This document shows, piece by piece, positions 1 through 64,000 of a DNA stretch of 64,000 nucleotides. Location: positions 1,248,001 to 1,312,000 of the forward strand of contig CBDHHL010000032.1 in assembly GCA_965263355.1 (NCBI GenBank). Reading direction: 5' to 3'. The notes under the pieces were generated by a model, which saw nothing but the letters and a program-made list of their open reading frames with translations, made no database searches and had not been told where the DNA came from. The number at the start of each line of letters is the position of its first letter. Positions within the stretch are counted from its first letter, which is position 1. The stretch is from Leptolyngbyaceae cyanobacterium. GTDB lineage: Bacteria; Cyanobacteriota; Cyanobacteriia; Phormidesmidales; Phormidesmidaceae. The translations under genes and the position numbers were made by a program.

Positions 1-264
1 CTCAATTCGACCAGAGGAACGTAGGCATTCTAAGCGCCAACGCTGACCTGATACCCGACCAGGTAAGAAACCCAAGATGGTTAGGTGATTTTCACCGTGG
101 TCAGTTTTTACTTTAACCAGCAAGTCATCCTTACTTTGACTGACGATGAGTGCCTCTATTTCAAACTCACCTTCACGATTCCAAGGTAGTTCGTACTGTG
201 CCTCAGGCTCTTGAGAACGAAGAACAGCGCGAGTGTTTTCGGCTTCAGACATGGGAGCAGTCAT
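1..264 (-). CDS. Hypothetical protein, N-terminal part (runs off window edge)
   Basis: Manual translation from ATG at 264 (MTAPMSEAENTRAVLRSQEPEAQYELPWNREGEFEIEALIV...) stays open to position 1; not in the ORF track. Confidence 0.6.
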   Translation of the reverse strand, partial: MTAPMSEAENTRAVLRSQEPEAQYELPWNREGEFEIEALIVSQSKDDLLVKVKTDHGENHLTILGFLPGRVSGQRWRLECLRSSGRIE

Positions 265-448
265 AGTTAGTTGGGTGGTTGTCGAACAGGAGTACAGCTG
301 TAATGTACCCAGCCACTCGCAAAGATGGCTTTAGCTAGACGATAACATTTTGGCTGGTTGATCGATTGTGCTGCAGATCATAAAGGCCAAGGAGTGTAAA
401 ACATAAAGCTTGGAGAGAGGGGGGAACTTGGAAGGCAATGAAGCGTCC

Positions 449-1174
449 TTACCTAACTGCTTGCTGATCATCATACATGGCTCGTAATACCATCGCCGGG
501 TCTACCCAACTACTTTCAAACTTGAGGCCCCAGTGTAAGTGGGGGCCAGTGGTCCGTCCGGTCATGCCAACACGGCCAATAGGCTGACCCGTGCCAATGT
601 TGGCTCCTTCTCGAATCCGAATGTTGCCATCTGGGTCTACCATGACCTGTTTATTGCCTTCGCGGGTAACGTAGCCTTGCATATGGCAGTAGATATGTTG
701 CCAATCGCCAGATTCAATCACCACTGATGTACCACAGGCACTATCATCTGATACTTCAACCACACGTCCCTCCCACCAGTTGCGGATATAGCTACCGAGG
801 GGAGCTGCGATATCTAAGCCGTAATGAAATTGTTCACCCCCGTAGGGAGATTGGCGATAGCCAAAGGGAGAGGTGTAGGCCTGGAAGTTTTCCACTGGGA
901 ATGAGGCGAAACTCCAGGGGCTGATAGCTCTGGCCAATTCAACTTCCGCTGCCTTAGCTGATTTACGTTGAGCTGGAAGGATGAGGCTGGTCAGGGTCCA
1001 AAGGGATAAACCGCCTACAAGTAGAAAATTGATGTAGAGACGTGAGCGCCGTCGAGGAAATTTTACCTTTCTTAAACGACTCGTAAGAGCTTGGGTAAAC
1101 CCTTTTAGAGCAATGGATTTAACAGAACCCAATTTCATATATCCGGAAAACTTTGAACGATTAGCTTGGAACAA
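449..1174 (-). CDS. M23 family metallopeptidase
   Basis: HYGLD, HIYCHM and TTGPHLHW zinc-binding motifs; hydrophobic N-terminal anchor. Confidence 0.9.
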   Translation of the reverse strand: MFQANRSKFSGYMKLGSVKSIALKGFTQALTSRLRKVKFPRRRSRLYINFLLVGGLSLWTLTSLILPAQRKSAKAAEVELARAISPWSFASFPVENFQAYTSPFGYRQSPYGGEQFHYGLDIAAPLGSYIRNWWEGRVVEVSDDSACGTSVVIESGDWQHIYCHMQGYVTREGNKQVMVDPDGNIRIREGANIGTGQPIGRVGMTGRTTGPHLHWGLKFESSWVDPAMVLRAMYDDQQAVR

Positions 1175-1384
1175 TTAGCACTTTAAAAGTTTCCCAGGTC
1201 AACACAACAATCAGGGGAAGATGGAAGGTTGGTTGACTGAGCATAGTGCCAATACAATATATGGAGTTTTTCCTAACCTGTGGCCATGACCAAACGTTAT
1301 TGACTAAGGACAGAGTTAGGGCTGCTTGTCGCATTGCCCGCTAATGTACATCAATTTCTTTGAAATGCATACAAAATTGTTTTT

Positions 1385-1801
1385 TTGATGGTTAAAAAAG
1401 TTCTTTTACAGGATTCGACTCACTGGTATCAGCAGGGCATGGTGTTTGATGGGCAAGGCCAGTCTCAGAATGCGATCGCATGTTATACCAAAGCCATTGA
1501 GCTGCAACCTAACTACTATGAGGCCTGGGTAAGACGTGGATTAGCCTTAATGTTGCTAGAGAAGTTTCAGCCTGCAATTGCCAATTTCAATCAAGCCGTT
1601 GCCCTAAAAATGGATTTAGATTTGGCCTGGTATCTCAAGGCCTACTGCCATGCCCAGATGCAGGCGGATGAATTTGCTTTGCTGGCCTTACAAAAGGCCT
1701 TCGCCCTCAATTCCCAGCAGTGGATTGACATGGCCAATCGAGAACCTGCGTTTGATCATCTTAGGCAAGATCCACGATTTCAAGAATTAGTCGTTGGTTA
1801 G
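1385..1801 (+). CDS. Small TPR-repeat protein
   Basis: TPR consensus (AIACYTKAIELQPNYYEAW; AIANFNQAVAL); C-terminal FDHLRQDPRFQEL cap. Confidence 0.85.
   Translation: MMVKKVLLQDSTHWYQQGMVFDGQGQSQNAIACYTKAIELQPNYYEAWVRRGLALMLLEKFQPAIANFNQAVALKMDLDLAWYLKAYCHAQMQADEFALLALQKAFALNSQQWIDMANREPAFDHLRQDPRFQELVVG
1472..1479. repeat. HIP1 octamer GCGATCGC (representative; recurs across the window, e.g. 7021, 51401)
   Basis: Direct reading; HIP1 over-representation is characteristic of cyanobacteria. Confidence 0.85.
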
Positions 1802-1903
1802 GTGTCTTTCCAGCACAGCGTCTCAGGGAAAACTCACGCTTTTCTGCTATCTTCTGTTATCTAATGGTGGGCGTGTGATATTCATCTCAGTTCCCTAGCG
1901 ACT

Positions 1904-4168
1904 ATGCAGGCAACGACTTCGATTTATACGGATTTATTTTTTGTCGGTGGGGGACACACCCATGCCATTGTGTTGCGAAAAATTGGCATGAAGCAATTGC
2001 CTGCCGGGGTGCGTCTAACGCTGATTACTAACCTGGTAGATACGCCCTATTCGGGTATGCTACCTTGCCACATTTCAGGGCTTTATGACTTTGACCAGTC
2101 CCATATTGATTTGCGGCCCCTGACCCGGTTTGCCAATTGCCGGTTGATTATGGATGAGGTGGTGAATATTGATGCGGATCGACAGGTGATCTATTGCCGT
2201 CGTCATCCGCCGATGCGATACGACGCCTTATCGATTGATATTGGCAGTACACCAGCAACGGTGTTTGTGCCGGGGGCAAAAGACTATGCAATTCCGGCTA
2301 AGCCCGTACCCAATTTGCTCAGGGCCTGGCATCAGTATTTGCAAGGGCTAAATCAGGCGACAGACTCAGCCACGATTGGCATTGTGGGTGGGGGAGTGGG
2401 TGGGGTGGAGTTGGCCCTAAATATGCAGGTGCGTTTGCAGCAGATTGTCGGGCCAGGGGCAACTATCCATGTTTTTCATCGCGGTGCCCAGCTAGCGACA
2501 GGACGGAGTCGAGCCACCCAGCGGCAACTGGCTAAGATTTTTCGCGATCGCAATATCCACACTCACTTATCGGAAACCGTTTGTGCGGTAAAGCCGATGG
2601 TCACCGATACTGTTTCGGAGACAGTTTCAGATGCAGTGCAAGTGCATTGTGAATCGGGGTTGACGGTGACGTGCGATCGCGTTTTCTGGGTAACCAATGC
2701 CAGTGCAGCTCCCTGGCTTACCCATACGGGGCTATCGACGGACAAAGATGGTTTTCTTTTGGTTAAAGACACTCTGCAAACGTTGTCGCACCCCAATGTA
2801 TTTGCGGTAGGGGATGTGGCCACCATGGTCAACCATCGTCGCCCTAAGGCTGGCGTCTTTGCTGTCCGTCAGGGACCGCCTTTATATAACAATCTTCAAC
2901 GTTATTTTTCTCAGCAGCCGCTCCAGGCCTTTAAACCCCAGCATCAGTTTCTCAATATTATTGATCTGGGTACGGGCAGTGCTATCGCCTCCCGTGGGCG
3001 TTGGTCTGCGGAGTCTGGGTGGTTTCGCCGCTGGAAACATCACATTGACGGCCAGTTTATGGCCCTATTTGAGCAATTTCCAACTATGGAGAATCAACGC
3101 CACCCGTCATTAGAAAAAACAAATGTAACGCCCCACTGTGCAGGATGTGGCTCAAAGGTAAGTAGTTCTGTGCTCCGTCGAGCGTTGAATCGGGCCAGGG
3201 CAGAATTTCCAGAAATGGACCGTTGGCCGAACCCAGTGAAGGTAGGTCTGGACTCACCTGACGATGCTGCTGTGATTGCTGTACCCGCCGGTATGTTGGC
3301 GGTGCAGACCGTAGATCAATTTCGGGCGATTGTAGATGATCCCTATGTCTTTGCCCAGATCTGTGTGAATCACTGTTTGAGTGATTTATTTGCCATGGGA
3401 GCAACGCCTCAAACCGTATTGGCTCTGGCAACATTACCCTATGGCACAGATGCTGTACAAACGGAAACGCTCTATCAACTAATGGCAGGCAGTTATCAAG
3501 CGTTGACCCCTACTCAAACTTGGCTGGTCGGTGGGCACACGACCGAAGGCTCGGAGTTAACCTTGGGATTTGCTTGCAACGGCTGGGTTGCCCCTGGTGA
3601 AGTGTTAACAAAACAAAATCTCAAACCTGGCCTCAGTTTGATTTTGACTAAACCCTTAGGCACAGGGGTGTTGTTTGCCGCAGATATGCAGCGAGCGGCT
3701 AAAGGCCGCTGGATCGAAGCTGCTGTTGATAGTATGGTGCAATCGAATCAGATGGCTGCTAATTGTTTCCGAGACCATAGTGTGGCGGCCTGTACGGACA
3801 TTACTGGATTTGGTCTATTAGGCCATCTCTACGAAATGCTGTCGCCTGGGCTAGCGATCCATCTGAACTTAGGAGCATTGCCCCTATTGCCAGGTGTAAA
3901 CACCTGTTTCGAGGCTGGTTATCTCAGTTCTCTTCACACCCGTAACCAACAGATTGAACATTACCTCCACAATCCTCAGCCTGAGCGGGCTAACTACCCC
4001 TTGTTATTTGACCCTCAAACCTCTGGAGGGTTGCTAGCAGCAATTCCTCAAGACTGTGTGAGCAATTGCTTGGAGGCTCTAAAAAATAAGGGCTATAGTC
4101 ACAGTCGCTATATTGGTGATGTAGTGCCTGCTGTAGTGGGCCAAGCTCCTTTTACAATCAGAGAGTGA
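1904..4168 (+). CDS. selD: Selenide, water dikinase with N-terminal FAD-dependent oxidoreductase domain
   Basis: N-terminal Rossmann motifs GGGHTH and GGGVGG; SelD motifs CAGCGSKV, DDAAV, QTVD, GGHT, DITGFGLLGHL, DPQTSGGLL. Confidence 0.93.
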   Translation: MQATTSIYTDLFFVGGGHTHAIVLRKIGMKQLPAGVRLTLITNLVDTPYSGMLPCHISGLYDFDQSHIDLRPLTRFANCRLIMDEVVNIDADRQVIYCRRHPPMRYDALSIDIGSTPATVFVPGAKDYAIPAKPVPNLLRAWHQYLQGLNQATDSATIGIVGGGVGGVELALNMQVRLQQIVGPGATIHVFHRGAQLATGRSRATQRQLAKIFRDRNIHTHLSETVCAVKPMVTDTVSETVSDAVQVHCESGLTVTCDRVFWVTNASAAPWLTHTGLSTDKDGFLLVKDTLQTLSHPNVFAVGDVATMVNHRRPKAGVFAVRQGPPLYNNLQRYFSQQPLQAFKPQHQFLNIIDLGTGSAIASRGRWSAESGWFRRWKHHIDGQFMALFEQFPTMENQRHPSLEKTNVTPHCAGCGSKVSSSVLRRALNRARAEFPEMDRWPNPVKVGLDSPDDAAVIAVPAGMLAVQTVDQFRAIVDDPYVFAQICVNHCLSDLFAMGATPQTVLALATLPYGTDAVQTETLYQLMAGSYQALTPTQTWLVGGHTTEGSELTLGFACNGWVAPGEVLTKQNLKPGLSLILTKPLGTGVLFAADMQRAAKGRWIEAAVDSMVQSNQMAANCFRDHSVAACTDITGFGLLGHLYEMLSPGLAIHLNLGALPLLPGVNTCFEAGYLSSLHTRNQQIEHYLHNPQPERANYPLLFDPQTSGGLLAAIPQDCVSNCLEALKNKGYSHSRYIGDVVPAVVGQAPFTIRE

Positions 4169-4207
4169 AATCCCTGGGGATTCATCTGTCCTTTCACTCG
4201 TTATGTA

Positions 4208-5242
4208 GTGACCCAGCTGCTTCAGATTACTGACTTTTGGCGGGCCTCTGGCCCAATTTTAGATGTGCGTAGTCCTGGTGAGTATGCCCAGGGACACCTG
4301 CCCAAAGCGGTTAGTTTTCCTCTATTTTCGGATGACGAACGGGCTCAGGTGGGGACCTGTTACAAACAGAAAGGCCAGGAAACTGCGATTGAATTGGGCC
4401 TGGAACTGGTTGCCCCTAAAATGGTGGGTTTGGTCAAACGGGCCAAAATTTTGGCGGCTCCAAAACGTCAGGTGAGGGTTCATTGCTGGCGTGGGGGTAT
4501 GCGCAGTGGGTCCGTGGGCTGGCTGTTGGAGACGAGTGGTTTAGATGTCAAGCTATTGGCAGGGGGATATAAAGCGTTTCGTCGCTGGGTTAGACGTACA
4601 TTGTTCACACCAAAGCCTCTGATTATCTTGGGTGGTATGACGGGGACAGGCAAAACTGATATTTTGCATGCGCTTAGGGATTTGGGAGAGCAGGTTCTAG
4701 ATCTGGAAGGATTGGCTAATCATCGTGGTAGTAGTTATGGTGCCTTGATGTTGCCGCCTCAGCCCAGTACTGAGCAGTTTGAGAATCTGATTGCAGAGCA
4801 GTGGACGGCATTTGATTCCCGGCGTCCGGTTTGGATTGAGGCTGAAAGTCGCCGGGTAGGGACCTGTCGAGTGCCGGATGAAATCATGGGGCAAATGGAA
4901 GCAGCGTATACCCTTGAGGTGGTTCGCTCAGAGTCAGAACGATTAAAAATATTGGTAGATGTCTATGGTCAGGCCAATCCAGATGAGTTAATAGTCGCAA
5001 CTGAGCGTTTACGTAAGCGTTTAGGGGGACTACGAACTCAGAAGGCCGTTGAGCACATTAGGAGCGGTGAACTCGCGGCTGCGGCTGCGATTATCTTGAC
5101 GTATTATGATCGTACTTACCGTCATGATCTGGTTCGTCGCGGTAAGCAAATTCCCAAGGTAGATGTATCTGAGATGTCTGTTTTTCAGGCAGCCGAGCAT
5201 TTATTATGCCAGGTGAATGATTGGAATTGGTACCGCAGTTGA
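4208..5242 (+). CDS. selU: tRNA 2-selenouridine(34) synthase
   Basis: Rhodanese domain (DVRSPGEY, CWRGGMRS), P-loop GMTGTGKT, DLEGLANHRGS; directly downstream of selD. Confidence 0.95.
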   Translation: MTQLLQITDFWRASGPILDVRSPGEYAQGHLPKAVSFPLFSDDERAQVGTCYKQKGQETAIELGLELVAPKMVGLVKRAKILAAPKRQVRVHCWRGGMRSGSVGWLLETSGLDVKLLAGGYKAFRRWVRRTLFTPKPLIILGGMTGTGKTDILHALRDLGEQVLDLEGLANHRGSSYGALMLPPQPSTEQFENLIAEQWTAFDSRRPVWIEAESRRVGTCRVPDEIMGQMEAAYTLEVVRSESERLKILVDVYGQANPDELIVATERLRKRLGGLRTQKAVEHIRSGELAAAAAIILTYYDRTYRHDLVRRGKQIPKVDVSEMSVFQAAEHLLCQVNDWNWYRS

Positions 5243-5306
5243 TCTCTGAAGAGGGGAGAAAAAACGCAAGGTGTTGTGTGCTTTGAATAACGGCAGTTAT
5301 TTCTGT

Positions 5307-5413
5307 GAGATATCAGCTTAAAGCGGAATGTTTTCACAAGGGGGAAATCAGGAATCAGGAGTCACTGGTTTCTGGCTTTTAACCTAGAAAGCTTTCCCAG
5401 CTTAAGTTGACAT
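5307..5413 (-). repeat. MITE-like intergenic repeat, copy 1 (reverse orientation, degenerate)
   Basis: Ends GAGATATCAGCTTAAAGCGG ... CCCAGCTTAAGTTGACAT match the reverse complement of the copies at 36541 and 45979. Confidence 0.6.
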
Positions 5414-5444
5414 TTTTTTGTGCTTTTCAGTGTTTGGATTAACC

Positions 5445-5699
5445 ATGAGCTATCTTCATTACGTACTGCCCGCTACAATTACTTTCCTCGTAGCGTTGTA
5501 TGCATTTTTCCAAGATACGACAGCTTCTAAGGTAAGTACGCTGAACTGGGCGTTTGTTCTGGTTACAGGGCTGCTTTGGCCAATTACTTTGCCATTTATT
5601 ATTTGGAAAAAGCTATTGGTGCTCTTCAATATGAGCCGAAAAGATCAGAAAGATGGTGTTGAAATAAAGTTTAGGCGGAGTCACACAATTTGGTACTAG
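5445..5699 (+). CDS. Small membrane protein
   Basis: Two hydrophobic helices and LLWPITLP motif; ATG at 5445 preferred over the ORF-track start at 5418. Confidence 0.6.
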   Translation: MSYLHYVLPATITFLVALYAFFQDTTASKVSTLNWAFVLVTGLLWPITLPFIIWKKLLVLFNMSRKDQKDGVEIKFRRSHTIWY

Positions 5700-7332
5700 G
5701 GGTGTCACCACCCAGTCTGGGGGCTTCCATATGGGCTTCGGCGGCTTGTAAATGCTTCACTAGCATAGTCTTGGTTAGGGGGCCTTCTAGGTGATCCCAG
5801 GGTAATGCCTGGGTGGTGGGCCAATCCCCATAGACATAAAAGTCTAGAGGCGGTAGTGCGCCTTTTAGTTCCTTAAAGGCACGGCGATAACTACCCAGGG
5901 AATCGCCATAGTGGCGGGTTAGTTCTAGGAGTTGGCCGATGCGTCGATCACCTCTGGAAATTAATGTTTGGATGACGGACCAGTTATAGCTTTCTGGTCT
6001 GAAATCAATGCCCTGGGAGCGCAATTTCTTTTGCAAAAATTTCAAGCGTTTTTCAGCTTTGCGGTTCACCCCGTACCACTGAAAGGGGGTGTGTGCTTTT
6101 GGGACGAAAGTACTACAACCTAGGGTGAGGCGTAATCCCTGAGCAGCTTTTTTTAACCGCAGCATCAGGGTAGCGGTTGCTTCAAGGTCAGCTTCTGTTT
6201 CGCCAGGAATACCAGCCATGCCATACAGTTTGACGCTACTCAATCCCCCAGTTTTAGCATTGACGACGGCCTGTTCAATATCGGCAGTTTCAAGCTTCTT
6301 ATTGATGGTGTTACGCACCCGTTCTGAGCCACTTTCCACGGCGATGGTAATGGATTTAGTACCGTGATTGACGAGGGTGCTGGCTAGTTTTTTATTGACT
6401 GTATTGGTTCGTACAGAGGCAATGCTTAGGCGTACATCATCGTAGGCGGACTGGTTAATGTAATCCAGTAACTCCTCAAAGCCTGGGTGCTGGGTGACTG
6501 AGGCTCCTAGCAGCCCTAAGCGTTTGGTCACCATCAGTCCTCGTTCAATGGCGGGAATCAGGGAGTCATCCAAACTAGCAGTGCGGAAGGGCAGGGTGAG
6601 ATAGCTGGCTAAACAAAAACGACACATTTCTGGGCAGCTGCGTACCACTTCCACCATAAAAATATTTTCCCAGGCGGCTTTTTCGGTGACTACGGTTGAG
6701 GCCAGCAGCACGTTGCCCCGATATGTTTGTTTTTTTACAGTGGCAGGGATGCCGCTTACGGGCTCGATGTGGCTAATGGGACCGGTGGGGTCAGTATAGA
6801 CAGGCTGATAAAGGCTGGGTATGTAAATGCCAGGTACTTGAGCAAGCGCCTTTAGCTGTTCCGGACGACTGGCAAACCGGACCGACTTATAGGTGTCGAT
6901 AAATGTAGGGATTAGCTCTTCTCCATCTCCCAGCAGCACAATGTCAAAAAAATCTGCAAAGGGCTCTGGATTAGCAGTAAGAACTGGACCGCCGCCAAAA
7001 ATAAGCGGATGGTGATGGGTGCGATCGCAACTACGAATAGGAACTTGTTGCTGCTCCAGCAAATTTAAGATATTGATATAGTCCAATTCCCATGACACCG
7101 AAAATCCCATAATTTCAGGTCTAGAGGAGAGATTACTGGCCAAATCTGTAAACAGGCGACCCACAGCCAGGTCACTACGTCCGGCTAGCATGGCCCAAAT
7201 TACCTGGTATCCCAGACTAGTAATCCCAATGGCGTATTCGTTGGGAAAGGCAAACACAATGGGAATGGCATCGGAACTGGAAGCAGCAGGCTTAAAGAGT
7301 AGATGCTCAGCTGCAAATACAGAGAGGGTCAA
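5671..7332 (-). CDS. Radical SAM protein (B12-binding-like N-terminus)
   Basis: CxxxCxxC motif (RSCPEMCRFC), FPNEY, GGPVLTANPEP and FVPKAHTPFQ motifs. Confidence 0.9.
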   Translation of the reverse strand: MTLSVFAAEHLLFKPAASSSDAIPIVFAFPNEYAIGITSLGYQVIWAMLAGRSDLAVGRLFTDLASNLSSRPEIMGFSVSWELDYINILNLLEQQQVPIRSCDRTHHHPLIFGGGPVLTANPEPFADFFDIVLLGDGEELIPTFIDTYKSVRFASRPEQLKALAQVPGIYIPSLYQPVYTDPTGPISHIEPVSGIPATVKKQTYRGNVLLASTVVTEKAAWENIFMVEVVRSCPEMCRFCLASYLTLPFRTASLDDSLIPAIERGLMVTKRLGLLGASVTQHPGFEELLDYINQSAYDDVRLSIASVRTNTVNKKLASTLVNHGTKSITIAVESGSERVRNTINKKLETADIEQAVVNAKTGGLSSVKLYGMAGIPGETEADLEATATLMLRLKKAAQGLRLTLGCSTFVPKAHTPFQWYGVNRKAEKRLKFLQKKLRSQGIDFRPESYNWSVIQTLISRGDRRIGQLLELTRHYGDSLGSYRRAFKELKGALPPLDFYVYGDWPTTQALPWDHLEGPLTKTMLVKHLQAAEAHMEAPRLGGDTPSTKLCDSA

Positions 7333-7542
7333 AATAGGTGCCTATAGCAAAGGGTCTTACTGTTTATCATAGGGATTCACCCATAGACTACTACACTGGG
7401 CTAAGCCATGCAGCCGAACTGAAGACAGCGGCAATTAACTAGGTGTTCATACGGTTATTAGCGCTTTGCAGAGCACATTAGTATGGATGCGTACGTAAAT
7501 TCATTCCAGCATCGAGTTTGGTCGTTGGTTGGAGCTTGAGGA

Positions 7543-8562
7543 ATGCACGATAACAATTTTTCAAAGTTACTCTCCGATTGCCCCACCCCAACAGTACAAA
7601 GACCTTCTAGTTTAGATAATGCAGCTGCTGACTCCCTAAAGGAGGGGTTAGCATTCTATCGCCAAGGTCAGTATGACTCTGCATTAGATATTCTGCAGAC
7701 TGCCATCAAGACAAGGGAACTCACCCAAAATTGTCTGTTAAAAGGCAAAATTTATAGTGCGATTGCTCTGGTACAGTATAGTCAAAGGCAGTATCTTTGG
7801 GCCCTAGAGCCAGCCCGTAAAGCACTTGATATTGGTAGAAGTCTTAATCATATCTCCCTGCAACTGTCAGCACTGGATCAAATTGGGAATAGTTATCGAC
7901 ATCTTAATGACCTTGACAAAGCCTTGAATGCACTGCGGCAAAGTCATCGTCTGGCAGAAGAAGTTAATAATGATAAAGCTCTGAGCCATAGCCTCAACAA
8001 TTTAGGCCTAGCCTATAAAGCTAAAAAAGATTACTCTCAGGCAATTGATTGCTATGAGCAAAGTCTGAAGTTAGCTCAAACCAGTCAAGATGCCAAAAGC
8101 TTGGGGCAAATTTTGCGCAATGTTGGCAACCTGTATCATCGTATCGGTAACTATGACAAAACGATTGAGTATTACAGCCAGCTATTGGAGTTAGAGACGT
8201 CTAGGCTAGATAAATCTACCACTATCAAAATTTTGCGCAATTTAAGTACCGCTTGCTATGCGTTGGGTCGCTATGAACTAGCCGTTCAATATTTGAAGCA
8301 GCGCCTCAACCTAGCTCGAGATCTAAGCGACCTCAAAGCCCAAGAACAAAGCCTAGATAATCTGAGTATTAATTACGATGCCCTAGGTCAAACCGAGTAT
8401 GCCATTCTTTATCAAGAACAACGACTTCAGGTATGCCTAGCATTAAAGAATTTTAACTTGCAGCAGCAAGCACTCAAGACGTTAAAGACTACCTGCCTAG
8501 CGGCAGGAGACTTTGACCGAATTCTTAAGTACAAGCATTTGCTTAACAGCCATAGAACATAA
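7543..8562 (+). CDS. TPR-repeat protein
   Basis: Multiple TPRs (SLNNLGLAY, AIDCYEQSLKLA, LRNVGNLY). Confidence 0.88.
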   Translation: MHDNNFSKLLSDCPTPTVQRPSSLDNAAADSLKEGLAFYRQGQYDSALDILQTAIKTRELTQNCLLKGKIYSAIALVQYSQRQYLWALEPARKALDIGRSLNHISLQLSALDQIGNSYRHLNDLDKALNALRQSHRLAEEVNNDKALSHSLNNLGLAYKAKKDYSQAIDCYEQSLKLAQTSQDAKSLGQILRNVGNLYHRIGNYDKTIEYYSQLLELETSRLDKSTTIKILRNLSTACYALGRYELAVQYLKQRLNLARDLSDLKAQEQSLDNLSINYDALGQTEYAILYQEQRLQVCLALKNFNLQQQALKTLKTTCLAAGDFDRILKYKHLLNSHRT

Positions 8563-8623
8563 GTAAATCAAGTCCTATGGCTGCTAAAAACTGTCAATAA
8601 TTTGGAACGTAACTGATCGTGTC

Positions 8624-8654
8624 AAGCCCCCTGAGCTAATAACCAGAGGGCTTT
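8624..8654. terminator. Probable intrinsic terminator between the convergent TPR and gap genes
   Basis: Hairpin AAGCCCCCTG...CAGAGGGCTT followed by T. Confidence 0.5.
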
Positions 8655-8674
8655 AATGCTAGAAAGTGTGGAAT

Positions 8675-9691
8675 TTATGCTGGCCAGTTAGCAGCAACAA
8701 CTTCAGCTAGGTCAACAACGCGTTGGCTGTAACCCCACTCGTTGTCATACCAAGCAACAACCTTCACCATGTCGCCATCCATAACTAGAGTTAGGCTAGA
8801 GTCAACAATCGAAGACTCATCAGTCTTACGATAGTCGATAGAAACCAGAGGCTCTTCTGTGTAGCCCAAGACTCCTTTCATATGACCTTCTGTTGCAGAC
8901 TTAATGGCCTCGTTGACTTCTTCCTTAATAGTCTTCTTCTCGACTTGAACAACGAGGTCAACTACAGAAACGTTAGGTGTGGGTACGCGCATGGCAATAC
9001 CGTTGAGCTTCCCCTTCATCTCAGGGATAACCAGAGCTACAGCCTTAGCAGCACCTGTTGATGTAGGGACGATATTGATAGCAGCTGCACGGGCACGTCG
9101 CAAGTCGCGGTGACTTGCATCTAGAATGCGCTGGTCACCTGTGTAGCTATGGGTGGTGGTCATTGTTCCTTTGATAATGCCAAAGGCGTCGTTAACCACC
9201 TTAACCACAGGTGCTAAGCAGTTAGTGGTGCAACTAGCGTTGCTGATGATGGGGTTTTTGCCATGTACATACTGGTCAGCGTTGACGCCAACCACATAAG
9301 TATCGACATTTCCACCCTTACCAGGAGCTGTAATTAGCACCTGTTTAGCACCTGCTTCCAGGTGGCGGCGAGCACCTTCTTCACTAACAAAAACGCCTGT
9401 GGATTCGATTACAAGATCAATATCCCAAGCACCCCAAGGTAAATTGTTGGGGTTGCGATCAGAACAGCACTTAATAGTCTTATCGCCGACGGTGATGGTG
9501 TCATCCGTGAAGGTGACATCCTCGTCTAAGCGTCCCAATAGGGAGTCATACTTCAGCAGATGACAGGCTGTCTTAGGATCGGAGGTATTGTTGATTGCAA
9601 CAATATCAAACCCTGAATTTTCTCTGGTCAACCAACAACGTAGAAAGTTGCGCCCAATGCGCCCAAAGCCGTTGATAGCTACTCTAATCAC
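8675..9691 (-). CDS. gap2: Type I glyceraldehyde-3-phosphate dehydrogenase (cyanobacterial NAD(P)-dependent)
   Basis: [24 protein letters not shown] active site, [14 protein letters not shown] (Gap2-type), WYDNEWGYS. Confidence 0.96.
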
Positions 9692-10099
9692 TGCGCTTAC
9701 CCTCTGTCGTACAACTGCGTCAAATTAGCGTTTGCATTAGCAAATCCAATGATATCCCATCGTCTTAACAGCTCAGAGCCATAAACATCACAGTCTAGCC
9801 TGCGTTAAATCCATAGGATCACTGACCCTTGAGCCCAACGAATGGGTTATCGTTCTATATTGAATTAAGTATAATTGCTCACGGTATTGGCTTACAAGTG
9901 AGTCTCAGGAATCTGCGTGAAGATCTGACAAAGTGTAAGTTGTAATCAGATGGTATTGAAGGTGGGCAGTATGCCTAAGAGTTGACCCTGATTAAATTAC
10001 GCGAAATGGCTAGCCCTTATGGGTGGGTATGTGGCCATTCAATGGATTCCTGGTATTATACGCCTGAAATATATGTGTGTGGTGTGTGAGGTAAGTTTT

Positions 10100-11551
10100 A
10101 TGCCAGTGGCAGTAGATTTTAGCGGCAGGCCATTTCACTTTATTGGTGTCGGTGGTATTGGTATGTCGGCATTAGCCCATATATTGGCTCAGCGACAGTT
10201 ACCGGTATCGGGATCTGATTGTCGTTTAACCCATATTACTCGGCGTCTTCAGCAGAAAGGAGTGCATATTTTCTGGAGTCAGGAAGCTGAGAATATTGCC
10301 CAGGCAACCCAAAAGGTGTCTGTAGATACGGTGATTTTGCCTCAAGTAGTTTGTTCCACTGCCATTGGTCCTAGCAATCCGGAATACAAGGCAGCTATGG
10401 ATGCAGGGTGTCCTATGTTTCACCGTTCTGATATTTTGGCAGCGTTGATGAATGAAACTCATGGGATTGCGATCGCAGGTACCCATGGTAAAACCACCAC
10501 TAGCAGTATGGTGGGTTACCTGCTGCTAAAGGCTGGCATTGATCCATCCATTGTGATTGGTGGTGAGGTATCAGCTTGGCAAGGCAATGCCTATGTCGGC
10601 ACTAGCGACTATATGGTGGCTGAAGCCGATGAATCCGATGGCTCATTAGTAAAACTGTCAGCAGCCATTGGCGTCATTACCAATATCGAACTTGATCATC
10701 CAGATCATTACAGTAGCCTGGATGAAGTGGTAGACATTTTTAAGCACTTTGCTCAACAGTGTGACCTGGTGATTGGCAGTGCCGATTGTGATACGGTGCT
10801 TCACCAAATCCAACCGGCTATCACCTATAGTCTGCGACCAGAGTCAGGGGCCGATTATATTGCCGTCGATATCTGTGAAACGGCCCAGGGAACAACCGCT
10901 GAGATTTGGGAGCAAGGTCAGCGGCTAGGCGAATTGCATCTGGCGATTTTAGGGCGTCATAATTTAAGTAATGCCTTGGCCGCCATTGCTATCGCCAGAC
11001 GATTAGGGGTGAAGTTCGATGCCATTGCCACCATTATGGCAACCTTTGTGGGTGCAAAGCGGCGGTTTGACCACCGGGGCTTCCACAACAAGATTCTGTT
11101 TATTGATGACTATGCCCACCATCCGAGTGAGATTAAAGTGACACTGGCGACCGCGCAAGTCAAAAGTACAGAGAGTTTAGAAGGGATTAGTCAACGTCGT
11201 GTGGTAGCCGTGTTCCAGCCCCATCGCTACAGTCGAATCACAACGCTATTGCCAGAATTTGCCACTGCCTTTACTGATGCGGATCAGGTGATTGTAACTG
11301 ATATCTATAGTGCTGGAGAGACAAATGCATCAGGGATTACTGGGGAAGATGTGACTAGCGCTATTGGTGAACACCATACCCAGGTTAGTTATGCAGCTAC
11401 CCCGGATGACGTAAAAACAAAACTAGCATTGTTGTTGCAGCCTGGCGATTTGGTTATTTTCCTGACAGCAGGTACCTTAAATCAGGTAATTCCAGATGTG
11501 ATGGATTATCAAGCTGAACAAGCTGAACAAACTGCTCTGACGAGTGTTTAA
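10100..11551 (+). CDS. murC: UDP-N-acetylmuramate--L-alanine ligase
   Basis: GVGGIGMSALA, GTHGKTTT, EADESDGS, DDYAHHPSE, FQPHRYSR; ATG at 10100 preferred over 10019. Confidence 0.96.
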   Translation: MPVAVDFSGRPFHFIGVGGIGMSALAHILAQRQLPVSGSDCRLTHITRRLQQKGVHIFWSQEAENIAQATQKVSVDTVILPQVVCSTAIGPSNPEYKAAMDAGCPMFHRSDILAALMNETHGIAIAGTHGKTTTSSMVGYLLLKAGIDPSIVIGGEVSAWQGNAYVGTSDYMVAEADESDGSLVKLSAAIGVITNIELDHPDHYSSLDEVVDIFKHFAQQCDLVIGSADCDTVLHQIQPAITYSLRPESGADYIAVDICETAQGTTAEIWEQGQRLGELHLAILGRHNLSNALAAIAIARRLGVKFDAIATIMATFVGAKRRFDHRGFHNKILFIDDYAHHPSEIKVTLATAQVKSTESLEGISQRRVVAVFQPHRYSRITTLLPEFATAFTDADQVIVTDIYSAGETNASGITGEDVTSAIGEHHTQVSYAATPDDVKTKLALLLQPGDLVIFLTAGTLNQVIPDVMDYQAEQAEQTALTSV

Positions 11552-11568
11552 GATTTTGCGAATTATCT

Positions 11569-12471
11569 ATGGCTGTTGAAAAGCAACTAACCAGTACAGG
11601 CTGTATTGCTAAATCTGAGTATTCTCTGGCCCATTTGACCACATTTAAGGTAGGTGGTCCGGCTGAGTGGTTTGTCGCTCCTCGCAGTGTCAGTGAGCTT
11701 CAGGCTTCAGTGCAATGGGCTGCTGCAGAAGATTTACCGATCACTCGTTTGGGGGCTGGGTCTAACTTGTTGATTAGCGATCGCGGGTTGCCAGGGCTGG
11801 TGATTTGTACGCGCTATCTACGCCAGGTTGAGTTTGAAGAGACCGGGCGAGTAACAGCAGCGGCAGGTATGCCCATGGCCACGTTAGCCTGGAAAGCTGC
11901 CAAACGGGGATATAAAGGATTGGTGTGGACCGTTGGCATTCCAGGCACAGTTGGTGGAGCAGTGGTGATGAATGCGGGGGCCCATGGTAGTGATACCCAA
12001 GCCATTCTTGTGAGTACAGAGGTGCTCAATCCAGATGGGTCCCTAGAAACCCTCACACCTGAGCAACTTCAATTTAAATATCGAACATCTGTGCTACAGA
12101 GTGATCCACGGATTGTGACCCAGGCTATATTTCAGTTACAGCCTGGTTATGATCCAACGCTAGTGAGGGCAGAGACCTCCGCCGATTTGGAGCAGCGTCG
12201 TTCCACCCAGCCTTATCATTTGCCTAGCTGTGGCAGCGTATTTCGCAATCCCAAACCCAAAAGCGCAGGTTGGCTGATCGAGCAGTCAGGCTTAAAAGGC
12301 TTCAAAGTAGGTCAAGCCCAAGTAGCGGAACGCCATGCGAACTTTATCCTCAATTGTGGTGGTGCGACCGCTAGCGATATTTTCAAGCTGATTCGCCATA
12401 TCCAATATATTGTGGATGATAAATGGTCTTTGCAACTAAGGCCTGAAGTCCAGATTTTAGGGGATTTTTAG
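11569..12471 (+). CDS. murB: UDP-N-acetylenolpyruvoylglucosamine reductase
   Basis: GAGSNLL, GIPGTVGGAVVMNAGA, SCGSVFRNP, HANFILN. Confidence 0.96.
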   Translation: MAVEKQLTSTGCIAKSEYSLAHLTTFKVGGPAEWFVAPRSVSELQASVQWAAAEDLPITRLGAGSNLLISDRGLPGLVICTRYLRQVEFEETGRVTAAAGMPMATLAWKAAKRGYKGLVWTVGIPGTVGGAVVMNAGAHGSDTQAILVSTEVLNPDGSLETLTPEQLQFKYRTSVLQSDPRIVTQAIFQLQPGYDPTLVRAETSADLEQRRSTQPYHLPSCGSVFRNPKPKSAGWLIEQSGLKGFKVGQAQVAERHANFILNCGGATASDIFKLIRHIQYIVDDKWSLQLRPEVQILGDF

Positions 12472-12592
12472 GCGATTTAGGCAGTGCCCACTACCCATTG
12501 CTAATTGCCCACTGCCTTAAACCAAACATTGCAATTCCGGCCAAGGCAACGTATAGTTTGACAGTTGATTTAGTAAAATCAGGCCGCCGATT

Positions 12593-12937
12593 ATGAGCAA
12601 AGGGCAAGGTTTTGGCTTCGGTCTTGGAAAAATGAAAGAGCTGAGCGAAGCCTTTAAGAAGGCTCAGCAAGTTCAAGAAGGAGCTAAAAAACTTCAAGAA
12701 GAACTGGAATTAATGGAAATTGAAGGCCAATCGGGCGGTGGCTTGGTCAAGGTTATCCTCAGTGGTAATCAAGAGCCCAAACGCGTGTCTATTTCCCCTG
12801 AAGCAATGAACGAAGGGGCAGAGGTGCTGTCTGACTTGGTATCAGCAGCTATGCGTGATGCTTATCTCAAGTCAACAGAGACCATGCGTGAGCGTATGGA
12901 AGAACTGACGGGTGGTTTGCAGCTACCAGGTCTGTAA
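12593..12937 (+). CDS. ybaB: YbaB/EbfC family nucleoid-associated protein
   Basis: KKAQQVQ...[11 protein letters not shown]...LSDLVSAAM...TGGLQLPGL family pattern. Confidence 0.92.
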
Positions 12938-13030
12938 AATTTCCGCGATAGAGTTATCGCTAGACGACTAGCGCATTGGTTGCTGGTCGTTTTTGCATAT
13001 CTGCTTAGCTGTGCTCATCGAGTTTCTACT

Positions 13031-13501
13031 ATGACAACCCGACTATTGTTTGTGTGTCTAGGCAATATCTGCCGGTCTCCATCGGCGGAAAATATCATGA
13101 ACCACTTGCTGGAAAAGCGAGATTTGCAGTCAAAGATAAGCTGCGACTCTGCAGGCACATCTAGCTATCACATCGGTAGTCCACCGGATAGTCGGATGAC
13201 AGCGGCTGCCAAAAAGCGAGGTATTAATCTAGTAGGACGTGCTCGACAGTTTACGGTGGCAGATTTTGATCAGTTTGATCTAATCTTGGCCATGGATGAC
13301 AGTAACTATCGCAATATTTTGGCACTTGATCCATCCGGAAAATATGCCCAAAAAGTAAAACGCATGTGCGATTTTTGCCAGACGCATGCCGACCGTGAAG
13401 TTCCAGATCCCTACTACGGTGGAGCAGATGGGTTTGACTATGTGATTAGTTTATTGATGGATGCCTGTCAGGGATTGTTACAGGATTTGGGTGAGTCATG
13501 A
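13031..13501 (+). CDS. Low molecular weight protein-tyrosine phosphatase
   Basis: VCLGNICRS P-loop, DSAGT, VPDPYYG; ATG at 13031 preferred over 12980. Confidence 0.93.
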   Translation: MTTRLLFVCLGNICRSPSAENIMNHLLEKRDLQSKISCDSAGTSSYHIGSPPDSRMTAAAKKRGINLVGRARQFTVADFDQFDLILAMDDSNYRNILALDPSGKYAQKVKRMCDFCQTHADREVPDPYYGGADGFDYVISLLMDACQGLLQDLGES

Positions 13502-13511
13502 GTGGGCTCAG

Positions 13512-14030
13512 CTATTTTTGAAAGACGAAATCATAGCTTTTGTAGAGGCCTTGCTCATAATTGACCACAAACCAGGTTTCTGGATCGAATGCTAGTGGAT
13601 AAGCTTCACGTTGGTTAGCATGATGGGCTTTAGAGATCGTGCAATAGGGGGGGGCAATAGTTTCATGTACCTTCGCCTGAGATGAATTTGGGGAAACTGA
13701 TAAAAACTGGTTTAGCTGGCTGCGGGAAAGACGCTGGTCAGCATTGATAATGGCTTGACAGGTCGACGCCGTATTTGTGTGATTAAGTGGCCATGACTGT
13801 ACAGCTTGTGACTGTACAGTTTGTAACTGGGCTGTGTGGGTCGATAGGGGTGTCGACAGGCGAGACCATAGGTTTTGAGGCACTAAAGCTAAGGCCAATA
13901 GGGCAAGACTGCCGAGGAGCCAAGGCTGGGGCTGGAATCCATATGGACGTGGTTTAACACGATGCCTAGGTCTACTGGGTCTTCGGTACCCTTGGCGATG
14001 GGGTGGAGCATATAGTTTAGACTGATTCAT
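13512..14030 (-). CDS. Hypothetical membrane-anchored protein
   Basis: Basic N-terminus, one TM helix, C-terminal domain CQAII...PYC...REAYPLAFDPETW of cyanobacterial type. Confidence 0.7.
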   Translation of the reverse strand: MNQSKLYAPPHRQGYRRPSRPRHRVKPRPYGFQPQPWLLGSLALLALALVPQNLWSRLSTPLSTHTAQLQTVQSQAVQSWPLNHTNTASTCQAIINADQRLSRSQLNQFLSVSPNSSQAKVHETIAPPYCTISKAHHANQREAYPLAFDPETWFVVNYEQGLYKSYDFVFQK

Positions 14031-14078
14031 AGGACAAACGTTCTAGAGGTTGTGGAATAATTTTAGTACACTTGAACT
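14031..14078. promoter_or_regulatory. Two putative LexA (SOS) operator boxes
   Basis: AGGACAAACGTTCT (14031-14044) and AGTACACTTGAACT (14065-14078) resemble the cyanobacterial RGTAC-N3-DGTWCB box and the boxes upstream of lexA. Confidence 0.55.
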
Positions 14079-14200
14079 AAAATGATCTAGTTCACAGCTA
14101 TAAAACAAAAAAGTTTTTATCATTTGAGTAGAGAGTTATATCGAGCGCCCAACAAAAGATTCAAGAGATGTGTGGATATCAGCAGCTTTTATAGGAGGCG

Positions 14201-15844
14201 ATGGTGAACCGGACGTTGGTATGGTTTCGCCGTGACCTGCGGGTATGTGACCATGAGCCGCTTTATCGAGCTGCGCGACGGGGGGCTGTGATCCCTGTTT
14301 TTGTGTTTGACCGTTCGCTGTTGCACCATCCAGAAACAGCGGCGGCCCGAGTTGCCTTTATGGTGAATTGTTTGCACCATCTGGATCAATCGTTACGACA
14401 TCTGGGGGGGCGTTTGATCCTGCGCTTTGGTGACCCGGTAGAGGTGCTGCCACGGCTAATTGAGGAAGCTCAAGCTGAAGGGGTTTACAGTTACATCGAC
14501 TGTGAACGAATTTATGGGCGAGTGCGCGATGCGCGACTCAATCAAGCATTGGCCGATCGTCAGATGAAAATTCGTTGGTTTGAGCCTCCTGCCAGCTGTT
14601 CGGAGTTGATGGCCTATCCTGACTATCGTCAGTGGTGGTATCAGCAGATGGCTGTTCCTATTGTGCCTGCGCCCTCTCGGGTTGACGTGCCTGTTGAGGT
14701 GATAAGTGAGCCATGGCCTGATTTAGAGCAGCTGGGTCACAGCTTAGATGGTAAACCGATTCCTACCGGGAGTACCCAGGTGGCTCGGCAGCTACTACGC
14801 CGGTTTTTAACGGAGAAGGCGGATCGTTACTACTGGCAGTTGTCCTATCCCAGTGCTGAAATAACGACAGGACTGAGTCCCTACATCAAATTTGGGGTGA
14901 TTTCTGTGCGTGAATGTGTGCAGACAATTCAGCGGGCGGATGATCGAGGCGATCATCGGATTCAGCGTAGTTATCATCAGCTAATTTCTCGGTTTAGATG
15001 GGGTAACGGGTTTACCCAACGCTTTCGCTATTTGCCTCAATTGGAGTTGCGATCGCTATACAGCATTTTTGATGACGACGGCTGGAGCTTTGATGAAGAT
15101 CTATATCAAGCTTGGCAACATGGTCAGACTGGGTTTCCCATTGTCGATGCAGCGGCCCGATGTTTGCAGGCCACCGGCGGATATCTGGCGCTCAACTTTC
15201 GGACTCGGGCTATTTATGCCAGTTTTCTGAGCAACTTAATCGGCATAGACTGGCGCTACGGGGCACTACACTTTATGCGCCACCTGATAGATGGTGACTG
15301 CCCCATTGACCATTATCAGTGGGCGATGCAATCGGGGGTGACCCACTGTGTCGATAAAACCTGGACAAGAATTTATAATCCTCAGCAGGTAGCTGTCGAT
15401 CGCTGTGATCCAGACGGGCTGTTTATCAAGCGCTGGGTGCCAGAGCTGGCCCATTTACCCCCAGAGCAACTTGGGGCACCGCCCCCGACAAAGGGATATC
15501 CAGAGCCAATTTTGGACTATCGGAAAATGCGATCGCACCGGGTAAAGCAACTAGAACAACAGCGGGGGAATTTTTTGAATAGCAATGATATCGTGCCGTA
15601 TCTAGGCCGAATGCCTAAAAATGTTAGGCCGTTTGGTGCCGAACGCTATTCTAGTGAGACTGTTTGGGCACTTGAAGAGACCCCTAAGCTGTTCCCTGTG
15701 GCGTTGAATTTAGACCGTTTGACTGCTCAACAATGTCTCAATTTGCGTACATGGTTTATCGCCCATGTAAACATTACTCCCCCCCAAAAACGTCGACGAA
15801 AATCTAACCTTTCACCGGTTCTAAAGCAGTTGAGCCTGCTTTAG
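14201..15844 (+). CDS. Cryptochrome/DNA photolyase family protein
   Basis: WFRRDLRVCDH, TGLSPYIKFG, WQHGQTGFPIVDAA, RIYNP, FIKRWVPEL. Confidence 0.9.
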   Translation: MVNRTLVWFRRDLRVCDHEPLYRAARRGAVIPVFVFDRSLLHHPETAAARVAFMVNCLHHLDQSLRHLGGRLILRFGDPVEVLPRLIEEAQAEGVYSYIDCERIYGRVRDARLNQALADRQMKIRWFEPPASCSELMAYPDYRQWWYQQMAVPIVPAPSRVDVPVEVISEPWPDLEQLGHSLDGKPIPTGSTQVARQLLRRFLTEKADRYYWQLSYPSAEITTGLSPYIKFGVISVRECVQTIQRADDRGDHRIQRSYHQLISRFRWGNGFTQRFRYLPQLELRSLYSIFDDDGWSFDEDLYQAWQHGQTGFPIVDAAARCLQATGGYLALNFRTRAIYASFLSNLIGIDWRYGALHFMRHLIDGDCPIDHYQWAMQSGVTHCVDKTWTRIYNPQQVAVDRCDPDGLFIKRWVPELAHLPPEQLGAPPPTKGYPEPILDYRKMRSHRVKQLEQQRGNFLNSNDIVPYLGRMPKNVRPFGAERYSSETVWALEETPKLFPVALNLDRLTAQQCLNLRTWFIAHVNITPPQKRRRKSNLSPVLKQLSLL

Positions 15845-15943
15845 ATCTAGCCAGAGTAATCATGTAGCTGCGAGAGCCAGGAAATTAGCGTATGCTAAAT
15901 AACTTAACAACTTTATGGTTGCAGTTAATTTCGAACCGATGCC

Positions 15944-17542
15944 GTGGTTAGTTCTCGTTCGATTGCAGTCGTTAAAAAGCGATGCCAAATCTTTTTTATT
16001 GTTTGCCTGTTGGTGGGCATTGGTTTACGTTGCACTAATGCAGCCCATAAAGTCTATTGGCATGATGAAGTTTATACAACAATTCGAGTATTAGGCCATT
16101 CAGAGAACGGCATTAAAGAACAAGTATTAAATAAGCCTGTGGTATCTGCCTCTGAACTACAGGCATTTCAGCAATTTCCTGAACCTAGACGCTGGCGGGA
16201 TACCTGGTCTGCCCTGGTCAGTCATCCTGAACATCCACCGTTGTTTTACCTATTAGAACGTCTGTGGGTGGGTGTTTGGGGGGCTTCAGTGACATCATTT
16301 CGAGCATTGGCAGTCATCTTTGGTTTGGCCTTGCTGCCATTGACCTATTGGGTATGCCAGCAACTCTGGCAAGAGCACTGGGTTGGCCTGATTGCTACCT
16401 GTTTGATGTCACTATCACCAGTTCAGTTGCTCTATGCCCAAGAAGCTCGAGAATATAGTTTATGGGCCTGTTTGGTTTTGTTGAGCCACGGCTGTTTATT
16501 GCGGGCGATGCGTTCCTCCAGCCGATACTCTAGTAATGCATTTGTTATACACTCTCCCAAAACCTTTGCTATACGTCGGTGGGGACTCTACAGTGCCAGT
16601 ATGACGCTGATGTTGTACACCACATTGCTCAGTGTTTTGGTTGTGGTTGCCCATAGTTTATATGTATTACTTAGTGGTTCTCGACAACATTGGCAACGAT
16701 TTGCTGTAGCGCTTGGGGGAACGTTTTTAACATTTATTCCTTGGGTGTTTGTTATCCTGAACAACAAAGCAAAACTCGATTCAGCTACGGATTGGACGTC
16801 ATTCCGCCAGCCCTTGGGACGGCTGGTAAAACTTTGGGGGCTGCATCTAAGTTCAGCGGTGATTGATCTGGGGCTACCGCTAGAAAACTGGTACACCTAT
16901 TTAGTGCCGCCCCTAGTTTTGATAGTGTTGCTGCTCGCCCTTTGGCAGTTACTGTTGGTGACTCCGCCAACTACTATGGCTTTTTGCATTGTGACGTTAA
17001 TGGTGCCTACTTTAGGATTAATTCTGCCCGATTTAATTAATGGTGGGCAGCTATCAATTAGTACGCGCTACTTTATTCCGTCATTGTTAATGGTGACACT
17101 AATCCTGGCTGGTTGGCTGTGGCAGCTGATGCTATCAGATCGAGGGAGGTATCGATTTTTAGGTCAGGGCATTTTGGTGCTCTTGTTATCTATCGGGTTA
17201 GTTTCAGGTAGCTTAAGTGCAGGGTCATTCACATGGTGGAATAAAAATATTGACTATCACGGTAAGACCATAGGAAATATCATTCGCCAAGCAGAGAATC
17301 CTTTAGTGGTAGCTGAGCTGGGGGCAACAGGGCTAGGAAATATGATTTCCTTAAGCTATTCGGTGGACCCTGAGACAGAATTTTTGTTGTTTAAATCCGG
17401 GCGATTACCAGAGCTACCCGAGGGATATAGTGACTATTTTGTTGCCTATGCTAAGGGAGATTTACTAGATGAGATTGCGTCTAAAACTGGTAAGTCTCCT
17501 ACTTTAGCCGAGGGGGATTATCCCCTATGGCGGTTAGAATAA
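15944..17542 (+). CDS. Glycosyltransferase family 39 (PMT-like, GT-C) membrane protein
   Basis: YWHDE, EHPPLFY and YAQEAREYSL motifs; many TM helices. Confidence 0.88.
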   Translation: MVSSRSIAVVKKRCQIFFIVCLLVGIGLRCTNAAHKVYWHDEVYTTIRVLGHSENGIKEQVLNKPVVSASELQAFQQFPEPRRWRDTWSALVSHPEHPPLFYLLERLWVGVWGASVTSFRALAVIFGLALLPLTYWVCQQLWQEHWVGLIATCLMSLSPVQLLYAQEAREYSLWACLVLLSHGCLLRAMRSSSRYSSNAFVIHSPKTFAIRRWGLYSASMTLMLYTTLLSVLVVVAHSLYVLLSGSRQHWQRFAVALGGTFLTFIPWVFVILNNKAKLDSATDWTSFRQPLGRLVKLWGLHLSSAVIDLGLPLENWYTYLVPPLVLIVLLLALWQLLLVTPPTTMAFCIVTLMVPTLGLILPDLINGGQLSISTRYFIPSLLMVTLILAGWLWQLMLSDRGRYRFLGQGILVLLLSIGLVSGSLSAGSFTWWNKNIDYHGKTIGNIIRQAENPLVVAELGATGLGNMISLSYSVDPETEFLLFKSGRLPELPEGYSDYFVAYAKGDLLDEIASKTGKSPTLAEGDYPLWRLE

Positions 17543-18009
17543 TTACCTTTTTAAGATAACGTCAAAACTCATAATAATTAGAGTAAAAGAAGTGATGATA
17601 AATGTTGTCTTTCAAAAGGGTAATGTGATTTTTTAAATTAGTTGTGTTGATGAGAATTAGCAATAACGGTCTACTTCAATCTGTGACCCTATTGATCATT
17701 AAATGCCAAACTTGTTCTAACAGGGAAACATCGACTTGTCCGTAATCCAAGCCTTGGACTCTTTTGAAAACTCGATTTCTTAGGATGTCTGAATTAGAAC
17801 AATAATTATTGATTTATATGCAGTCAATTGGATAAAGAAATAGCAAATATTCTACTAACTTTCGATAAAACGTTCTGTTTTTTCAAAGCGAATAGACTAG
17901 TTTGAATAAAGACTCTGGCCAAAACTTATCTGGGTGTTTTTATCTTTTCGGTCAACGATATCACTGCTTGCTAGCGCATGGAAATTATAACAAGCAAAGT
18001 TTATTTAAT

Positions 18010-19110
18010 ATGCTAAGTAGTTCCCGTCGCCCCCAGTCAGAAACAGTTAGCCGTTTAGTTAATGTTTGGGCAGCGCGTTATCGTCCCGATTTTTCCGCGC
18101 TCGAGGCGAGTGCCAGATCTTTAATTATTGGCGAAATATATCAATTATTAAAAACATCGGGCTGTCGGGAAATATCTGTGACATTAAATAAGCAACGGGT
18201 GGTCGAAACCTGCAAACTGGCAGCTGTGAGGTCAAAAGACTTTTATGTTTATTTTGATGATTTAGATCTTCAAGAAATTATTACCCTGGCCCATTTAGCA
18301 AGCCGTATTTATTTACAGCTTTTTGAGTTTTATCAAGTCAATCAAGCTATTCTGTCTGTCTCACAATGGGAATTGGAGCATTTTCCCCTTGACCATCTCG
18401 GGCGGATCTTTAAGGTTCCTAATATCAGTGAGCTAGCTTATATTTTAGAGCCTTCCTTAAATGAGTTTAGAGCCCATAGCACGAGTGCTAAAGATGGTAA
18501 AACTCTCGGGTTTATGACCACACAGATAAATCTCACCAATGCTTTATTGCTGCAGGAATTAGACCCAGTGGAACGGGCGTTAGTGAGTCCTTACTTAAAG
18601 TTTCTAGAAGAGCATATGGCTGTACCTTGGCAGAGAATGTGTGCTGCTGCGCTATACCATAAAGGCGGTTCTACAGTATTTGGTATAGTTGAACGAATGG
18701 TGCCCTTAATGTCAGAGATTTCAAAGGTAACTCATAGTCAGTGGAGCCATGACTTTCCCTATTACTGTAATCGTAGAGGCCGACTAGATAATCCGGATGT
18801 TCAGCATTCATCCTTGCGTGACTTTAGTATGTTTCAAGTTTATCTGTGGCTGAGTTTTCTACAGGGGCATAGTCGGATTATTGACGAGGAATTAGTAGTT
18901 TTATGTCGTGTCGTTTATGGTCAAATAGGCATTCCTTGGGAAATGACGGTTAAAGGGACTAAGTTACTTGCTGAGAAGATATTAAACTACTTAGAGCCCC
19001 ACGAACTGAGTGTAGTGACGCCCTGCGTTGAAAGTATGCTCAAGGCCTTTATCTGTAGTGATGCCATTGAGCATGGTAATCCTGGTGCCCTGAAGTTTCG
19101 CTATCCATAA
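18010..19110 (+). CDS. Hypothetical protein with a C-terminal phycobiliprotein/globin-like domain
   Basis: SLRDFSMFQVYLWLSFLQG...IDEE...RVVYGQIGIPWE aligns without gaps, by eye, to the allophycocyanin CLRD...G...IEE...REMYKSLGTP segment; ATG at 18010 preferred over TTG at 17902. Confidence 0.65.
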   Translation: MLSSSRRPQSETVSRLVNVWAARYRPDFSALEASARSLIIGEIYQLLKTSGCREISVTLNKQRVVETCKLAAVRSKDFYVYFDDLDLQEIITLAHLASRIYLQLFEFYQVNQAILSVSQWELEHFPLDHLGRIFKVPNISELAYILEPSLNEFRAHSTSAKDGKTLGFMTTQINLTNALLLQELDPVERALVSPYLKFLEEHMAVPWQRMCAAALYHKGGSTVFGIVERMVPLMSEISKVTHSQWSHDFPYYCNRRGRLDNPDVQHSSLRDFSMFQVYLWLSFLQGHSRIIDEELVVLCRVVYGQIGIPWEMTVKGTKLLAEKILNYLEPHELSVVTPCVESMLKAFICSDAIEHGNPGALKFRYP

Positions 19111-19260
19111 TGTAGTTAGTGCCCTATCTAGACTAAGAATTAGGAGCAGGTGTGTGACGAGTAAAGAGTCAAAAGTGATTAAGAGTGACTCTTTATCCTC
19201 TACTCTTTATCAATGTTCAATCCCAATTCTTAGCTTTGACGTTGCACTATCCTGTTAGGG

Positions 19261-21549
19261 CTAACTTTTGGCAACAGTCATTGCTTTAATTCGTACATCT
19301 CCTGTCAGTACCCTTGGCCGGAAGAGCGTTTTAACTAAAATCCATAGGGATTGTAATTCACCGGGTGTGTTCCACCGTTTCCATTGGCCAGGCCGACAAT
19401 ACAACAGCTCTACCAGTTTGCGAATTTCTGGTAAGGTGACATTTTGAAACTGCACGGTTACACAGGGAAACTCCCCGTCATTACTTACGTTTGTTAATAC
19501 TCCCCTCAGGCTGAGCAAGTCTTCACTAATGGCAAGTTGTACCGGGCGAGTTTCGCCAGGGGCTAATTGAGGTAATCCCCGCTGGGTGAGGGTAATGGTC
19601 GCACCAATTTCTGAAATTGCTGTAGTGGTGCCCCACCAAATGCGGCTTGTCGAGTCGGCGCTGGTGTTGTCGCCAATTTGTAACCGGACTACTCGGCGCA
19701 GGTCAAACCAATCATAGGGATTAGGACGAGGTACATCCAATAGGACTAATAGAGCCGCACCGATCATCATCAGGTTATATAAGCTCCATATCCAGCCAAT
19801 GCCCAGACCCCGCAAATGTGCGGTTGCCTCTGGTGTTACTTCCAAAGCCCAGTTGCCACGGGCCAAACATTCACCCAAGTTTAACCAGATGCTGCAAGCT
19901 GTGAATACAAACATCAGCATTAGCGGCCAGGCTAAATGCCAGTTAAATTGAAAACCCTGGCTAGAGGTTCCTTTAGGGGTAACTTTAAAGCCTGTGCCAA
20001 AGGGAGAAAGCATTGCCTGTACTACGGTAACGGCTAGGGGAAAGGCCAATACGAGTGCGTAAACATCGGACAAAATAGCGGAGCGAGAATGGTGATTTAG
20101 CCAGGAAAAAACCGTAATTTGTACAAAATAATAGGGTAAGAAAAAATAGATAATTTCCTCGGGGGTGGAACGGATAGGAATAACCCCAAATGCGTAGAAT
20201 AGGGGCGCAATTAAAAATACGATGCGCGATATGCTGGTAAACCAGTGAAGAATACCTTCCAGGTGTCCTAAACGCTGGATAAATTTGAGCCCTGGAATAG
20301 TTAGTGGATTGGTTTCAATAAAAAAGGATTGGAGGGTGCCTCGGGCCCAGCGCAGTCTCTGGATAGCGTGGGCCGTAATATTTTCGGCGGCTAGACCAGC
20401 GCTTAATTTCTCGTCTAGATAAATGATTTTGTGGCCTTTGGAGGCTAGACGAACGGCGGTAAAGTAATCTTCACTCAGGGAATCTGTGACAAATCCTCCG
20501 GCGTTTTCTAAGGCGCTGCGACGGGTGACAAAGGAGGTGCCAGAGCAAACAACACTGCCCACACCGTCCCGCATGGGTTGGATTTGGCGGTAGAAGACTT
20601 CTTCTTCAGGGGTGAGGATATCTTCCAGGCCCAGGTTTCGGGCAATGGGGTCTGGATTGTAGAAGCTTTGTGGTGTTTGTACCAGGGCGACGGTTGGATC
20701 TTGGAAAAAACCAACGGTGCGTAATAGAAAGTTGCGGGTTGGTACAAAGTCGGCATCAAAGGAAGCAATTAAGTCGCTATTTGTGTGTGCGATCGCATGA
20801 TTCAAATTCCCTGCCTTAGCATGGTCATTATTAGGACGAGTCAGGTACTCACAACCCAGAGTTTGCGCTAGTTTCTGAATGGCAGGACGGCGGGTATCAT
20901 CCAGCAGATAAATCGTTTTATTTGGGTAGTCCATGGCCTGACAGCCGATGATAGTCCGCCGCAAAATAAATTCCGGTTCATCATAGGTAGGAATAAACAC
21001 GGCTACCGATGGCAAAAATGTTTTGTCCATCACCGCCAGCTGCATCTGATCCGCTTGGGCATGGCGGTCACGCACCCGCAGCAATAGCACTAGCTGGATA
21101 ATGCTGATTAGCAGCCCGAGCATTTCCATCACAAACAGTACGGTGCTAGCCAGTCCATTTAAGGCATTGTCAAAATTTAAGGTAGAGAGGCTACGCCAGG
21201 TCACATAGCGACCCACTAAGATGAGTAGCACCGCAATTACAACAGCCCGCGACCAGGGTTTGGGCTGTGGGGAGATGCGGGTAATGACCACTGCAAATAA
21301 GAACAAGGCTACCGTGGGAAAAATTAAATAATGGCCTGCCACCATGGGAGCCTCTAGCCACATGGGGGGGCTTTGCTGTAACAGATTGAGTTGGGCAAAA
21401 ATTCGGGTAATTTGCCCTTCGCCTCTAAACCACGCAAAGGCGAGGGCAAGTGCGATCGCGACCACACCTACCATGATGCCTGTCGCGTAGGAAATAGAAA
21501 TCGGCCTTTGCAGCGGTGGCTTACTGGTCGGAACCATTGATTTTTCCAT
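19261..21549 (-). CDS. bcsA: Cellulose synthase catalytic subunit-like GT2 with C-terminal PilZ-like domain
   Basis: LDD, HAKAGN, FDADF, QTPQ, SED and QRLRW motifs; FKVTPKG; C-terminal beta domain. Confidence 0.85.
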   Translation of the reverse strand: MEKSMVPTSKPPLQRPISISYATGIMVGVVAIALALAFAWFRGEGQITRIFAQLNLLQQSPPMWLEAPMVAGHYLIFPTVALFLFAVVITRISPQPKPWSRAVVIAVLLILVGRYVTWRSLSTLNFDNALNGLASTVLFVMEMLGLLISIIQLVLLLRVRDRHAQADQMQLAVMDKTFLPSVAVFIPTYDEPEFILRRTIIGCQAMDYPNKTIYLLDDTRRPAIQKLAQTLGCEYLTRPNNDHAKAGNLNHAIAHTNSDLIASFDADFVPTRNFLLRTVGFFQDPTVALVQTPQSFYNPDPIARNLGLEDILTPEEEVFYRQIQPMRDGVGSVVCSGTSFVTRRSALENAGGFVTDSLSEDYFTAVRLASKGHKIIYLDEKLSAGLAAENITAHAIQRLRWARGTLQSFFIETNPLTIPGLKFIQRLGHLEGILHWFTSISRIVFLIAPLFYAFGVIPIRSTPEEIIYFFLPYYFVQITVFSWLNHHSRSAILSDVYALVLAFPLAVTVVQAMLSPFGTGFKVTPKGTSSQGFQFNWHLAWPLMLMFVFTACSIWLNLGECLARGNWALEVTPEATAHLRGLGIGWIWSLYNLMMIGAALLVLLDVPRPNPYDWFDLRRVVRLQIGDNTSADSTSRIWWGTTTAISEIGATITLTQRGLPQLAPGETRPVQLAISEDLLSLRGVLTNVSNDGEFPCVTVQFQNVTLPEIRKLVELLYCRPGQWKRWNTPGELQSLWILVKTLFRPRVLTGDVRIKAMTVAKS

Positions 21550-21946
21550 GAATTAGTACGCATTGATATAGCCAAGTCTATATAAGCTTACGAATAAACT
21601 ATGAATGCGGATGCATCCCATGGTTAACTTACACAGACCGGCTATATCTCAACTGTTCAATAAGTTCCATACTGGGCTGAAATTTTGCTGAGATCCCGAT
21701 GAATTGTTGCTATTAAACTTTTCAGCTAGCCATCAGCCGTTATTTTTATTTTCATCATGCAGCGGGTTTTCAGGCCGTTTACAGTAGTGCTGTCTATTGA
21801 AAAAATCTGCCCTTGACACAGTACTGGGGTGAAATTTGATTGTTGCATCATGTCCAAGTGGAAACCGGTAGGTTCTTCTACGGAAAAACGACCGGTTCTG
21901 GATGTGAACAAGGTTTAGTTAGCAGACATTGAGCAGAGAGAGGAAA

Positions 21947-22651
21947 ATGGGCATCAACGATTGGCTTAGACTTATGCACCCGATTTTGGCAGTAAGTGTG
22001 GTATTCCCGCTTATTGGTATGGTGTCGTATTTTGCGCTTCAAACCCGGCAGCGTCGTCTGGCAGTCCAGGCTAAAGAAAAGTCAAAAATCCCGCCAGTGG
22101 TGGGTAAAGAGCATGTCAACTTAGGCAAATGGTTGACGGGGGCAGTTGTTGGTCTCACCTTAGTGGGTGTGGGGCACCCTATCTTTAAGAACATTGTCAA
22201 GCAGGCGGCGACGGATAGTCCTGTTCCCTCAGCGACGGTGATCTTTATTGTCTTTATGTTCTTGTTGACCATTGCTGCGCTAGTGTGTTTATATCGGGCA
22301 ACGGCACCACAAAAGCTATGGCGTGGGTTGTTTGCTGCATTGACTACGGCGGGCCTATGGATTTTAGGCGGTCAGGATGGAGTATTTCGCCGTACCTATG
22401 AGTGGCACATATCTCATTATTATTACGGCATGGTAGCGGCGACGCTGATGGTGATTTCGTTAGCGATTTTGCCGGAGATTTATAAGTCAAAGACGTGGCG
22501 CAATGTGCATATTGCATTGAATTGCATTGCGTTGTTGTTGTTTGTTGTGCAGGGAATTACGGGGACACGAGATTTATTAGAGATTCCGTTGAGCTGGCAG
22601 GAGCCGTTTGTGTTTGGCTGTGATTTTGCCAACAAGACGTGTGGTGGTTGA
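21947..22651 (+). CDS. DUF4079 family membrane protein
   Basis: LMHP start, multiple TMs, SHYYYG, HIALN and QGITGTRDL motifs; ATG at 21947. Confidence 0.8.
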   Translation: MGINDWLRLMHPILAVSVVFPLIGMVSYFALQTRQRRLAVQAKEKSKIPPVVGKEHVNLGKWLTGAVVGLTLVGVGHPIFKNIVKQAATDSPVPSATVIFIVFMFLLTIAALVCLYRATAPQKLWRGLFAALTTAGLWILGGQDGVFRRTYEWHISHYYYGMVAATLMVISLAILPEIYKSKTWRNVHIALNCIALLLFVVQGITGTRDLLEIPLSWQEPFVFGCDFANKTCGG

Positions 22652-22704
22652 CTTCGGCTTCGCTCAGTTAACGGTATCTGTTCTCCTATCATCAAACTAA
22701 TTTT

Positions 22705-22740
22705 TCAAAAGCCTTCTCTTTCAAAAGGGAGGGCTTTTGA
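22705..22740. terminator. Bidirectional intrinsic terminator
   Basis: TCAAAAGCCTTCTCTTT / AAAGGGAGGGCTTTTGA hairpin between convergent genes. Confidence 0.6.
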
Positions 22741-22807
22741 GATTTATTTTGGGAACAAAGGTTTGAAATCACGGCATGGCAACAAGGATAAAACAAGTGC
22801 ATCCCGT

Positions 22808-23608
22808 TTATGATGCTATCTCAGATAAAACCGTCTCGATAGCGCGTACAATTTCTTCGCATTTTTGGGGATTTAAGGCATCTGGATGGGGCGATTTAAA
22901 CCTACCTGAATCGTTGTCAAAATACCGACCGGAGGCAGTTGCAAATTCAGCGTCTAGGGCAGCGCGAATCAGTATTTGAGCACCTATGCGGAGATCGCCG
23001 CCTGCCACACCAAAAGCCTGTTTTACCATTTTGGTGCCAAGCATTGAGCCGGGATTAACTGCAATGATGACCGGGTTATCTTCCCTGAGTGCAAGGGTGC
23101 GGGACCACATTGTTAGGGCTAGTTTGCTTTGCGCATAGGCAGTGAAGTCTTCGGACAGTTTATTTTGTCCAGTCAGTGCGTCTAGATTGACAGGGGACTG
23201 GGCAGCGGAGGATAGATTGATGATCCGTCCGGATGCAGTCATTAACGGCATCAGCCGTTGTGTCAACAGATAAGGGGCAATGGTGTTGACAACAAACCGC
23301 ACATCTAATCCATCTTGAGTGATAGGGGTAGGCGTTTTGAAAATGCCTGCATTGTTGATCAGTACATCCAGTTTAGTATGATCTTGGGCAACAGCTTTCG
23401 CGAGTGCCTCTACATCAGCCATACGTGAGAGATCAGCCACATAGCTTTCAACTTTGCCACCGTCCGTAGAGAGTGTTTTTACTACTGTTTCTAATTTGGC
23501 TGGGTTGCGTCCGTGCAATAAGACATTATGACCCAGTGAGACAAGTATCCTGGCTGTTTCTAACCCGATGCCGTCGGTCGCTCCTGTAAGAAGAATAGTT
23601 TTTTGCAT
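22808..23608 (-). CDS. SDR family oxidoreductase
   Basis: TGATDGIG, NNAG and YAQSK (YxxxK); ATG at 23608 preferred over 23647. Confidence 0.92.
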   Translation of the reverse strand: MQKTILLTGATDGIGLETARILVSLGHNVLLHGRNPAKLETVVKTLSTDGGKVESYVADLSRMADVEALAKAVAQDHTKLDVLINNAGIFKTPTPITQDGLDVRFVVNTIAPYLLTQRLMPLMTASGRIINLSSAAQSPVNLDALTGQNKLSEDFTAYAQSKLALTMWSRTLALREDNPVIIAVNPGSMLGTKMVKQAFGVAGGDLRIGAQILIRAALDAEFATASGRYFDNDSGRFKSPHPDALNPQKCEEIVRAIETVLSEIAS

Positions 23609-23775
23609 GGTCTTATTTTGTTGGTTTATTTTCTTCCGACATCCCACCGTATTGGGGTATCCCTAATGGCATTAAGTTGGGGTTACGGCGGGGACGATTA
23701 TAAATAGTCTGGATTGATTTCTGCGGAAATCTTGATGCATAAAATTTAAATTGTGGAGTTGTTGTTTCATACTTC

Positions 23776-24741
23776 TTAAGCGAAGTCTGGTAGGATATCG
23801 GCGGCAAGACGTTTCAGCGTGGTCTCGGTATCATTTTGGTTGAAACGTAAGTTTAGTGCAACATGGTTTACGCCAATCTCTTCAAGCGATTTCAGATGCG
23901 ATCGCAGGTAGCTGGTGCCCAGTCGGAAACCGAGATGGATGGGCTGTGGTCGTGTTTCAGGATCATCGGTCAGATCCACATAAAGGGGTTGCATCACTGG
24001 CTTATCGGGGCTGCCTGCTGCCTTGACCCGTGCTTGCCAATCGCGAATGATTTGCGCCTGTAGAGACGTCTGACGGGGATAAATAATCCAACCGTCACCG
24101 TTGTGGGCGATCCATTCGGGCGCTTGCTGGCTACCTCCGGTAATCAGTAGTGGCAGTTTTCCAGATACTGGTTTGGGCAGCATGTCCATGGCAGCCCTAG
24201 GGCTACCATAGGTGTTTTCAAAGGCTGGTGAGTCTTCACCCATGTGTCTGATGTAGTCAAAGCTCTCACGAAATCGTGCACCGCGATCGGCAAAGGGTAA
24301 ATTGAGGGCGGGATACTCGTCTGGTCGGTCGCCCGACGCAACACCCAGGATAAGTCGTCCACCTGAGAACACATCAGCGGTGGCGGCAGCCTTGGCAACA
24401 TGGGCAGGATGTCGCAGCGGCAAAATAACGCTGGCGACACCCAAAGCGATCTGTTTTGTCTGGCCAGCTAACAGACCAAGATAGACAAAGGGATCGTAGG
24501 TCTGACCGGCATCGCCAAAGGACGGCACGTTAAACGGCACATCTCGCAACCAGACAGCGGAAAATCCTAATTCTTCGGCGAGTTGAACCCGTTCCAAATG
24601 CCGGGTCATGGTTGGAACTGGACGCTGTGCGTAGGTCTCAATTGGCACCACCAATCCAACGCTCAACCGATTTGGTCGAAACACAGTACTATATCCCTGA
24701 TTGATGGGTTGAAACCTTATATTGTTAACCTGTTTGAGCAT
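23776..24741 (-). CDS. LLM class (luciferase-like) flavin-dependent oxidoreductase
   Basis: AEELGFSAVWLRD, LPLRHP, SGGRLILGVASGDR, GVNHVALN. Confidence 0.9.
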   Translation of the reverse strand: MLKQVNNIRFQPINQGYSTVFRPNRLSVGLVVPIETYAQRPVPTMTRHLERVQLAEELGFSAVWLRDVPFNVPSFGDAGQTYDPFVYLGLLAGQTKQIALGVASVILPLRHPAHVAKAAATADVFSGGRLILGVASGDRPDEYPALNLPFADRGARFRESFDYIRHMGEDSPAFENTYGSPRAAMDMLPKPVSGKLPLLITGGSQQAPEWIAHNGDGWIIYPRQTSLQAQIIRDWQARVKAAGSPDKPVMQPLYVDLTDDPETRPQPIHLGFRLGTSYLRSHLKSLEEIGVNHVALNLRFNQNDTETTLKRLAADILPDFA

Positions 24742-24892
24742 ATTAATTCTGTTTACTGGCGAGTCTGGGGTGTATCTGTATAGGGCGATAAATGTGTAAC
24801 GTAGAAATCAGTGACGATGGATATCCACAAGGGAGTGCCCCTGCATGATTGTTCATTTGTAATCAGGTTTAATGAATTCGGATTTCGTATTG

Positions 24893-25735
24893 TTAATTAA
24901 TCTCCTGAACATCGACCAGCATCTTTTCCCAACCGTGTTGATTGTTCATATCGAACTGCGCACCGTTGTCGTCGGCCCATTTAAAGCGCTTCAATGCAGG
25001 GGTTTGACTTGTTGCCTGATAGAGCCAATAGGCTTCTGCTTTTAGTGCTTCCTCGATCGGGTTGTCGATTGAGGCATAAACAGCCTGTTTACACGCATTG
25101 ATCGACTCAGCGGGCCAAAGGGCAATACGGTTTGCCAATGCTGTAACAAATGGGCCAATTGCTTCGGTGTCGAGTGCTTTGTTGATAGTGCCATAGGCTT
25201 CGGCCTGGTCGGCATCGTAGTCTCTCGCACCCAGGATAATCTCCAGGGCGCGCCCTAGACCGGTCTGACGGGCCATGCGCGATGCGCCACCACCACAGGG
25301 CAGGATTCCCATACCGACTTCCATTTGCATAAATTTTGCCTTGCCGCGGGCGGCAAAACGCATGTCGCAGGCCAGGGCAAATTCGTGACCACCGCCGCGG
25401 GCAAAGCCCTCAATTTTGGCGATGGTGGCCTGGGGCAGTTTACTAATGCGCTCTAACGTAGTCTGCAGATCGAGCAGTTTAACCTCATCACGGGAGACTG
25501 CAGTCGCGGACATTTCCTTGAGGAAGTCGGTGTCAGCATGGGCCACGAAAATCTCTGGATGGGCGGATTGGAAGACAACAACTTTGATGTCACGGTTTAT
25601 TTCGAGCCTTTGCGCCAATATATTTAGGTCGGCAAGCATGGGCAAACCCTGAATGTTGACGGGCGGGTAGTCAAATGTGACCCATGCGATCGCATTTTCC
25701 ACATTAACGTTGAAAGTAGTGAAGTTATCTTTCAT
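24893..25735 (-). CDS. Enoyl-CoA hydratase/isomerase family protein
   Basis: IAKIEGFARGGGHEFALACDMRF crotonase signature. Confidence 0.92.
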   Translation of the reverse strand: MKDNFTTFNVNVENAIAWVTFDYPPVNIQGLPMLADLNILAQRLEINRDIKVVVFQSAHPEIFVAHADTDFLKEMSATAVSRDEVKLLDLQTTLERISKLPQATIAKIEGFARGGGHEFALACDMRFAARGKAKFMQMEVGMGILPCGGGASRMARQTGLGRALEIILGARDYDADQAEAYGTINKALDTEAIGPFVTALANRIALWPAESINACKQAVYASIDNPIEEALKAEAYWLYQATSQTPALKRFKWADDNGAQFDMNNQHGWEKMLVDVQEIN

Positions 25736-25954
25736 TGGGGGTCTCCTAAATTGTTAGAGGGTTAGCTTTTGTCGAGGCCTTGGTTTGTAACGATTACCCA
25801 ATCTTGGAGGGTGAAAGTAAGCGAGGACACCGTGCTCTCTCCGCATTTAATGGCGTCCTTGTTCAAGCATTAGCCTATGTTACTAAAAACGATATTGACA
25901 AGTACCCACATTTTTGTAAGTAATGGAGATGCTTGAACGTAATGAGTCTGTACA

Positions 25955-26341
25955 ATGACACGGAAATATAACTGGAAGACGGGGTGCGATGTGGAAGCGA
26001 CGTTGAGTGTGATCGGCGGTCGGTGGAAGCCCATACTCATGTGCCATCTGCTGGGCGGGCGCAAACGCTTTGGTGAACTACGGCGGCTTACACCCAATGC
26101 GACGGAGCGTATGATTACGCTGCAGCTGCGGGAGTTGGAGGCGGATGGTGTTTTAGCACGACATGTGTATGCTGAAGTGCCGCCTCGGGTTGAGTATGAG
26201 CTAACAGAGTTTGGACGATCCCTTGAGCCAATGCTAGTGCTTATGCAAGAGTGGGGGCGTGCGTTTAAGGCTCGTCGGCTAGCGGCAGAGTCAGCAGGGG
26301 AGAAATCTGCTGACTGTGAGCTTGCAAATCTCTCTTCTTGA
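25955..26341 (+). CDS. HxlR family winged-helix transcriptional regulator
   Basis: IGGRWKP...RFGEL...LRELEADG...VPPRVEYELT; divergent from the ECH/LLM/SDR genes. Confidence 0.93.
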   Translation: MTRKYNWKTGCDVEATLSVIGGRWKPILMCHLLGGRKRFGELRRLTPNATERMITLQLRELEADGVLARHVYAEVPPRVEYELTEFGRSLEPMLVLMQEWGRAFKARRLAAESAGEKSADCELANLSS

Positions 26342-26493
26342 GTAAATTATTCAATCTATTTGTTATTAGACTAATTTTTCTCCTAAGATCTGTCCTCTTT
26401 CTTTAAAGTTATGGTTTGATTTGCTCTAGAAACTTGGGAATACCTTTGACAGGGGCTGTTAAAGACTGTGTGTGCTCAAGACAAAGGTGAGGT

Positions 26494-29187
26494 ATGGGGC
26501 GAACAAATCAGCGGTTGGGATGGATGGTAGGGGTTTTGGTGTTTAACCTACCGATTGGGAATATTGCCCAAGCCTTTTCAGAAAACGCTAATTTTGCGTC
26601 CCCTGTCCCTCGCCAGGTCGTTCCCATGGCTCAAGTGCAGCCAGGCACTGGGGCGGCGGAAGCGAATCGTTTGTTTAATCAAGGTTCGCAGCAATATCAA
26701 CGGAGTAACTTTCGGGCAGCCCTGGCATCCTGGGAAGCGGCATTGCAGCTTTATCAGGCGTTAGCTGATGGTAATGAGTTTTTTGAGCAGAATCGGTTGG
26801 CTCAGGCGGATACTCTGACCAGTATTGGAAAAGTCTATGATGCGCTTGGGCAATATGAACCCTCCATAGACTTTCACAATCAAGCATTAGCTATTTATCG
26901 CGAGCCTGTTATTCGTAGTGCTTTGCCGTTGGACAGTCGTCTTGGTGAAGCAGGGGTGTTGATGGGGCTAGGAAATGTTTACAACACCCTCAGTCAGTAT
27001 GAGCGGGCGATTGCATTTCAAGAAGAGGCCCTGGTAATTTATCGAGAGACTGCGATACAGGTAGAGTTTCCTGACAATGCTTTGACGGGTGAAGCTAATG
27101 CCCTCAGTAATTTAGCGCTCAATTATCGTTCTCTAGGGAAATATGATCGCGCTATTAGCACCCACGAACAGGCGCTAGAGATTTATCGCACCAACGAAAA
27201 CCAGCGTGGGGAAGTCATTTCTCTCAATAATCTCAGCATTGTTTATAACTTGTTGAGTCAGTATAAACGCTCAATTGAGCTGCGAGAACAGTCGCTCGCC
27301 ATTGCCCGAGAGATTGGCTATCGACAGGCAGAAGCAGCTTCCCTGGGTGGATTGGCTAATGATTATTATGAGCTGCAGGATTATGGGCGGGCGGTGGAGC
27401 TGTATAACCAAGCGTTGGTGATTTTTCGCGAGATTGGTGACCTGATCGGTGAAGGCCATGCGCTCCATGGGTTAGGCATTGCCCACTACTATCTAAAGCA
27501 ATATGACCAGGCGATTGACTTTTATCATCAGGGACTGGCGCTCTATCGAGAGACGGGGTATCTGGCCTCAACTGGAGATTTGTTAATTGCGTTAGGCATT
27601 ACCTACGATGAGCTTGGAAAGTATACCAAAGCGATTGATTACTACCAGCAGGCATTGGAGTTAGCCCGAGAGATTGGCTATCGAGGGTCTGAGGCAGATG
27701 CGCTAAATAATCTGGGGTTGGTTTATCTGGAGCTGGCACAGCCTGAGATTGCAGACGATTTTTTAACGTTAGCGGTTGATATTTTGGATGACCTGCGAGC
27801 AGCAGGATTAGCAGATGCTGTTCAAATCTCTCTTTTGCAACGGCAGCAGCGGACATTTAAGCTGTTGCAGCAGGCGTTGGTGGACCAGGGCAAGTATGGT
27901 CTGGCGTTAGAAGCGGCGGAGCGGGGACGGACACGGGCATTTACGGCGTTGATGGCGCAGCGGGAACAGCCAGGGACAGCGGCAGAAAATGAGAGCCTAC
28001 GGCTTACGGAGATTGTGTCTCTGGCCCAGAAACTGGATACAACCCTGGTGGAGTACTCTATTGTTAGAATTTCTGAGCTATCGGACCCGATGCTTTATAT
28101 TTGGGTGGTTTCAGCGGATGGGACGCTTGATTTTCGTCAAATTTCCTTAGCTGGTATTGATCTTCAAAAACTGGTTCAAGAGTCTCGTCAAGCCATGGGA
28201 GTCCGTGGGCGAGGGTTTGCTTCAATGTTTTCTGCGGTTGATTTAAGCCGGATGCCTGGATTTGGATGGTCAGGGGATCCGATGGAGGAGCTGACTCAGC
28301 TCCATAAGCTTTTGATTGATCCAATCGCTGAGTTACTACCTGATGATCCAGAGGCAACGGTTGTTTTTATTCCCCAGGGAGAGTTGTTCCTATTGCCATT
28401 TCCAGCGTTGGTGAATGGTGAGGGAGACTATCTGATTGAGCGGCATACGTTACTGACAGCACCGTCGATTCAGGTGTTGGCCCTGACGGAAGCAATGGCA
28501 GCGAGCAGGCAAGGTAATCTCTCCTTAGACGGAACACAGTCTGTAAGTAATCCACTGATTGTGGGTAATCCGACGATGCCTACGGTTGTTTTGAAGAATG
28601 AAGCTGGACGTTTTACCCAGGAGCCATTGCCTGATTTGCCAGGGGCTGAGCAGGAGGCGGAGGAGATTGCTGGTTTTCTGAATACTTCGGCTTTGACAAG
28701 TGATGGTGCGACAGAATCTGTTATTAAACAGCGATTGAGGCAGGCTGATTTGATCCATCTGGCGACCCATGGGTTGTTGGAATATGGTAATCCGGCGGAG
28801 ACGGGGAGTCAGGATACGCCGGGTGCGGTGGCGTTGGCTCCTGGGCTAGGGGAGGATGGATTGTTGACGACTGCGGAGATTTTGCAGCTGGAATTGCAGG
28901 CGTCTTTGGTGGTGTTGAGTGCTTGTGATACGGGGCGGGGTAGGATTACGGGGGATGGGGTGATTGGTCTGTCGCGGGCGTTTGTGGCGGCGGGGGCTCC
29001 GAGTTTGGTGGTGTCGTTATGGGCGGTGCCGGATGCGCCGACGGCTGAGCTGATGACGGAGTTTTATCGGCAGTTGAGTCAGGGGCAGACGAAGGCTCAG
29101 GCATTGCGGCAGGCGATGTTGATGACGATGGAGAAGCATGAGCATCCGATTGCTTGGTCGGCGTTTACGTTAATTGGAGCGAATTAG
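26494..29187 (+). CDS. TPR-repeat CHAT (caspase-like) domain protein
   Basis: N-terminal signal-like segment, many TPRs, CHAT dyad HLATHG / LSACDTG, SLWAV. Confidence 0.92.
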   Translation: MGRTNQRLGWMVGVLVFNLPIGNIAQAFSENANFASPVPRQVVPMAQVQPGTGAAEANRLFNQGSQQYQRSNFRAALASWEAALQLYQALADGNEFFEQNRLAQADTLTSIGKVYDALGQYEPSIDFHNQALAIYREPVIRSALPLDSRLGEAGVLMGLGNVYNTLSQYERAIAFQEEALVIYRETAIQVEFPDNALTGEANALSNLALNYRSLGKYDRAISTHEQALEIYRTNENQRGEVISLNNLSIVYNLLSQYKRSIELREQSLAIAREIGYRQAEAASLGGLANDYYELQDYGRAVELYNQALVIFREIGDLIGEGHALHGLGIAHYYLKQYDQAIDFYHQGLALYRETGYLASTGDLLIALGITYDELGKYTKAIDYYQQALELAREIGYRGSEADALNNLGLVYLELAQPEIADDFLTLAVDILDDLRAAGLADAVQISLLQRQQRTFKLLQQALVDQGKYGLALEAAERGRTRAFTALMAQREQPGTAAENESLRLTEIVSLAQKLDTTLVEYSIVRISELSDPMLYIWVVSADGTLDFRQISLAGIDLQKLVQESRQAMGVRGRGFASMFSAVDLSRMPGFGWSGDPMEELTQLHKLLIDPIAELLPDDPEATVVFIPQGELFLLPFPALVNGEGDYLIERHTLLTAPSIQVLALTEAMAASRQGNLSLDGTQSVSNPLIVGNPTMPTVVLKNEAGRFTQEPLPDLPGAEQEAEEIAGFLNTSALTSDGATESVIKQRLRQADLIHLATHGLLEYGNPAETGSQDTPGAVALAPGLGEDGLLTTAEILQLELQASLVVLSACDTGRGRITGDGVIGLSRAFVAAGAPSLVVSLWAVPDAPTAELMTEFYRQLSQGQTKAQALRQAMLMTMEKHEHPIAWSAFTLIGAN

Positions 29188-29239
29188 TCAGGTATTGAGA
29201 TGGCGGGCTTGATTGAGTCTACTAAACTGGAAAGATAAT

Positions 29240-29662
29240 CTATACAAATGGATTAACGATAGTCAGCTGCTGATTAACGATGAGGCCATTTTGCATGTCT
29301 TCTGAGTAAAGTGTGGAGACGCCCGATGACAATGCAGCCGAGACAATCAGACTATCCCAAAATGAGAGGGTATAATTTTCTCTGAGTAGTGATGCTTGAG
29401 TCAAGATGTTGGTTTCAAATGAAATGATGCGAGAGCCCTGATAGAAGCTGGCAACAAGGGATCTGATCTGTTCCTCTGAGAAGTTTGATTTTTTCTTGAG
29501 GTTAATGCAGACTTCGTTGATGACTTGGGTGCTGATAACTACGCCTGCTGTTTCAATTAGCTTAGCAGCAGTGACTTGTTTTTGTTCTGGCTGGTTTTGA
29601 GCTAAGGCATAGACCCAGATGTTGGAATCTAAAAAGTGGCCAGGAGTTGCTTTATCGCTCAT
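29240..29662 (-). CDS. PIN domain (VapC-like) toxin
   Basis: FLDSNIWVY, STQVINE, SFWDSLI, LYSEDM; ATG at 29662 overlaps the upstream gene's stop. Confidence 0.9.
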   Translation of the reverse strand: MSDKATPGHFLDSNIWVYALAQNQPEQKQVTAAKLIETAGVVISTQVINEVCINLKKKSNFSEEQIRSLVASFYQGSRIISFETNILTQASLLRENYTLSFWDSLIVSAALSSGVSTLYSEDMQNGLIVNQQLTIVNPFV

Positions 29663-29903
29663 AGATTTCTTCGCGGGTGAGGGGAGCACCATCAAATTTG
29701 ATTGGATTTTGGATGAGGTCTGCAATAATTCCGACGGCAGCGGTGGATGTAGTAGGCTCCGTAATGGCTAATGGCGACTTTGAGATATCTGTAGGTGTCC
29801 CTGTGACCTGAGCTTCTAGCAGCTGCATAAGTTGACTGACTAGATATACCAGGTCTTGGAAACTTAATCCTTTGGCGGCCTGGAGGATTTCTTTGGGAGT
29901 CAT
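29652..29903 (-). CDS. Putative antitoxin of the PIN toxin
   Basis: Small gene overlapping the PIN gene; C-terminal LTREEIYER is typical of VapB-like partners. Confidence 0.75.
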   Translation of the reverse strand: MTPKEILQAAKGLSFQDLVYLVSQLMQLLEAQVTGTPTDISKSPLAITEPTTSTAAVGIIADLIQNPIKFDGAPLTREEIYER

Positions 29904-30169
29904 GGGATTAGATGGATAGCGGGTTTAGGACATGCAGGTTTAGCCTCAATGCTAAAGCATTCTGGCTATTTGTTTGGCAAGGTCTCCATTGATACATGCT
30001 ATGCGGATTTTTGAGTAGCGGCTCGATTTTATTCAATTACTGATGCTTTTCTAGGGAATACTGGCGTTGGCTTTAGTCAGTTAATGTCCCGATTTACTCC
30101 AAAATTGGTTGTATATTTAGAAAATCAGGACATTGGACACGTAAGCAGCCTATATCGAGAATTTTTAGC

Positions 30170-32695
30170 ATGGTCACGACGGTATCCTCAAAATACTGTA
30201 AAAATCTGGATTATAGCTTTCTATTATTGACCCATATTATTTGTGCTGACCAACAAATCCACGTTCAAGAATCGCGGGCACTGCGGGAGCTGGCTCAGCA
30301 GGTGCGTGTCGATGAGTTAACGCTCCAGGAAATGGAGAAAATCCTAGGCCAGGAGGATACTCAAATTTCGTTGGAAACAGCGGCCCAGAATGTTCCGTTG
30401 TCTCAAAGAACTGAATCCCTGAGACAGCTATTGGCCATCGCTTATGTTGACGGATATTTTTCGCCGCTAGAACGCCAGGTTATCGATCAGGTGGCTCGGA
30501 TGTGGGGTGTTCCTGGCCATGAAATTGACCAGATGCTAAAGACGGCTCAGGGGTTACAGCAATCCTATATCCGTGGAAATAGCCATGGTGAGCCAGACAA
30601 AAATCACCTGTCCATTGGGGCAAAATTACTGAAGGGGGCAGAGTCTGTTTTATCGAAATTTTTGATCACTCAGCTGACGGAATTAGCTCCAGGGGCTGTC
30701 GGTGAAAAAATTGAGCGGCTGCAGCGAGAGATTTTGTTGTCTGGTCCTGAGTATGACCAGGCAATTCAGCAATGCGCCACCATTGCGAAAGCGGATTTTG
30801 GCTATGCTGACAAGGCTCTTAAAGCCACATCCCTATCCCTTCGAAATTTAGGCAAAGGGTTACAACAGGGGATGTATACGTTCCAGCAAAAGGCGGTTGG
30901 ACAGGGCAATGCCCAAAGTGTTAAGAATGTGGCCCAGCAGCTGGAACAAACCCGAAAAAATTTCTTGTCTGAAATTTTAGAAGATTTAGAATCGGTGCAG
31001 GCGGCACTGCAAGCAAAACAGCGTTCCCTGGGGCATTTTAGTGTTGCCTTTATGGGCCGTACCAAGGTTGGTAAAAGTACGCTCCATGCAGTAATTACAA
31101 AGGAAGGCTGGGAGGCCATTGGCGTCGGTAAACAACGCACTACCCGCTATAACCGGGTGTATGAGTGGAACAATATTCGCATCATTGACACGCCGGGGAT
31201 TGGTGCGCCGGGGGGTAAAACCGATGAAGAGATTGCCCGCAACATAATTGAAGAAGCGGATGTGATTTGCTATGTGGTGACCGATGACAGTATTCAAGAG
31301 GCGGAGTTTGAATTTCTCAAAATTCTAAAAGAGAAAACTAAACCCCTGATTATTCTGCTAAATATTCAGTACAATCTGCGAGACTCTCGACGGCTGGAGC
31401 ATTTTCTAAAAAATCCAGAACGATGGTTTGCTCAAGAGGGCCGCAGTGGTATTGGGGGCCACCTAAATCGAATTCGGCGCTATGCTCAGCAGCATTATGC
31501 CAATGACTATCTGCCGGTGGTGCCGGTAATGTTGTTGGCGGCTCAGCTAGCCCAGGAACCCGACCATGGGCATCGGGCACAGCCATTGTTTAAGGCTAGC
31601 CGCATTCAAGATTTTCTAGATTCTATTCGTGTTTCGTTGATTGACTATGGGGCGATTCGGAGATCGCAAACCCTACTGGGGTCAACGGTGGGGGCTATTC
31701 ATAAGCCCCAGCAGTGGATTGGCCGTCAGGCCAAGACATATCAGGAACTGGCCCAGGATCTCCAGGAGAAACGTCAACAGCTTGCGAAACAACTTCAACA
31801 GGCCCATAACGATCAGCAAGCTACTTTAGAACAGTCCCTGCGGGAGATATTTCAATCCGCCTTTGACCAAGTGACGCCGTTTGCTGAAACCTACTGGAAG
31901 GCCGGCAAACGTAAGCTGCAGCGGAAGTGGAAAGAGGTGCTAGAAGACCTGGAGTTTGAAGAACGGCTGCAGCTAGTGGCTAAGGATACCAGCCAGGACT
32001 TGCAGGCTCAGGTGCAAACGGCGCTGGAAGAAATTGGCAATGAACTGCAAATCATTCATCGGTTACACCATTCAAACTTTCATTTCTCAGCCCAGGATTC
32101 TAGCGTTATCGATCAAGATTTTATGCGGATTACCGGGATGGCATTGGTGGCAGCGGGGGCTATGCTGGCCTTTGTGTTTCCACCGTTGGGACTGCTGAGT
32201 TTGGTGGGGGGCATTGTTAGTTGGGTAGGTGGCTGGTTTGAATCGCGATCCGACAAGCGTCGTAAGGCAGTGAACAAGATTTCTGAGGCGTTGTATCAGC
32301 AGCTTGATCAAGAACAGGACAGGATTATTCCTCAAGTCAAGGACAATTTTGAGAAATATTATCAATCGGTGGCGACCAGTGTTGATGGGTATTTTGCAGG
32401 TTTGATTGACGGGATTGGCGCGATCGCAACCCAACTTCACACCACCCAACATGAGTTAAACCGTGCCGCCAATGGCCTCAACCGGGCCTATGGCAAACGC
32501 ATCATCGACTGGGCCACCGATCAGCCAGAAACCCTGACGGATCAGACCATCCATCAAATCATCCATAGCGTCAGTCGAGACTTTGGCCGCAATCTAGAGA
32601 TTCAAACCACACAGCCTGTCTTGTTGACCAAATCCCAGGATGAGATTTGTCGCATCCTGCAAGAAGACGTCTCAATTTCCCCCGTAAACCCCTGA
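30170..32695 (+). CDS. TerB-domain dynamin-like GTPase
   Basis: N-terminal TerB-like motifs (IICADQQIHVQE; IAYVDGYFSPLE), G1 GRTKVGKS, G2 RTT, G3 DTPG, helical stalk, hydrophobic hairpin near aa 655-690. Confidence 0.8.
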   Translation: MVTTVSSKYCKNLDYSFLLLTHIICADQQIHVQESRALRELAQQVRVDELTLQEMEKILGQEDTQISLETAAQNVPLSQRTESLRQLLAIAYVDGYFSPLERQVIDQVARMWGVPGHEIDQMLKTAQGLQQSYIRGNSHGEPDKNHLSIGAKLLKGAESVLSKFLITQLTELAPGAVGEKIERLQREILLSGPEYDQAIQQCATIAKADFGYADKALKATSLSLRNLGKGLQQGMYTFQQKAVGQGNAQSVKNVAQQLEQTRKNFLSEILEDLESVQAALQAKQRSLGHFSVAFMGRTKVGKSTLHAVITKEGWEAIGVGKQRTTRYNRVYEWNNIRIIDTPGIGAPGGKTDEEIARNIIEEADVICYVVTDDSIQEAEFEFLKILKEKTKPLIILLNIQYNLRDSRRLEHFLKNPERWFAQEGRSGIGGHLNRIRRYAQQHYANDYLPVVPVMLLAAQLAQEPDHGHRAQPLFKASRIQDFLDSIRVSLIDYGAIRRSQTLLGSTVGAIHKPQQWIGRQAKTYQELAQDLQEKRQQLAKQLQQAHNDQQATLEQSLREIFQSAFDQVTPFAETYWKAGKRKLQRKWKEVLEDLEFEERLQLVAKDTSQDLQAQVQTALEEIGNELQIIHRLHHSNFHFSAQDSSVIDQDFMRITGMALVAAGAMLAFVFPPLGLLSLVGGIVSWVGGWFESRSDKRRKAVNKISEALYQQLDQEQDRIIPQVKDNFEKYYQSVATSVDGYFAGLIDGIGAIATQLHTTQHELNRAANGLNRAYGKRIIDWATDQPETLTDQTIHQIIHSVSRDFGRNLEIQTTQPVLLTKSQDEICRILQEDVSISPVNP

Positions 32696-32710
32696 TCTAA
32701 AATACCTTTC

Positions 32711-34465
32711 ATGTCGTCTATCAATCCCACCTTCAAAGCCGCCCACATCAGCCAACAATTCCAAGCAGCCTGTAGCCAATTTGATGCGCTGCTAGCCCAG
32801 GCTGATGCCCAGGAACTGGCCCAGATTCGCCAAAAATTTTACGATGGCTTAAAAGACTATGAGCAACAGGGCACCTTAACCGTTGCCTTTATCGGTCAGT
32901 ACAGTGCGGGTAAATCCACCATTATTTCTGCCCTCACGGGACGGCGGGATCTGCACATTGATGCGGATATTGCCACGGATACTACCACCACCTACGGCTG
33001 GAACGGCATCAAAATTATTGATACTCCGGGGCTGTTTACCGACCGTCCTGACCACGATGCCATTACCTATGGTGCGATCGCAAAAGCCGACCTGCTGGTG
33101 TTTTGCCTCACCCACATGCTGTTCGACACCCTCACCCTAGAAAATTTCAAAAAGCTTGCCTACGACAAAGGCTATCGCTGGAAAATCATGCTGGTGGTCA
33201 ACAAAATGTCGGCAGGAGCCGGTGATGAAACACAGAAAATTGCCAGCTACCGCCACAGCCTCACAGCAGCCCTGAAGCCCTACGACCTCGATGAATTCTC
33301 CATTTCCTTTATAGATGCCAGGGACTACTGCGAAGGCATTGATAACAACGATGATTTTTCCACGGAGATCAGCCAATTCGATACCTTTATCACTGAACTC
33401 AATCAGTTTGTTGAGCGTCGTGCCTCCCTCACAGGTTTAGATACCCCAGTGCGCATTTTGCTGGGTTGCCTGGATCAGGCCCAGATCGCCTTTGCTCGAA
33501 ACTCCAATGAAGATACGGCATTTTTAGAGGTATTGTCACGGCTATCGCGCCGCATCAACCAAGAGCGAGAACGCCTGCGCACCAAAGTCAAAGCCATCAC
33601 CCTAGAAATGTCATCGGCCATTACCACCGAAGGCGCAAAACTGGCCTCAGCGGTCGGGGATGAGCAGTTTGAATCCATGAATAAGCAGGCTGAAATCAAC
33701 GTATGTCAGCAGTATGAACAAGCCGAAAAAGCCATTGAAAGCACGGCTGAGAATGCGGTGAAATCGATTGAAGAGGAAGTGTTAGCCGAGCTAAATAGCC
33801 CCTTAGCCCAGGCAGTTGTGGCTCAACTCAGTTTCACGGGTGCCGTTGCCCACAATGGTCCTGTGAACAATAGCAATACGCAACAGGCCCAAGGCCAGGT
33901 CGAATGGTTACAAAAAATTGGTGGGCAGGTTGGCGCAGGCATCACTAAGGCTGCCACCAGGGGCGTTGCTTCCACAGCCGGGTCTGGATTTCTTCGATCA
34001 ATGGATGTGGCTGGCAGCAGTTTGCATCAAGGCGTATATGAAGTTGGAAAGTTTATCGGGTTCAAGTTCAAGCCCTGGCAGGCAGTGAATGTCGCTAAAA
34101 ATATCGGCAATGCCGCTAAATTTCTAGGTCCAGCTGTTGCCGTTCTCTCTATTGGACTAGAACTACATACCATGCAACAAGAAAGAGAATATGAAAAACA
34201 AATGGCCGAGGTGCGCCGCGACATCACCAGCCAATTTAAGGCCATTACCGTGGATCTAGACCAACAAATTAAAGCCCAATTGCAAGACTTTGAAGCCAAA
34301 GTTTATGGCCTTTTAGAAAACAATATCGCTGAGGCACGCCATCAAACAGAAACAGCCATGGTCACATCCCATACAGAAATTGGACGTATTGCAGCCATCA
34401 GAAAAGACCTGGATGCCATTCTCCAGGACGTTCATCACGCAGCATCAGATCAGGAGAATGACTAA
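32711..34465 (+). CDS. LeoA/HP0731-like dynamin-like GTPase
   Basis: G1 GQYSAGKS, G3 DTPG, G4 NKMS, long helical region, Gly-rich paddle with FKFKPWQAV. Confidence 0.8.
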   Translation: MSSINPTFKAAHISQQFQAACSQFDALLAQADAQELAQIRQKFYDGLKDYEQQGTLTVAFIGQYSAGKSTIISALTGRRDLHIDADIATDTTTTYGWNGIKIIDTPGLFTDRPDHDAITYGAIAKADLLVFCLTHMLFDTLTLENFKKLAYDKGYRWKIMLVVNKMSAGAGDETQKIASYRHSLTAALKPYDLDEFSISFIDARDYCEGIDNNDDFSTEISQFDTFITELNQFVERRASLTGLDTPVRILLGCLDQAQIAFARNSNEDTAFLEVLSRLSRRINQERERLRTKVKAITLEMSSAITTEGAKLASAVGDEQFESMNKQAEINVCQQYEQAEKAIESTAENAVKSIEEEVLAELNSPLAQAVVAQLSFTGAVAHNGPVNNSNTQQAQGQVEWLQKIGGQVGAGITKAATRGVASTAGSGFLRSMDVAGSSLHQGVYEVGKFIGFKFKPWQAVNVAKNIGNAAKFLGPAVAVLSIGLELHTMQQEREYEKQMAEVRRDITSQFKAITVDLDQQIKAQLQDFEAKVYGLLENNIAEARHQTETAMVTSHTEIGRIAAIRKDLDAILQDVHHAASDQEND

Positions 34466-34467
34466 TA

Positions 34468-35466
34468 ATGGGCATGCTTGTTTTTACAATTCATGGTGTA
34501 GCCACCCGAGATTCCAACTACTCTAAACCCTTGGAGAAGCTTGTTAAAAAGCATATTGAAATAGCTAATCATCAGGCAAAAGGGTGGTTTGATTTCTTTC
34601 CAAGCGTTTTTTCTCCTATAGACGGTGATAACTCCTCTGAAAACAAGCCAGAGATTCCGTTACCCATTTTTGCTTCAAGTTTCTGGGGCGTGCGGTTCAC
34701 CCAAACCGATCACTTATGGAATGGAATTCGCCAGGGCTTAACGAATTTACAAGAAACTCATCACAATGTAGATATACAGGATGTTTTCCGTTACCAGGAA
34801 CTACGACAGGGCTTTATCACAGATTTTTTTGGTGATATTCTCCTATACCTCAACGAAGATAACGGCAGAGATATCCGCCAAAATATCGCGGACCAATTGA
34901 GCAAAGCCATTCGCCAACATCCTGAGTATCCTCAAATTCATCTGGTGGCCCACTCCCTGGGCAGCGTTATTCTCTGGGATGTGCTCTTTTCTGAAAGATT
35001 TACCCCTGGCGATCCAGCCTACAAAATACGCGCATTGTTAAACCTGGATCAGCCGTCTGCTCAGGTTGGAAATAAAGGCATCACCAGCATTACCACCATG
35101 GGTTCACCCATCTTGTTTTTTAATTTAATGTTTGACATCAAGCCCGCTCAGATTCAGCAGAGATTATCTGATAAAAAGGTCAGATGGCTAAATCTTATCC
35201 ACTCATCGGATATCATCGCCTATCCGTTACGATCCATCTTTAGCCCATTGCCAGACTTATTCTTTAGAGATAAATACATTTGGGCAGATGCCAATATAGC
35301 TGAAAAGGCCGCACGTTCTTTAAGGCAAGAGCATGCAGCGATGGCACTCGGTGTTTCTGATGGACATGTCTCCTATTGGCATAGTGATGTGACAGCGCAT
35401 CTACTGGCTGCTAATCTAATGGGTAATACAAAAGCAATTGATTCTCAAACAATAGATACCGAGTAA
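34468..35466 (+). CDS. Alpha/beta hydrolase-fold (lipase-like) protein
   Basis: FTIHGV oxyanion segment, nucleophile elbow AHSLG, TMGSP, DIIAYPL, GHVSYW. Confidence 0.78.
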   Translation: MGMLVFTIHGVATRDSNYSKPLEKLVKKHIEIANHQAKGWFDFFPSVFSPIDGDNSSENKPEIPLPIFASSFWGVRFTQTDHLWNGIRQGLTNLQETHHNVDIQDVFRYQELRQGFITDFFGDILLYLNEDNGRDIRQNIADQLSKAIRQHPEYPQIHLVAHSLGSVILWDVLFSERFTPGDPAYKIRALLNLDQPSAQVGNKGITSITTMGSPILFFNLMFDIKPAQIQQRLSDKKVRWLNLIHSSDIIAYPLRSIFSPLPDLFFRDKYIWADANIAEKAARSLRQEHAAMALGVSDGHVSYWHSDVTAHLLAANLMGNTKAIDSQTIDTE

Positions 35467-35834
35467 TATCTCGAATCGGCCTTTGTGTTTGGCGAAGCAA
35501 AATTGTTAGGTAAACACGACTATGGATGTATAACTCTCAGATCTTGACCTTGGCTATGAAGTGTCAAAATCTAGAAGGTTTTAGCCGATAGTGTCCCTTT
35601 AGTGGACAGCCCTCAATTAGCGGTGTTTTTAACCCACCGTGGGTTTGAACCTCACAACCCATTTAGGGCAAGCTCTGAGTAACTCACAGTTTAAATATCA
35701 TCAGTTGTTGATGCAAGTAATCAAATGGTGGCAGTAAGCGCTCTGTATCTATGCAAATTTGAGGAAAAATTCTCCTAAAGTGCGATATTACACACCAAAC
35801 TCTTTCTTCTCTGATACATTTTGCTCGTAGTTAA

Positions 35835-36533
<699 letters not shown>

Positions 36534-36540
36534 TAATCTG

Positions 36541-36673
36541 GGGTATCAACTCAAGCTGGGAAAATTTGGTTAGGTAGGAATCTAGAATACAGGAGTAAGA
36601 ATTCAGAAGGGACCTGGCTTCTGGTTCCTGACTTCTATCCTTGGGGCAACTTCCTACTTTTCAGTTGATGCCC
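36541..36673 (+). repeat. MITE-like intergenic repeat, copy 2
   Basis: Terminal inverted repeats GGGTATCAACT ... AGTTGATGCCC; internal sequence similar to the copy at 45979. Confidence 0.75.
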
Positions 36674-36760
36674 TCTAAAGTTAGACCTCTTAGATTGGCT
36701 TATTGAATTATATGCCTTGGATGACTCAATTGAGTCTGGTTGATAAGCTTGAACTACTGA

Positions 36761-36989
36761 TTGAGTGAACGTGACTTAATGGCTATAGCAGTCGATCAAG
36801 TAACTCCATATAAGCCCCTTAGCCTCGACGAATTTCTTACTCGCTATGGTGGCGATAACCGCTATGAATTGATCGATGGAGAGGTCTTTGATTTGGGACC
36901 AACAGGCCCCCATGAGGAAGTCGCAGCCTTTATTACTGCAAAGCTCTGTGTCCAGATCGATACCATTGACTTACCTTGGTTTGTCCTTT
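36761..36989 (+). pseudogene. Uma2 family endonuclease, N-terminal fragment
   Basis: LSLDEFL...RYELIDGEV...PTGPHEEV; the similarity stops at LPWFVL, where a repeat cluster begins. Confidence 0.75.
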
Positions 36990-37112
36990 GTCCCCCTTAC
37001 GTTGGCGAAGCCTGCCCAGAGGGCTTAGGGGGACTTGCAGGGGGATATCGATAGTGAGCGCTATCGGTCAAAACCCCTCCGCCTACGGCACCTCCCCTTC
37101 ATAAGGGGAGGA
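36990..37112. repeat. Cluster of REP-like palindromes
   Basis: TCCCCCT...AGGGGGA, CGATAG...CTATCG and CCTCCCCTT-CAT-AAGGGGAGG hairpins. Confidence 0.6.
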
Positions 37113-37160
37113 AAGTCTGAAGCATAATTTCAAGCTGGTATTTTATTTAGCTGCTAGCCC

Positions 37161-37474
37161 CTAAGCTGCTAAAGCTGGATAGTCGACATAACCCTGGCGC
37201 TCGTGGGTGTAGAAAGTTGTAGGATCCGCGTCATTCAGTGGTGCATTTTGCTTAAAGCGTTCGACTAAATCAGGGTTGGCGATAAAGGGAATACCATAGG
37301 CGATCGCATCCACACCAGTATTCTGAATAGCGGCAGCCCCAGTTTCTGCACCATAACCACCATTTAGGACTATGGCACCCTGAAATGCCTTGCGTAGATG
37401 TGGCGTGATTGGTTCAACCTCTGCCGCCGCTGCCATAAAGTGACCTGGTAAGGCTTCTATAACATGGAGATAAG
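37161..37474 (-). pseudogene. Old yellow enzyme (alkene reductase), C-terminal fragment
   Basis: The frame reads YLHVIEALPGHF...NGGY...FIANPDLVERF...TFYT...GYVDYP and is cut exactly at the IS end at 37475. Confidence 0.88.
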
Positions 37475-39000
37475 TAGGGCAAACGCAGCTATTTAGTATA
37501 AATCGTACTTGACAGTACCTCCTTTATCTGAATTTTGACTATTTCAGAAACGTCTAACCATGCTTATGTGGGTCAGTGTCAAGCGTCCACCTCAAATGAG
37601 AGATTATGTTGCATAATCTCTCATTTGACCGTATTCAGTTCAACTCTCTTAAGTGAAAGTTTTCTCTCACTTACCCAGAAATACCCACGACATTATTCGG
37701 TTATATCAATCATGAGAAGACTTAACAAATAATTGTTATCCAATGCTGCCCGATACCGTTTTATCTTAATGCTACCTTTGGTCGAATCTTGTTTGATGAC
37801 ACTCACACACAAGCGACGTAGTAATCCCATATTCTCTGGCCCATGGCCTTTTCGAATCCGACTATTATCTTCTTTGAAGGTCACATCTAGGACCCAATGC
37901 AGACTATTTTCAATGCTCCAATGAGACCGTATTGATTGAGCAAATACCGTCGCATTTGCCGTCATGCTGCTGATATAAAAATGTATCTGTTCTTCTTCTT
38001 TGTTCTGTAAAATTCGTTTGCGACGCACCATGACAATACTCGTTAACCCCGTCCATTTCTCTCGATTCCATAGATTCGGTACCTGCTCGATGGGAACCAC
38101 CCAAGTCTGACGATGTTCTATTCGATGATGTGCCGACTCAGTGCTGCTCGTATAGTCATACTCAATCCCTTGCCAGTCATTGGCTATCGCCTCTTCAAAA
38201 AAGTGTTTAACCCCCTGATAAAGCGTGTCTTGATTGGCTTTAAGCGCTAAAATATAGTCTCCTCCTCCGGCAACGATTTGCGCCGCAATCGCCGTTTGAG
38301 TCCCCATGGCATCTAGGGTGATGATAGTCCCCTCTAGCGACAACATCTCCAACACCTCGGGAATCGCCGTAATCTCATTCGATTTACTATCGACCCGTTG
38401 CTGAGCTAGCACAAGGTGATGCTCTGAGGCCCATGCACTCACACTATGCAGCGCCTTGAGTCCGGTCTGTGTGTCTCTAGACCCACGATGCGTTTTGCCA
38501 TCAATATGGATTAATTTGATCGACAACTGAGTCGTTATTTGCTCTATCCATTTTAAGAAAAACGCTTCAAACTGATGGGGGGCAAGTTGGGCAAAGACTC
38601 TTGAAAAGGTATCGTGGGACGGAATCCCATGGGGCAACTCTAAAAACGTTGATAACCACTCATGTTTCGAATTGCCGTAGGTTTCCACGGCCTCCATCGT
38701 GTCGGCTCCACATATGGTTGCCAAAATCGCAATCGTTACAATATCAACCAGCAGATGGAGTGGTTTTCGTTTCGTGCGCGGATCGTCCAAACCGTTGATC
38801 TCATTGAGAATACTGGTTTTGATCACTTTAGCTGGTGATGAACTTGACCGACTTGGGGAACGTCCAAATCCTTGAGGCATTGGCTGACATCATTAGGAAA
38901 CACGACGTACACCTTACCTTACATGCTCTATGACGAGATCACCTCGAAGCCGACTCATTCTGTCAAGTACATTGGATACAAAATAAGTGCGTTTACCCTA
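37475..39000 (-). mobile_element. ISAs1 family insertion sequence
   Basis: 41-bp imperfect terminal IRs: TAGGGCAAACGCAGCTATTT...GTACTTGACAG (37475-37515) and the complement of 38960-39000; encloses the transposase; no target duplication visible. Confidence 0.9.
37693..38880 (-). CDS. ISAs1 family transposase
   Basis: DPR, GIPSHDTF, IDGK, KSNEI, DAMG, LKANQ, RSHWSIENSLHWVLDVTFKED. Confidence 0.95.
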   Translation of the reverse strand: MPQGFGRSPSRSSSSPAKVIKTSILNEINGLDDPRTKRKPLHLLVDIVTIAILATICGADTMEAVETYGNSKHEWLSTFLELPHGIPSHDTFSRVFAQLAPHQFEAFFLKWIEQITTQLSIKLIHIDGKTHRGSRDTQTGLKALHSVSAWASEHHLVLAQQRVDSKSNEITAIPEVLEMLSLEGTIITLDAMGTQTAIAAQIVAGGGDYILALKANQDTLYQGVKHFFEEAIANDWQGIEYDYTSSTESAHHRIEHRQTWVVPIEQVPNLWNREKWTGLTSIVMVRRKRILQNKEEEQIHFYISSMTANATVFAQSIRSHWSIENSLHWVLDVTFKEDNSRIRKGHGPENMGLLRRLCVSVIKQDSTKGSIKIKRYRAALDNNYLLSLLMIDITE

Positions 39001-39234
39001 CCCGGTTTTGGGGGAGTTGCCAGACTTCAACCAATATTTCAGATCAACGAAGCGGGGCAAATCGTCTTTAGAGCGACCTCACAAGGAGGTAATGGGCCTG
39101 GAAACGCTATTCTTCGGGCAGATCCAGTTATTGACTCAACTCCAGTTCCCACCCCCGCTCTTCTTCCTGGACTGGTAGGTATGGGTGTAGCAGCACTACG
39201 CAAGCGCAAGCAAGAGACTGAGTTGGAAGCTTAA
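39001..39234 (+). pseudogene. C-terminal fragment of a PEP-CTERM/PTPA-CTERM surface protein
   Basis: INEAGQIVF repeat-like motif, then VPTPALLPGLVGMGVAALRKRK sorting signal; the 5' part is replaced by the IS. Confidence 0.8.
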
Positions 39235-39313
39235 GTTCTCTCACTCGCCTGCAGCTCATGATTTTTCACAATGAGGTTTGACTACCTCAGAACCTCAACG
39301 AGATTCTGAGGTA

Positions 39314-39650
39314 ACCTCAGTACGGGATAAGAAATGGAGGGGTTGAGTAAGCTGAAAAAACAAAAAACATTCAGCTAGCCCCTCCTATGTCCAGTTTAAA
39401 AGAGCTTTTCTGTCAGATTGATGACTTTTGCCAAATCTTTGAACCTCAGTGGCAGGCCACGCTCATTAGCAACGGAGTGCGCCATCGTCATCGGCAACGC
39501 TTAATGAGCTTAAGTAAAATCATGACGATTCTGGTGAGCTTTCATCAACAGTCGTATCGTAATTTCAAGCATTTCTACCAAAAGCATGTCTGTTGCTATT
39601 GGCGTCGTGAGTTTCCAGGCCTCCCCAGTTATCAACGGTTTATTGATTAA
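39314..39650 (+). pseudogene. IS982 family element, left end and truncated transposase (CDS 39387-39650)
   Basis: MSSLKELFCQIDDFC...IMTILVSFH...YRNFKHFY...FPGLPSYQRF then stop; ACCTCAGTACGGGATAAG end-like sequence at 39314. Confidence 0.8.
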
Positions 39651-39964
39651 TGGAAGATAGCAGAGATATTTCCAAAATAAGGCGTAGGCTACTGTGCAAA
39701 ATGGGATATCGCTTTGACAGAGAGACTGGGAAATTTCTTGGTCAGGAGGTAAACGGGAAACTTTACAAATCAGGGGAGATGGCCCCTGCATGGAACCCGA
39801 TCAAGGGGAACTTTTTGAAAGAAGTGACCGAGCCTGAGGTTCCAGAATCTGAGCGCCCAGAAATTGGGAAGATAGATGAGTCTTGGCTCCACAGCTGTCC
39901 CATGCCTCGAAAGACTCTGAGGGGCGTCAATAAAGATCTTTTCCCAGACACTCGTGCTAATTGA
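39650..39964 (+). CDS. Hypothetical protein (possibly a fragment)
   Basis: 104-aa ORF starting at the IS982 breakpoint; no family recognised. Confidence 0.35.
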   Translation: MEDSRDISKIRRRLLCKMGYRFDRETGKFLGQEVNGKLYKSGEMAPAWNPIKGNFLKEVTEPEVPESERPEIGKIDESWLHSCPMPRKTLRGVNKDLFPDTRAN

Positions 39965-39988
39965 TTGCTGTGATTTTTTTTAAAGTCT

Positions 39989-40486
39989 ATGACATCGCTA
40001 TCAGAGGTTTTATTGCTTGTGCCCCTTGGCCGATCAGATGGCTTCGAGAAAACGGATTACAGACGAGTGCTCAATACACTCCGTTATATCCACGCTAATC
40101 CGAAAGCAGCGGGAATGCAGCGAGGGTTCTTTTATGATTTCTCCAACTATGGCAGCTACGATCGCCTCAAAGATGACGGTCTGACGGAATGGCATCCTGC
40201 CTTTTTATCACTGGGAGAATCGTTGGATGAATGTGCGAAAGAATATCGCAAGTTTTGCAAACGCTACAAACCCAAACCCAAGTCAGAAAAACGTAGCTTT
40301 TGGGGAAGTAAATTGCTACCCAAAGTGTTGAAAGCGTCGGAACGGAAGAAACGATCGCCAGGTCAACTGCGACTACTGTGGGATGACTGGAAACCGACTC
40401 AAGAGGTTCGCAACGTCGCTGAACAATTTGTTATGGCCAATTGCTATGACCCCAAAGTCGCTGCCCAGTTTTTTAATGACTCGTAG
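39989..40486 (+). pseudogene. REP-associated (Y1/RAYT-like) transposase, C-terminal fragment
   Basis: LNTLRYIHANPKAAGM...YDFSNY catalytic-Tyr segment present; the N-terminal HUH part is missing. Confidence 0.65.
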
Positions 40487-40653
40487 CGATGAAGAGCGCT
40501 ATCCGTTGGCCTGGACAGTATAAGGGGATACCAAATCTCTCACTGATGACGGATAGCGGAACAGTGCCAGGTAACGAATGGGTAAAAAGCCGATGAATAC
40601 GTAGAGAAGATCATCTGAATATAGCTTGACAAGCGACCTGAAGTCCTTATATG

Positions 40654-40870
40654 TTACAGGTTACAGTTCGCAATGCGAGAGAAGACCACCACCAACCCCG
40701 ACACCCCACCAACCACCCCACACCCAGGACCATCACCCGCGCCCCCACCACTCGAGAAAAGCCGGGAGATGGGCTTCAGGGGCACTCAAGTCATTCCCAC
40801 TAACTCCCTCTGACCATGTCAGTTCGTCGTAGTTAAGAAAATATATTTCGTCAGACAAGCCATCCGAGTC
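40654..40870 (-). pseudogene. Frameshifted 3' end of the GUN4 domain, with an adenine-depleted tract
   Basis: A second frame reads DSDGLSDEIYFLNYDELTWSEGVSGNDLSAPEAHLPAFLEWWGRG* (stop 40733-40735). The original frame resumes ...GVVGGVSGLVVVFSRIANCNL* (stop 40654-40656). Confidence 0.75.
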
Positions 40871-43572
40871 CAGCCGATCTCTTCTATGAACTTAATCCAG
40901 GCTGCTTCATTATACTGCCCTGGTGTATTGCCTGTTGCCAAAAACCTATTTTTCTGAACGCTAAAACCATAACGCCCCTCAGAATGATCAGACCAGAGGG
41001 TGTCCACCTTTCGCAAATGGTCGCAGGCGATATTCGAATACAAAAAACTCAAATCCCTGGAATATGCTGACGATAAAAGCGCATCCCAAGTCAGCCCATC
41101 GGCGTCTCGCCACCGATGCTCCTCCAAAGCTTGATCTAGCTCCCGAATCAATTGCTTCGCTCGAAAGTCATGGTGTTTTTTTAGGGCAGCAGTGACTAAT
41201 GCGCGCAATTGATTGCCCTCTGAATTATCAGATAAGGGAACCCTCAGCAATTGGTCGAAGGAGTTTGCAATGTTCTCTGAATTAAAGTTTGGTGTTTCAG
41301 AGATGTAGCCGAAGGCTTGTTCATAGGATGCGTAAGCACTGGGCAGCTCTTCTTGCTCTTCCTGTAAATTTCCCTGAACTGCATAGGTAAAGAATGCGAT
41401 CTCTCGCCCCGACTTTGATTGAAATACATCAGGATTGTTTTGGATCAACCCATCGCTTTCATCGATCAGGGTTTGTGCCTTACTAATTTGCTTTTGTGCT
41501 TCTCCACTGAAGTCATCTGACGGAAACGGAATGAGATGGAGGTGAGCCAGGGCAGTACCACTCTTTAAGAGAGCTTGTTTCAAGTCAGAACTATCCTCTG
41601 TAAACTCGGTAAACGATAAACCAATCTGTTGAATAACATCATCGGCAGCTTCAGACTTATCAATGACGTGGAGGTCGTCGATGAGACCCGAGAGTGCTTT
41701 AGTGGTTTCATTCAGGGCGGCAATTTCTTTTTGCTCTCGTTGAGCTACGTCCAGTTTACGTTGAGCCTCTTGTTCTGCCTGTTCCGCTTGGGCTACAGCA
41801 GCATCAGCATTGGCTAAGTTTTGCTCAAGCTGTGCCAGTAACGTCTGCTGCTCTTGGGTCGCTTGCTGGGCTTGTTTCAGTTGCTCTTCTGCCGCTTGAC
41901 GCTGTGTTTCGGCATCTTGCAGTTCCTCCTGAGATTGCGCTACTTCTTCCTCGGCTGCAGTCAATTCATCGCGAGCTTGAGTCAAGGCTTGTTCGGCGTC
42001 ATCTTTTTTTTGTTGAATTTCGGTTAACTCTTTCTCCGCCGCTGTAGCTTTGATTTCAGCCTCTTCAGTTAGGGTCTCAGCCTTTTTAAGCCGCTGATTC
42101 GCCTCATGCACTTGCTTTCCTGAAAATAGAGCCAATCCTCCGAACACGAGAGCTGTGACCAGCGTACCGCTTAACACTAAACTCCCTCGGCGAATCTTCC
42201 GTTGAGCCTGCCGATTGGCTTGTGCCTGAATCTGCTCAGCGGCTTCGGCAGCTTCTCGGGCCGCTTTTTCCCGTGCCAGTTCAGCTTCTTCTTCTTGCTG
42301 TTGGATACGCGAAGCTGACAAAAACTCCTGATCTTCGATACTGGGGCTTCTCTCTACGGCCCATTGCTCCGCCTCTGCCAGAGCCTCTCCACGCAACAAT
42401 CGGGACCTGTCTGTTTTGCCTGACGAAATCCAAGCACGAAAACTTTCCGAGTAGGGGCGCAATTTTTTTAATTCCGCATCAATCCACACCTCGTCAAAGA
42501 CAGCCGCATAAATCGGGTTATAGACCTGGAGTAGGCCATCACGTTTAACCACCAACCCTGCCAGTTGCAACTCCCGCTCTTCTAGTCGATTCTGAGCCGA
42601 TAGTGACCCCAACTGCCGAATCTGGCGATACAACTCCAACAAATATCCGGCTTTTTGCTCGTTATCCAGCAGACGTTTGCGAATGGTCTTCAGGTGTTCC
42701 TGATGGTCTTGCGATTCCCACTGCTCAATCACCTGAGAGCGCACTAATCCTTCGACTGCCGTTGGTTCACTGCCCTCAGTGATCGGAAATTTAGAATCCA
42801 CCACCAATTGACAGACCCGTTGGGTAAGAAAGGGTTGTCCACCGGTCCAGTGCAAGATTTCCTGTAACACCACCGGGGGACGATCCGCCTTTACTGCCAA
42901 TCCAGCTGCCAGGGGCAAGGCTTCCTCGACGTCAAACCCTTTCAGGTTAATGGCCTTGCCAATATTAAACGGTGTTCGCTTGACATCCCCAATCAACTCC
43001 GATGGCATGGCCACACCAAACAAAGCCAGGGTCAACCGTTGATAGTCTGGATTTTCTGCCCGCTTGTTATAGCAGGCGCGAATTAGGGCAAAAAAGTCGT
43101 CGGTAAAGGGCAGAGTGATGGTGCTATCAATCTCGTCAATCAAAATCACAATGGAGCGATCGATACCCGGCAAGAGCACCGTCTCGATAAATTCTCCTAA
43201 CCGTTCCACCGGAGCAATAAAATCCCGCTCTTTCAACCACTGACGAAATGTCTGACGATCAAGCAATTTCAATTCACGATTCAGTTGATTGATAATCCCG
43301 GCATACCAGCGGTCGGGCTGATCCGATTGGCTATCTTTAGCGGAAAAATCCAGAATCACTCCCGTCCAACCAGCTGCTCGCAATCGGGTTAGCGTCCGCA
43401 CCATCAGACTCGATTTACCCATCTGCCGCGAATTTAAGACGTAGCAGAATTCCCCCGCTTTCAGGGCGTCATACAAGTCATCATCACTGCCACGCGTCAC
43501 ATAGGAGGGCACATCCTGCGGTAAAGCACCCCCAACTTTATAGAAGCGGTTGGACAGAGGGGCGTCACTCAT
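40819..43572 (-). CDS. AAA_35 ATPase - TM - coiled coil - GUN4 domain protein (C-terminus frameshifted)
   Basis: Walker A NSRQMGKSS, Walker B ILIDEID, WTGGQPFLTQ, LLRGEALAEA, a TM helix, heptad coiled coil, GUN4 motifs WRDAD and DTLWSDHSEGRYGFSVQK. Confidence 0.85.
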   Translation of the reverse strand: MSDAPLSNRFYKVGGALPQDVPSYVTRGSDDDLYDALKAGEFCYVLNSRQMGKSSLMVRTLTRLRAAGWTGVILDFSAKDSQSDQPDRWYAGIINQLNRELKLLDRQTFRQWLKERDFIAPVERLGEFIETVLLPGIDRSIVILIDEIDSTITLPFTDDFFALIRACYNKRAENPDYQRLTLALFGVAMPSELIGDVKRTPFNIGKAINLKGFDVEEALPLAAGLAVKADRPPVVLQEILHWTGGQPFLTQRVCQLVVDSKFPITEGSEPTAVEGLVRSQVIEQWESQDHQEHLKTIRKRLLDNEQKAGYLLELYRQIRQLGSLSAQNRLEERELQLAGLVVKRDGLLQVYNPIYAAVFDEVWIDAELKKLRPYSESFRAWISSGKTDRSRLLRGEALAEAEQWAVERSPSIEDQEFLSASRIQQQEEEAELAREKAAREAAEAAEQIQAQANRQAQRKIRRGSLVLSGTLVTALVFGGLALFSGKQVHEANQRLKKAETLTEEAEIKATAAEKELTEIQQKKDDAEQALTQARDELTAAEEEVAQSQEELQDAETQRQAAEEQLKQAQQATQEQQTLLAQLEQNLANADAAVAQAEQAEQEAQRKLDVAQREQKEIAALNETTKALSGLIDDLHVIDKSEAADDVIQQIGLSFTEFTEDSSDLKQALLKSGTALAHLHLIPFPSDDFSGEAQKQISKAQTLIDESDGLIQNNPDVFQSKSGREIAFFTYAVQGNLQEEQEELPSAYASYEQAFGYISETPNFNSENIANSFDQLLRVPLSDNSEGNQLRALVTAALKKHHDFRAKQLIRELDQALEEHRWRDADGLTWDALLSSAYSRDLSFLYSNIACDHLRKVDTLWSDHSEGRYGFSVQKNRFLATGNTPGQYNEAAWIKFIEEIGWTRMACLTKYIFLTTTN

Positions 43573-45677
43573 GCCAGACTCCTTAAGCGTGAACGAAAAT
43601 AGGGACGATACAGTCGATCATGGCGCAATACCACAGCATTGCCTTGCAATGTCACCAGTCCCATGCCATTGAGTTTAAAGCCAAGTATCGGCCTTAGCTC
43701 CACCGGGCGATCCGTCATAATCACTTGCTCAAACGCTGTGGCCAAGTCGGGATGTTGTTGTAAATTCCATAGGTGTCGTCGCAGATGTTCGCCATAAATC
43801 CCTCCATCGGTGGGAGCGTCTGTTAGCAGTTCCGGTAACGTCATATCCTGTTGCGCTAGATGATACAGTGCCAGACGCACCAGATAGGGATGTCCCCCCA
43901 CCATATCCATCAACGCCTCCACGTCACCCGTGCCCCAACGTAAGCCATGCTTGTCCACCAACTCCAGCACCTGCGCAACACTAAACTCGGGCAGGTCCAC
44001 TGCCAGACCCACATTAAAGGGTGATGAATTCGTATCCAAGACCACATAGGATTCGGTGGAATGGGCGATTGCCATCCGCAGCTTAGCCCAGGTGTCATTC
44101 ACCTTGGCTTTTTCATTCCAGGACCGCAACAGAGTCAGAAATTCTTTCGAGACCGTTTCATAGGGAAACAGGCGATCCAGTTCGTCCAGCCCCAAGAATA
44201 AAGGTGCATCGAGCGTCGATAATAACTCCTCTTCAAAATAGTCGCTACAGTTTTCTTTGGGACCAAACAAGTCTTCGTCCCAACAGTCTTTTACCCGTTT
44301 GGGAGATAGCCCCAATTGCTTACTGACCGACGCACAAAATCGTTTCAAAAACACACTGGCATCGGTAAATGCTCGTTCATCGGTCTCTAAAAATGAGATC
44401 GTCACCGGGTGATAGCCCAACTGGACGGCATGATCTCGAATCCTAGCCAGCAGAGAGGTTTTACCCATTTGCCGGGGTGCTTTGATTCGCACCAGTCCAG
44501 CCCTATGGTTAATCTCTTGCAAGCAGCGCGTGTCCAAGGGTTCACGCCGGATATAAAATTCGGAATTCAGCGGCATCGTGCCACTGGGCAGCTCCAGATC
44601 AGCAACGGGCAGTGGTGGTCCCTTGGCAGTTGGTATTGCACCAGGAGTTGGTTCCGCTGCAATCGGTTCTGGCACTCTACCCTCAACAATCAATTCCGTC
44701 AGCTCTTGCACCAGGCAAGGGGTATCAGCAGGCGATTGCCAGTCTGACTGGGGGATGGTTTGCAACGCCCGCCACAATTCTGAATGGAGGGGATAATCGT
44801 GGGGTAAATTAACCCGAATTGGCAATATCACGGGTCTCTCCCGTTGCTCCCACATTTGCCGTGCCGTTTGCACTTCCCCGGCGACCCGGTCACTACCAGC
44901 TAAGGGCTCAGACAGTAACAGCAGCAGGTAATCACAGCGTCGCAATTCCTGATCAATCTGGGTGACCTGCTGGAGTCCATCAGCCACCAGCACTGGAGTA
45001 TGTCCCGCTGTTTTTAGACGGTCATGGAAGGCTTGCGCCAGAGTGACCTCGGATGCTTGATTCCGATAGCGAATGAACACGCGCTGCCCTGTAGTAGGAT
45101 CATCCGTCGCTGCGGATGGCCCTAACCAGACTGGGGTGTGTTGCTCTGGAATTCCCGCCAGTTGAATCGCATTACAGCCAAATTTATAGGCCCTTTCATA
45201 GGGCTTACCCGCTCCCAGAGCATCATAGAACCCCACGGCAAACTCGATAGCCGCCCGGTCGCCAATGGCATTTGTCATACCAATCACGTAGGGAATGTGC
45301 TGGGCAATAGCTGTCGCCTGTTCCTGGGAATAGCAGGCATTGAGCAGGACACACTCCACCTGATCGGCCACAAGTTCGAACAGCCCAGACAAGGCTTCCC
45401 CATTGACGAATTTTGCTTGCCCCGTCTTATCTTCAAAGACCAGCCCCTCTTCACCTGCGCCGTGTCCTGAAAAATGGATAATATGGGGTTCGTGGCGGAG
45501 TATTGATCGGCGTAAATCTCGATAGCGTAATGCCGTAGCTGTCTCGATAGTAAATTGCGATCGCTGCTTGGCACGGAGGAGTCCTTCCTCAATCTCCCGC
45601 ATTTCCTCATCCAGACGCACCTTGGGAGTGCCCTGAGGATTCGCAGATAACAGTAAGATTTTGCGGAAATCGCTCAT
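43569..45677 (-). CDS. CHAT - TIR-like - AAA_35 protein
   Basis: CHAT motifs ILLLSANP, HFSGHG, LNAC; TIR-like RVFIRY...CDYLLLLLS...VAGEV...PVILPIRV; AAA_35 APRQMGKTS, LDELD, GGHPYL; ATGA overlap with the downstream gene. Confidence 0.88.
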   Translation of the reverse strand: MSDFRKILLLSANPQGTPKVRLDEEMREIEEGLLRAKQRSQFTIETATALRYRDLRRSILRHEPHIIHFSGHGAGEEGLVFEDKTGQAKFVNGEALSGLFELVADQVECVLLNACYSQEQATAIAQHIPYVIGMTNAIGDRAAIEFAVGFYDALGAGKPYERAYKFGCNAIQLAGIPEQHTPVWLGPSAATDDPTTGQRVFIRYRNQASEVTLAQAFHDRLKTAGHTPVLVADGLQQVTQIDQELRRCDYLLLLLSEPLAGSDRVAGEVQTARQMWEQRERPVILPIRVNLPHDYPLHSELWRALQTIPQSDWQSPADTPCLVQELTELIVEGRVPEPIAAEPTPGAIPTAKGPPLPVADLELPSGTMPLNSEFYIRREPLDTRCLQEINHRAGLVRIKAPRQMGKTSLLARIRDHAVQLGYHPVTISFLETDERAFTDASVFLKRFCASVSKQLGLSPKRVKDCWDEDLFGPKENCSDYFEEELLSTLDAPLFLGLDELDRLFPYETVSKEFLTLLRSWNEKAKVNDTWAKLRMAIAHSTESYVVLDTNSSPFNVGLAVDLPEFSVAQVLELVDKHGLRWGTGDVEALMDMVGGHPYLVRLALYHLAQQDMTLPELLTDAPTDGGIYGEHLRRHLWNLQQHPDLATAFEQVIMTDRPVELRPILGFKLNGMGLVTLQGNAVVLRHDRLYRPYFRSRLRSLA

Positions 45678-45978
45678 TGCATCGCAGCTTATAGATGCGG
45701 CTACCGGTTGGGTTTATTGCCAGCATAGTATTTTGTCTGTTAATGCTGCAGTACCCTCACAGGTACTTATTAGATATCGGGATTCCGACATCTAAGTCTT
45801 AACTCGATATCTATATAGATACACAAAAGTCCTCGGTGTTATTCAGGGGCTTTTTTAAATGATCAATCAACTCAAACTCTATTCGATGGGAATTCCGTGC
45901 TTCTCTAGTAGCTCATGCCGATGCTCAAGCACACGCATTTGCTCATAGGCTGCTACTAAAAGACCTAATACCCTAAAA

Positions 45979-46118
45979 GGGTATCCACTCAAGCCGGGAA
46001 ATTCTGGTTAAGTAGGAATCTAGAATCCAGGAATCAGAATTCAGAAAGGATATGGCTCCTGGCTCCTGACTTCTGACGTCTATCCTTGAGAAAACTTCCC
46101 GCTTTAAGTTAGTACCCC
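45979..46118 (+). repeat. MITE-like intergenic repeat, copy 3
   Basis: GGGTATCCACTCAAGCCGGGAAA ... TTCCCGCTTTAAGTTAGTACCC; colinear with the copy at 36541. Confidence 0.75.
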
Positions 46119-46349
46119 TCTAAAAATAGGCGTATTAAGTAAGTCAGACTTGAAACAATCAGCGATAGCACTCCTAACTTCTGAGTACTGGATTAAACAG
46201 CTTTTAGTGTTTAGTGAATGTAGCTCACTAGTTAAAGGGCATTACCAGAGCGTTGTTAATGCTATTAGACTTACGTTTAGCTGTTACAAAAATCAGTGAT
46301 TAGTATGTGTAGCACATACGGAGGCTAGTAAATACGGGTGTAAACTACG

Positions 46350-47690
46350 ATGGATATTGTGTTTGGGCTGCTGGTAACCTTTGTGTTGTTGGTGCTGAGT
46401 GTGTTCCATGGGGTGACACTGGTGTGGCCGTTGGGGGGTGCGATCGCACTCTTCAGCCTGATCCACCTACACCGAGGCCATAGACTCTTAACTCTTCTCC
46501 GATTTTGCTGGCAAGGAGCCAAACAATCCTGGCCTGTATTTAGCATTCTGCTGTTAATTGGTGCCCTAATGAGCAGCTGGCTTGCCGGAGGCACCGTGCC
46601 AGCCCTCGTATACTATGGCACTCAACTGATCCCTTCCCATTACTTTGTGCTCTCAGCCTTTGTACTAACAGCAGTGGTATCAACCTTAATTGGCACGTCC
46701 TTTGGGTCTGTCGGCACCATTGGCTTGGCCCTGATGATTATGGCCCGCAGCAATGGCATCACCCAACTCAATCTAATTGCGGGGGCCATTATTGCCGGAG
46801 CCTATGTGGGCGATCGCTGTTCGCCACTGTCGTCTAGTGCCCATTTGATTGCCACCGTGACGGATACCCGTATTTACCAAAACCTAAAACAGATGTTACT
46901 GACATCGTTGTTGCCTATGGCACTGACGATATTGATCTATGGTACAGTTTCTCTATTTTATCCATTAAAAATCTCACCCCAATCAGACATCAGTCAACAA
47001 ATTACAGCTATCTTCGATCTCAATGGCATAACCCTCCTACCAGCCGTTCTCGTATTGCTATTAGCAACAGTACGTGTGCCTGTAAAACTCACTATCCTTA
47101 TTGGTTGGATGGTGGCGATTAGTCTAGCAATAGGGCTACAGCACTATTCTTTTGTAGACGTCTTACACTTTACGATGTGGGGCTTTCAGCTAGATAGCGA
47201 TACTGTACTAGACACTGTTTTATTAGGTGGTGGTCTATGGCCCATGTTTAAAGTGTGTGTCATTGTATTGTTATCGACAACTTTGTCAGGATTGTTAACG
47301 AATACCCAAAGTTTATCCCATGTGAGCCATTGGCTGCAGGTAGCCCAACAACAACGAAGTTTGTTTGCCGGTACAACCTTCGTTAGTCTCCTTGCCGCAG
47401 CGTTTGGCTGTACCCAAACCATTACCATTTTGCTTACCCATCAGTTAGTATCGCGTCAATACAAACTGATGGGCCATAGTACTCAACAAGTTGCGATTGA
47501 TCTAGAAAATACGGCAGTCCTTCTAGCACCCATGATTCCTTGGAACATTGCTGGGTTAGTGCCAGCTACTGTATTAATGGTAGGACCTGGATTTATGCCG
47601 TTTGCGGTATATCTTTACCTTGTTCCCCTTTGTAACTGGATGTGGCCTGCGCGGCTAGAATCAATGCCTGGTCTCAGCATCCAAAAATAA
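46350..47690 (+). CDS. Na+/H+ antiporter NhaC family protein
   Basis: GTVPALVYYG, GTSFGSVGTIG, GAYVGDRCSPLS and LAPMIPWN motifs; multi-TM. Confidence 0.88.
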   Translation: MDIVFGLLVTFVLLVLSVFHGVTLVWPLGGAIALFSLIHLHRGHRLLTLLRFCWQGAKQSWPVFSILLLIGALMSSWLAGGTVPALVYYGTQLIPSHYFVLSAFVLTAVVSTLIGTSFGSVGTIGLALMIMARSNGITQLNLIAGAIIAGAYVGDRCSPLSSSAHLIATVTDTRIYQNLKQMLLTSLLPMALTILIYGTVSLFYPLKISPQSDISQQITAIFDLNGITLLPAVLVLLLATVRVPVKLTILIGWMVAISLAIGLQHYSFVDVLHFTMWGFQLDSDTVLDTVLLGGGLWPMFKVCVIVLLSTTLSGLLTNTQSLSHVSHWLQVAQQQRSLFAGTTFVSLLAAAFGCTQTITILLTHQLVSRQYKLMGHSTQQVAIDLENTAVLLAPMIPWNIAGLVPATVLMVGPGFMPFAVYLYLVPLCNWMWPARLESMPGLSIQK

Positions 47691-47736
47691 GCCTGGTCTT
47701 TGCTACCCTACACAATGCATCAATCAGGGGAAACAG

Positions 47737-48051
47737 TTAAACGTTCTCATTAGGGTTTTTGAAGCCTGCATTTTTCGTCGGTCTATCGTAGACTCCTAAA
47801 CGTCTGAGGAACCGACGAAAGGTGACATACACCAGCCATGCACAGAGGAGGGTGGGCAATAGGCAAATCATCAGGGTTAGCTTTGGGAAATATTGCCCTT
47901 GTAGAATCCTTGCTTGCCATGTAATGACTAGCCTGGCAGGACCTGTTTCTGTTGCTACCCAATGCATAATAAAGGCCATGCAAAAGCCGAAAAAACCTAA
48001 GGGTATGAGGCAGCCAAGGTTTTGTAACCAGTCTTTTAAGATTGGATGCAT
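47737..48051 (-). CDS. Hypothetical small membrane protein
   Basis: Two hydrophobic helices and a basic tail. Confidence 0.55.
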   Translation of the reverse strand: MHPILKDWLQNLGCLIPLGFFGFCMAFIMHWVATETGPARLVITWQARILQGQYFPKLTLMICLLPTLLCAWLVYVTFRRFLRRLGVYDRPTKNAGFKNPNENV

Positions 48052-48272
48052 GATGCTGAAAAAATACAGGCTGGGGGAATGCCTGTACTAGTGACGAAAA
48101 ACTATATACCTACACGATTCACGGACAAGTCTTTAAATCCAGATTTTTTTATAAAGCCTGTTGATGCTTTGTGACATTTCTTTAGAAAAAGATGCCCTGC
48201 GTAACCAACTGCTTATGGGTCTGACGACGTTATCGCTACGAGTAGGTATGGAGTGTGGCGTCACATAATGCC

Positions 48273-48920
48273 CTATGCAAGCGCTGCTGATTGCCAGTGG
48301 GTAAAAATATGAGTTCCTTGTACTCGTAACTCGCAATCATTAAGGTCAAAAATCATCGGTTCATATTTGGGATTAGCGGCTTCTAAAACAACCACTGACT
48401 CTTTTTGGAAAAAGTGTTTTAGGGTAGCTCCTTGGCCTTCTACATAAACCGCAACGATTTCCCCAGGTCTGGGTTTATAGCCATCGGCAACGGGGCGAAT
48501 GCCCACATAGGCCCCGTCGGGAATACCCGCACCCACCATACTGTTCCCTGAAATCTTCAACACATAATCACTTCGTTTACGACCGGCGTACTCAATATTG
48601 AGATACTCATGATCTGCGGTGGCTGGTTCATGGCAGTAACCGGCAGCAATCTCTCCGCGAATGGGTAGCCCTTCTGGTTCGGGTAGATCAGCATAGGGCA
48701 TAGCCGAAGCTTCAAAGTTGACCAGCTTAATGCCCCGTGAGGTGCGTTTACGACGGGTGATGTACTGATTATTCTCTAACCACTTCAGACTGTTTTGGAT
48801 GCTGCCATGGGAACGCTCTGTTCCGGTGATGATTTCCCTTACCGTAGGGCTGTTTTGATGCTTGCGCCAGTACGCTTCGATGAAGCTGAGTACGGTTCCG
48901 TGGGGTTTGCGAACAGCCAT
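48273..48920 (-). CDS. lexA: LexA family repressor (divergent DNA-binding domain)
   Basis: wHTH SPTVREI, cleavage site IAAG, catalytic Ser GNSM and Lys ATLK. Confidence 0.85.
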   Translation of the reverse strand: MAVRKPHGTVLSFIEAYWRKHQNSPTVREIITGTERSHGSIQNSLKWLENNQYITRRKRTSRGIKLVNFEASAMPYADLPEPEGLPIRGEIAAGYCHEPATADHEYLNIEYAGRKRSDYVLKISGNSMVGAGIPDGAYVGIRPVADGYKPRPGEIVAVYVEGQGATLKHFFQKESVVVLEAANPKYEPMIFDLNDCELRVQGTHIFTHWQSAALA

Positions 48921-48935
48921 GGATCAACATCGTGT

Positions 48936-48965
48936 AGGACAAATGTATTGTAGTCCAAATGTTCT
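48936..48965. promoter_or_regulatory. Tandem putative LexA autoregulatory boxes
   Basis: AGGACAAATGTATT (48936-48949) and AGTCCAAATGTTCT (48952-48965) immediately upstream of lexA. Confidence 0.6.
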
Positions 48966-49105
48966 ATTTTGCCTAGTCATTTCTAAAATATGCTTAGGAA
49001 TCTTGCTACCTGGGGTGGTAAAAACAAGAAACCTGACATTGCGTTGCGATTAGTCGTTGGGGCTTCATGATTGGATGTACGCAGGCTTAATGGTAGTAAA
49101 GAGCA

Positions 49106-51502
49106 GTGATGACCACAGATTACGAGCAGCTTGGTAAGTTTTATCTGGGTAAAGAGTACAGCCTACAAGACAATGAATTGCTAGAGCAGCTGGTTCTGTA
49201 CGATTCTCAGGACCTCACTACCCACGCCATGATTGTGGGTATGACGGGTAGTGGCAAAACAGGTTTAGGCATAGCGCTGTTAGAAGAAGCGCTGATGGAT
49301 AATATTCCACTGATTGCGATTGACCCTAAAGGTGACTTAGCAAATCTTTTGCTCACCTTTGATGAATTGAGCGCTGAACAGTTTCGCCCGTGGGTGGATG
49401 CCCAAGCGGCTGCGGCTGCAAGCATGACGGTAGATGACTATGCCCAGAGTCAAGCGGACTTGTGGTGTCAAGGGTTAAAACAATGGGGACAAGATCAGAC
49501 ACGGATTCAACAGCTACATCGTCAGGTGGAGATGGCTGTGTACACGCCAGGGAGTTCAGCGGGGCGTTCTATCAGTGTATTGCGGTCGTTTGATGTGCCG
49601 TCTGACGCGGTGATGGCCGATGGTGATTTGCGACGAGAGCGGATCCAAACGACGGTCACTAGTTTGTTGGCGCTATTGGGTATAGAGGCAGATCCCGTGA
49701 CCAGTCGAGAGCATAATTTGCTGGCTAATATTCTTGAGACCGTTTGGCATAAAGGCCAAAATATTGATCTTGCTGGGCTGATCCAGACTATCCAGTCACC
49801 ACCGTTTGAACAGATTGGGGTGTTGGATTTAGACATGTTTTATCCAGCTAAAGACCGGTTTAGTCTGGCTATGCAGCTCAATAATTTGCTGGCAGCGCCA
49901 GGGTTTGAAACCTGGCTTCAGGGAGAGCCTCTAGATATTCAACGATTGTTGTACAGCTTAGACGGTAAACCGCGTGCAGCCATTTTTAGCATTAATCATT
50001 TGAGTGACCGGGAGCGGATGTTCTTTGTAACGATGTTGCTGAATGCAGTACTAGGCTGGATGCGCACTCAATCGGGGACTGGCAGTTTACGGGCCCTGGT
50101 GTACATGGATGAGATTTTTGGCTATTTGCCTCCGGTGGCAAATCCGCCGTCTAAGTTGCCAATGTTAACCTTGTTAAAGCAGGCCCGTGCCTTTGGTGTG
50201 GGGTTGGTGCTGGCGACCCAAAACCCGGTGGATCTCGATTATAAGGCGCTATCAAACATGGGTACCTGGTTGGTTGGTCGGCTACAAACTGAACGAGACC
50301 AGGCACGGGTGGCCGAAGGGTTGCGCAGTGCTGCTACTGGGTTAGGCACCAACAAGCTGGAAACACTTTTAGGTGATTTGGGCAAACGGGTATTTTTGTT
50401 GCATAACGTCCATGAAGATCGACCGGTGATTTTTCAGACACGATGGGCAATGTCCTATTTATGTGGTCCACTGACGCGGGAGCAAATTAAGCGACTAGGA
50501 CAAGCTGCTAAACAGGTCGAGGGGACACAACTTAAAAAATCTGTTGATACATCTGTTGTGAATCAGACGTTAATAAAATCAGCCCCCCCTGTTTTGCCAG
50601 ACGATATTGAGGTGTACTACTTGCCGATTACCGGCCCAGGGGTGATCTACCAACCAGCGGTGTTCTTTGTGGCGGATGTGCACTATATCAGTAAGACCTA
50701 TGGTGTAGAAGAGACTCGCGCCATGACTCTGGCAGTGCCCATAGATGAAGATGACCCTGTAATGGTGGATTGGGATCGGGTGATGGACCTATCAGTAGCA
50801 CCTACAGATTTGGAGACAGAACCCTGGGCAGAGGCAACGTTTCGCGAGCTTCCAGCCAAAGCTAAGAAAGCGACTACCTTTCGAAAATGGCAAAAAGACT
50901 TTTTACGATATATGCGTCAGCATCGCAGGTTGACCCTATATCGGTCTAAATCACCAAAGTTAGTGAGTGATGTAGATGAGCCCAAGGCCGACTTTTTTGC
51001 TCGCTTACGACAGCAGCATCGAGAACGGCGAGATCAGGCGGTGACAAAACTGCGTCAGCGCTATGCCACCAAACTGAAAACGGCTGAAAATAAGCTACTG
51101 CGTGCAGAGCAAGTGGTTGAACGCGAAATCATGCAGGCCCGACAACAGCAGATGGACTCGGCGATTGCGGTAGGGTCTACTCTATTGGGGGCATTTATGG
51201 GACGTAAATCGGTTACGGGAGCAAAACGGGCTGTGCGTACGGCTAGTCGCATTGGCCAGTCACAGTTAGACATCCGGCAGGCAAAAGAGAAAGCCAATGT
51301 GATCCGAGATGATATTGCTGTTCTAGAAACCGAGCTACAACAAGAACTAACTGCGCTGGAGACAGAATTTCAGTTAGATAATCTGGTGGTTGAAGAGGTT
51401 GCGATCGCACCCAAATCCACCAACATTACCCAACATCTCTATGGGCTATTGTGGTTACCTTATCAGCCGGTTGAATCAGGTAACCTGAGGCCGATGTGGT
51501 AG
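49106..51502 (+). CDS. HerA/DUF87-like P-loop ATPase
   Basis: THAMIVGMTGSGKT, IDPKGD, YMDE, LLKQARAFGVGLVLATQNP; C-terminal coiled coil. Confidence 0.85.
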   Translation: MMTTDYEQLGKFYLGKEYSLQDNELLEQLVLYDSQDLTTHAMIVGMTGSGKTGLGIALLEEALMDNIPLIAIDPKGDLANLLLTFDELSAEQFRPWVDAQAAAAASMTVDDYAQSQADLWCQGLKQWGQDQTRIQQLHRQVEMAVYTPGSSAGRSISVLRSFDVPSDAVMADGDLRRERIQTTVTSLLALLGIEADPVTSREHNLLANILETVWHKGQNIDLAGLIQTIQSPPFEQIGVLDLDMFYPAKDRFSLAMQLNNLLAAPGFETWLQGEPLDIQRLLYSLDGKPRAAIFSINHLSDRERMFFVTMLLNAVLGWMRTQSGTGSLRALVYMDEIFGYLPPVANPPSKLPMLTLLKQARAFGVGLVLATQNPVDLDYKALSNMGTWLVGRLQTERDQARVAEGLRSAATGLGTNKLETLLGDLGKRVFLLHNVHEDRPVIFQTRWAMSYLCGPLTREQIKRLGQAAKQVEGTQLKKSVDTSVVNQTLIKSAPPVLPDDIEVYYLPITGPGVIYQPAVFFVADVHYISKTYGVEETRAMTLAVPIDEDDPVMVDWDRVMDLSVAPTDLETEPWAEATFRELPAKAKKATTFRKWQKDFLRYMRQHRRLTLYRSKSPKLVSDVDEPKADFFARLRQQHRERRDQAVTKLRQRYATKLKTAENKLLRAEQVVEREIMQARQQQMDSAIAVGSTLLGAFMGRKSVTGAKRAVRTASRIGQSQLDIRQAKEKANVIRDDIAVLETELQQELTALETEFQLDNLVVEEVAIAPKSTNITQHLYGLLWLPYQPVESGNLRPMW

Positions 51503-51514
51503 CCTTGTTATCGA

Positions 51515-51895
51515 CTACTGTCGATGCCGGTTGACAATACTGCCAGAGAGGAGTTGACAGCCTGCCATTCGCCAGCTCAAATCCGATTGTTGTTGCATAA
51601 CACAAAGCGCCCGCACCAGGTTGCCACCTTGGGTCATCAACATCATTTTTAACGTAGGTTGTTGCTGAGTGTATACAATCCCTTCAAAAATGACGGCTCG
51701 CGGATTATAGATGGGCTGATAATTTATTTTGATCATTTCTACAAACCCATGGGGAGTGCCAAACTGCCGTTGTAGTTCTGGACATGCCAGGGAAAAGGCT
51801 GTTACTATATCGTCGTTCTTAAAGGCGGACAACTGGCGTTCAACGATGGCGCGAATGTCCAGTTCATCTTGGGTTGAGAGATTATTGTTATACAC
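51515..51895 (-). CDS. DUF4864 family protein
   Basis: IRAIVERQLSAF...AFSLA...FVEMIKINY...WRMAGC pattern. Confidence 0.8.
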   Translation of the reverse strand: MYNNNLSTQDELDIRAIVERQLSAFKNDDIVTAFSLACPELQRQFGTPHGFVEMIKINYQPIYNPRAVIFEGIVYTQQQPTLKMMLMTQGGNLVRALCVMQQQSDLSWRMAGCQLLSGSIVNRHRQ

Positions 51896-52160
51896 AGTTG
51901 TTACTCTGCTGCTGTTATGGTAATTATTTGTTCAGGGATAATATCCTGGTAAATGGGAATTTGCGTAAGTTAGTCAACAACGGGGGCTCGTTGTTAACCC
52001 ATGAAATTTATCAAAATTAATAGTTGATATGGGAGAGTACTCCACTAAGTGCAAAAGCATCCCATTAAATAGGCATTCAATTATCATCTCAGTCAGAGTA
52101 GTTGAGATGTAATTTCAACAAATATCTTGATGTCTTATGACATCTTTAAACTAATAGGGT

Positions 52161-52230
52161 GGTGTCAAGCTTCACTCCCATCCCCTGACGGCTATCTTGG
52201 GGAAAACATCCCGCTTTAAGCTGTTACCCC
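52161..52230 (+). repeat. MITE-like repeat, short/degenerate copy 4
   Basis: GGTGTCAAGC ... TATCTTGGGGAAAACATCCCGCTTTAAGCTGTTACCCC matches the right half of the family. Confidence 0.55.
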
Positions 52231-52332
52231 AAAAACATTACAAATGATTAAACTAGTCCTGGTGGCAAATCCAGGTTCGATTGCTCAAATCTAAACGTCG
52301 GGTTGCTGCCAACTGTTTCTGTTGCGAAATAT

Positions 52333-53313
52333 ATGCCTGCCATAGCAGTGAAAAACCTGACCAAGGTTTATCCAGTTCCCATTAAACAGCCTGGGTTAGC
52401 GGGCACACTACGCCACTTTTTTCGGCGTCAATATCGTCAGGTCAAGGCGGTTAACGGCGTATCGTTTGCTGTGGAACCTGGTGAAATTGTTGGTTTTCTA
52501 GGTCCCAACGGGGCGGGCAAAACGACCACCTTAAAAATGTTGACCGGCTTAATTTATCCATCGTCAGGTCAAGTCAGGGTGACCGGACATGTACCGTTTC
52601 AACGGCAGCGTTCTTTTTTAGAGCAAATCACCTTGGTGATGGGGCAAAAGCAGCAATTGATTTGGGATCTACCCGCATTAGACTCATTGCGGATCAATGG
52701 GGCTATTTACGAACTCTCTAACCAGGAACTGCGCGATCGCATCCATGAGCTAGCTGAAATGCTGGATCTAACCGATAAACTAACCCAGCCCGTGCGTAAG
52801 CTTTCCTTGGGAGAACGGATGAAGGCTGAAATGCTGGCAGCTCTGTTGCATCGTCCCAAAGTACTCTTTCTGGACGAGCCTACCCTGGGCTTAGATGTCA
52901 ATGCCCAAATGGCCGTTCGAAAATTTTTGCAGATTTACAACCAGCGCTATCAGGCCACGATTATATTAACCAGCCACTACATGGCTGATATCACTGCACT
53001 GTGCGATCGCGTTTTACTAATTTACCAAGGACAGCTTATCTATGACGGCTCCTTAACCAGTTTGGTGGAAAAATTTGCCCCCTATCGTGAAGTCACCGCT
53101 GAGCTTGCCCAGGAAATCCCCGCTGAATCTTTAGCCGCCTATGGTGAAATTCAGTCCCTTGAGGGCTGCAAAGTTGTCCTGCTAGTTCGTCGAGACGAGC
53201 TGACCAAAACCGTATCCCAGGCCCTAGCCCAATTACCATTGCGTGACCTAACGGTAACCGACCCGCCAATTGAAGATGTTATTGGCAAAGTATTTGATGC
53301 AGGAAGCGTTTAG
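52333..53313 (+). CDS. ABC transporter ATP-binding protein (ABC-2 type)
   Basis: GPNGAGKTT, LSLGERMK, LFLDEPTLGLD, TSH; ATG at 52333. Confidence 0.93.
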   Translation: MPAIAVKNLTKVYPVPIKQPGLAGTLRHFFRRQYRQVKAVNGVSFAVEPGEIVGFLGPNGAGKTTTLKMLTGLIYPSSGQVRVTGHVPFQRQRSFLEQITLVMGQKQQLIWDLPALDSLRINGAIYELSNQELRDRIHELAEMLDLTDKLTQPVRKLSLGERMKAEMLAALLHRPKVLFLDEPTLGLDVNAQMAVRKFLQIYNQRYQATIILTSHYMADITALCDRVLLIYQGQLIYDGSLTSLVEKFAPYREVTAELAQEIPAESLAAYGEIQSLEGCKVVLLVRRDELTKTVSQALAQLPLRDLTVTDPPIEDVIGKVFDAGSV

Positions 53314-53326
53314 ACAACACCAAGTC

Positions 53327-53430
53327 GGGTATCAACTTACACCAGGAAATTTCGGTTAGGTCAGAATTCGAAATTCCGAACTTCAAACTCTACACTATTG
53401 AGGCAATCATCCCGCTTGACCTTGATACCT
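53327..53430 (+). repeat. MITE-like repeat, copy 5
   Basis: GGGTATCAACTTA...GGAAATTTCGGTTAGG ... CATCCCGCTTGACCTTGATACC. Confidence 0.65.
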
Positions 53431-53539
53431 TCAAATCCGAGTTCATTAATCTCAATTGACAATGCATCATCCGGTAGGGGCATTCCCTTGTGGATACCCT
53501 GCGATATTAGTCGCTACCAACCAGGATTTTGCATCACCA

Positions 53540-54127
53540 TTAACCCCCGTCTCCAATAAAAGGAGTACCCCAAAATTTCCAATTTTCCTTGTTAAAAGGC
53601 GATCTCCACTTATATATGAGAGATGATTCAATGGCTTGACGTAGACGACGATCAGCCGGAGCACGACGCCAAAAAGCAATACCTAGCTGACTCTCTAGAT
53701 TGTAATGATAGTGAGTCTGACGATAGTTCATCAGATAGCGTTTACAATCATGTTCCCCTTTCCAACGCTGATTTGACTTGACCGTTTCGCCGACATATAA
53801 AAGTAGCTCACTCTGATAATCGATCACAAAGTAAAGGGCAGCCACACCCACATCCCTAAATTGCCACCGCCAAAACTCTGTATTTTGCTGAGGCAATGTA
53901 AAGGGAGCAATTGTTTCAGCAGGGTCAATTGTCGCCGCAAATAAGCTAGTTTGCTCCATAGCTGGTGACACTTTGGCAGCCCTTTGGAAAGTGGCCACTT
54001 TCTGTTTCCAGGCCATTAGTTCATGTTGACCTAGATATGTCTGAGTTTGAAAATTCTGATATTGAGACCGGCTAACAGCCTGTTGCTCCGCTTCACTAAA
54101 CAGGGATGCCTGTTTTCGAGTACCCAT
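53540..54127 (-). CDS. GIY-YIG nuclease family protein
   Basis: ALYF...LLYVGET...RW...H and ESSLI...PFN motifs. Confidence 0.78.
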   Translation of the reverse strand: MGTRKQASLFSEAEQQAVSRSQYQNFQTQTYLGQHELMAWKQKVATFQRAAKVSPAMEQTSLFAATIDPAETIAPFTLPQQNTEFWRWQFRDVGVAALYFVIDYQSELLLYVGETVKSNQRWKGEHDCKRYLMNYRQTHYHYNLESQLGIAFWRRAPADRRLRQAIESSLIYKWRSPFNKENWKFWGTPFIGDGG

Positions 54128-54666
54128 GGACGTACTCCAACGTAAACGCTAGATATAGTGTAATGATCCGTTTGATAAACCATCATACCTCTCCATCTAG
54201 CATCAACAATACCTACTTTACAATTCCTACGATAAATCTGTCCTAAACCTAAATTTAGTCTGGAAAGTTAACCATAGACCTTGTAATAGGTACTATCGAC
54301 ATCGGCCTACTAATCTTCTAAGTCATTAATATTGGCTTACTAATGTTCCAAGTAACGGCACGTCATGCATAATGATCTAAAAGTAGCCCTACATTATGAA
54401 GACATCTACTAAATCTAAGGGTGAGTTTGTATTGTTTCTGTAGGTACCATCGTTAGATTGTGTCGGGGTCTGCGGTTACTACTTAAAATTATGTAGAGTC
54501 GAGGGTGGCTACCGAGTAAATGCTGTGCTGAGCTAGCAATCATTTAGGCGTTACTCGTTAGGCTCAGTCAATGGAACAGTATATAAATATCCCATCTGAT
54601 AGAACTTTTGGGCAATCTAAAGTTGCCGATAATTCTCCCAGTCTGTTGTAAGTATTGCTATAGATT

Positions 54667-55656
54667 ATGGTCGATAGTGTTAAGACATCCTCTTTTGTTT
54701 CAGCGGTAGTTCAATCGGAGTTTCAAACCATTCAGCTACCCGTCAGTGTGGCGGTGGTTGAAGCGACAGCATTTAAGAAGCAATGTCAAACGCTTTTTGC
54801 TGAGCAACCCGATTTGTCTGAACTGGTGTTAGATTTTTCGGCAACACGTTTTATTGATAGTAGCGGCATTGGTGCCCTAGTTATCTGTCACCGTTTGAGT
54901 GCTGCTAAAGGCTGCAAACTTCGGTTAGTTAATGTCACACCTCAGGTGATGATGGTACTGTCATTAACTGAGTTGGATAAAGTATTTGACATTACTCTGG
55001 CTGCCACAGATAGTGCTGACCCAGGGGATCAGGCTTTACCTGAAACTCATCCCTCAGTGAATTCTAGGACAAAGCGGGCGCTTGACATTTTAGGCGCATT
55101 GGTGGGGTTATTCTTGACTGCTCTGGTTTATGTACCCGTTGCAATCATTATCAAATTGGATGATGGTGGTCCCATATTTTTTGCCCAGACTCGTTGTTCT
55201 TGGCTTGGTAAGCGGTTCAAGATCTGGAAGTTTCGTTCCATGGTGACGAACGCCGAAGCCCTTAAGAGCAAGGTGGCCAATCAAGTGGAAGGTCCGCTGT
55301 TCAAGAATGAAAACGATCCTCGGATTACCAAGATTGGGCATTTCCTTCGTAAAACTAGTTTGGATGAATTCCCTCAGTTTTGGAATGTGCTCAAAGGTGA
55401 CATGAGTCTGGTGGGAACCCGCCCTCCGACACCGGATGAAATTGAGCAGTATGAAGTGGGCGCATGGCAGCGTCTGAATGTTAAGCCAGGCATGACAGGT
55501 GAATGGCAGGTGAATGGTCGTTCCAGTATTACTAAGTTTGAAGATGTCATCAAACTAGACCTGCGCTATCAAGAGAACTGGAGTTTCTTCTACGACATTA
55601 AGCTAATCGTCAAGACTGTTCTAGTTCTGTTTAGTAAAGAGTCCGGTGCTCACTAG
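54667..55656 (+). CDS. STAS (anti-sigma antagonist) - bacterial sugar transferase fusion
   Basis: LDFSATRFIDSSGIGAL STAS motif; KRALDI, KFRSM, DPRIT, LRKTSLDEFPQ, SLVGTRP, KPGMTG. Confidence 0.92.
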   Translation: MVDSVKTSSFVSAVVQSEFQTIQLPVSVAVVEATAFKKQCQTLFAEQPDLSELVLDFSATRFIDSSGIGALVICHRLSAAKGCKLRLVNVTPQVMMVLSLTELDKVFDITLAATDSADPGDQALPETHPSVNSRTKRALDILGALVGLFLTALVYVPVAIIIKLDDGGPIFFAQTRCSWLGKRFKIWKFRSMVTNAEALKSKVANQVEGPLFKNENDPRITKIGHFLRKTSLDEFPQFWNVLKGDMSLVGTRPPTPDEIEQYEVGAWQRLNVKPGMTGEWQVNGRSSITKFEDVIKLDLRYQENWSFFYDIKLIVKTVLVLFSKESGAH

Positions 55657-55695
55657 AGCCTTTTGGATACTATCTGGAAAACTAGAGAAGGACTG

Positions 55696-55736
55696 AAAAA
55701 AGGCGTGATGGATTTCGACCCATCACGCCTTTTTTT
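55696..55736. terminator. Bidirectional intrinsic terminator
   Basis: AAAAA-AGGCGTGATGG-loop-CCATCACGCCT-TTTTTT between convergent genes. Confidence 0.85.
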
Positions 55737-55755
55737 ACTTTACGCTAACCTTAAG

Positions 55756-56157
55756 TTAACCAACCTCTACTTGGCTAGTGTCTACAGCAGTAGTGCCATC
55801 AACGTCTTTGGCAACAGCAACCATTTTGTCGAGAATGGCTTGGCTGGGAACTTTACCTTTAAGGACGACTTTGCTGCTCAGCTGAGCGACCCAAAGGGTA
55901 TCAACATCATCTAGCTGAGAATCTTCATCGAAAGCAAGGGCAACGCGCTTAGCTAAGCCACTTTCGTCAAATTCACCAGTAAGGCCAACTTTGTAATCAG
56001 GAATATCATCTTCTGCAGCGGCTGCAGGAGCATTACTAGCAGCAGCGGTGGGCGCAGCAGCGGCTGGAGCAGAATTTCTGCCTTTAGGACGGCGACCGAC
56101 CTTAGTGCTAGCACCCGCAGGCTTGTCCTGCTTGAACATACGTTTTAGAAAACCCAT
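55756..56157 (-). CDS. BON domain protein
   Basis: GLAKRVALAFD...VVLKGKV...VDGTTAVDTSQV BON pattern after an Ala/Pro-rich linker. Confidence 0.82.
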   Translation of the reverse strand: MGFLKRMFKQDKPAGASTKVGRRPKGRNSAPAAAAPTAAASNAPAAAAEDDIPDYKVGLTGEFDESGLAKRVALAFDEDSQLDDVDTLWVAQLSSKVVLKGKVPSQAILDKMVAVAKDVDGTTAVDTSQVEVG

Positions 56158-56385
56158 GAAAATTTCCTACGTGAATACCACAAGTGAGTAGAACAAATGC
56201 CTCACAATGACAAGCGTAGCGGTTGGCTTTTGATCTCACCCACATCTTCAGAATCAAATAACGTTAATGACGTTGGATGGCGTATTTTTTCTGCGCTAGA
56301 TGGTAGATTTTTAGACTTCCGGAATTGTCGTAGTGCGTAATCACCAGGGGTGACGTTGAAGGAACTTGCTATAGTCTGAACACGG

Positions 56386-57456
56386 TTGCACAGGATGTTT
56401 TCGACAAAGCGAACCATGGTGCGAGATGGGATGCAAACGTTGACGAATCGCTATTTTGGCGGGCGGCGGGTGTCGCCTATGGCGCTAAAACATATGCGCG
56501 ATAGCTTGATGGATGATTCGGAGTTGAATCGTGACTATGTGGTGATGACCATTGGCGCGTGCATTATTGCGACGCTGGGTCTGTTGTCAGATAGTGCGGC
56601 GGTGATTATTGGGGCGATGCTGGTGGCTCCCTTGATGTTACCGATCCGTGGCATGGCCTTTGGTTTTTTGGAAGGCGATGTTGAGTTAATTCAGGAAGGG
56701 GTTAAGGCGCTGGGGATAGGGACTGCGATCGCAATTGCCCTGTCCACCGCCCTGGGGATGATGCTGGGCCTCTCAGAATATGGTGCTGAGGTCTGGGCAC
56801 GCTCAGAACCGACGCTGCTGGACCTGGGGATTGCGATTACGGCTGGCGGTATTAGCGGCTTTGCTAAGGTACAGCCAAAGATTTCAAATACGTTGTCGGG
56901 GACTGCGATCGCAGTCGCCTTAATGCCACCGGTATGTGTAATTGGCCTAGGGTTGGCCCAGGGCAAACTGGGGCTAAGTCAGGGAGCGCTCCTACTCTAT
57001 TTGACCAATTTAATTGGTATTACCCTGGCCTGTATGCTGGCCTTTTGGCTGACGGGGTATGCCCTGTTTCAAAAAGCGCGCAAGCCTCTCAGATATATAC
57101 TACTGATTACAGCCGCGTTGATTTTTCCATTGGCGATCAGTTTAGTAGAGTTAGTCCGGCAAAATCGTTTGGAAGATGATGTGCGGGATGTCTTGGTCAA
57201 TGGCACATTAACCTTTCAACGTTCAGAGCTGGTCGATAGTGATATTAACTGGCGGACAAACCCACCAGAAGTTCGCTTGAAGGTGTATAGCACAGAACCG
57301 GTGACACCAAAGCAGGTACAACTGTTAGAAGACTATGTGGAAGATCGAATGGATCGAGAGCTTAAACTGATCTTTCGGGTAAGTGAGGTAGAAGAGGTAA
57401 CCAGAGACGAGGCACAGCCCGCCAGTGCAGAGCCAGTCACTACTGAAGAGGAATAA
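56386..57456 (+). CDS. DUF389 family membrane protein
   Basis: IATLGLL.DSAAVIIGAMLVAPLMLPI and GTAIAVALMPP; the true start may be slightly downstream. Confidence 0.88.
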   Translation: MHRMFSTKRTMVRDGMQTLTNRYFGGRRVSPMALKHMRDSLMDDSELNRDYVVMTIGACIIATLGLLSDSAAVIIGAMLVAPLMLPIRGMAFGFLEGDVELIQEGVKALGIGTAIAIALSTALGMMLGLSEYGAEVWARSEPTLLDLGIAITAGGISGFAKVQPKISNTLSGTAIAVALMPPVCVIGLGLAQGKLGLSQGALLLYLTNLIGITLACMLAFWLTGYALFQKARKPLRYILLITAALIFPLAISLVELVRQNRLEDDVRDVLVNGTLTFQRSELVDSDINWRTNPPEVRLKVYSTEPVTPKQVQLLEDYVEDRMDRELKLIFRVSEVEEVTRDEAQPASAEPVTTEEE

Positions 57457-57464
57457 TCGAGCCT

Positions 57465-57528
57465 GTAGGTGCACGCCCTTGTGGATGCCCCATTTTACCG
57501 TAGGGCACGCCCTTGTAGATGCCCCTAC
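57465..57528 (+). repeat. Tandem GTAG-type REP-like elements (similar unit at 53474-53500)
   Basis: GTAGGTGCACGCCCTTGTGGATGCCCC followed by GTAGGGCACGCCCTTGTAGATGCCCCTAC. Confidence 0.6.
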
Positions 57529-57610
57529 GGACTGATGCATTTTAATCGGGATTAATCAATTTGGAGTTGGTGTTAGGCGTCTGCATGAAAATAATGTACC
57601 GTTTTGAAAC

Positions 57611-58210
57611 ATGTTTGAGATCTACAGTTATATATTTAGCAAGTATTTTGAGCTAACGGCTGATCCGGAGGATATTTTTGCGGAGTTGGGAGCCATCTTC
57701 AAAAAGCAAGCATTACAGCTACCGGCTGCATCAGAAGGGCTTGATTTTTTACCCACCCTAGAAAAAAGACTTATTCAAACACTTGAACTGGTTGATTTAA
57801 CTAGTGAAATGGCACGACGAGAGACTTTAATTGCGCCTGTTTTGTTAGAGGTTTGTGCGCAAACACACCAACAACTCAAAATTGAGTATGCAGTCGATGT
57901 GAGTAAATGGCTGCGGAGCAGTTTTGATTATTTTATTCCTAGTGCTCAAAATTTACTGATTATTGAAGCGAAGTAGGCAGATTTGGCGCGAGGATTTGTG
58001 CAGCTTGGGGCGGAGTTGATTGCGTTAGACCAGTGGACTCGTTCGGATAATCCATTGTTATATGGGGCGATTACTACGGGAGATGCTTGGAAGTTTGGCT
58101 GTTTTGAACGAGCAAGCAGAGTACTACGGCAAGATATTGGTTTGTATGCAGTTCCTTCTGATTTAAAGCAGCTGGTAGCCATTTTACTCGGGATTATTCA
58201 AGGCTATTAA
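57611..58210 (+). pseudogene. PD-(D/E)XK-like cyanobacterial protein interrupted by an in-frame TAG
   Basis: ORFs 57611-57976 and 57983-58210 share one frame: ...FDY...IIEAK*ADLARGFVQLGAELIALDQW...YGAITTGDAWKF. Confidence 0.8.
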
Positions 58211-58666
58211 TAAGGGCTACACCCAATTCTCACCAGTTAGTCCAGGTACAGTAAAAACTCTTTTTTATGGTTGGTGACTAGACTAATATCTAGCTTTCAT
58301 AAAGTCATCGGAAAAAACAATGGGTAAGAGAGAATTCAGATCAGTACTGTCCTGTTTGTAGTCAGCGATTTTCAGAACGTGATGGTCGTACCATTGATCA
58401 TAAACTGCCGCGTGCTCAATACCTCTGGTTATCCCTCGATTTTCGAAATCTTTGGGTGATTTGTCGTGTCTGCAATCAAGAGAAAGGTGAGCGTCATTGG
58501 TATGAGTATGAACACTATATACTTATCAATCATCCTGAGTACTATCAGGATGTTGCTATATTTCGACCGCGACAGTTACTCAAAAACCTGTAGACGTTGT
58601 GTTACCTGAATGCACTCTGTTAAAATTATTGATTGCCCATCTCCTCAACATTTCATAATTTATTTC

Positions 58667-58695
58667 TTGACTCCCTAGATCAACTGCTCTACCGT
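58667..58695 (+). promoter_or_regulatory. Putative sigma70 promoter
   Basis: TTGACT - 17 nt - TACCGT directly before the structured leader. Confidence 0.55.
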
Positions 58696-58701
58696 AAACA
58701 A

Positions 58702-58904
58702 CAGGTCCGCGAGACCTTCAGAACTCAACCCCTTAGCGCTATCGGCAGGTGCTAGCAACACCCGCCGACAGCTAACCTAGCAAGCTGATCAGGCCAGCTT
58801 GAAGGCTAATGTTAAATGTACCTTAGCCCTTCCAGTTTGCAACTCTTGCAGGACGGCTAAGGCTTGAGTTTTGGTCCATAGGCCAGGTAAATCGTTACCT
58901 GGCC
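58702..58904 (+). ncRNA. Candidate structured leader or small RNA
   Basis: Five hairpins plus an enclosing long-range stem, 58719-58728 / 58864-58873 (see findings). Confidence 0.45.
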
Positions 58905-58934
58905 ACCTATCCACCTACAAAGGCGACCAAAACC

Positions 58935-59180
58935 ATGTTCCAAGACACCAACCAGGGCGCAGGCGCGGCCAATCTTCCCCCTGCCCACAATCCCCTCCCC
59001 GACTACGAGTTTGACATCGTCCGACACACCCTGTTCGGCACCCTAGACGCCGTCCAAAACACCATCAAACTCCTCCACAAGCTCAACTACGCCGACCCCA
59101 ACGACTGGAGCCGCCCCCTGCCCACCGGTCGCGTTAACGAAGTCATGGCCATTTTGACCAAACGAGTCCGAGTTGGATAA
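58935..59180 (+). CDS. Small hypothetical protein of cyanobacterial type
   Basis: AAAGG RBS-like sequence, ATG start, and the motif IKLLHKLNYADPNDWSRPLP...EVMAILT. Confidence 0.7.
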   Translation: MFQDTNQGAGAANLPPAHNPLPDYEFDIVRHTLFGTLDAVQNTIKLLHKLNYADPNDWSRPLPTGRVNEVMAILTKRVRVG

Positions 59181-59215
59181 ACAGATTCTGACTAGGTGCG
59201 TTGTAACGTAAACGT

Positions 59216-59249
59216 AGTGTAGTGGCACAGTATGCTGTGCCACTACACT
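59216..59249. repeat. Perfect 15-bp-stem palindrome (REP-like or terminator) between convergent genes
   Basis: AGTGTAGTGGCACAG-TATG-CTGTGCCACTACACT. Confidence 0.65.
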
Positions 59250-59259
59250 CGACAAGTCC

Positions 59260-62200
59260 CTACATCGCTGGTCCCTGGTGTGATTTAAACGATTCGCTCA
59301 GCCCCTTAACCAGAATGTATAAAATCGGTACTACAAACAAGCTTAAAAACGTCGCTACAAACATCCCCCCAAAGACCGCTGTCCCTAGCGACTGACGACT
59401 CCCCGCACCGGCCCCCGTAGCAATCACCAATGGAAAAATACTACTCAGTGTAGAAATCGCCGTCATCAAAATCGGTCGCATTCTAGACTGGGCCGATTCT
59501 AATGCCGCTTTGACAATGGGTAATCCCTGGTCCCGTAGCTGGTTGGCAAACTCCACAATTAAAATAGAATTTTTACTGGCTAGACCAATCAACATTACCA
59601 GACCAATCTGACAATAAACATCATTGGGTAACCCTCGCATGGACTGGGCTAACAGGGCTCCAAACACCGCCAACGGCACCGCAAAAAGAATAATCACCGG
59701 ATCCACATAGCTCTCGTACTGGGCTGCTAAAACCAGAAATACAAAAACGATACCCAGACCAAAGATAATCGGCGCTTGACTGCCCGACTCAATCTCTTCC
59801 AGGGCACTGCCCGTCCATTCATAGCCCAGACTCGCTGGCAACACCTGCTCCGCCACCGTTTCCATGGTGTCGATAGCGGCCCCCGAACTCACGCCGGGGG
59901 CTGCCTGACCATTGATTTCAATGGACCGAAAGAGATTGTAATGGTTAATGGTTTGGGCTCCGGTAGTCTCGCTCAGACTTACCAGATTACCCATGGAAAT
60001 CATGGCATCGTTGTTGGAACGTACATAAAGCCTATTAATGTCGTCTGGCGATGAGCGATATTGTTGGTCGGCCTGGACATAGACGCGGTAGGTCCGGCCT
60101 TGTAAGGTAAAGTCGTTGACATAGCGTGACCCCAAATAGGTTTGCAGGGTACCAAAGACTTCATTAATGTCAACATCCAATGCCTTCGCCTTGTCGCGAT
60201 CTACGTCAATCTCAATCAGGGGAGAATTTGCGGCGTAGGTACTAAACACCGCCTGCAGGCTGGGGTTCTGGTTGGCTGCCCCTAGCAGGCCAAACATATT
60301 TTGTACTAGGGTATCGATGGTTAAGTTACCACGTCGATCTTGGAGCTGAAACTGGAAACCGCTAAAACTGCTAAGCCCCTGAATCGAGGGAGGATTGACT
60401 GGAAATACACGGGCCTCTGTAATCTGGGAGAACTGGCCAAAGAGTTGACCAATCAGGCTAAAGGATGTTGTACCGGGGGGCCGTTCTTGCCAGGGGACCA
60501 GGGTGGTAAAGACAACACCATTGTTGGCAGTATTACCATTAAAGCTAAAGCCCCCCACCGCAAAGGTAGCCCTCACGCCATCCTGGGCCAAAATTGTCTC
60601 TTCTACCTGGCGCATTACCTTACTGGTCTGGTTTAGCGATGTGCCCTCTGGTCCCTGGATCAGGGTAATGAAATAGCCCTGGTCTTCGTCAGGCAAAAAG
60701 GCGGAGGGGACACTGCTGTAGAGCCAGCCGGTTAAGACCAGGGATAGGACAAAGGCCGCTAAAACAAAGGCTTTAAGCCGATTGAGAATGCGTAGCGTAT
60801 CGCCATACTGGACCCGCAGATTGTCTAAAAATCGGTTAAAGGGGGTAAAAATAATGTCCAGCCAGCCGTGTCCGCCAGTGTTTTGACGCAGCAGTAACCC
60901 CGCCAGGGTGGGGGTAAGGGTAAGGGCATTAAAGGTGGAGAGTGCGATCGCAAACGCAATGGTCAACGCAAACTGTCGATACAGTGCCCCGGTGGTCCCT
61001 GGAAAAAATGCCACCGGAATAAACACCGCCATCAGCACCAACGATGTCGCAATCACAGCCCCCGTCAGCTCCCGCATCGACTCCACCGCCGCCAGCGTGG
61101 GGGACAAGCCTCGATGCTGAATCTTAGAGGAAATGTCTTCTACCACCACAATGGCATCATCCACCACCATGCCCGTGGCCAGGGTCAGGCCAAACAGAGT
61201 CAAACTGTTGATGGAAAAGCCAAAGATTTTAACAATTGTAAATGTGCCAATCAGGGCGATGGGAATGGTAATCGCTGGAATTACTGTTGTCCGCCAATCT
61301 TGCAGAAACAGATAAATCACCAGCACCACCAAACCCACCGCCTGAATCAGGGTCCAAACTACACGGGAGAGAGACTGACGCACAAATTCTGTAGTATCAA
61401 AACCAATGCCGTACTCCATCCCCTGGGGAAACTCCTGTGACAGCTCTGCCATCACATCTTTCACCCCCTGGGCCACCTGCAACGCATTACTACCAGGCAG
61501 TTGGAAAATTCCCAACCCCACCGATTCATTGCCCTTAAATCGCAGGAACGTACTGTAGCTTTCTGCCCCTAACTCTGCCCGCCCCACATCCTTAAGCTTC
61601 ACCAGGGAACCATTCTCGCCAGTTTTCACCACCAGCTCTTCAAACTCAGACACCTCCTGCAAACGACTCACTGCCCGCAGGTCAATCTGAAAGGTTTGGT
61701 CCTCCGGTGAAGGCGGCTGACCAATTTGTCCCGCCCCAATCTGAATATTTTGTTCTTGCAGGGCTTCAACAACGTCATCGGCAGTCAGATCGCGGCTAGC
61801 CAACCGCTGGGGGTCTAACCACAGCCGCATCGCATAGGTGCGTTCACCAAAAATTACCACATCCCCAACACCGGGCACCCGCCGCAGGGCATCGACAATA
61901 TAGAGGTCGGCGTAGTTACTCAAAAACACATTATCAAAGGTGTCATCCTCTGAAAACAGACTCATGGCCAGCAAAATATTACTGTTCTGCTTAGACACCA
62001 CTACGCCTGTCTGACGTACTTCTTCTGGCAGCTGAGGCTCTGCTAGAGAGACTCGATTTTGTACATCTACCGCCGCAATGTCCTTATCTCGACTGGCGTC
62101 AAAGGTAACAACAATATTGCTAATGCCATTGTTACTGCTATTGGAGGAGATATAGCGCATCCCCTCCACCCCATTAATCTCCCGTTCCAGTACCGTGGTT

Positions 62201-62382
62201 ACCGCTTTTTCAACGGTTTCGGCATCGGCACCAATATAGGTAGCTGTAACATTAATCTGGGTAGGACTAATGTCTGGGTATTGGGCAATGGGCAGGGTGG
62301 GAATACTGACCGCACCAATTAACAAAATGATAATGGCGCAAACAGTGGCAAAAACAGGCCGCTTAATAAAATAGTTGACCAT
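59260..62382 (-). CDS. RND efflux transporter permease (HAE1/AcrB family)
   Basis: FIKRPVFA, LPIAQYP, GMVVDDAIVVVE, KNSILIVEFA, RMRPILMT. Confidence 0.96.
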   Translation of the reverse strand: MVNYFIKRPVFATVCAIIILLIGAVSIPTLPIAQYPDISPTQINVTATYIGADAETVEKAVTTVLEREINGVEGMRYISSNSSNNGISNIVVTFDASRDKDIAAVDVQNRVSLAEPQLPEEVRQTGVVVSKQNSNILLAMSLFSEDDTFDNVFLSNYADLYIVDALRRVPGVGDVVIFGERTYAMRLWLDPQRLASRDLTADDVVEALQEQNIQIGAGQIGQPPSPEDQTFQIDLRAVSRLQEVSEFEELVVKTGENGSLVKLKDVGRAELGAESYSTFLRFKGNESVGLGIFQLPGSNALQVAQGVKDVMAELSQEFPQGMEYGIGFDTTEFVRQSLSRVVWTLIQAVGLVVLVIYLFLQDWRTTVIPAITIPIALIGTFTIVKIFGFSINSLTLFGLTLATGMVVDDAIVVVEDISSKIQHRGLSPTLAAVESMRELTGAVIATSLVLMAVFIPVAFFPGTTGALYRQFALTIAFAIALSTFNALTLTPTLAGLLLRQNTGGHGWLDIIFTPFNRFLDNLRVQYGDTLRILNRLKAFVLAAFVLSLVLTGWLYSSVPSAFLPDEDQGYFITLIQGPEGTSLNQTSKVMRQVEETILAQDGVRATFAVGGFSFNGNTANNGVVFTTLVPWQERPPGTTSFSLIGQLFGQFSQITEARVFPVNPPSIQGLSSFSGFQFQLQDRRGNLTIDTLVQNMFGLLGAANQNPSLQAVFSTYAANSPLIEIDVDRDKAKALDVDINEVFGTLQTYLGSRYVNDFTLQGRTYRVYVQADQQYRSSPDDINRLYVRSNNDAMISMGNLVSLSETTGAQTINHYNLFRSIEINGQAAPGVSSGAAIDTMETVAEQVLPASLGYEWTGSALEEIESGSQAPIIFGLGIVFVFLVLAAQYESYVDPVIILFAVPLAVFGALLAQSMRGLPNDVYCQIGLVMLIGLASKNSILIVEFANQLRDQGLPIVKAALESAQSRMRPILMTAISTLSSIFPLVIATGAGAGSRQSLGTAVFGGMFVATFLSLFVVPILYILVKGLSESFKSHQGPAM

Positions 62383-62472
62383 GGGAAGATGCCGTTAGGG
62401 TAAAAGAGAATTTAGGGGCTGGCCTTATACCTGCCCTATATCAGCCAATCTAAACTTGTCAGCCAACAAACA

Positions 62473-63864
62473 TTAAGGAGACGATACAGCTGCGTCAGTG
62501 ACCTCTTCCTGCACAGTAATGGGGACACCATCTTGCAAATTCAAGAGACCGGTGGTGATAATTTGCTCCCCTGGGGAGAGACCGTCTAGCACTTGAAAGT
62601 TGTTGCCCTGCATAGGGCCTAATGTCACGGGGCGGAGTTGAGCGACTTGGCCTTCACTTGGTGGTGCTGCACCTTGCCCTTCATTGGAGGGCTGTCCCGC
62701 TTCAGGCGGGGGCGTATCCACCGCTACATAAACAAATGACTGTCCCCCTAAACGGGTAATCGCAGTGGCAGGCACCAATAGACCGGGACGCTGATCTAAA
62801 ATGATGCGCACATTCACCCGCTGATTGTCCTGCAAACTGCCTGATAGATTCGAGAATCGAGCTTTGGCCAACACTGTCTGGGTCAACGCATCGGTTTGAG
62901 GGGCAATAAAACTTAGAGCACCAGTGGCAACAGGGGCATTGGCTCCAAAGGGTAACAATTCCACCGGCATACCCAGCTGGATCTCCCCAATCTGCTCAGC
63001 AGGAACATCTATTTCCAGCTCCAGCACTTCATTTTGGGTAATGGTGGTAAGGGTACCACCAGGTTGCACATAGTCCCCAAGCTCCACGGGGATATCGCCA
63101 ACTACTCCGGCAATGGGGGCTGTTACCGTCTTGTCGAGCAGGTCTTCACGGGTGGCGGCGGCAGTGGCCTGGGACTGGTCTAAAAATGCTTCGGCCTGGG
63201 CAAAACTGGCCTGGGCAGCTTCGATTTCTTCCGTGGCCGCATCCAGGGACGCAATGGCAGCATTGCGATCGCGCTCCACCTCATCCAGTTCTTGCAGGGA
63301 CTGAGCCCCGGCATCCACCAGGCGTTTGGTTCGTGCAAACTCAGTATTTTGCAACTTCACATCCGCTTCTGTACGAATCCGCTGGGCTACCAAGGACTGC
63401 AGCTGAGCACGGGCATTATCACGGGCAGATTGAGCCGCACTAACGCTGGCCAACGCTGCACTTAGCTCAGCCTGGGAGCGATCGGCACTGAGTTCCATAA
63501 TCGGATCGCCTGCTGCTACCCGGTCGCCAGACGAGACATAAATCCGCGTAATGCGACCATTGGCTTCGGGCTGTAATACCACCCCAGCCTGAGCATCCAA
63601 TCTGCCTACAAATGCTGCCTGGTCTCGCAATGTGGAGGTTTGCAACTGGGCTAACGTCACCGGAACAGCACCGCCCATGGGCATCCCCGATGGTGCCCCA
63701 CCTCTCTCTAACAACCGCCACAGGGCAAAGCTTCCCCCGGCCAAAACAATCAAGGCCGCCAACCAAATCAACCAGTTACGACGAGTGGGCACCTGAGACG
63801 ACGCTGAGGAAGACCGCATAGAGGCAACATCCACTGTCGTTGAAGGACTAGAGTGTGAATTCAT
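62473..63864 (-). CDS. RND efflux periplasmic adaptor (membrane fusion protein)
   Basis: N-terminal TM, lipoyl-like halves (GRITRIYVSSGDRV; VTAPIAGVVG), coiled-coil hairpin; ATG at 63864 preferred over 63954. Confidence 0.93.
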   Translation of the reverse strand: MNSHSSPSTTVDVASMRSSSASSQVPTRRNWLIWLAALIVLAGGSFALWRLLERGGAPSGMPMGGAVPVTLAQLQTSTLRDQAAFVGRLDAQAGVVLQPEANGRITRIYVSSGDRVAAGDPIMELSADRSQAELSAALASVSAAQSARDNARAQLQSLVAQRIRTEADVKLQNTEFARTKRLVDAGAQSLQELDEVERDRNAAIASLDAATEEIEAAQASFAQAEAFLDQSQATAAATREDLLDKTVTAPIAGVVGDIPVELGDYVQPGGTLTTITQNEVLELEIDVPAEQIGEIQLGMPVELLPFGANAPVATGALSFIAPQTDALTQTVLAKARFSNLSGSLQDNQRVNVRIILDQRPGLLVPATAITRLGGQSFVYVAVDTPPPEAGQPSNEGQGAAPPSEGQVAQLRPVTLGPMQGNNFQVLDGLSPGEQIITTGLLNLQDGVPITVQEEVTDAAVSSP

Positions 63865-64000
63865 AAAGATGAAATCTTGACAAGAATCGAACGTAACGAC
63901 CCTTATTGATAGTTCTATATTATCGAACTTTAGTAAAAATATACCAAAATTCAAACCCGAATATTGATATGGAATTGTTGTTAACGTCGCTACTGTTCCG

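Follow-up and report, generated by a model that had tools for sequence, protein, structure and literature searches.

A convergent RAYT-like transposase and a three-frame terminator cassette accompany hypervariable tips of cyanobacterial GUN4 sensors

Only a handful of bacterial mechanisms for targeted diversification have been described, and the best characterised, the diversity-generating retroelement (DGR), copies a fixed template and keeps the length of the segment that it rewrites. As set out in the pertinent parts of PMC7517822 and PMC7159879, DGRs (the BPP-1 type and those of cyanobacterial CLec proteins) hypervary the 3' end of a ligand-binding domain attached to kinase, caspase, TIR or NTPase modules, and combine a downstream cis element with dispersed targets; the GUN4 tips described here share these traits. 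The known cyanobacterial targets of DGRs are CLec domains, and in the part of PMC7517822 that treats them GUN4 is named only as an accessory domain. The closest arrangement in print is that of marine picocyanobacteria, in which procA (prochlorosin) genes face tnpA-REP genes and a diversifying recombination has been proposed (Laurenceau et al., bioRxiv 10.1101/2020.03.09.984088). A note added to that preprint after submission withdrew the causal claim, stating that there was no strong evidence for or against cause, and the association is called there unique to picocyanobacteria. The present system resembles it in a convergent subclass 2.1 TnpA-REP, in many 3' fragments, in a conserved intergenic sequence and distance, and in a variation, with indels, that is focused on the 3' coding segment. 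It differs in its targets, which are the GUN4 domains of large sensors and the cores of cyanobactins, neither of which figures in the main text of the preprint, and in three features likewise absent from that main text, namely a three-frame terminator, a strand-biased wholesale replacement and a frozen control that lacks the cassette. A literature search weighted to openly readable papers found nothing on GUN4 tips in connection with hypervariation or a transposase. In the passages of PMC7159879 and PMC8195603 that concern it, GUN4 is listed as a domain that serves conflict systems as effector or sensor, and tip variation is not mentioned there. Most likely, an HUH-transposase-linked diversifying arrangement of the kind proposed for prochlorosins is now found on GUN4 sensors and cyanobactin cores, together with a three-frame terminator.

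The window locus and its alleles

The locus lies in a window of 64,000 nt, the whole stretch analysed, from a Leptolyngbyaceae cyanobacterium. Its features are collected in Table 1, and its two-gene layout (CHAT-TIR_2-AAA_35 followed by AAA_35-GUN4) recurs at two further loci (L001 and L002).

Table 1. Features of the sensor gene pair, the tip and the facing transposase remnant (window coordinates)
Feature	Coordinates	Strand	Basis or remark
CHAT - TIR_2 - AAA_35 protein, 702 aa, first of the gene pair	43569..45677	-	Pfam
Target gene: AAA_35 NTPase, helical region and GUN4 domain, 917 aa as written	40819..43572	-	Pfam; the intact orthologue P0155 has 964 aa
Upstream frameshift patch: 2 extra nt and 3 substitutions relative to X3; private lesion or assembly error	40855..40864	-	
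Remainder of the GUN4 scaffold, read in the second frame; its last codons, His-Leu-Pro (40763-40771), form the border of the tip	40763..40852	-	30/33 identical to P0155
Hypervariable G/T-rich tip, 75 nt (82 nt counted to TCTCGC), with in-frame TGA at 40733-40735	40688..40762	-	
Conserved cassette: mini-hairpin and TAA in three frames (40663-40661, 40656-40654, 40649-40647)	40647..40687	-	
Fixed-length spacer from cassette to end motif	40574..40646	.	TCTCGC-to-end-motif distance 107 nt here
End motif TACCTGGCAC, adjoining the 3' end of the transposase gene	40564..40573	-	
3' remnant of a convergent RAYT-like (TnpA-Y1, HUH) transposase, residues 105-246; YIHANP kept, HUH half absent	40034..40486	+	tblastn, 62% identity to a full-length relative, E 3e-51

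A sequence-only reading of the window had noted that the 917-aa frame ends early, that the GUN4 scaffold goes on in a second frame to ...APEAHLP and that the first frame later reads FSRIANCNL*, and had counted only 2 A in the 95 nt of the coding strand from 40675 to 40769. These observations hold (G46 T30 C17 A2), and the stretch has the minimum 95-nt A count on both strands of the window, the next regions having 6-8. Few related tips are as poor in A as that of the window (5 of 164). The interpretation of the frames as two compensating frameshifts does not stand, as the first frame has two stops between the shifts and the HLP frame runs into a TGA inside the tip, so that there is no translation through to FSRIANCNL. 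Nor is the second frameshift a lesion, because the cassette behind the tip supplies an ending in every frame (FSRIANCNL*, LLSHCEL* and SSLALRTVTCNI* in the window) and the shift is therefore built in. The first frameshift is private to the window: the X3 contig is without the 2 nt at 40855/40859, and P0155 reads through.

Alleles were compared over 39900-43600 using Logan contigs from four runs (X1-X4), which are assembled contigs and not raw reads; X1-X3 are three runs of one study, possibly including the source sample, and are thus not independent of the window. No RNA run was listed among those that contain the locus. P0155, obtained by protein search, is identical to the window at 479 of 480 N-terminal and 98 of 98 GUN4 scaffold residues and carries, before FSRIANCNL, a tip unrelated to the window tip. 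The X1 contig spans 40039-40846 and is a net 26 nt shorter than the window, and all 12 substitutions and 10 gap sites among those listed fall within 40689-40744. In X2, X3 and X4 the contigs stop at the border of the tip (40687, 40682 and 40686, respectively). Replacement of the tip is all-or-none: one scaffold bears three tips, measuring 82 (window), 56 (X1) and 69 nt (P0155) to the cassette, and a further 26 relatives with a full GUN4 end have tips that differ by eye, many of their cassette-type ends having decayed. As the earlier reading anticipated, the 3' ends of GUN4 relatives are hypervariable in sequence and in length, and the tails of close strains (P0155, X1) are not invariant. Upstream, at 41190-41807, X1 (depth 11.8) and X3 have a different 613-nt segment, and the P0155 protein departs from that of the window there as well; co-occurring strains exchange this helical middle of the sensor. 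A metagenome scan yielded 10 loci, five with a GUN4 neighbour and none near-identical (best segments 36-82%).

With its upstream frameshift, in-tip stop and truncated RAYT, the window copy looks like a broken, decayed or mis-assembled allele. It is possible, although we rather doubt it, that the frameshift and the stop arose as consensus errors when a long contig was assembled from a mixed population, in which case the scarcity of A would be overstated too. The window protein is indeed a singleton on a 3.9-Mb contig, the window version of 40847-40861 occurs in none of the contigs listed while X1 holds at least two strains, and stops within tips are rare. However, a minor X3 contig (depth 3.4) tracks the window to about 40725 with one difference among those listed, and the adjacent RAYT is truncated too, as in a decaying copy. 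In either case the explanation concerns the window only and leaves the finding at the level of the system untouched. The 5' half of the window RAYT is missing, and an IS982 fragment (39387-39650) and an ISAs1-type DDE transposase (37693-38880) lie upstream of the remnant, within 37693-40033. An X3 contig extends for 526 unlike letters past 40039, where depth falls, and the majority strain may therefore retain the whole RAYT gene. At 26494-35466, some 5-14 kb from the sensor pair, a TPR-CHAT gene, a PIN gene and a TerB-dynamin-like GTPase pair (Pfam) form a neighbourhood that looks like a defence or conflict island.

The hypervariable tip and its cassette

The GUN4 domain of the window scores 57 bits against the PF05419 profile (cut-off 29.2), and that of a relative (L064) matches PDB 1Y6I by sequence (E 5.5e-20), HLP aligning at about residues 206-208 and the tip starting at the equivalent of Synechocystis Gun4 residue 209. 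AlphaFold models the L064 domain with confidence as helical (pLDDT 91); the weakest block (71, residues 131-140) coincides with the start of the tip, after which comes the final helix. In the account that PMC2757182 gives of this region, R214 and R217 lie in the porphyrin-binding alpha6/alpha7 loop of Gun4. Canonical Gun4 (PDB 1Y6I, 1Z3X) has the same domain, but its segment after HLP is unchanged in 9/9 genomes, whereas a variable tip takes this place in the present sensors; since the arginine-bearing alpha6/alpha7 segment is thereby replaced, the ligand likely differs from porphyrin. The proposal that the HLP-FSR segment is a hypervariable tip at the ligand-loop position of a non-lectin GUN4 domain is borne out by the alleles, the Microcystis loci, the Gun4 alignment and P0155.

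The search pattern for the cassette was derived from the nucleotide sequence common to two plasmid hits across the stop codon. In a scan of 26 of the 64 parts of the genome collection it matches 121 stretches, 119 of them titled cyanobacteria, and almost every one is a GUN4 C-terminus attached to one of various N-terminal modules (such as kinase, caspase or TIR, assigned by reading the N-termini); the cassette is present in 1-7 copies per genome, at GUN4 ends. Its conservation is partly so by construction, because the cassette anchor belonged to the search pattern, and a blind search with the transposase, given below, serves as the check. A non-redundant set of 164 cyanobacterial tips was compiled, omitting a chance match in an alphaproteobacterium (L113), tips without an HLP-type anchor, tips outside 15-215 nt, six near-duplicates and the window itself, which the anchor rule missed. 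Tip length in this set is 23-205 nt (median 71; 78/28/58 modulo 3), and the composition is G36 T32 A19 C13. A stop in the HLP frame occurs in 8 of the 164 tips, the other two frames having 97 and 91, and in an earlier set of 137 tips stops were seen in 3 and 4 where shuffles predicted about 43/65 and 43/72. Purifying selection acts against in-tip stops. The cassette places TAA at +17, +24 and +31, and in 147 of the 164 no frame stays open beyond 40 nt, so that a tip that is out of frame is still a working allele and takes one of three short tails. A mini-hairpin of at least 4 bp is found in 139 of the 164 cassettes (17 of 31 distinct variants) against a background of 17%; it is short and constrained by the triple coding, and long-range folding of the cassette gave no convincing structure.

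Among 10 Microcystis loci with at least 90% mutual upstream identity, tips of 37-104 nt share a single related pair. In four other clusters the tips are identical or nearly so between genomes, and rewriting is hence episodic at most. Where the cassette is lost the tip is frozen: a kinase-sized GUN4 paralogue of Microcystis that lacks it keeps one G/T-rich tip in 9/9. Local duplications in tips exceed those of shuffles, whether copied from the tip itself (9 vs 1.2), from upstream (5 vs 0.7) or from downstream (4 vs 0.2), and the word CACCT is enriched within tips (17 vs 2.4). ACCT was considered as a guide-like word and set aside as a lead only: it is enriched (37 vs 13), yet only 23 of the 37 lie in the left half, and the enrichment stems partly from a few duplications. 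At one locus (L168, G025:C1:2578309-2578408) a new G/T-rich stretch with an intact cassette comes after an old tip and a decayed cassette; it looks as though a tip had been newly written immediately upstream of the intact copy. In several Nostocales (L082, L045, L062, L107 and L134) short tandem-repeat elements, with units like AAGTCAA, stand directly after the cassette or inside the RAYT gene, and their insertion is, to judge from these loci, a common route of decay.

The facing transposase and its other targets

When ORFs from 124 loci were clustered, the convergent RAYT-like gene was the sole recurrent neighbour family, and no RT family or other polymerase gene was conserved beside the targets. 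A RAYT or its remnant, in many cases a 3' remnant, lies downstream in 27 of 78 loci that have 1.2 kb of flank. The distance from TCTCGC to the end motif is fixed at 106-107 nt in 78 of the 82 motif-bearing loci (162 examined). A blind search of 201 cyanobacterial genomes with the transposase alone as query matched 22 of them, and among the 26 new loci examined (from 38 matches) 21 RAYT copies face a GUN4 tip, two face cyanobactin precursors, one faces a 335-aa gene and two are themselves N-terminal fragments. The marks of the procA/tnpA-REP type, that is, a convergent pair, a conserved distance and variation confined to the 3' coding segment, are thus all found here.

Twenty-eight full-length RAYT copies retain the HUH (NHxH) and YIHxNP motifs, 27 of them with FWExRY. 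The best family match of a full-length relative is NF047646 (REP-associated tyrosine transposase) at 73 bits, the copies scoring 61-73 against a cut-off of 80, and comparison by sequence with solved structures gave no significant match. The relatives have the characters of TnpA-Y1 class 2, subclass 2.1 (RAYT group 1), the window copy comprising the Tyr half only. With that subclass (TIRYT), as characterised in the relevant sections of PMC6006769 and PMC8266576, they share the motifs NHVH, WE and YIHxNP, a length of about 250 aa that includes a C-terminal extension, a low copy number and the lack of GTAG REPs; unlike it, they show by eye no conserved element upstream of the gene (17 loci), the conserved DNA being downstream only, where it overlaps the last codons of the host gene. 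The system has neither the GTAG tag in its cassette consensus nor the dispersed hundreds of copies of a REPtron, with only 1-7 per genome, and it departs from IS200/IS605 elements in having no common upstream end by eye (17 loci) and sites limited to a few target types. The RAYT genes adjacent to the targets are mostly broken. In Microcystis a near-full, stop-free RAYT is present in 4 of 17 genomes, and 4 have no match, including a complete chromosome with variable-type tips; any activity must therefore be past, in trans or imported.

At L298:9567-11958, L299:97-2810, L300:10763-12488, L315, L316, L317, L318 and L326, members of this RAYT clade face cyanobactin precursor genes whose cores are unrelated; beyond the two copies of the blind search, precursor-facing copies occur in genome G039 and at five Microcystis loci. 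The three full-length precursor-facing RAYT proteins form one clade (support 100/99) in a tree in which L274 and L278 are labelled "other" though both face GUN4. The gene order at L298 is protease A, two precursors, transposase and prenyltransferase F. In the published sph (PMC6162287) and art (PMC4663559) clusters a transposase lies between the E and F genes and is given no role in the descriptions of the clusters there; its position is as in L298. PMC10783134 and PMC4603692, in the passages on such transposases, interpret them as signs of transfer. The cyanobactin cores show little G/T bias (14 cores, A21 C22 G26 T31), which weakens the case for a single fill mechanism or else reflects stronger selection.

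Several loci deserve separate record. A 16-kb cluster (L302:120-15957) holds four GUN4 genes with four different tips, two identical full RAYT copies and a fragment. In the Fischerella genome G005 (L128, L132, L134-L138, L263-L265) seven cassette sites and three ordinary DGRs with lectin-type targets are found side by side, as two diversifying systems. At L301:918-2951 a divergent RAYT (50% identity) faces the 335-aa gene, perhaps autotransporter-like, which has no NCBIfam match and closes with a short Cys/Trp tail; judging by this arrangement, it is possibly a further target class. The intergenic hairpin at L301 resembles the consensus printed by Laurenceau et al.

How the tip may be rewritten

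These data allow a model to be proposed in which the tip is probably, though far from surely, a slot that is rewritten wholesale after a RAYT-like HUH transposase nicks the DNA at the cassette, the gap being refilled by untemplated or very error-prone synthesis. We infer the causal steps from genomes, and they suggest that the transposase is likely the driver of rewriting. Upon nicking at the cassette the old tip would be lost, and the gap would then be refilled by untemplated or low-fidelity synthesis and closed by short homology at the HLP side. HUH cleavage of single-stranded DNA, in the account given in PMC8266576, yields a free 3'OH, which can serve as a primer for synthesis or be rejoined. 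The new DNA may well be untemplated, with a G/T-rich coding strand, a C/A-rich transposase strand and occasional local duplications as in end-joining. The transposase could act in trans on cassettes whose own copy has decayed. The tip itself would set the ligand specificity of an immune-type NTPase, TIR, caspase or kinase sensor. The proposal fits the excess of duplications, the duplicated cassette with a new tip at L168 and the fact that no source was found in the own genomes (two tips) or in the phage and plasmid collections (three tips and one).

An alternate scenario, which we regard as unlikely, is one of passive spread, in which the cassette and transposase are a mobile or once-mobile end and an old pool of tips is shuffled by homologous recombination and horizontal transfer, with diversifying selection and ordinary indels in a free loop added. 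Such a scenario would accommodate the identical tips in different genomes, the many RAYT genes that are broken or not found, the selection on tips and the exchange between strains of the gene middle as well (41190-41807 replaced in X1/X3, and P0155). However, it leaves unexplained where unrelated and strand-biased sequence of any length comes from, why there are a three-frame terminator and a fixed spacing of 106-107 nt, why a tip without cassette is frozen and why the same transposase clade faces other hypervariable segments.

It is less probable still that the transposase captures short existing DNA, namely foreign or genomic single strands, and inserts it into the slot by strand transfer and ligation, with no untemplated synthesis. 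E. coli TnpA-REP is reported, in the part of PMC8266576 that concerns its activity, to cleave and recombine single-stranded DNA at a dinucleotide, there are also long, A-rich tips (up to 259 nt), and CACCT is enriched inside tips. Against such capture stand the strong G/T bias and the failure to find a source in the own genome (0/2), in a phage collection (0/3 at E < 0.1) or in a plasmid collection (0/1), although the search for foreign sources is a weak one, the collections being thin in cyanobacterial viruses and several short joined pieces being apt to escape it.

The origin that the sequence-only reading had proposed, namely that the tip is a remote target of DGR hypermutation, is hardly credible on the present data, drawn from relatives and from the window, even though the variable region is A-poor, lies at the 3' end and precedes a hairpin, remote targets are known for cyanobacterial DGRs (as PMC7517822 has it where it discusses them) and RTs abound in the related genomes examined. 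A DGR-aware scan, in which mismatches were permitted solely at template A, was run on 9 RT regions with 11 GUN4 tips from G001, G003 and G005; it recovered true TR/VR pairs with lectin-type targets at 4 of the 9 regions, but the GUN4 tips gave 4-8 non-A mismatches per 40 nt, the same as shuffles (5-8). No template copy of the tip was found in the remainder of the 64-kb window, and two long tips of relatives had no second copy in their own genome (2/2 tested). Tip length spans 23-205 nt in all three frames, unlike the near-constant, template-set length of DGR variable regions, and paralogues within one genome have no common template. Length change, which had been read as a by-product of a DGR, is the rule and is absorbed by the three-frame terminator. 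In addition, C is as scarce as A in tips, and no RT family recurs beside the targets. RT matches were listed for five genomes, with a DGR-type RT and Avd in G005 and G001; in the complete Microcystis chromosome (G019) the five RT hits have frames that are all 607-620 aa, none of DGR size as judged by length alone, and tips are variable in Microcystis. The GUN4 tip system thus differs from a DGR in lacking a template repeat and an A rule, in its free length, in its GUN4 rather than CLec target and in its HUH enzyme in place of RT/Avd.

The nick-and-refill model leads to a broader and more tentative proposal, somewhat short of probable, that cyanobacteria possess an RT-free, CDR3-like diversifier, comprising a domesticated HUH clade, an untemplated fill of random length, a three-frame terminator and target-specific subclades for GUN4 sensors and for cyanobactin and prochlorosin cores. 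In GUN4 tips length and sequence are both free, frameshifts are absorbed by the terminator, and the slot sits at the ligand-binding position of Gun4. The available data open the unproven procA/tnpA-REP idea to direct test in those culturable strains of Nostoc, Anabaena or Microcystis that carry an intact copy, and the system is a possible tool for generating loop or peptide libraries in vivo. The hypervariability of cyanobactin cores has been described in print, in the literature to the extent that it was available, without a mechanism, and the same transposase clade faces those cores; if true, an RT-free diversifier would be one mechanism behind the long-puzzling hypervariability of cyanobacterial RiPP cores.
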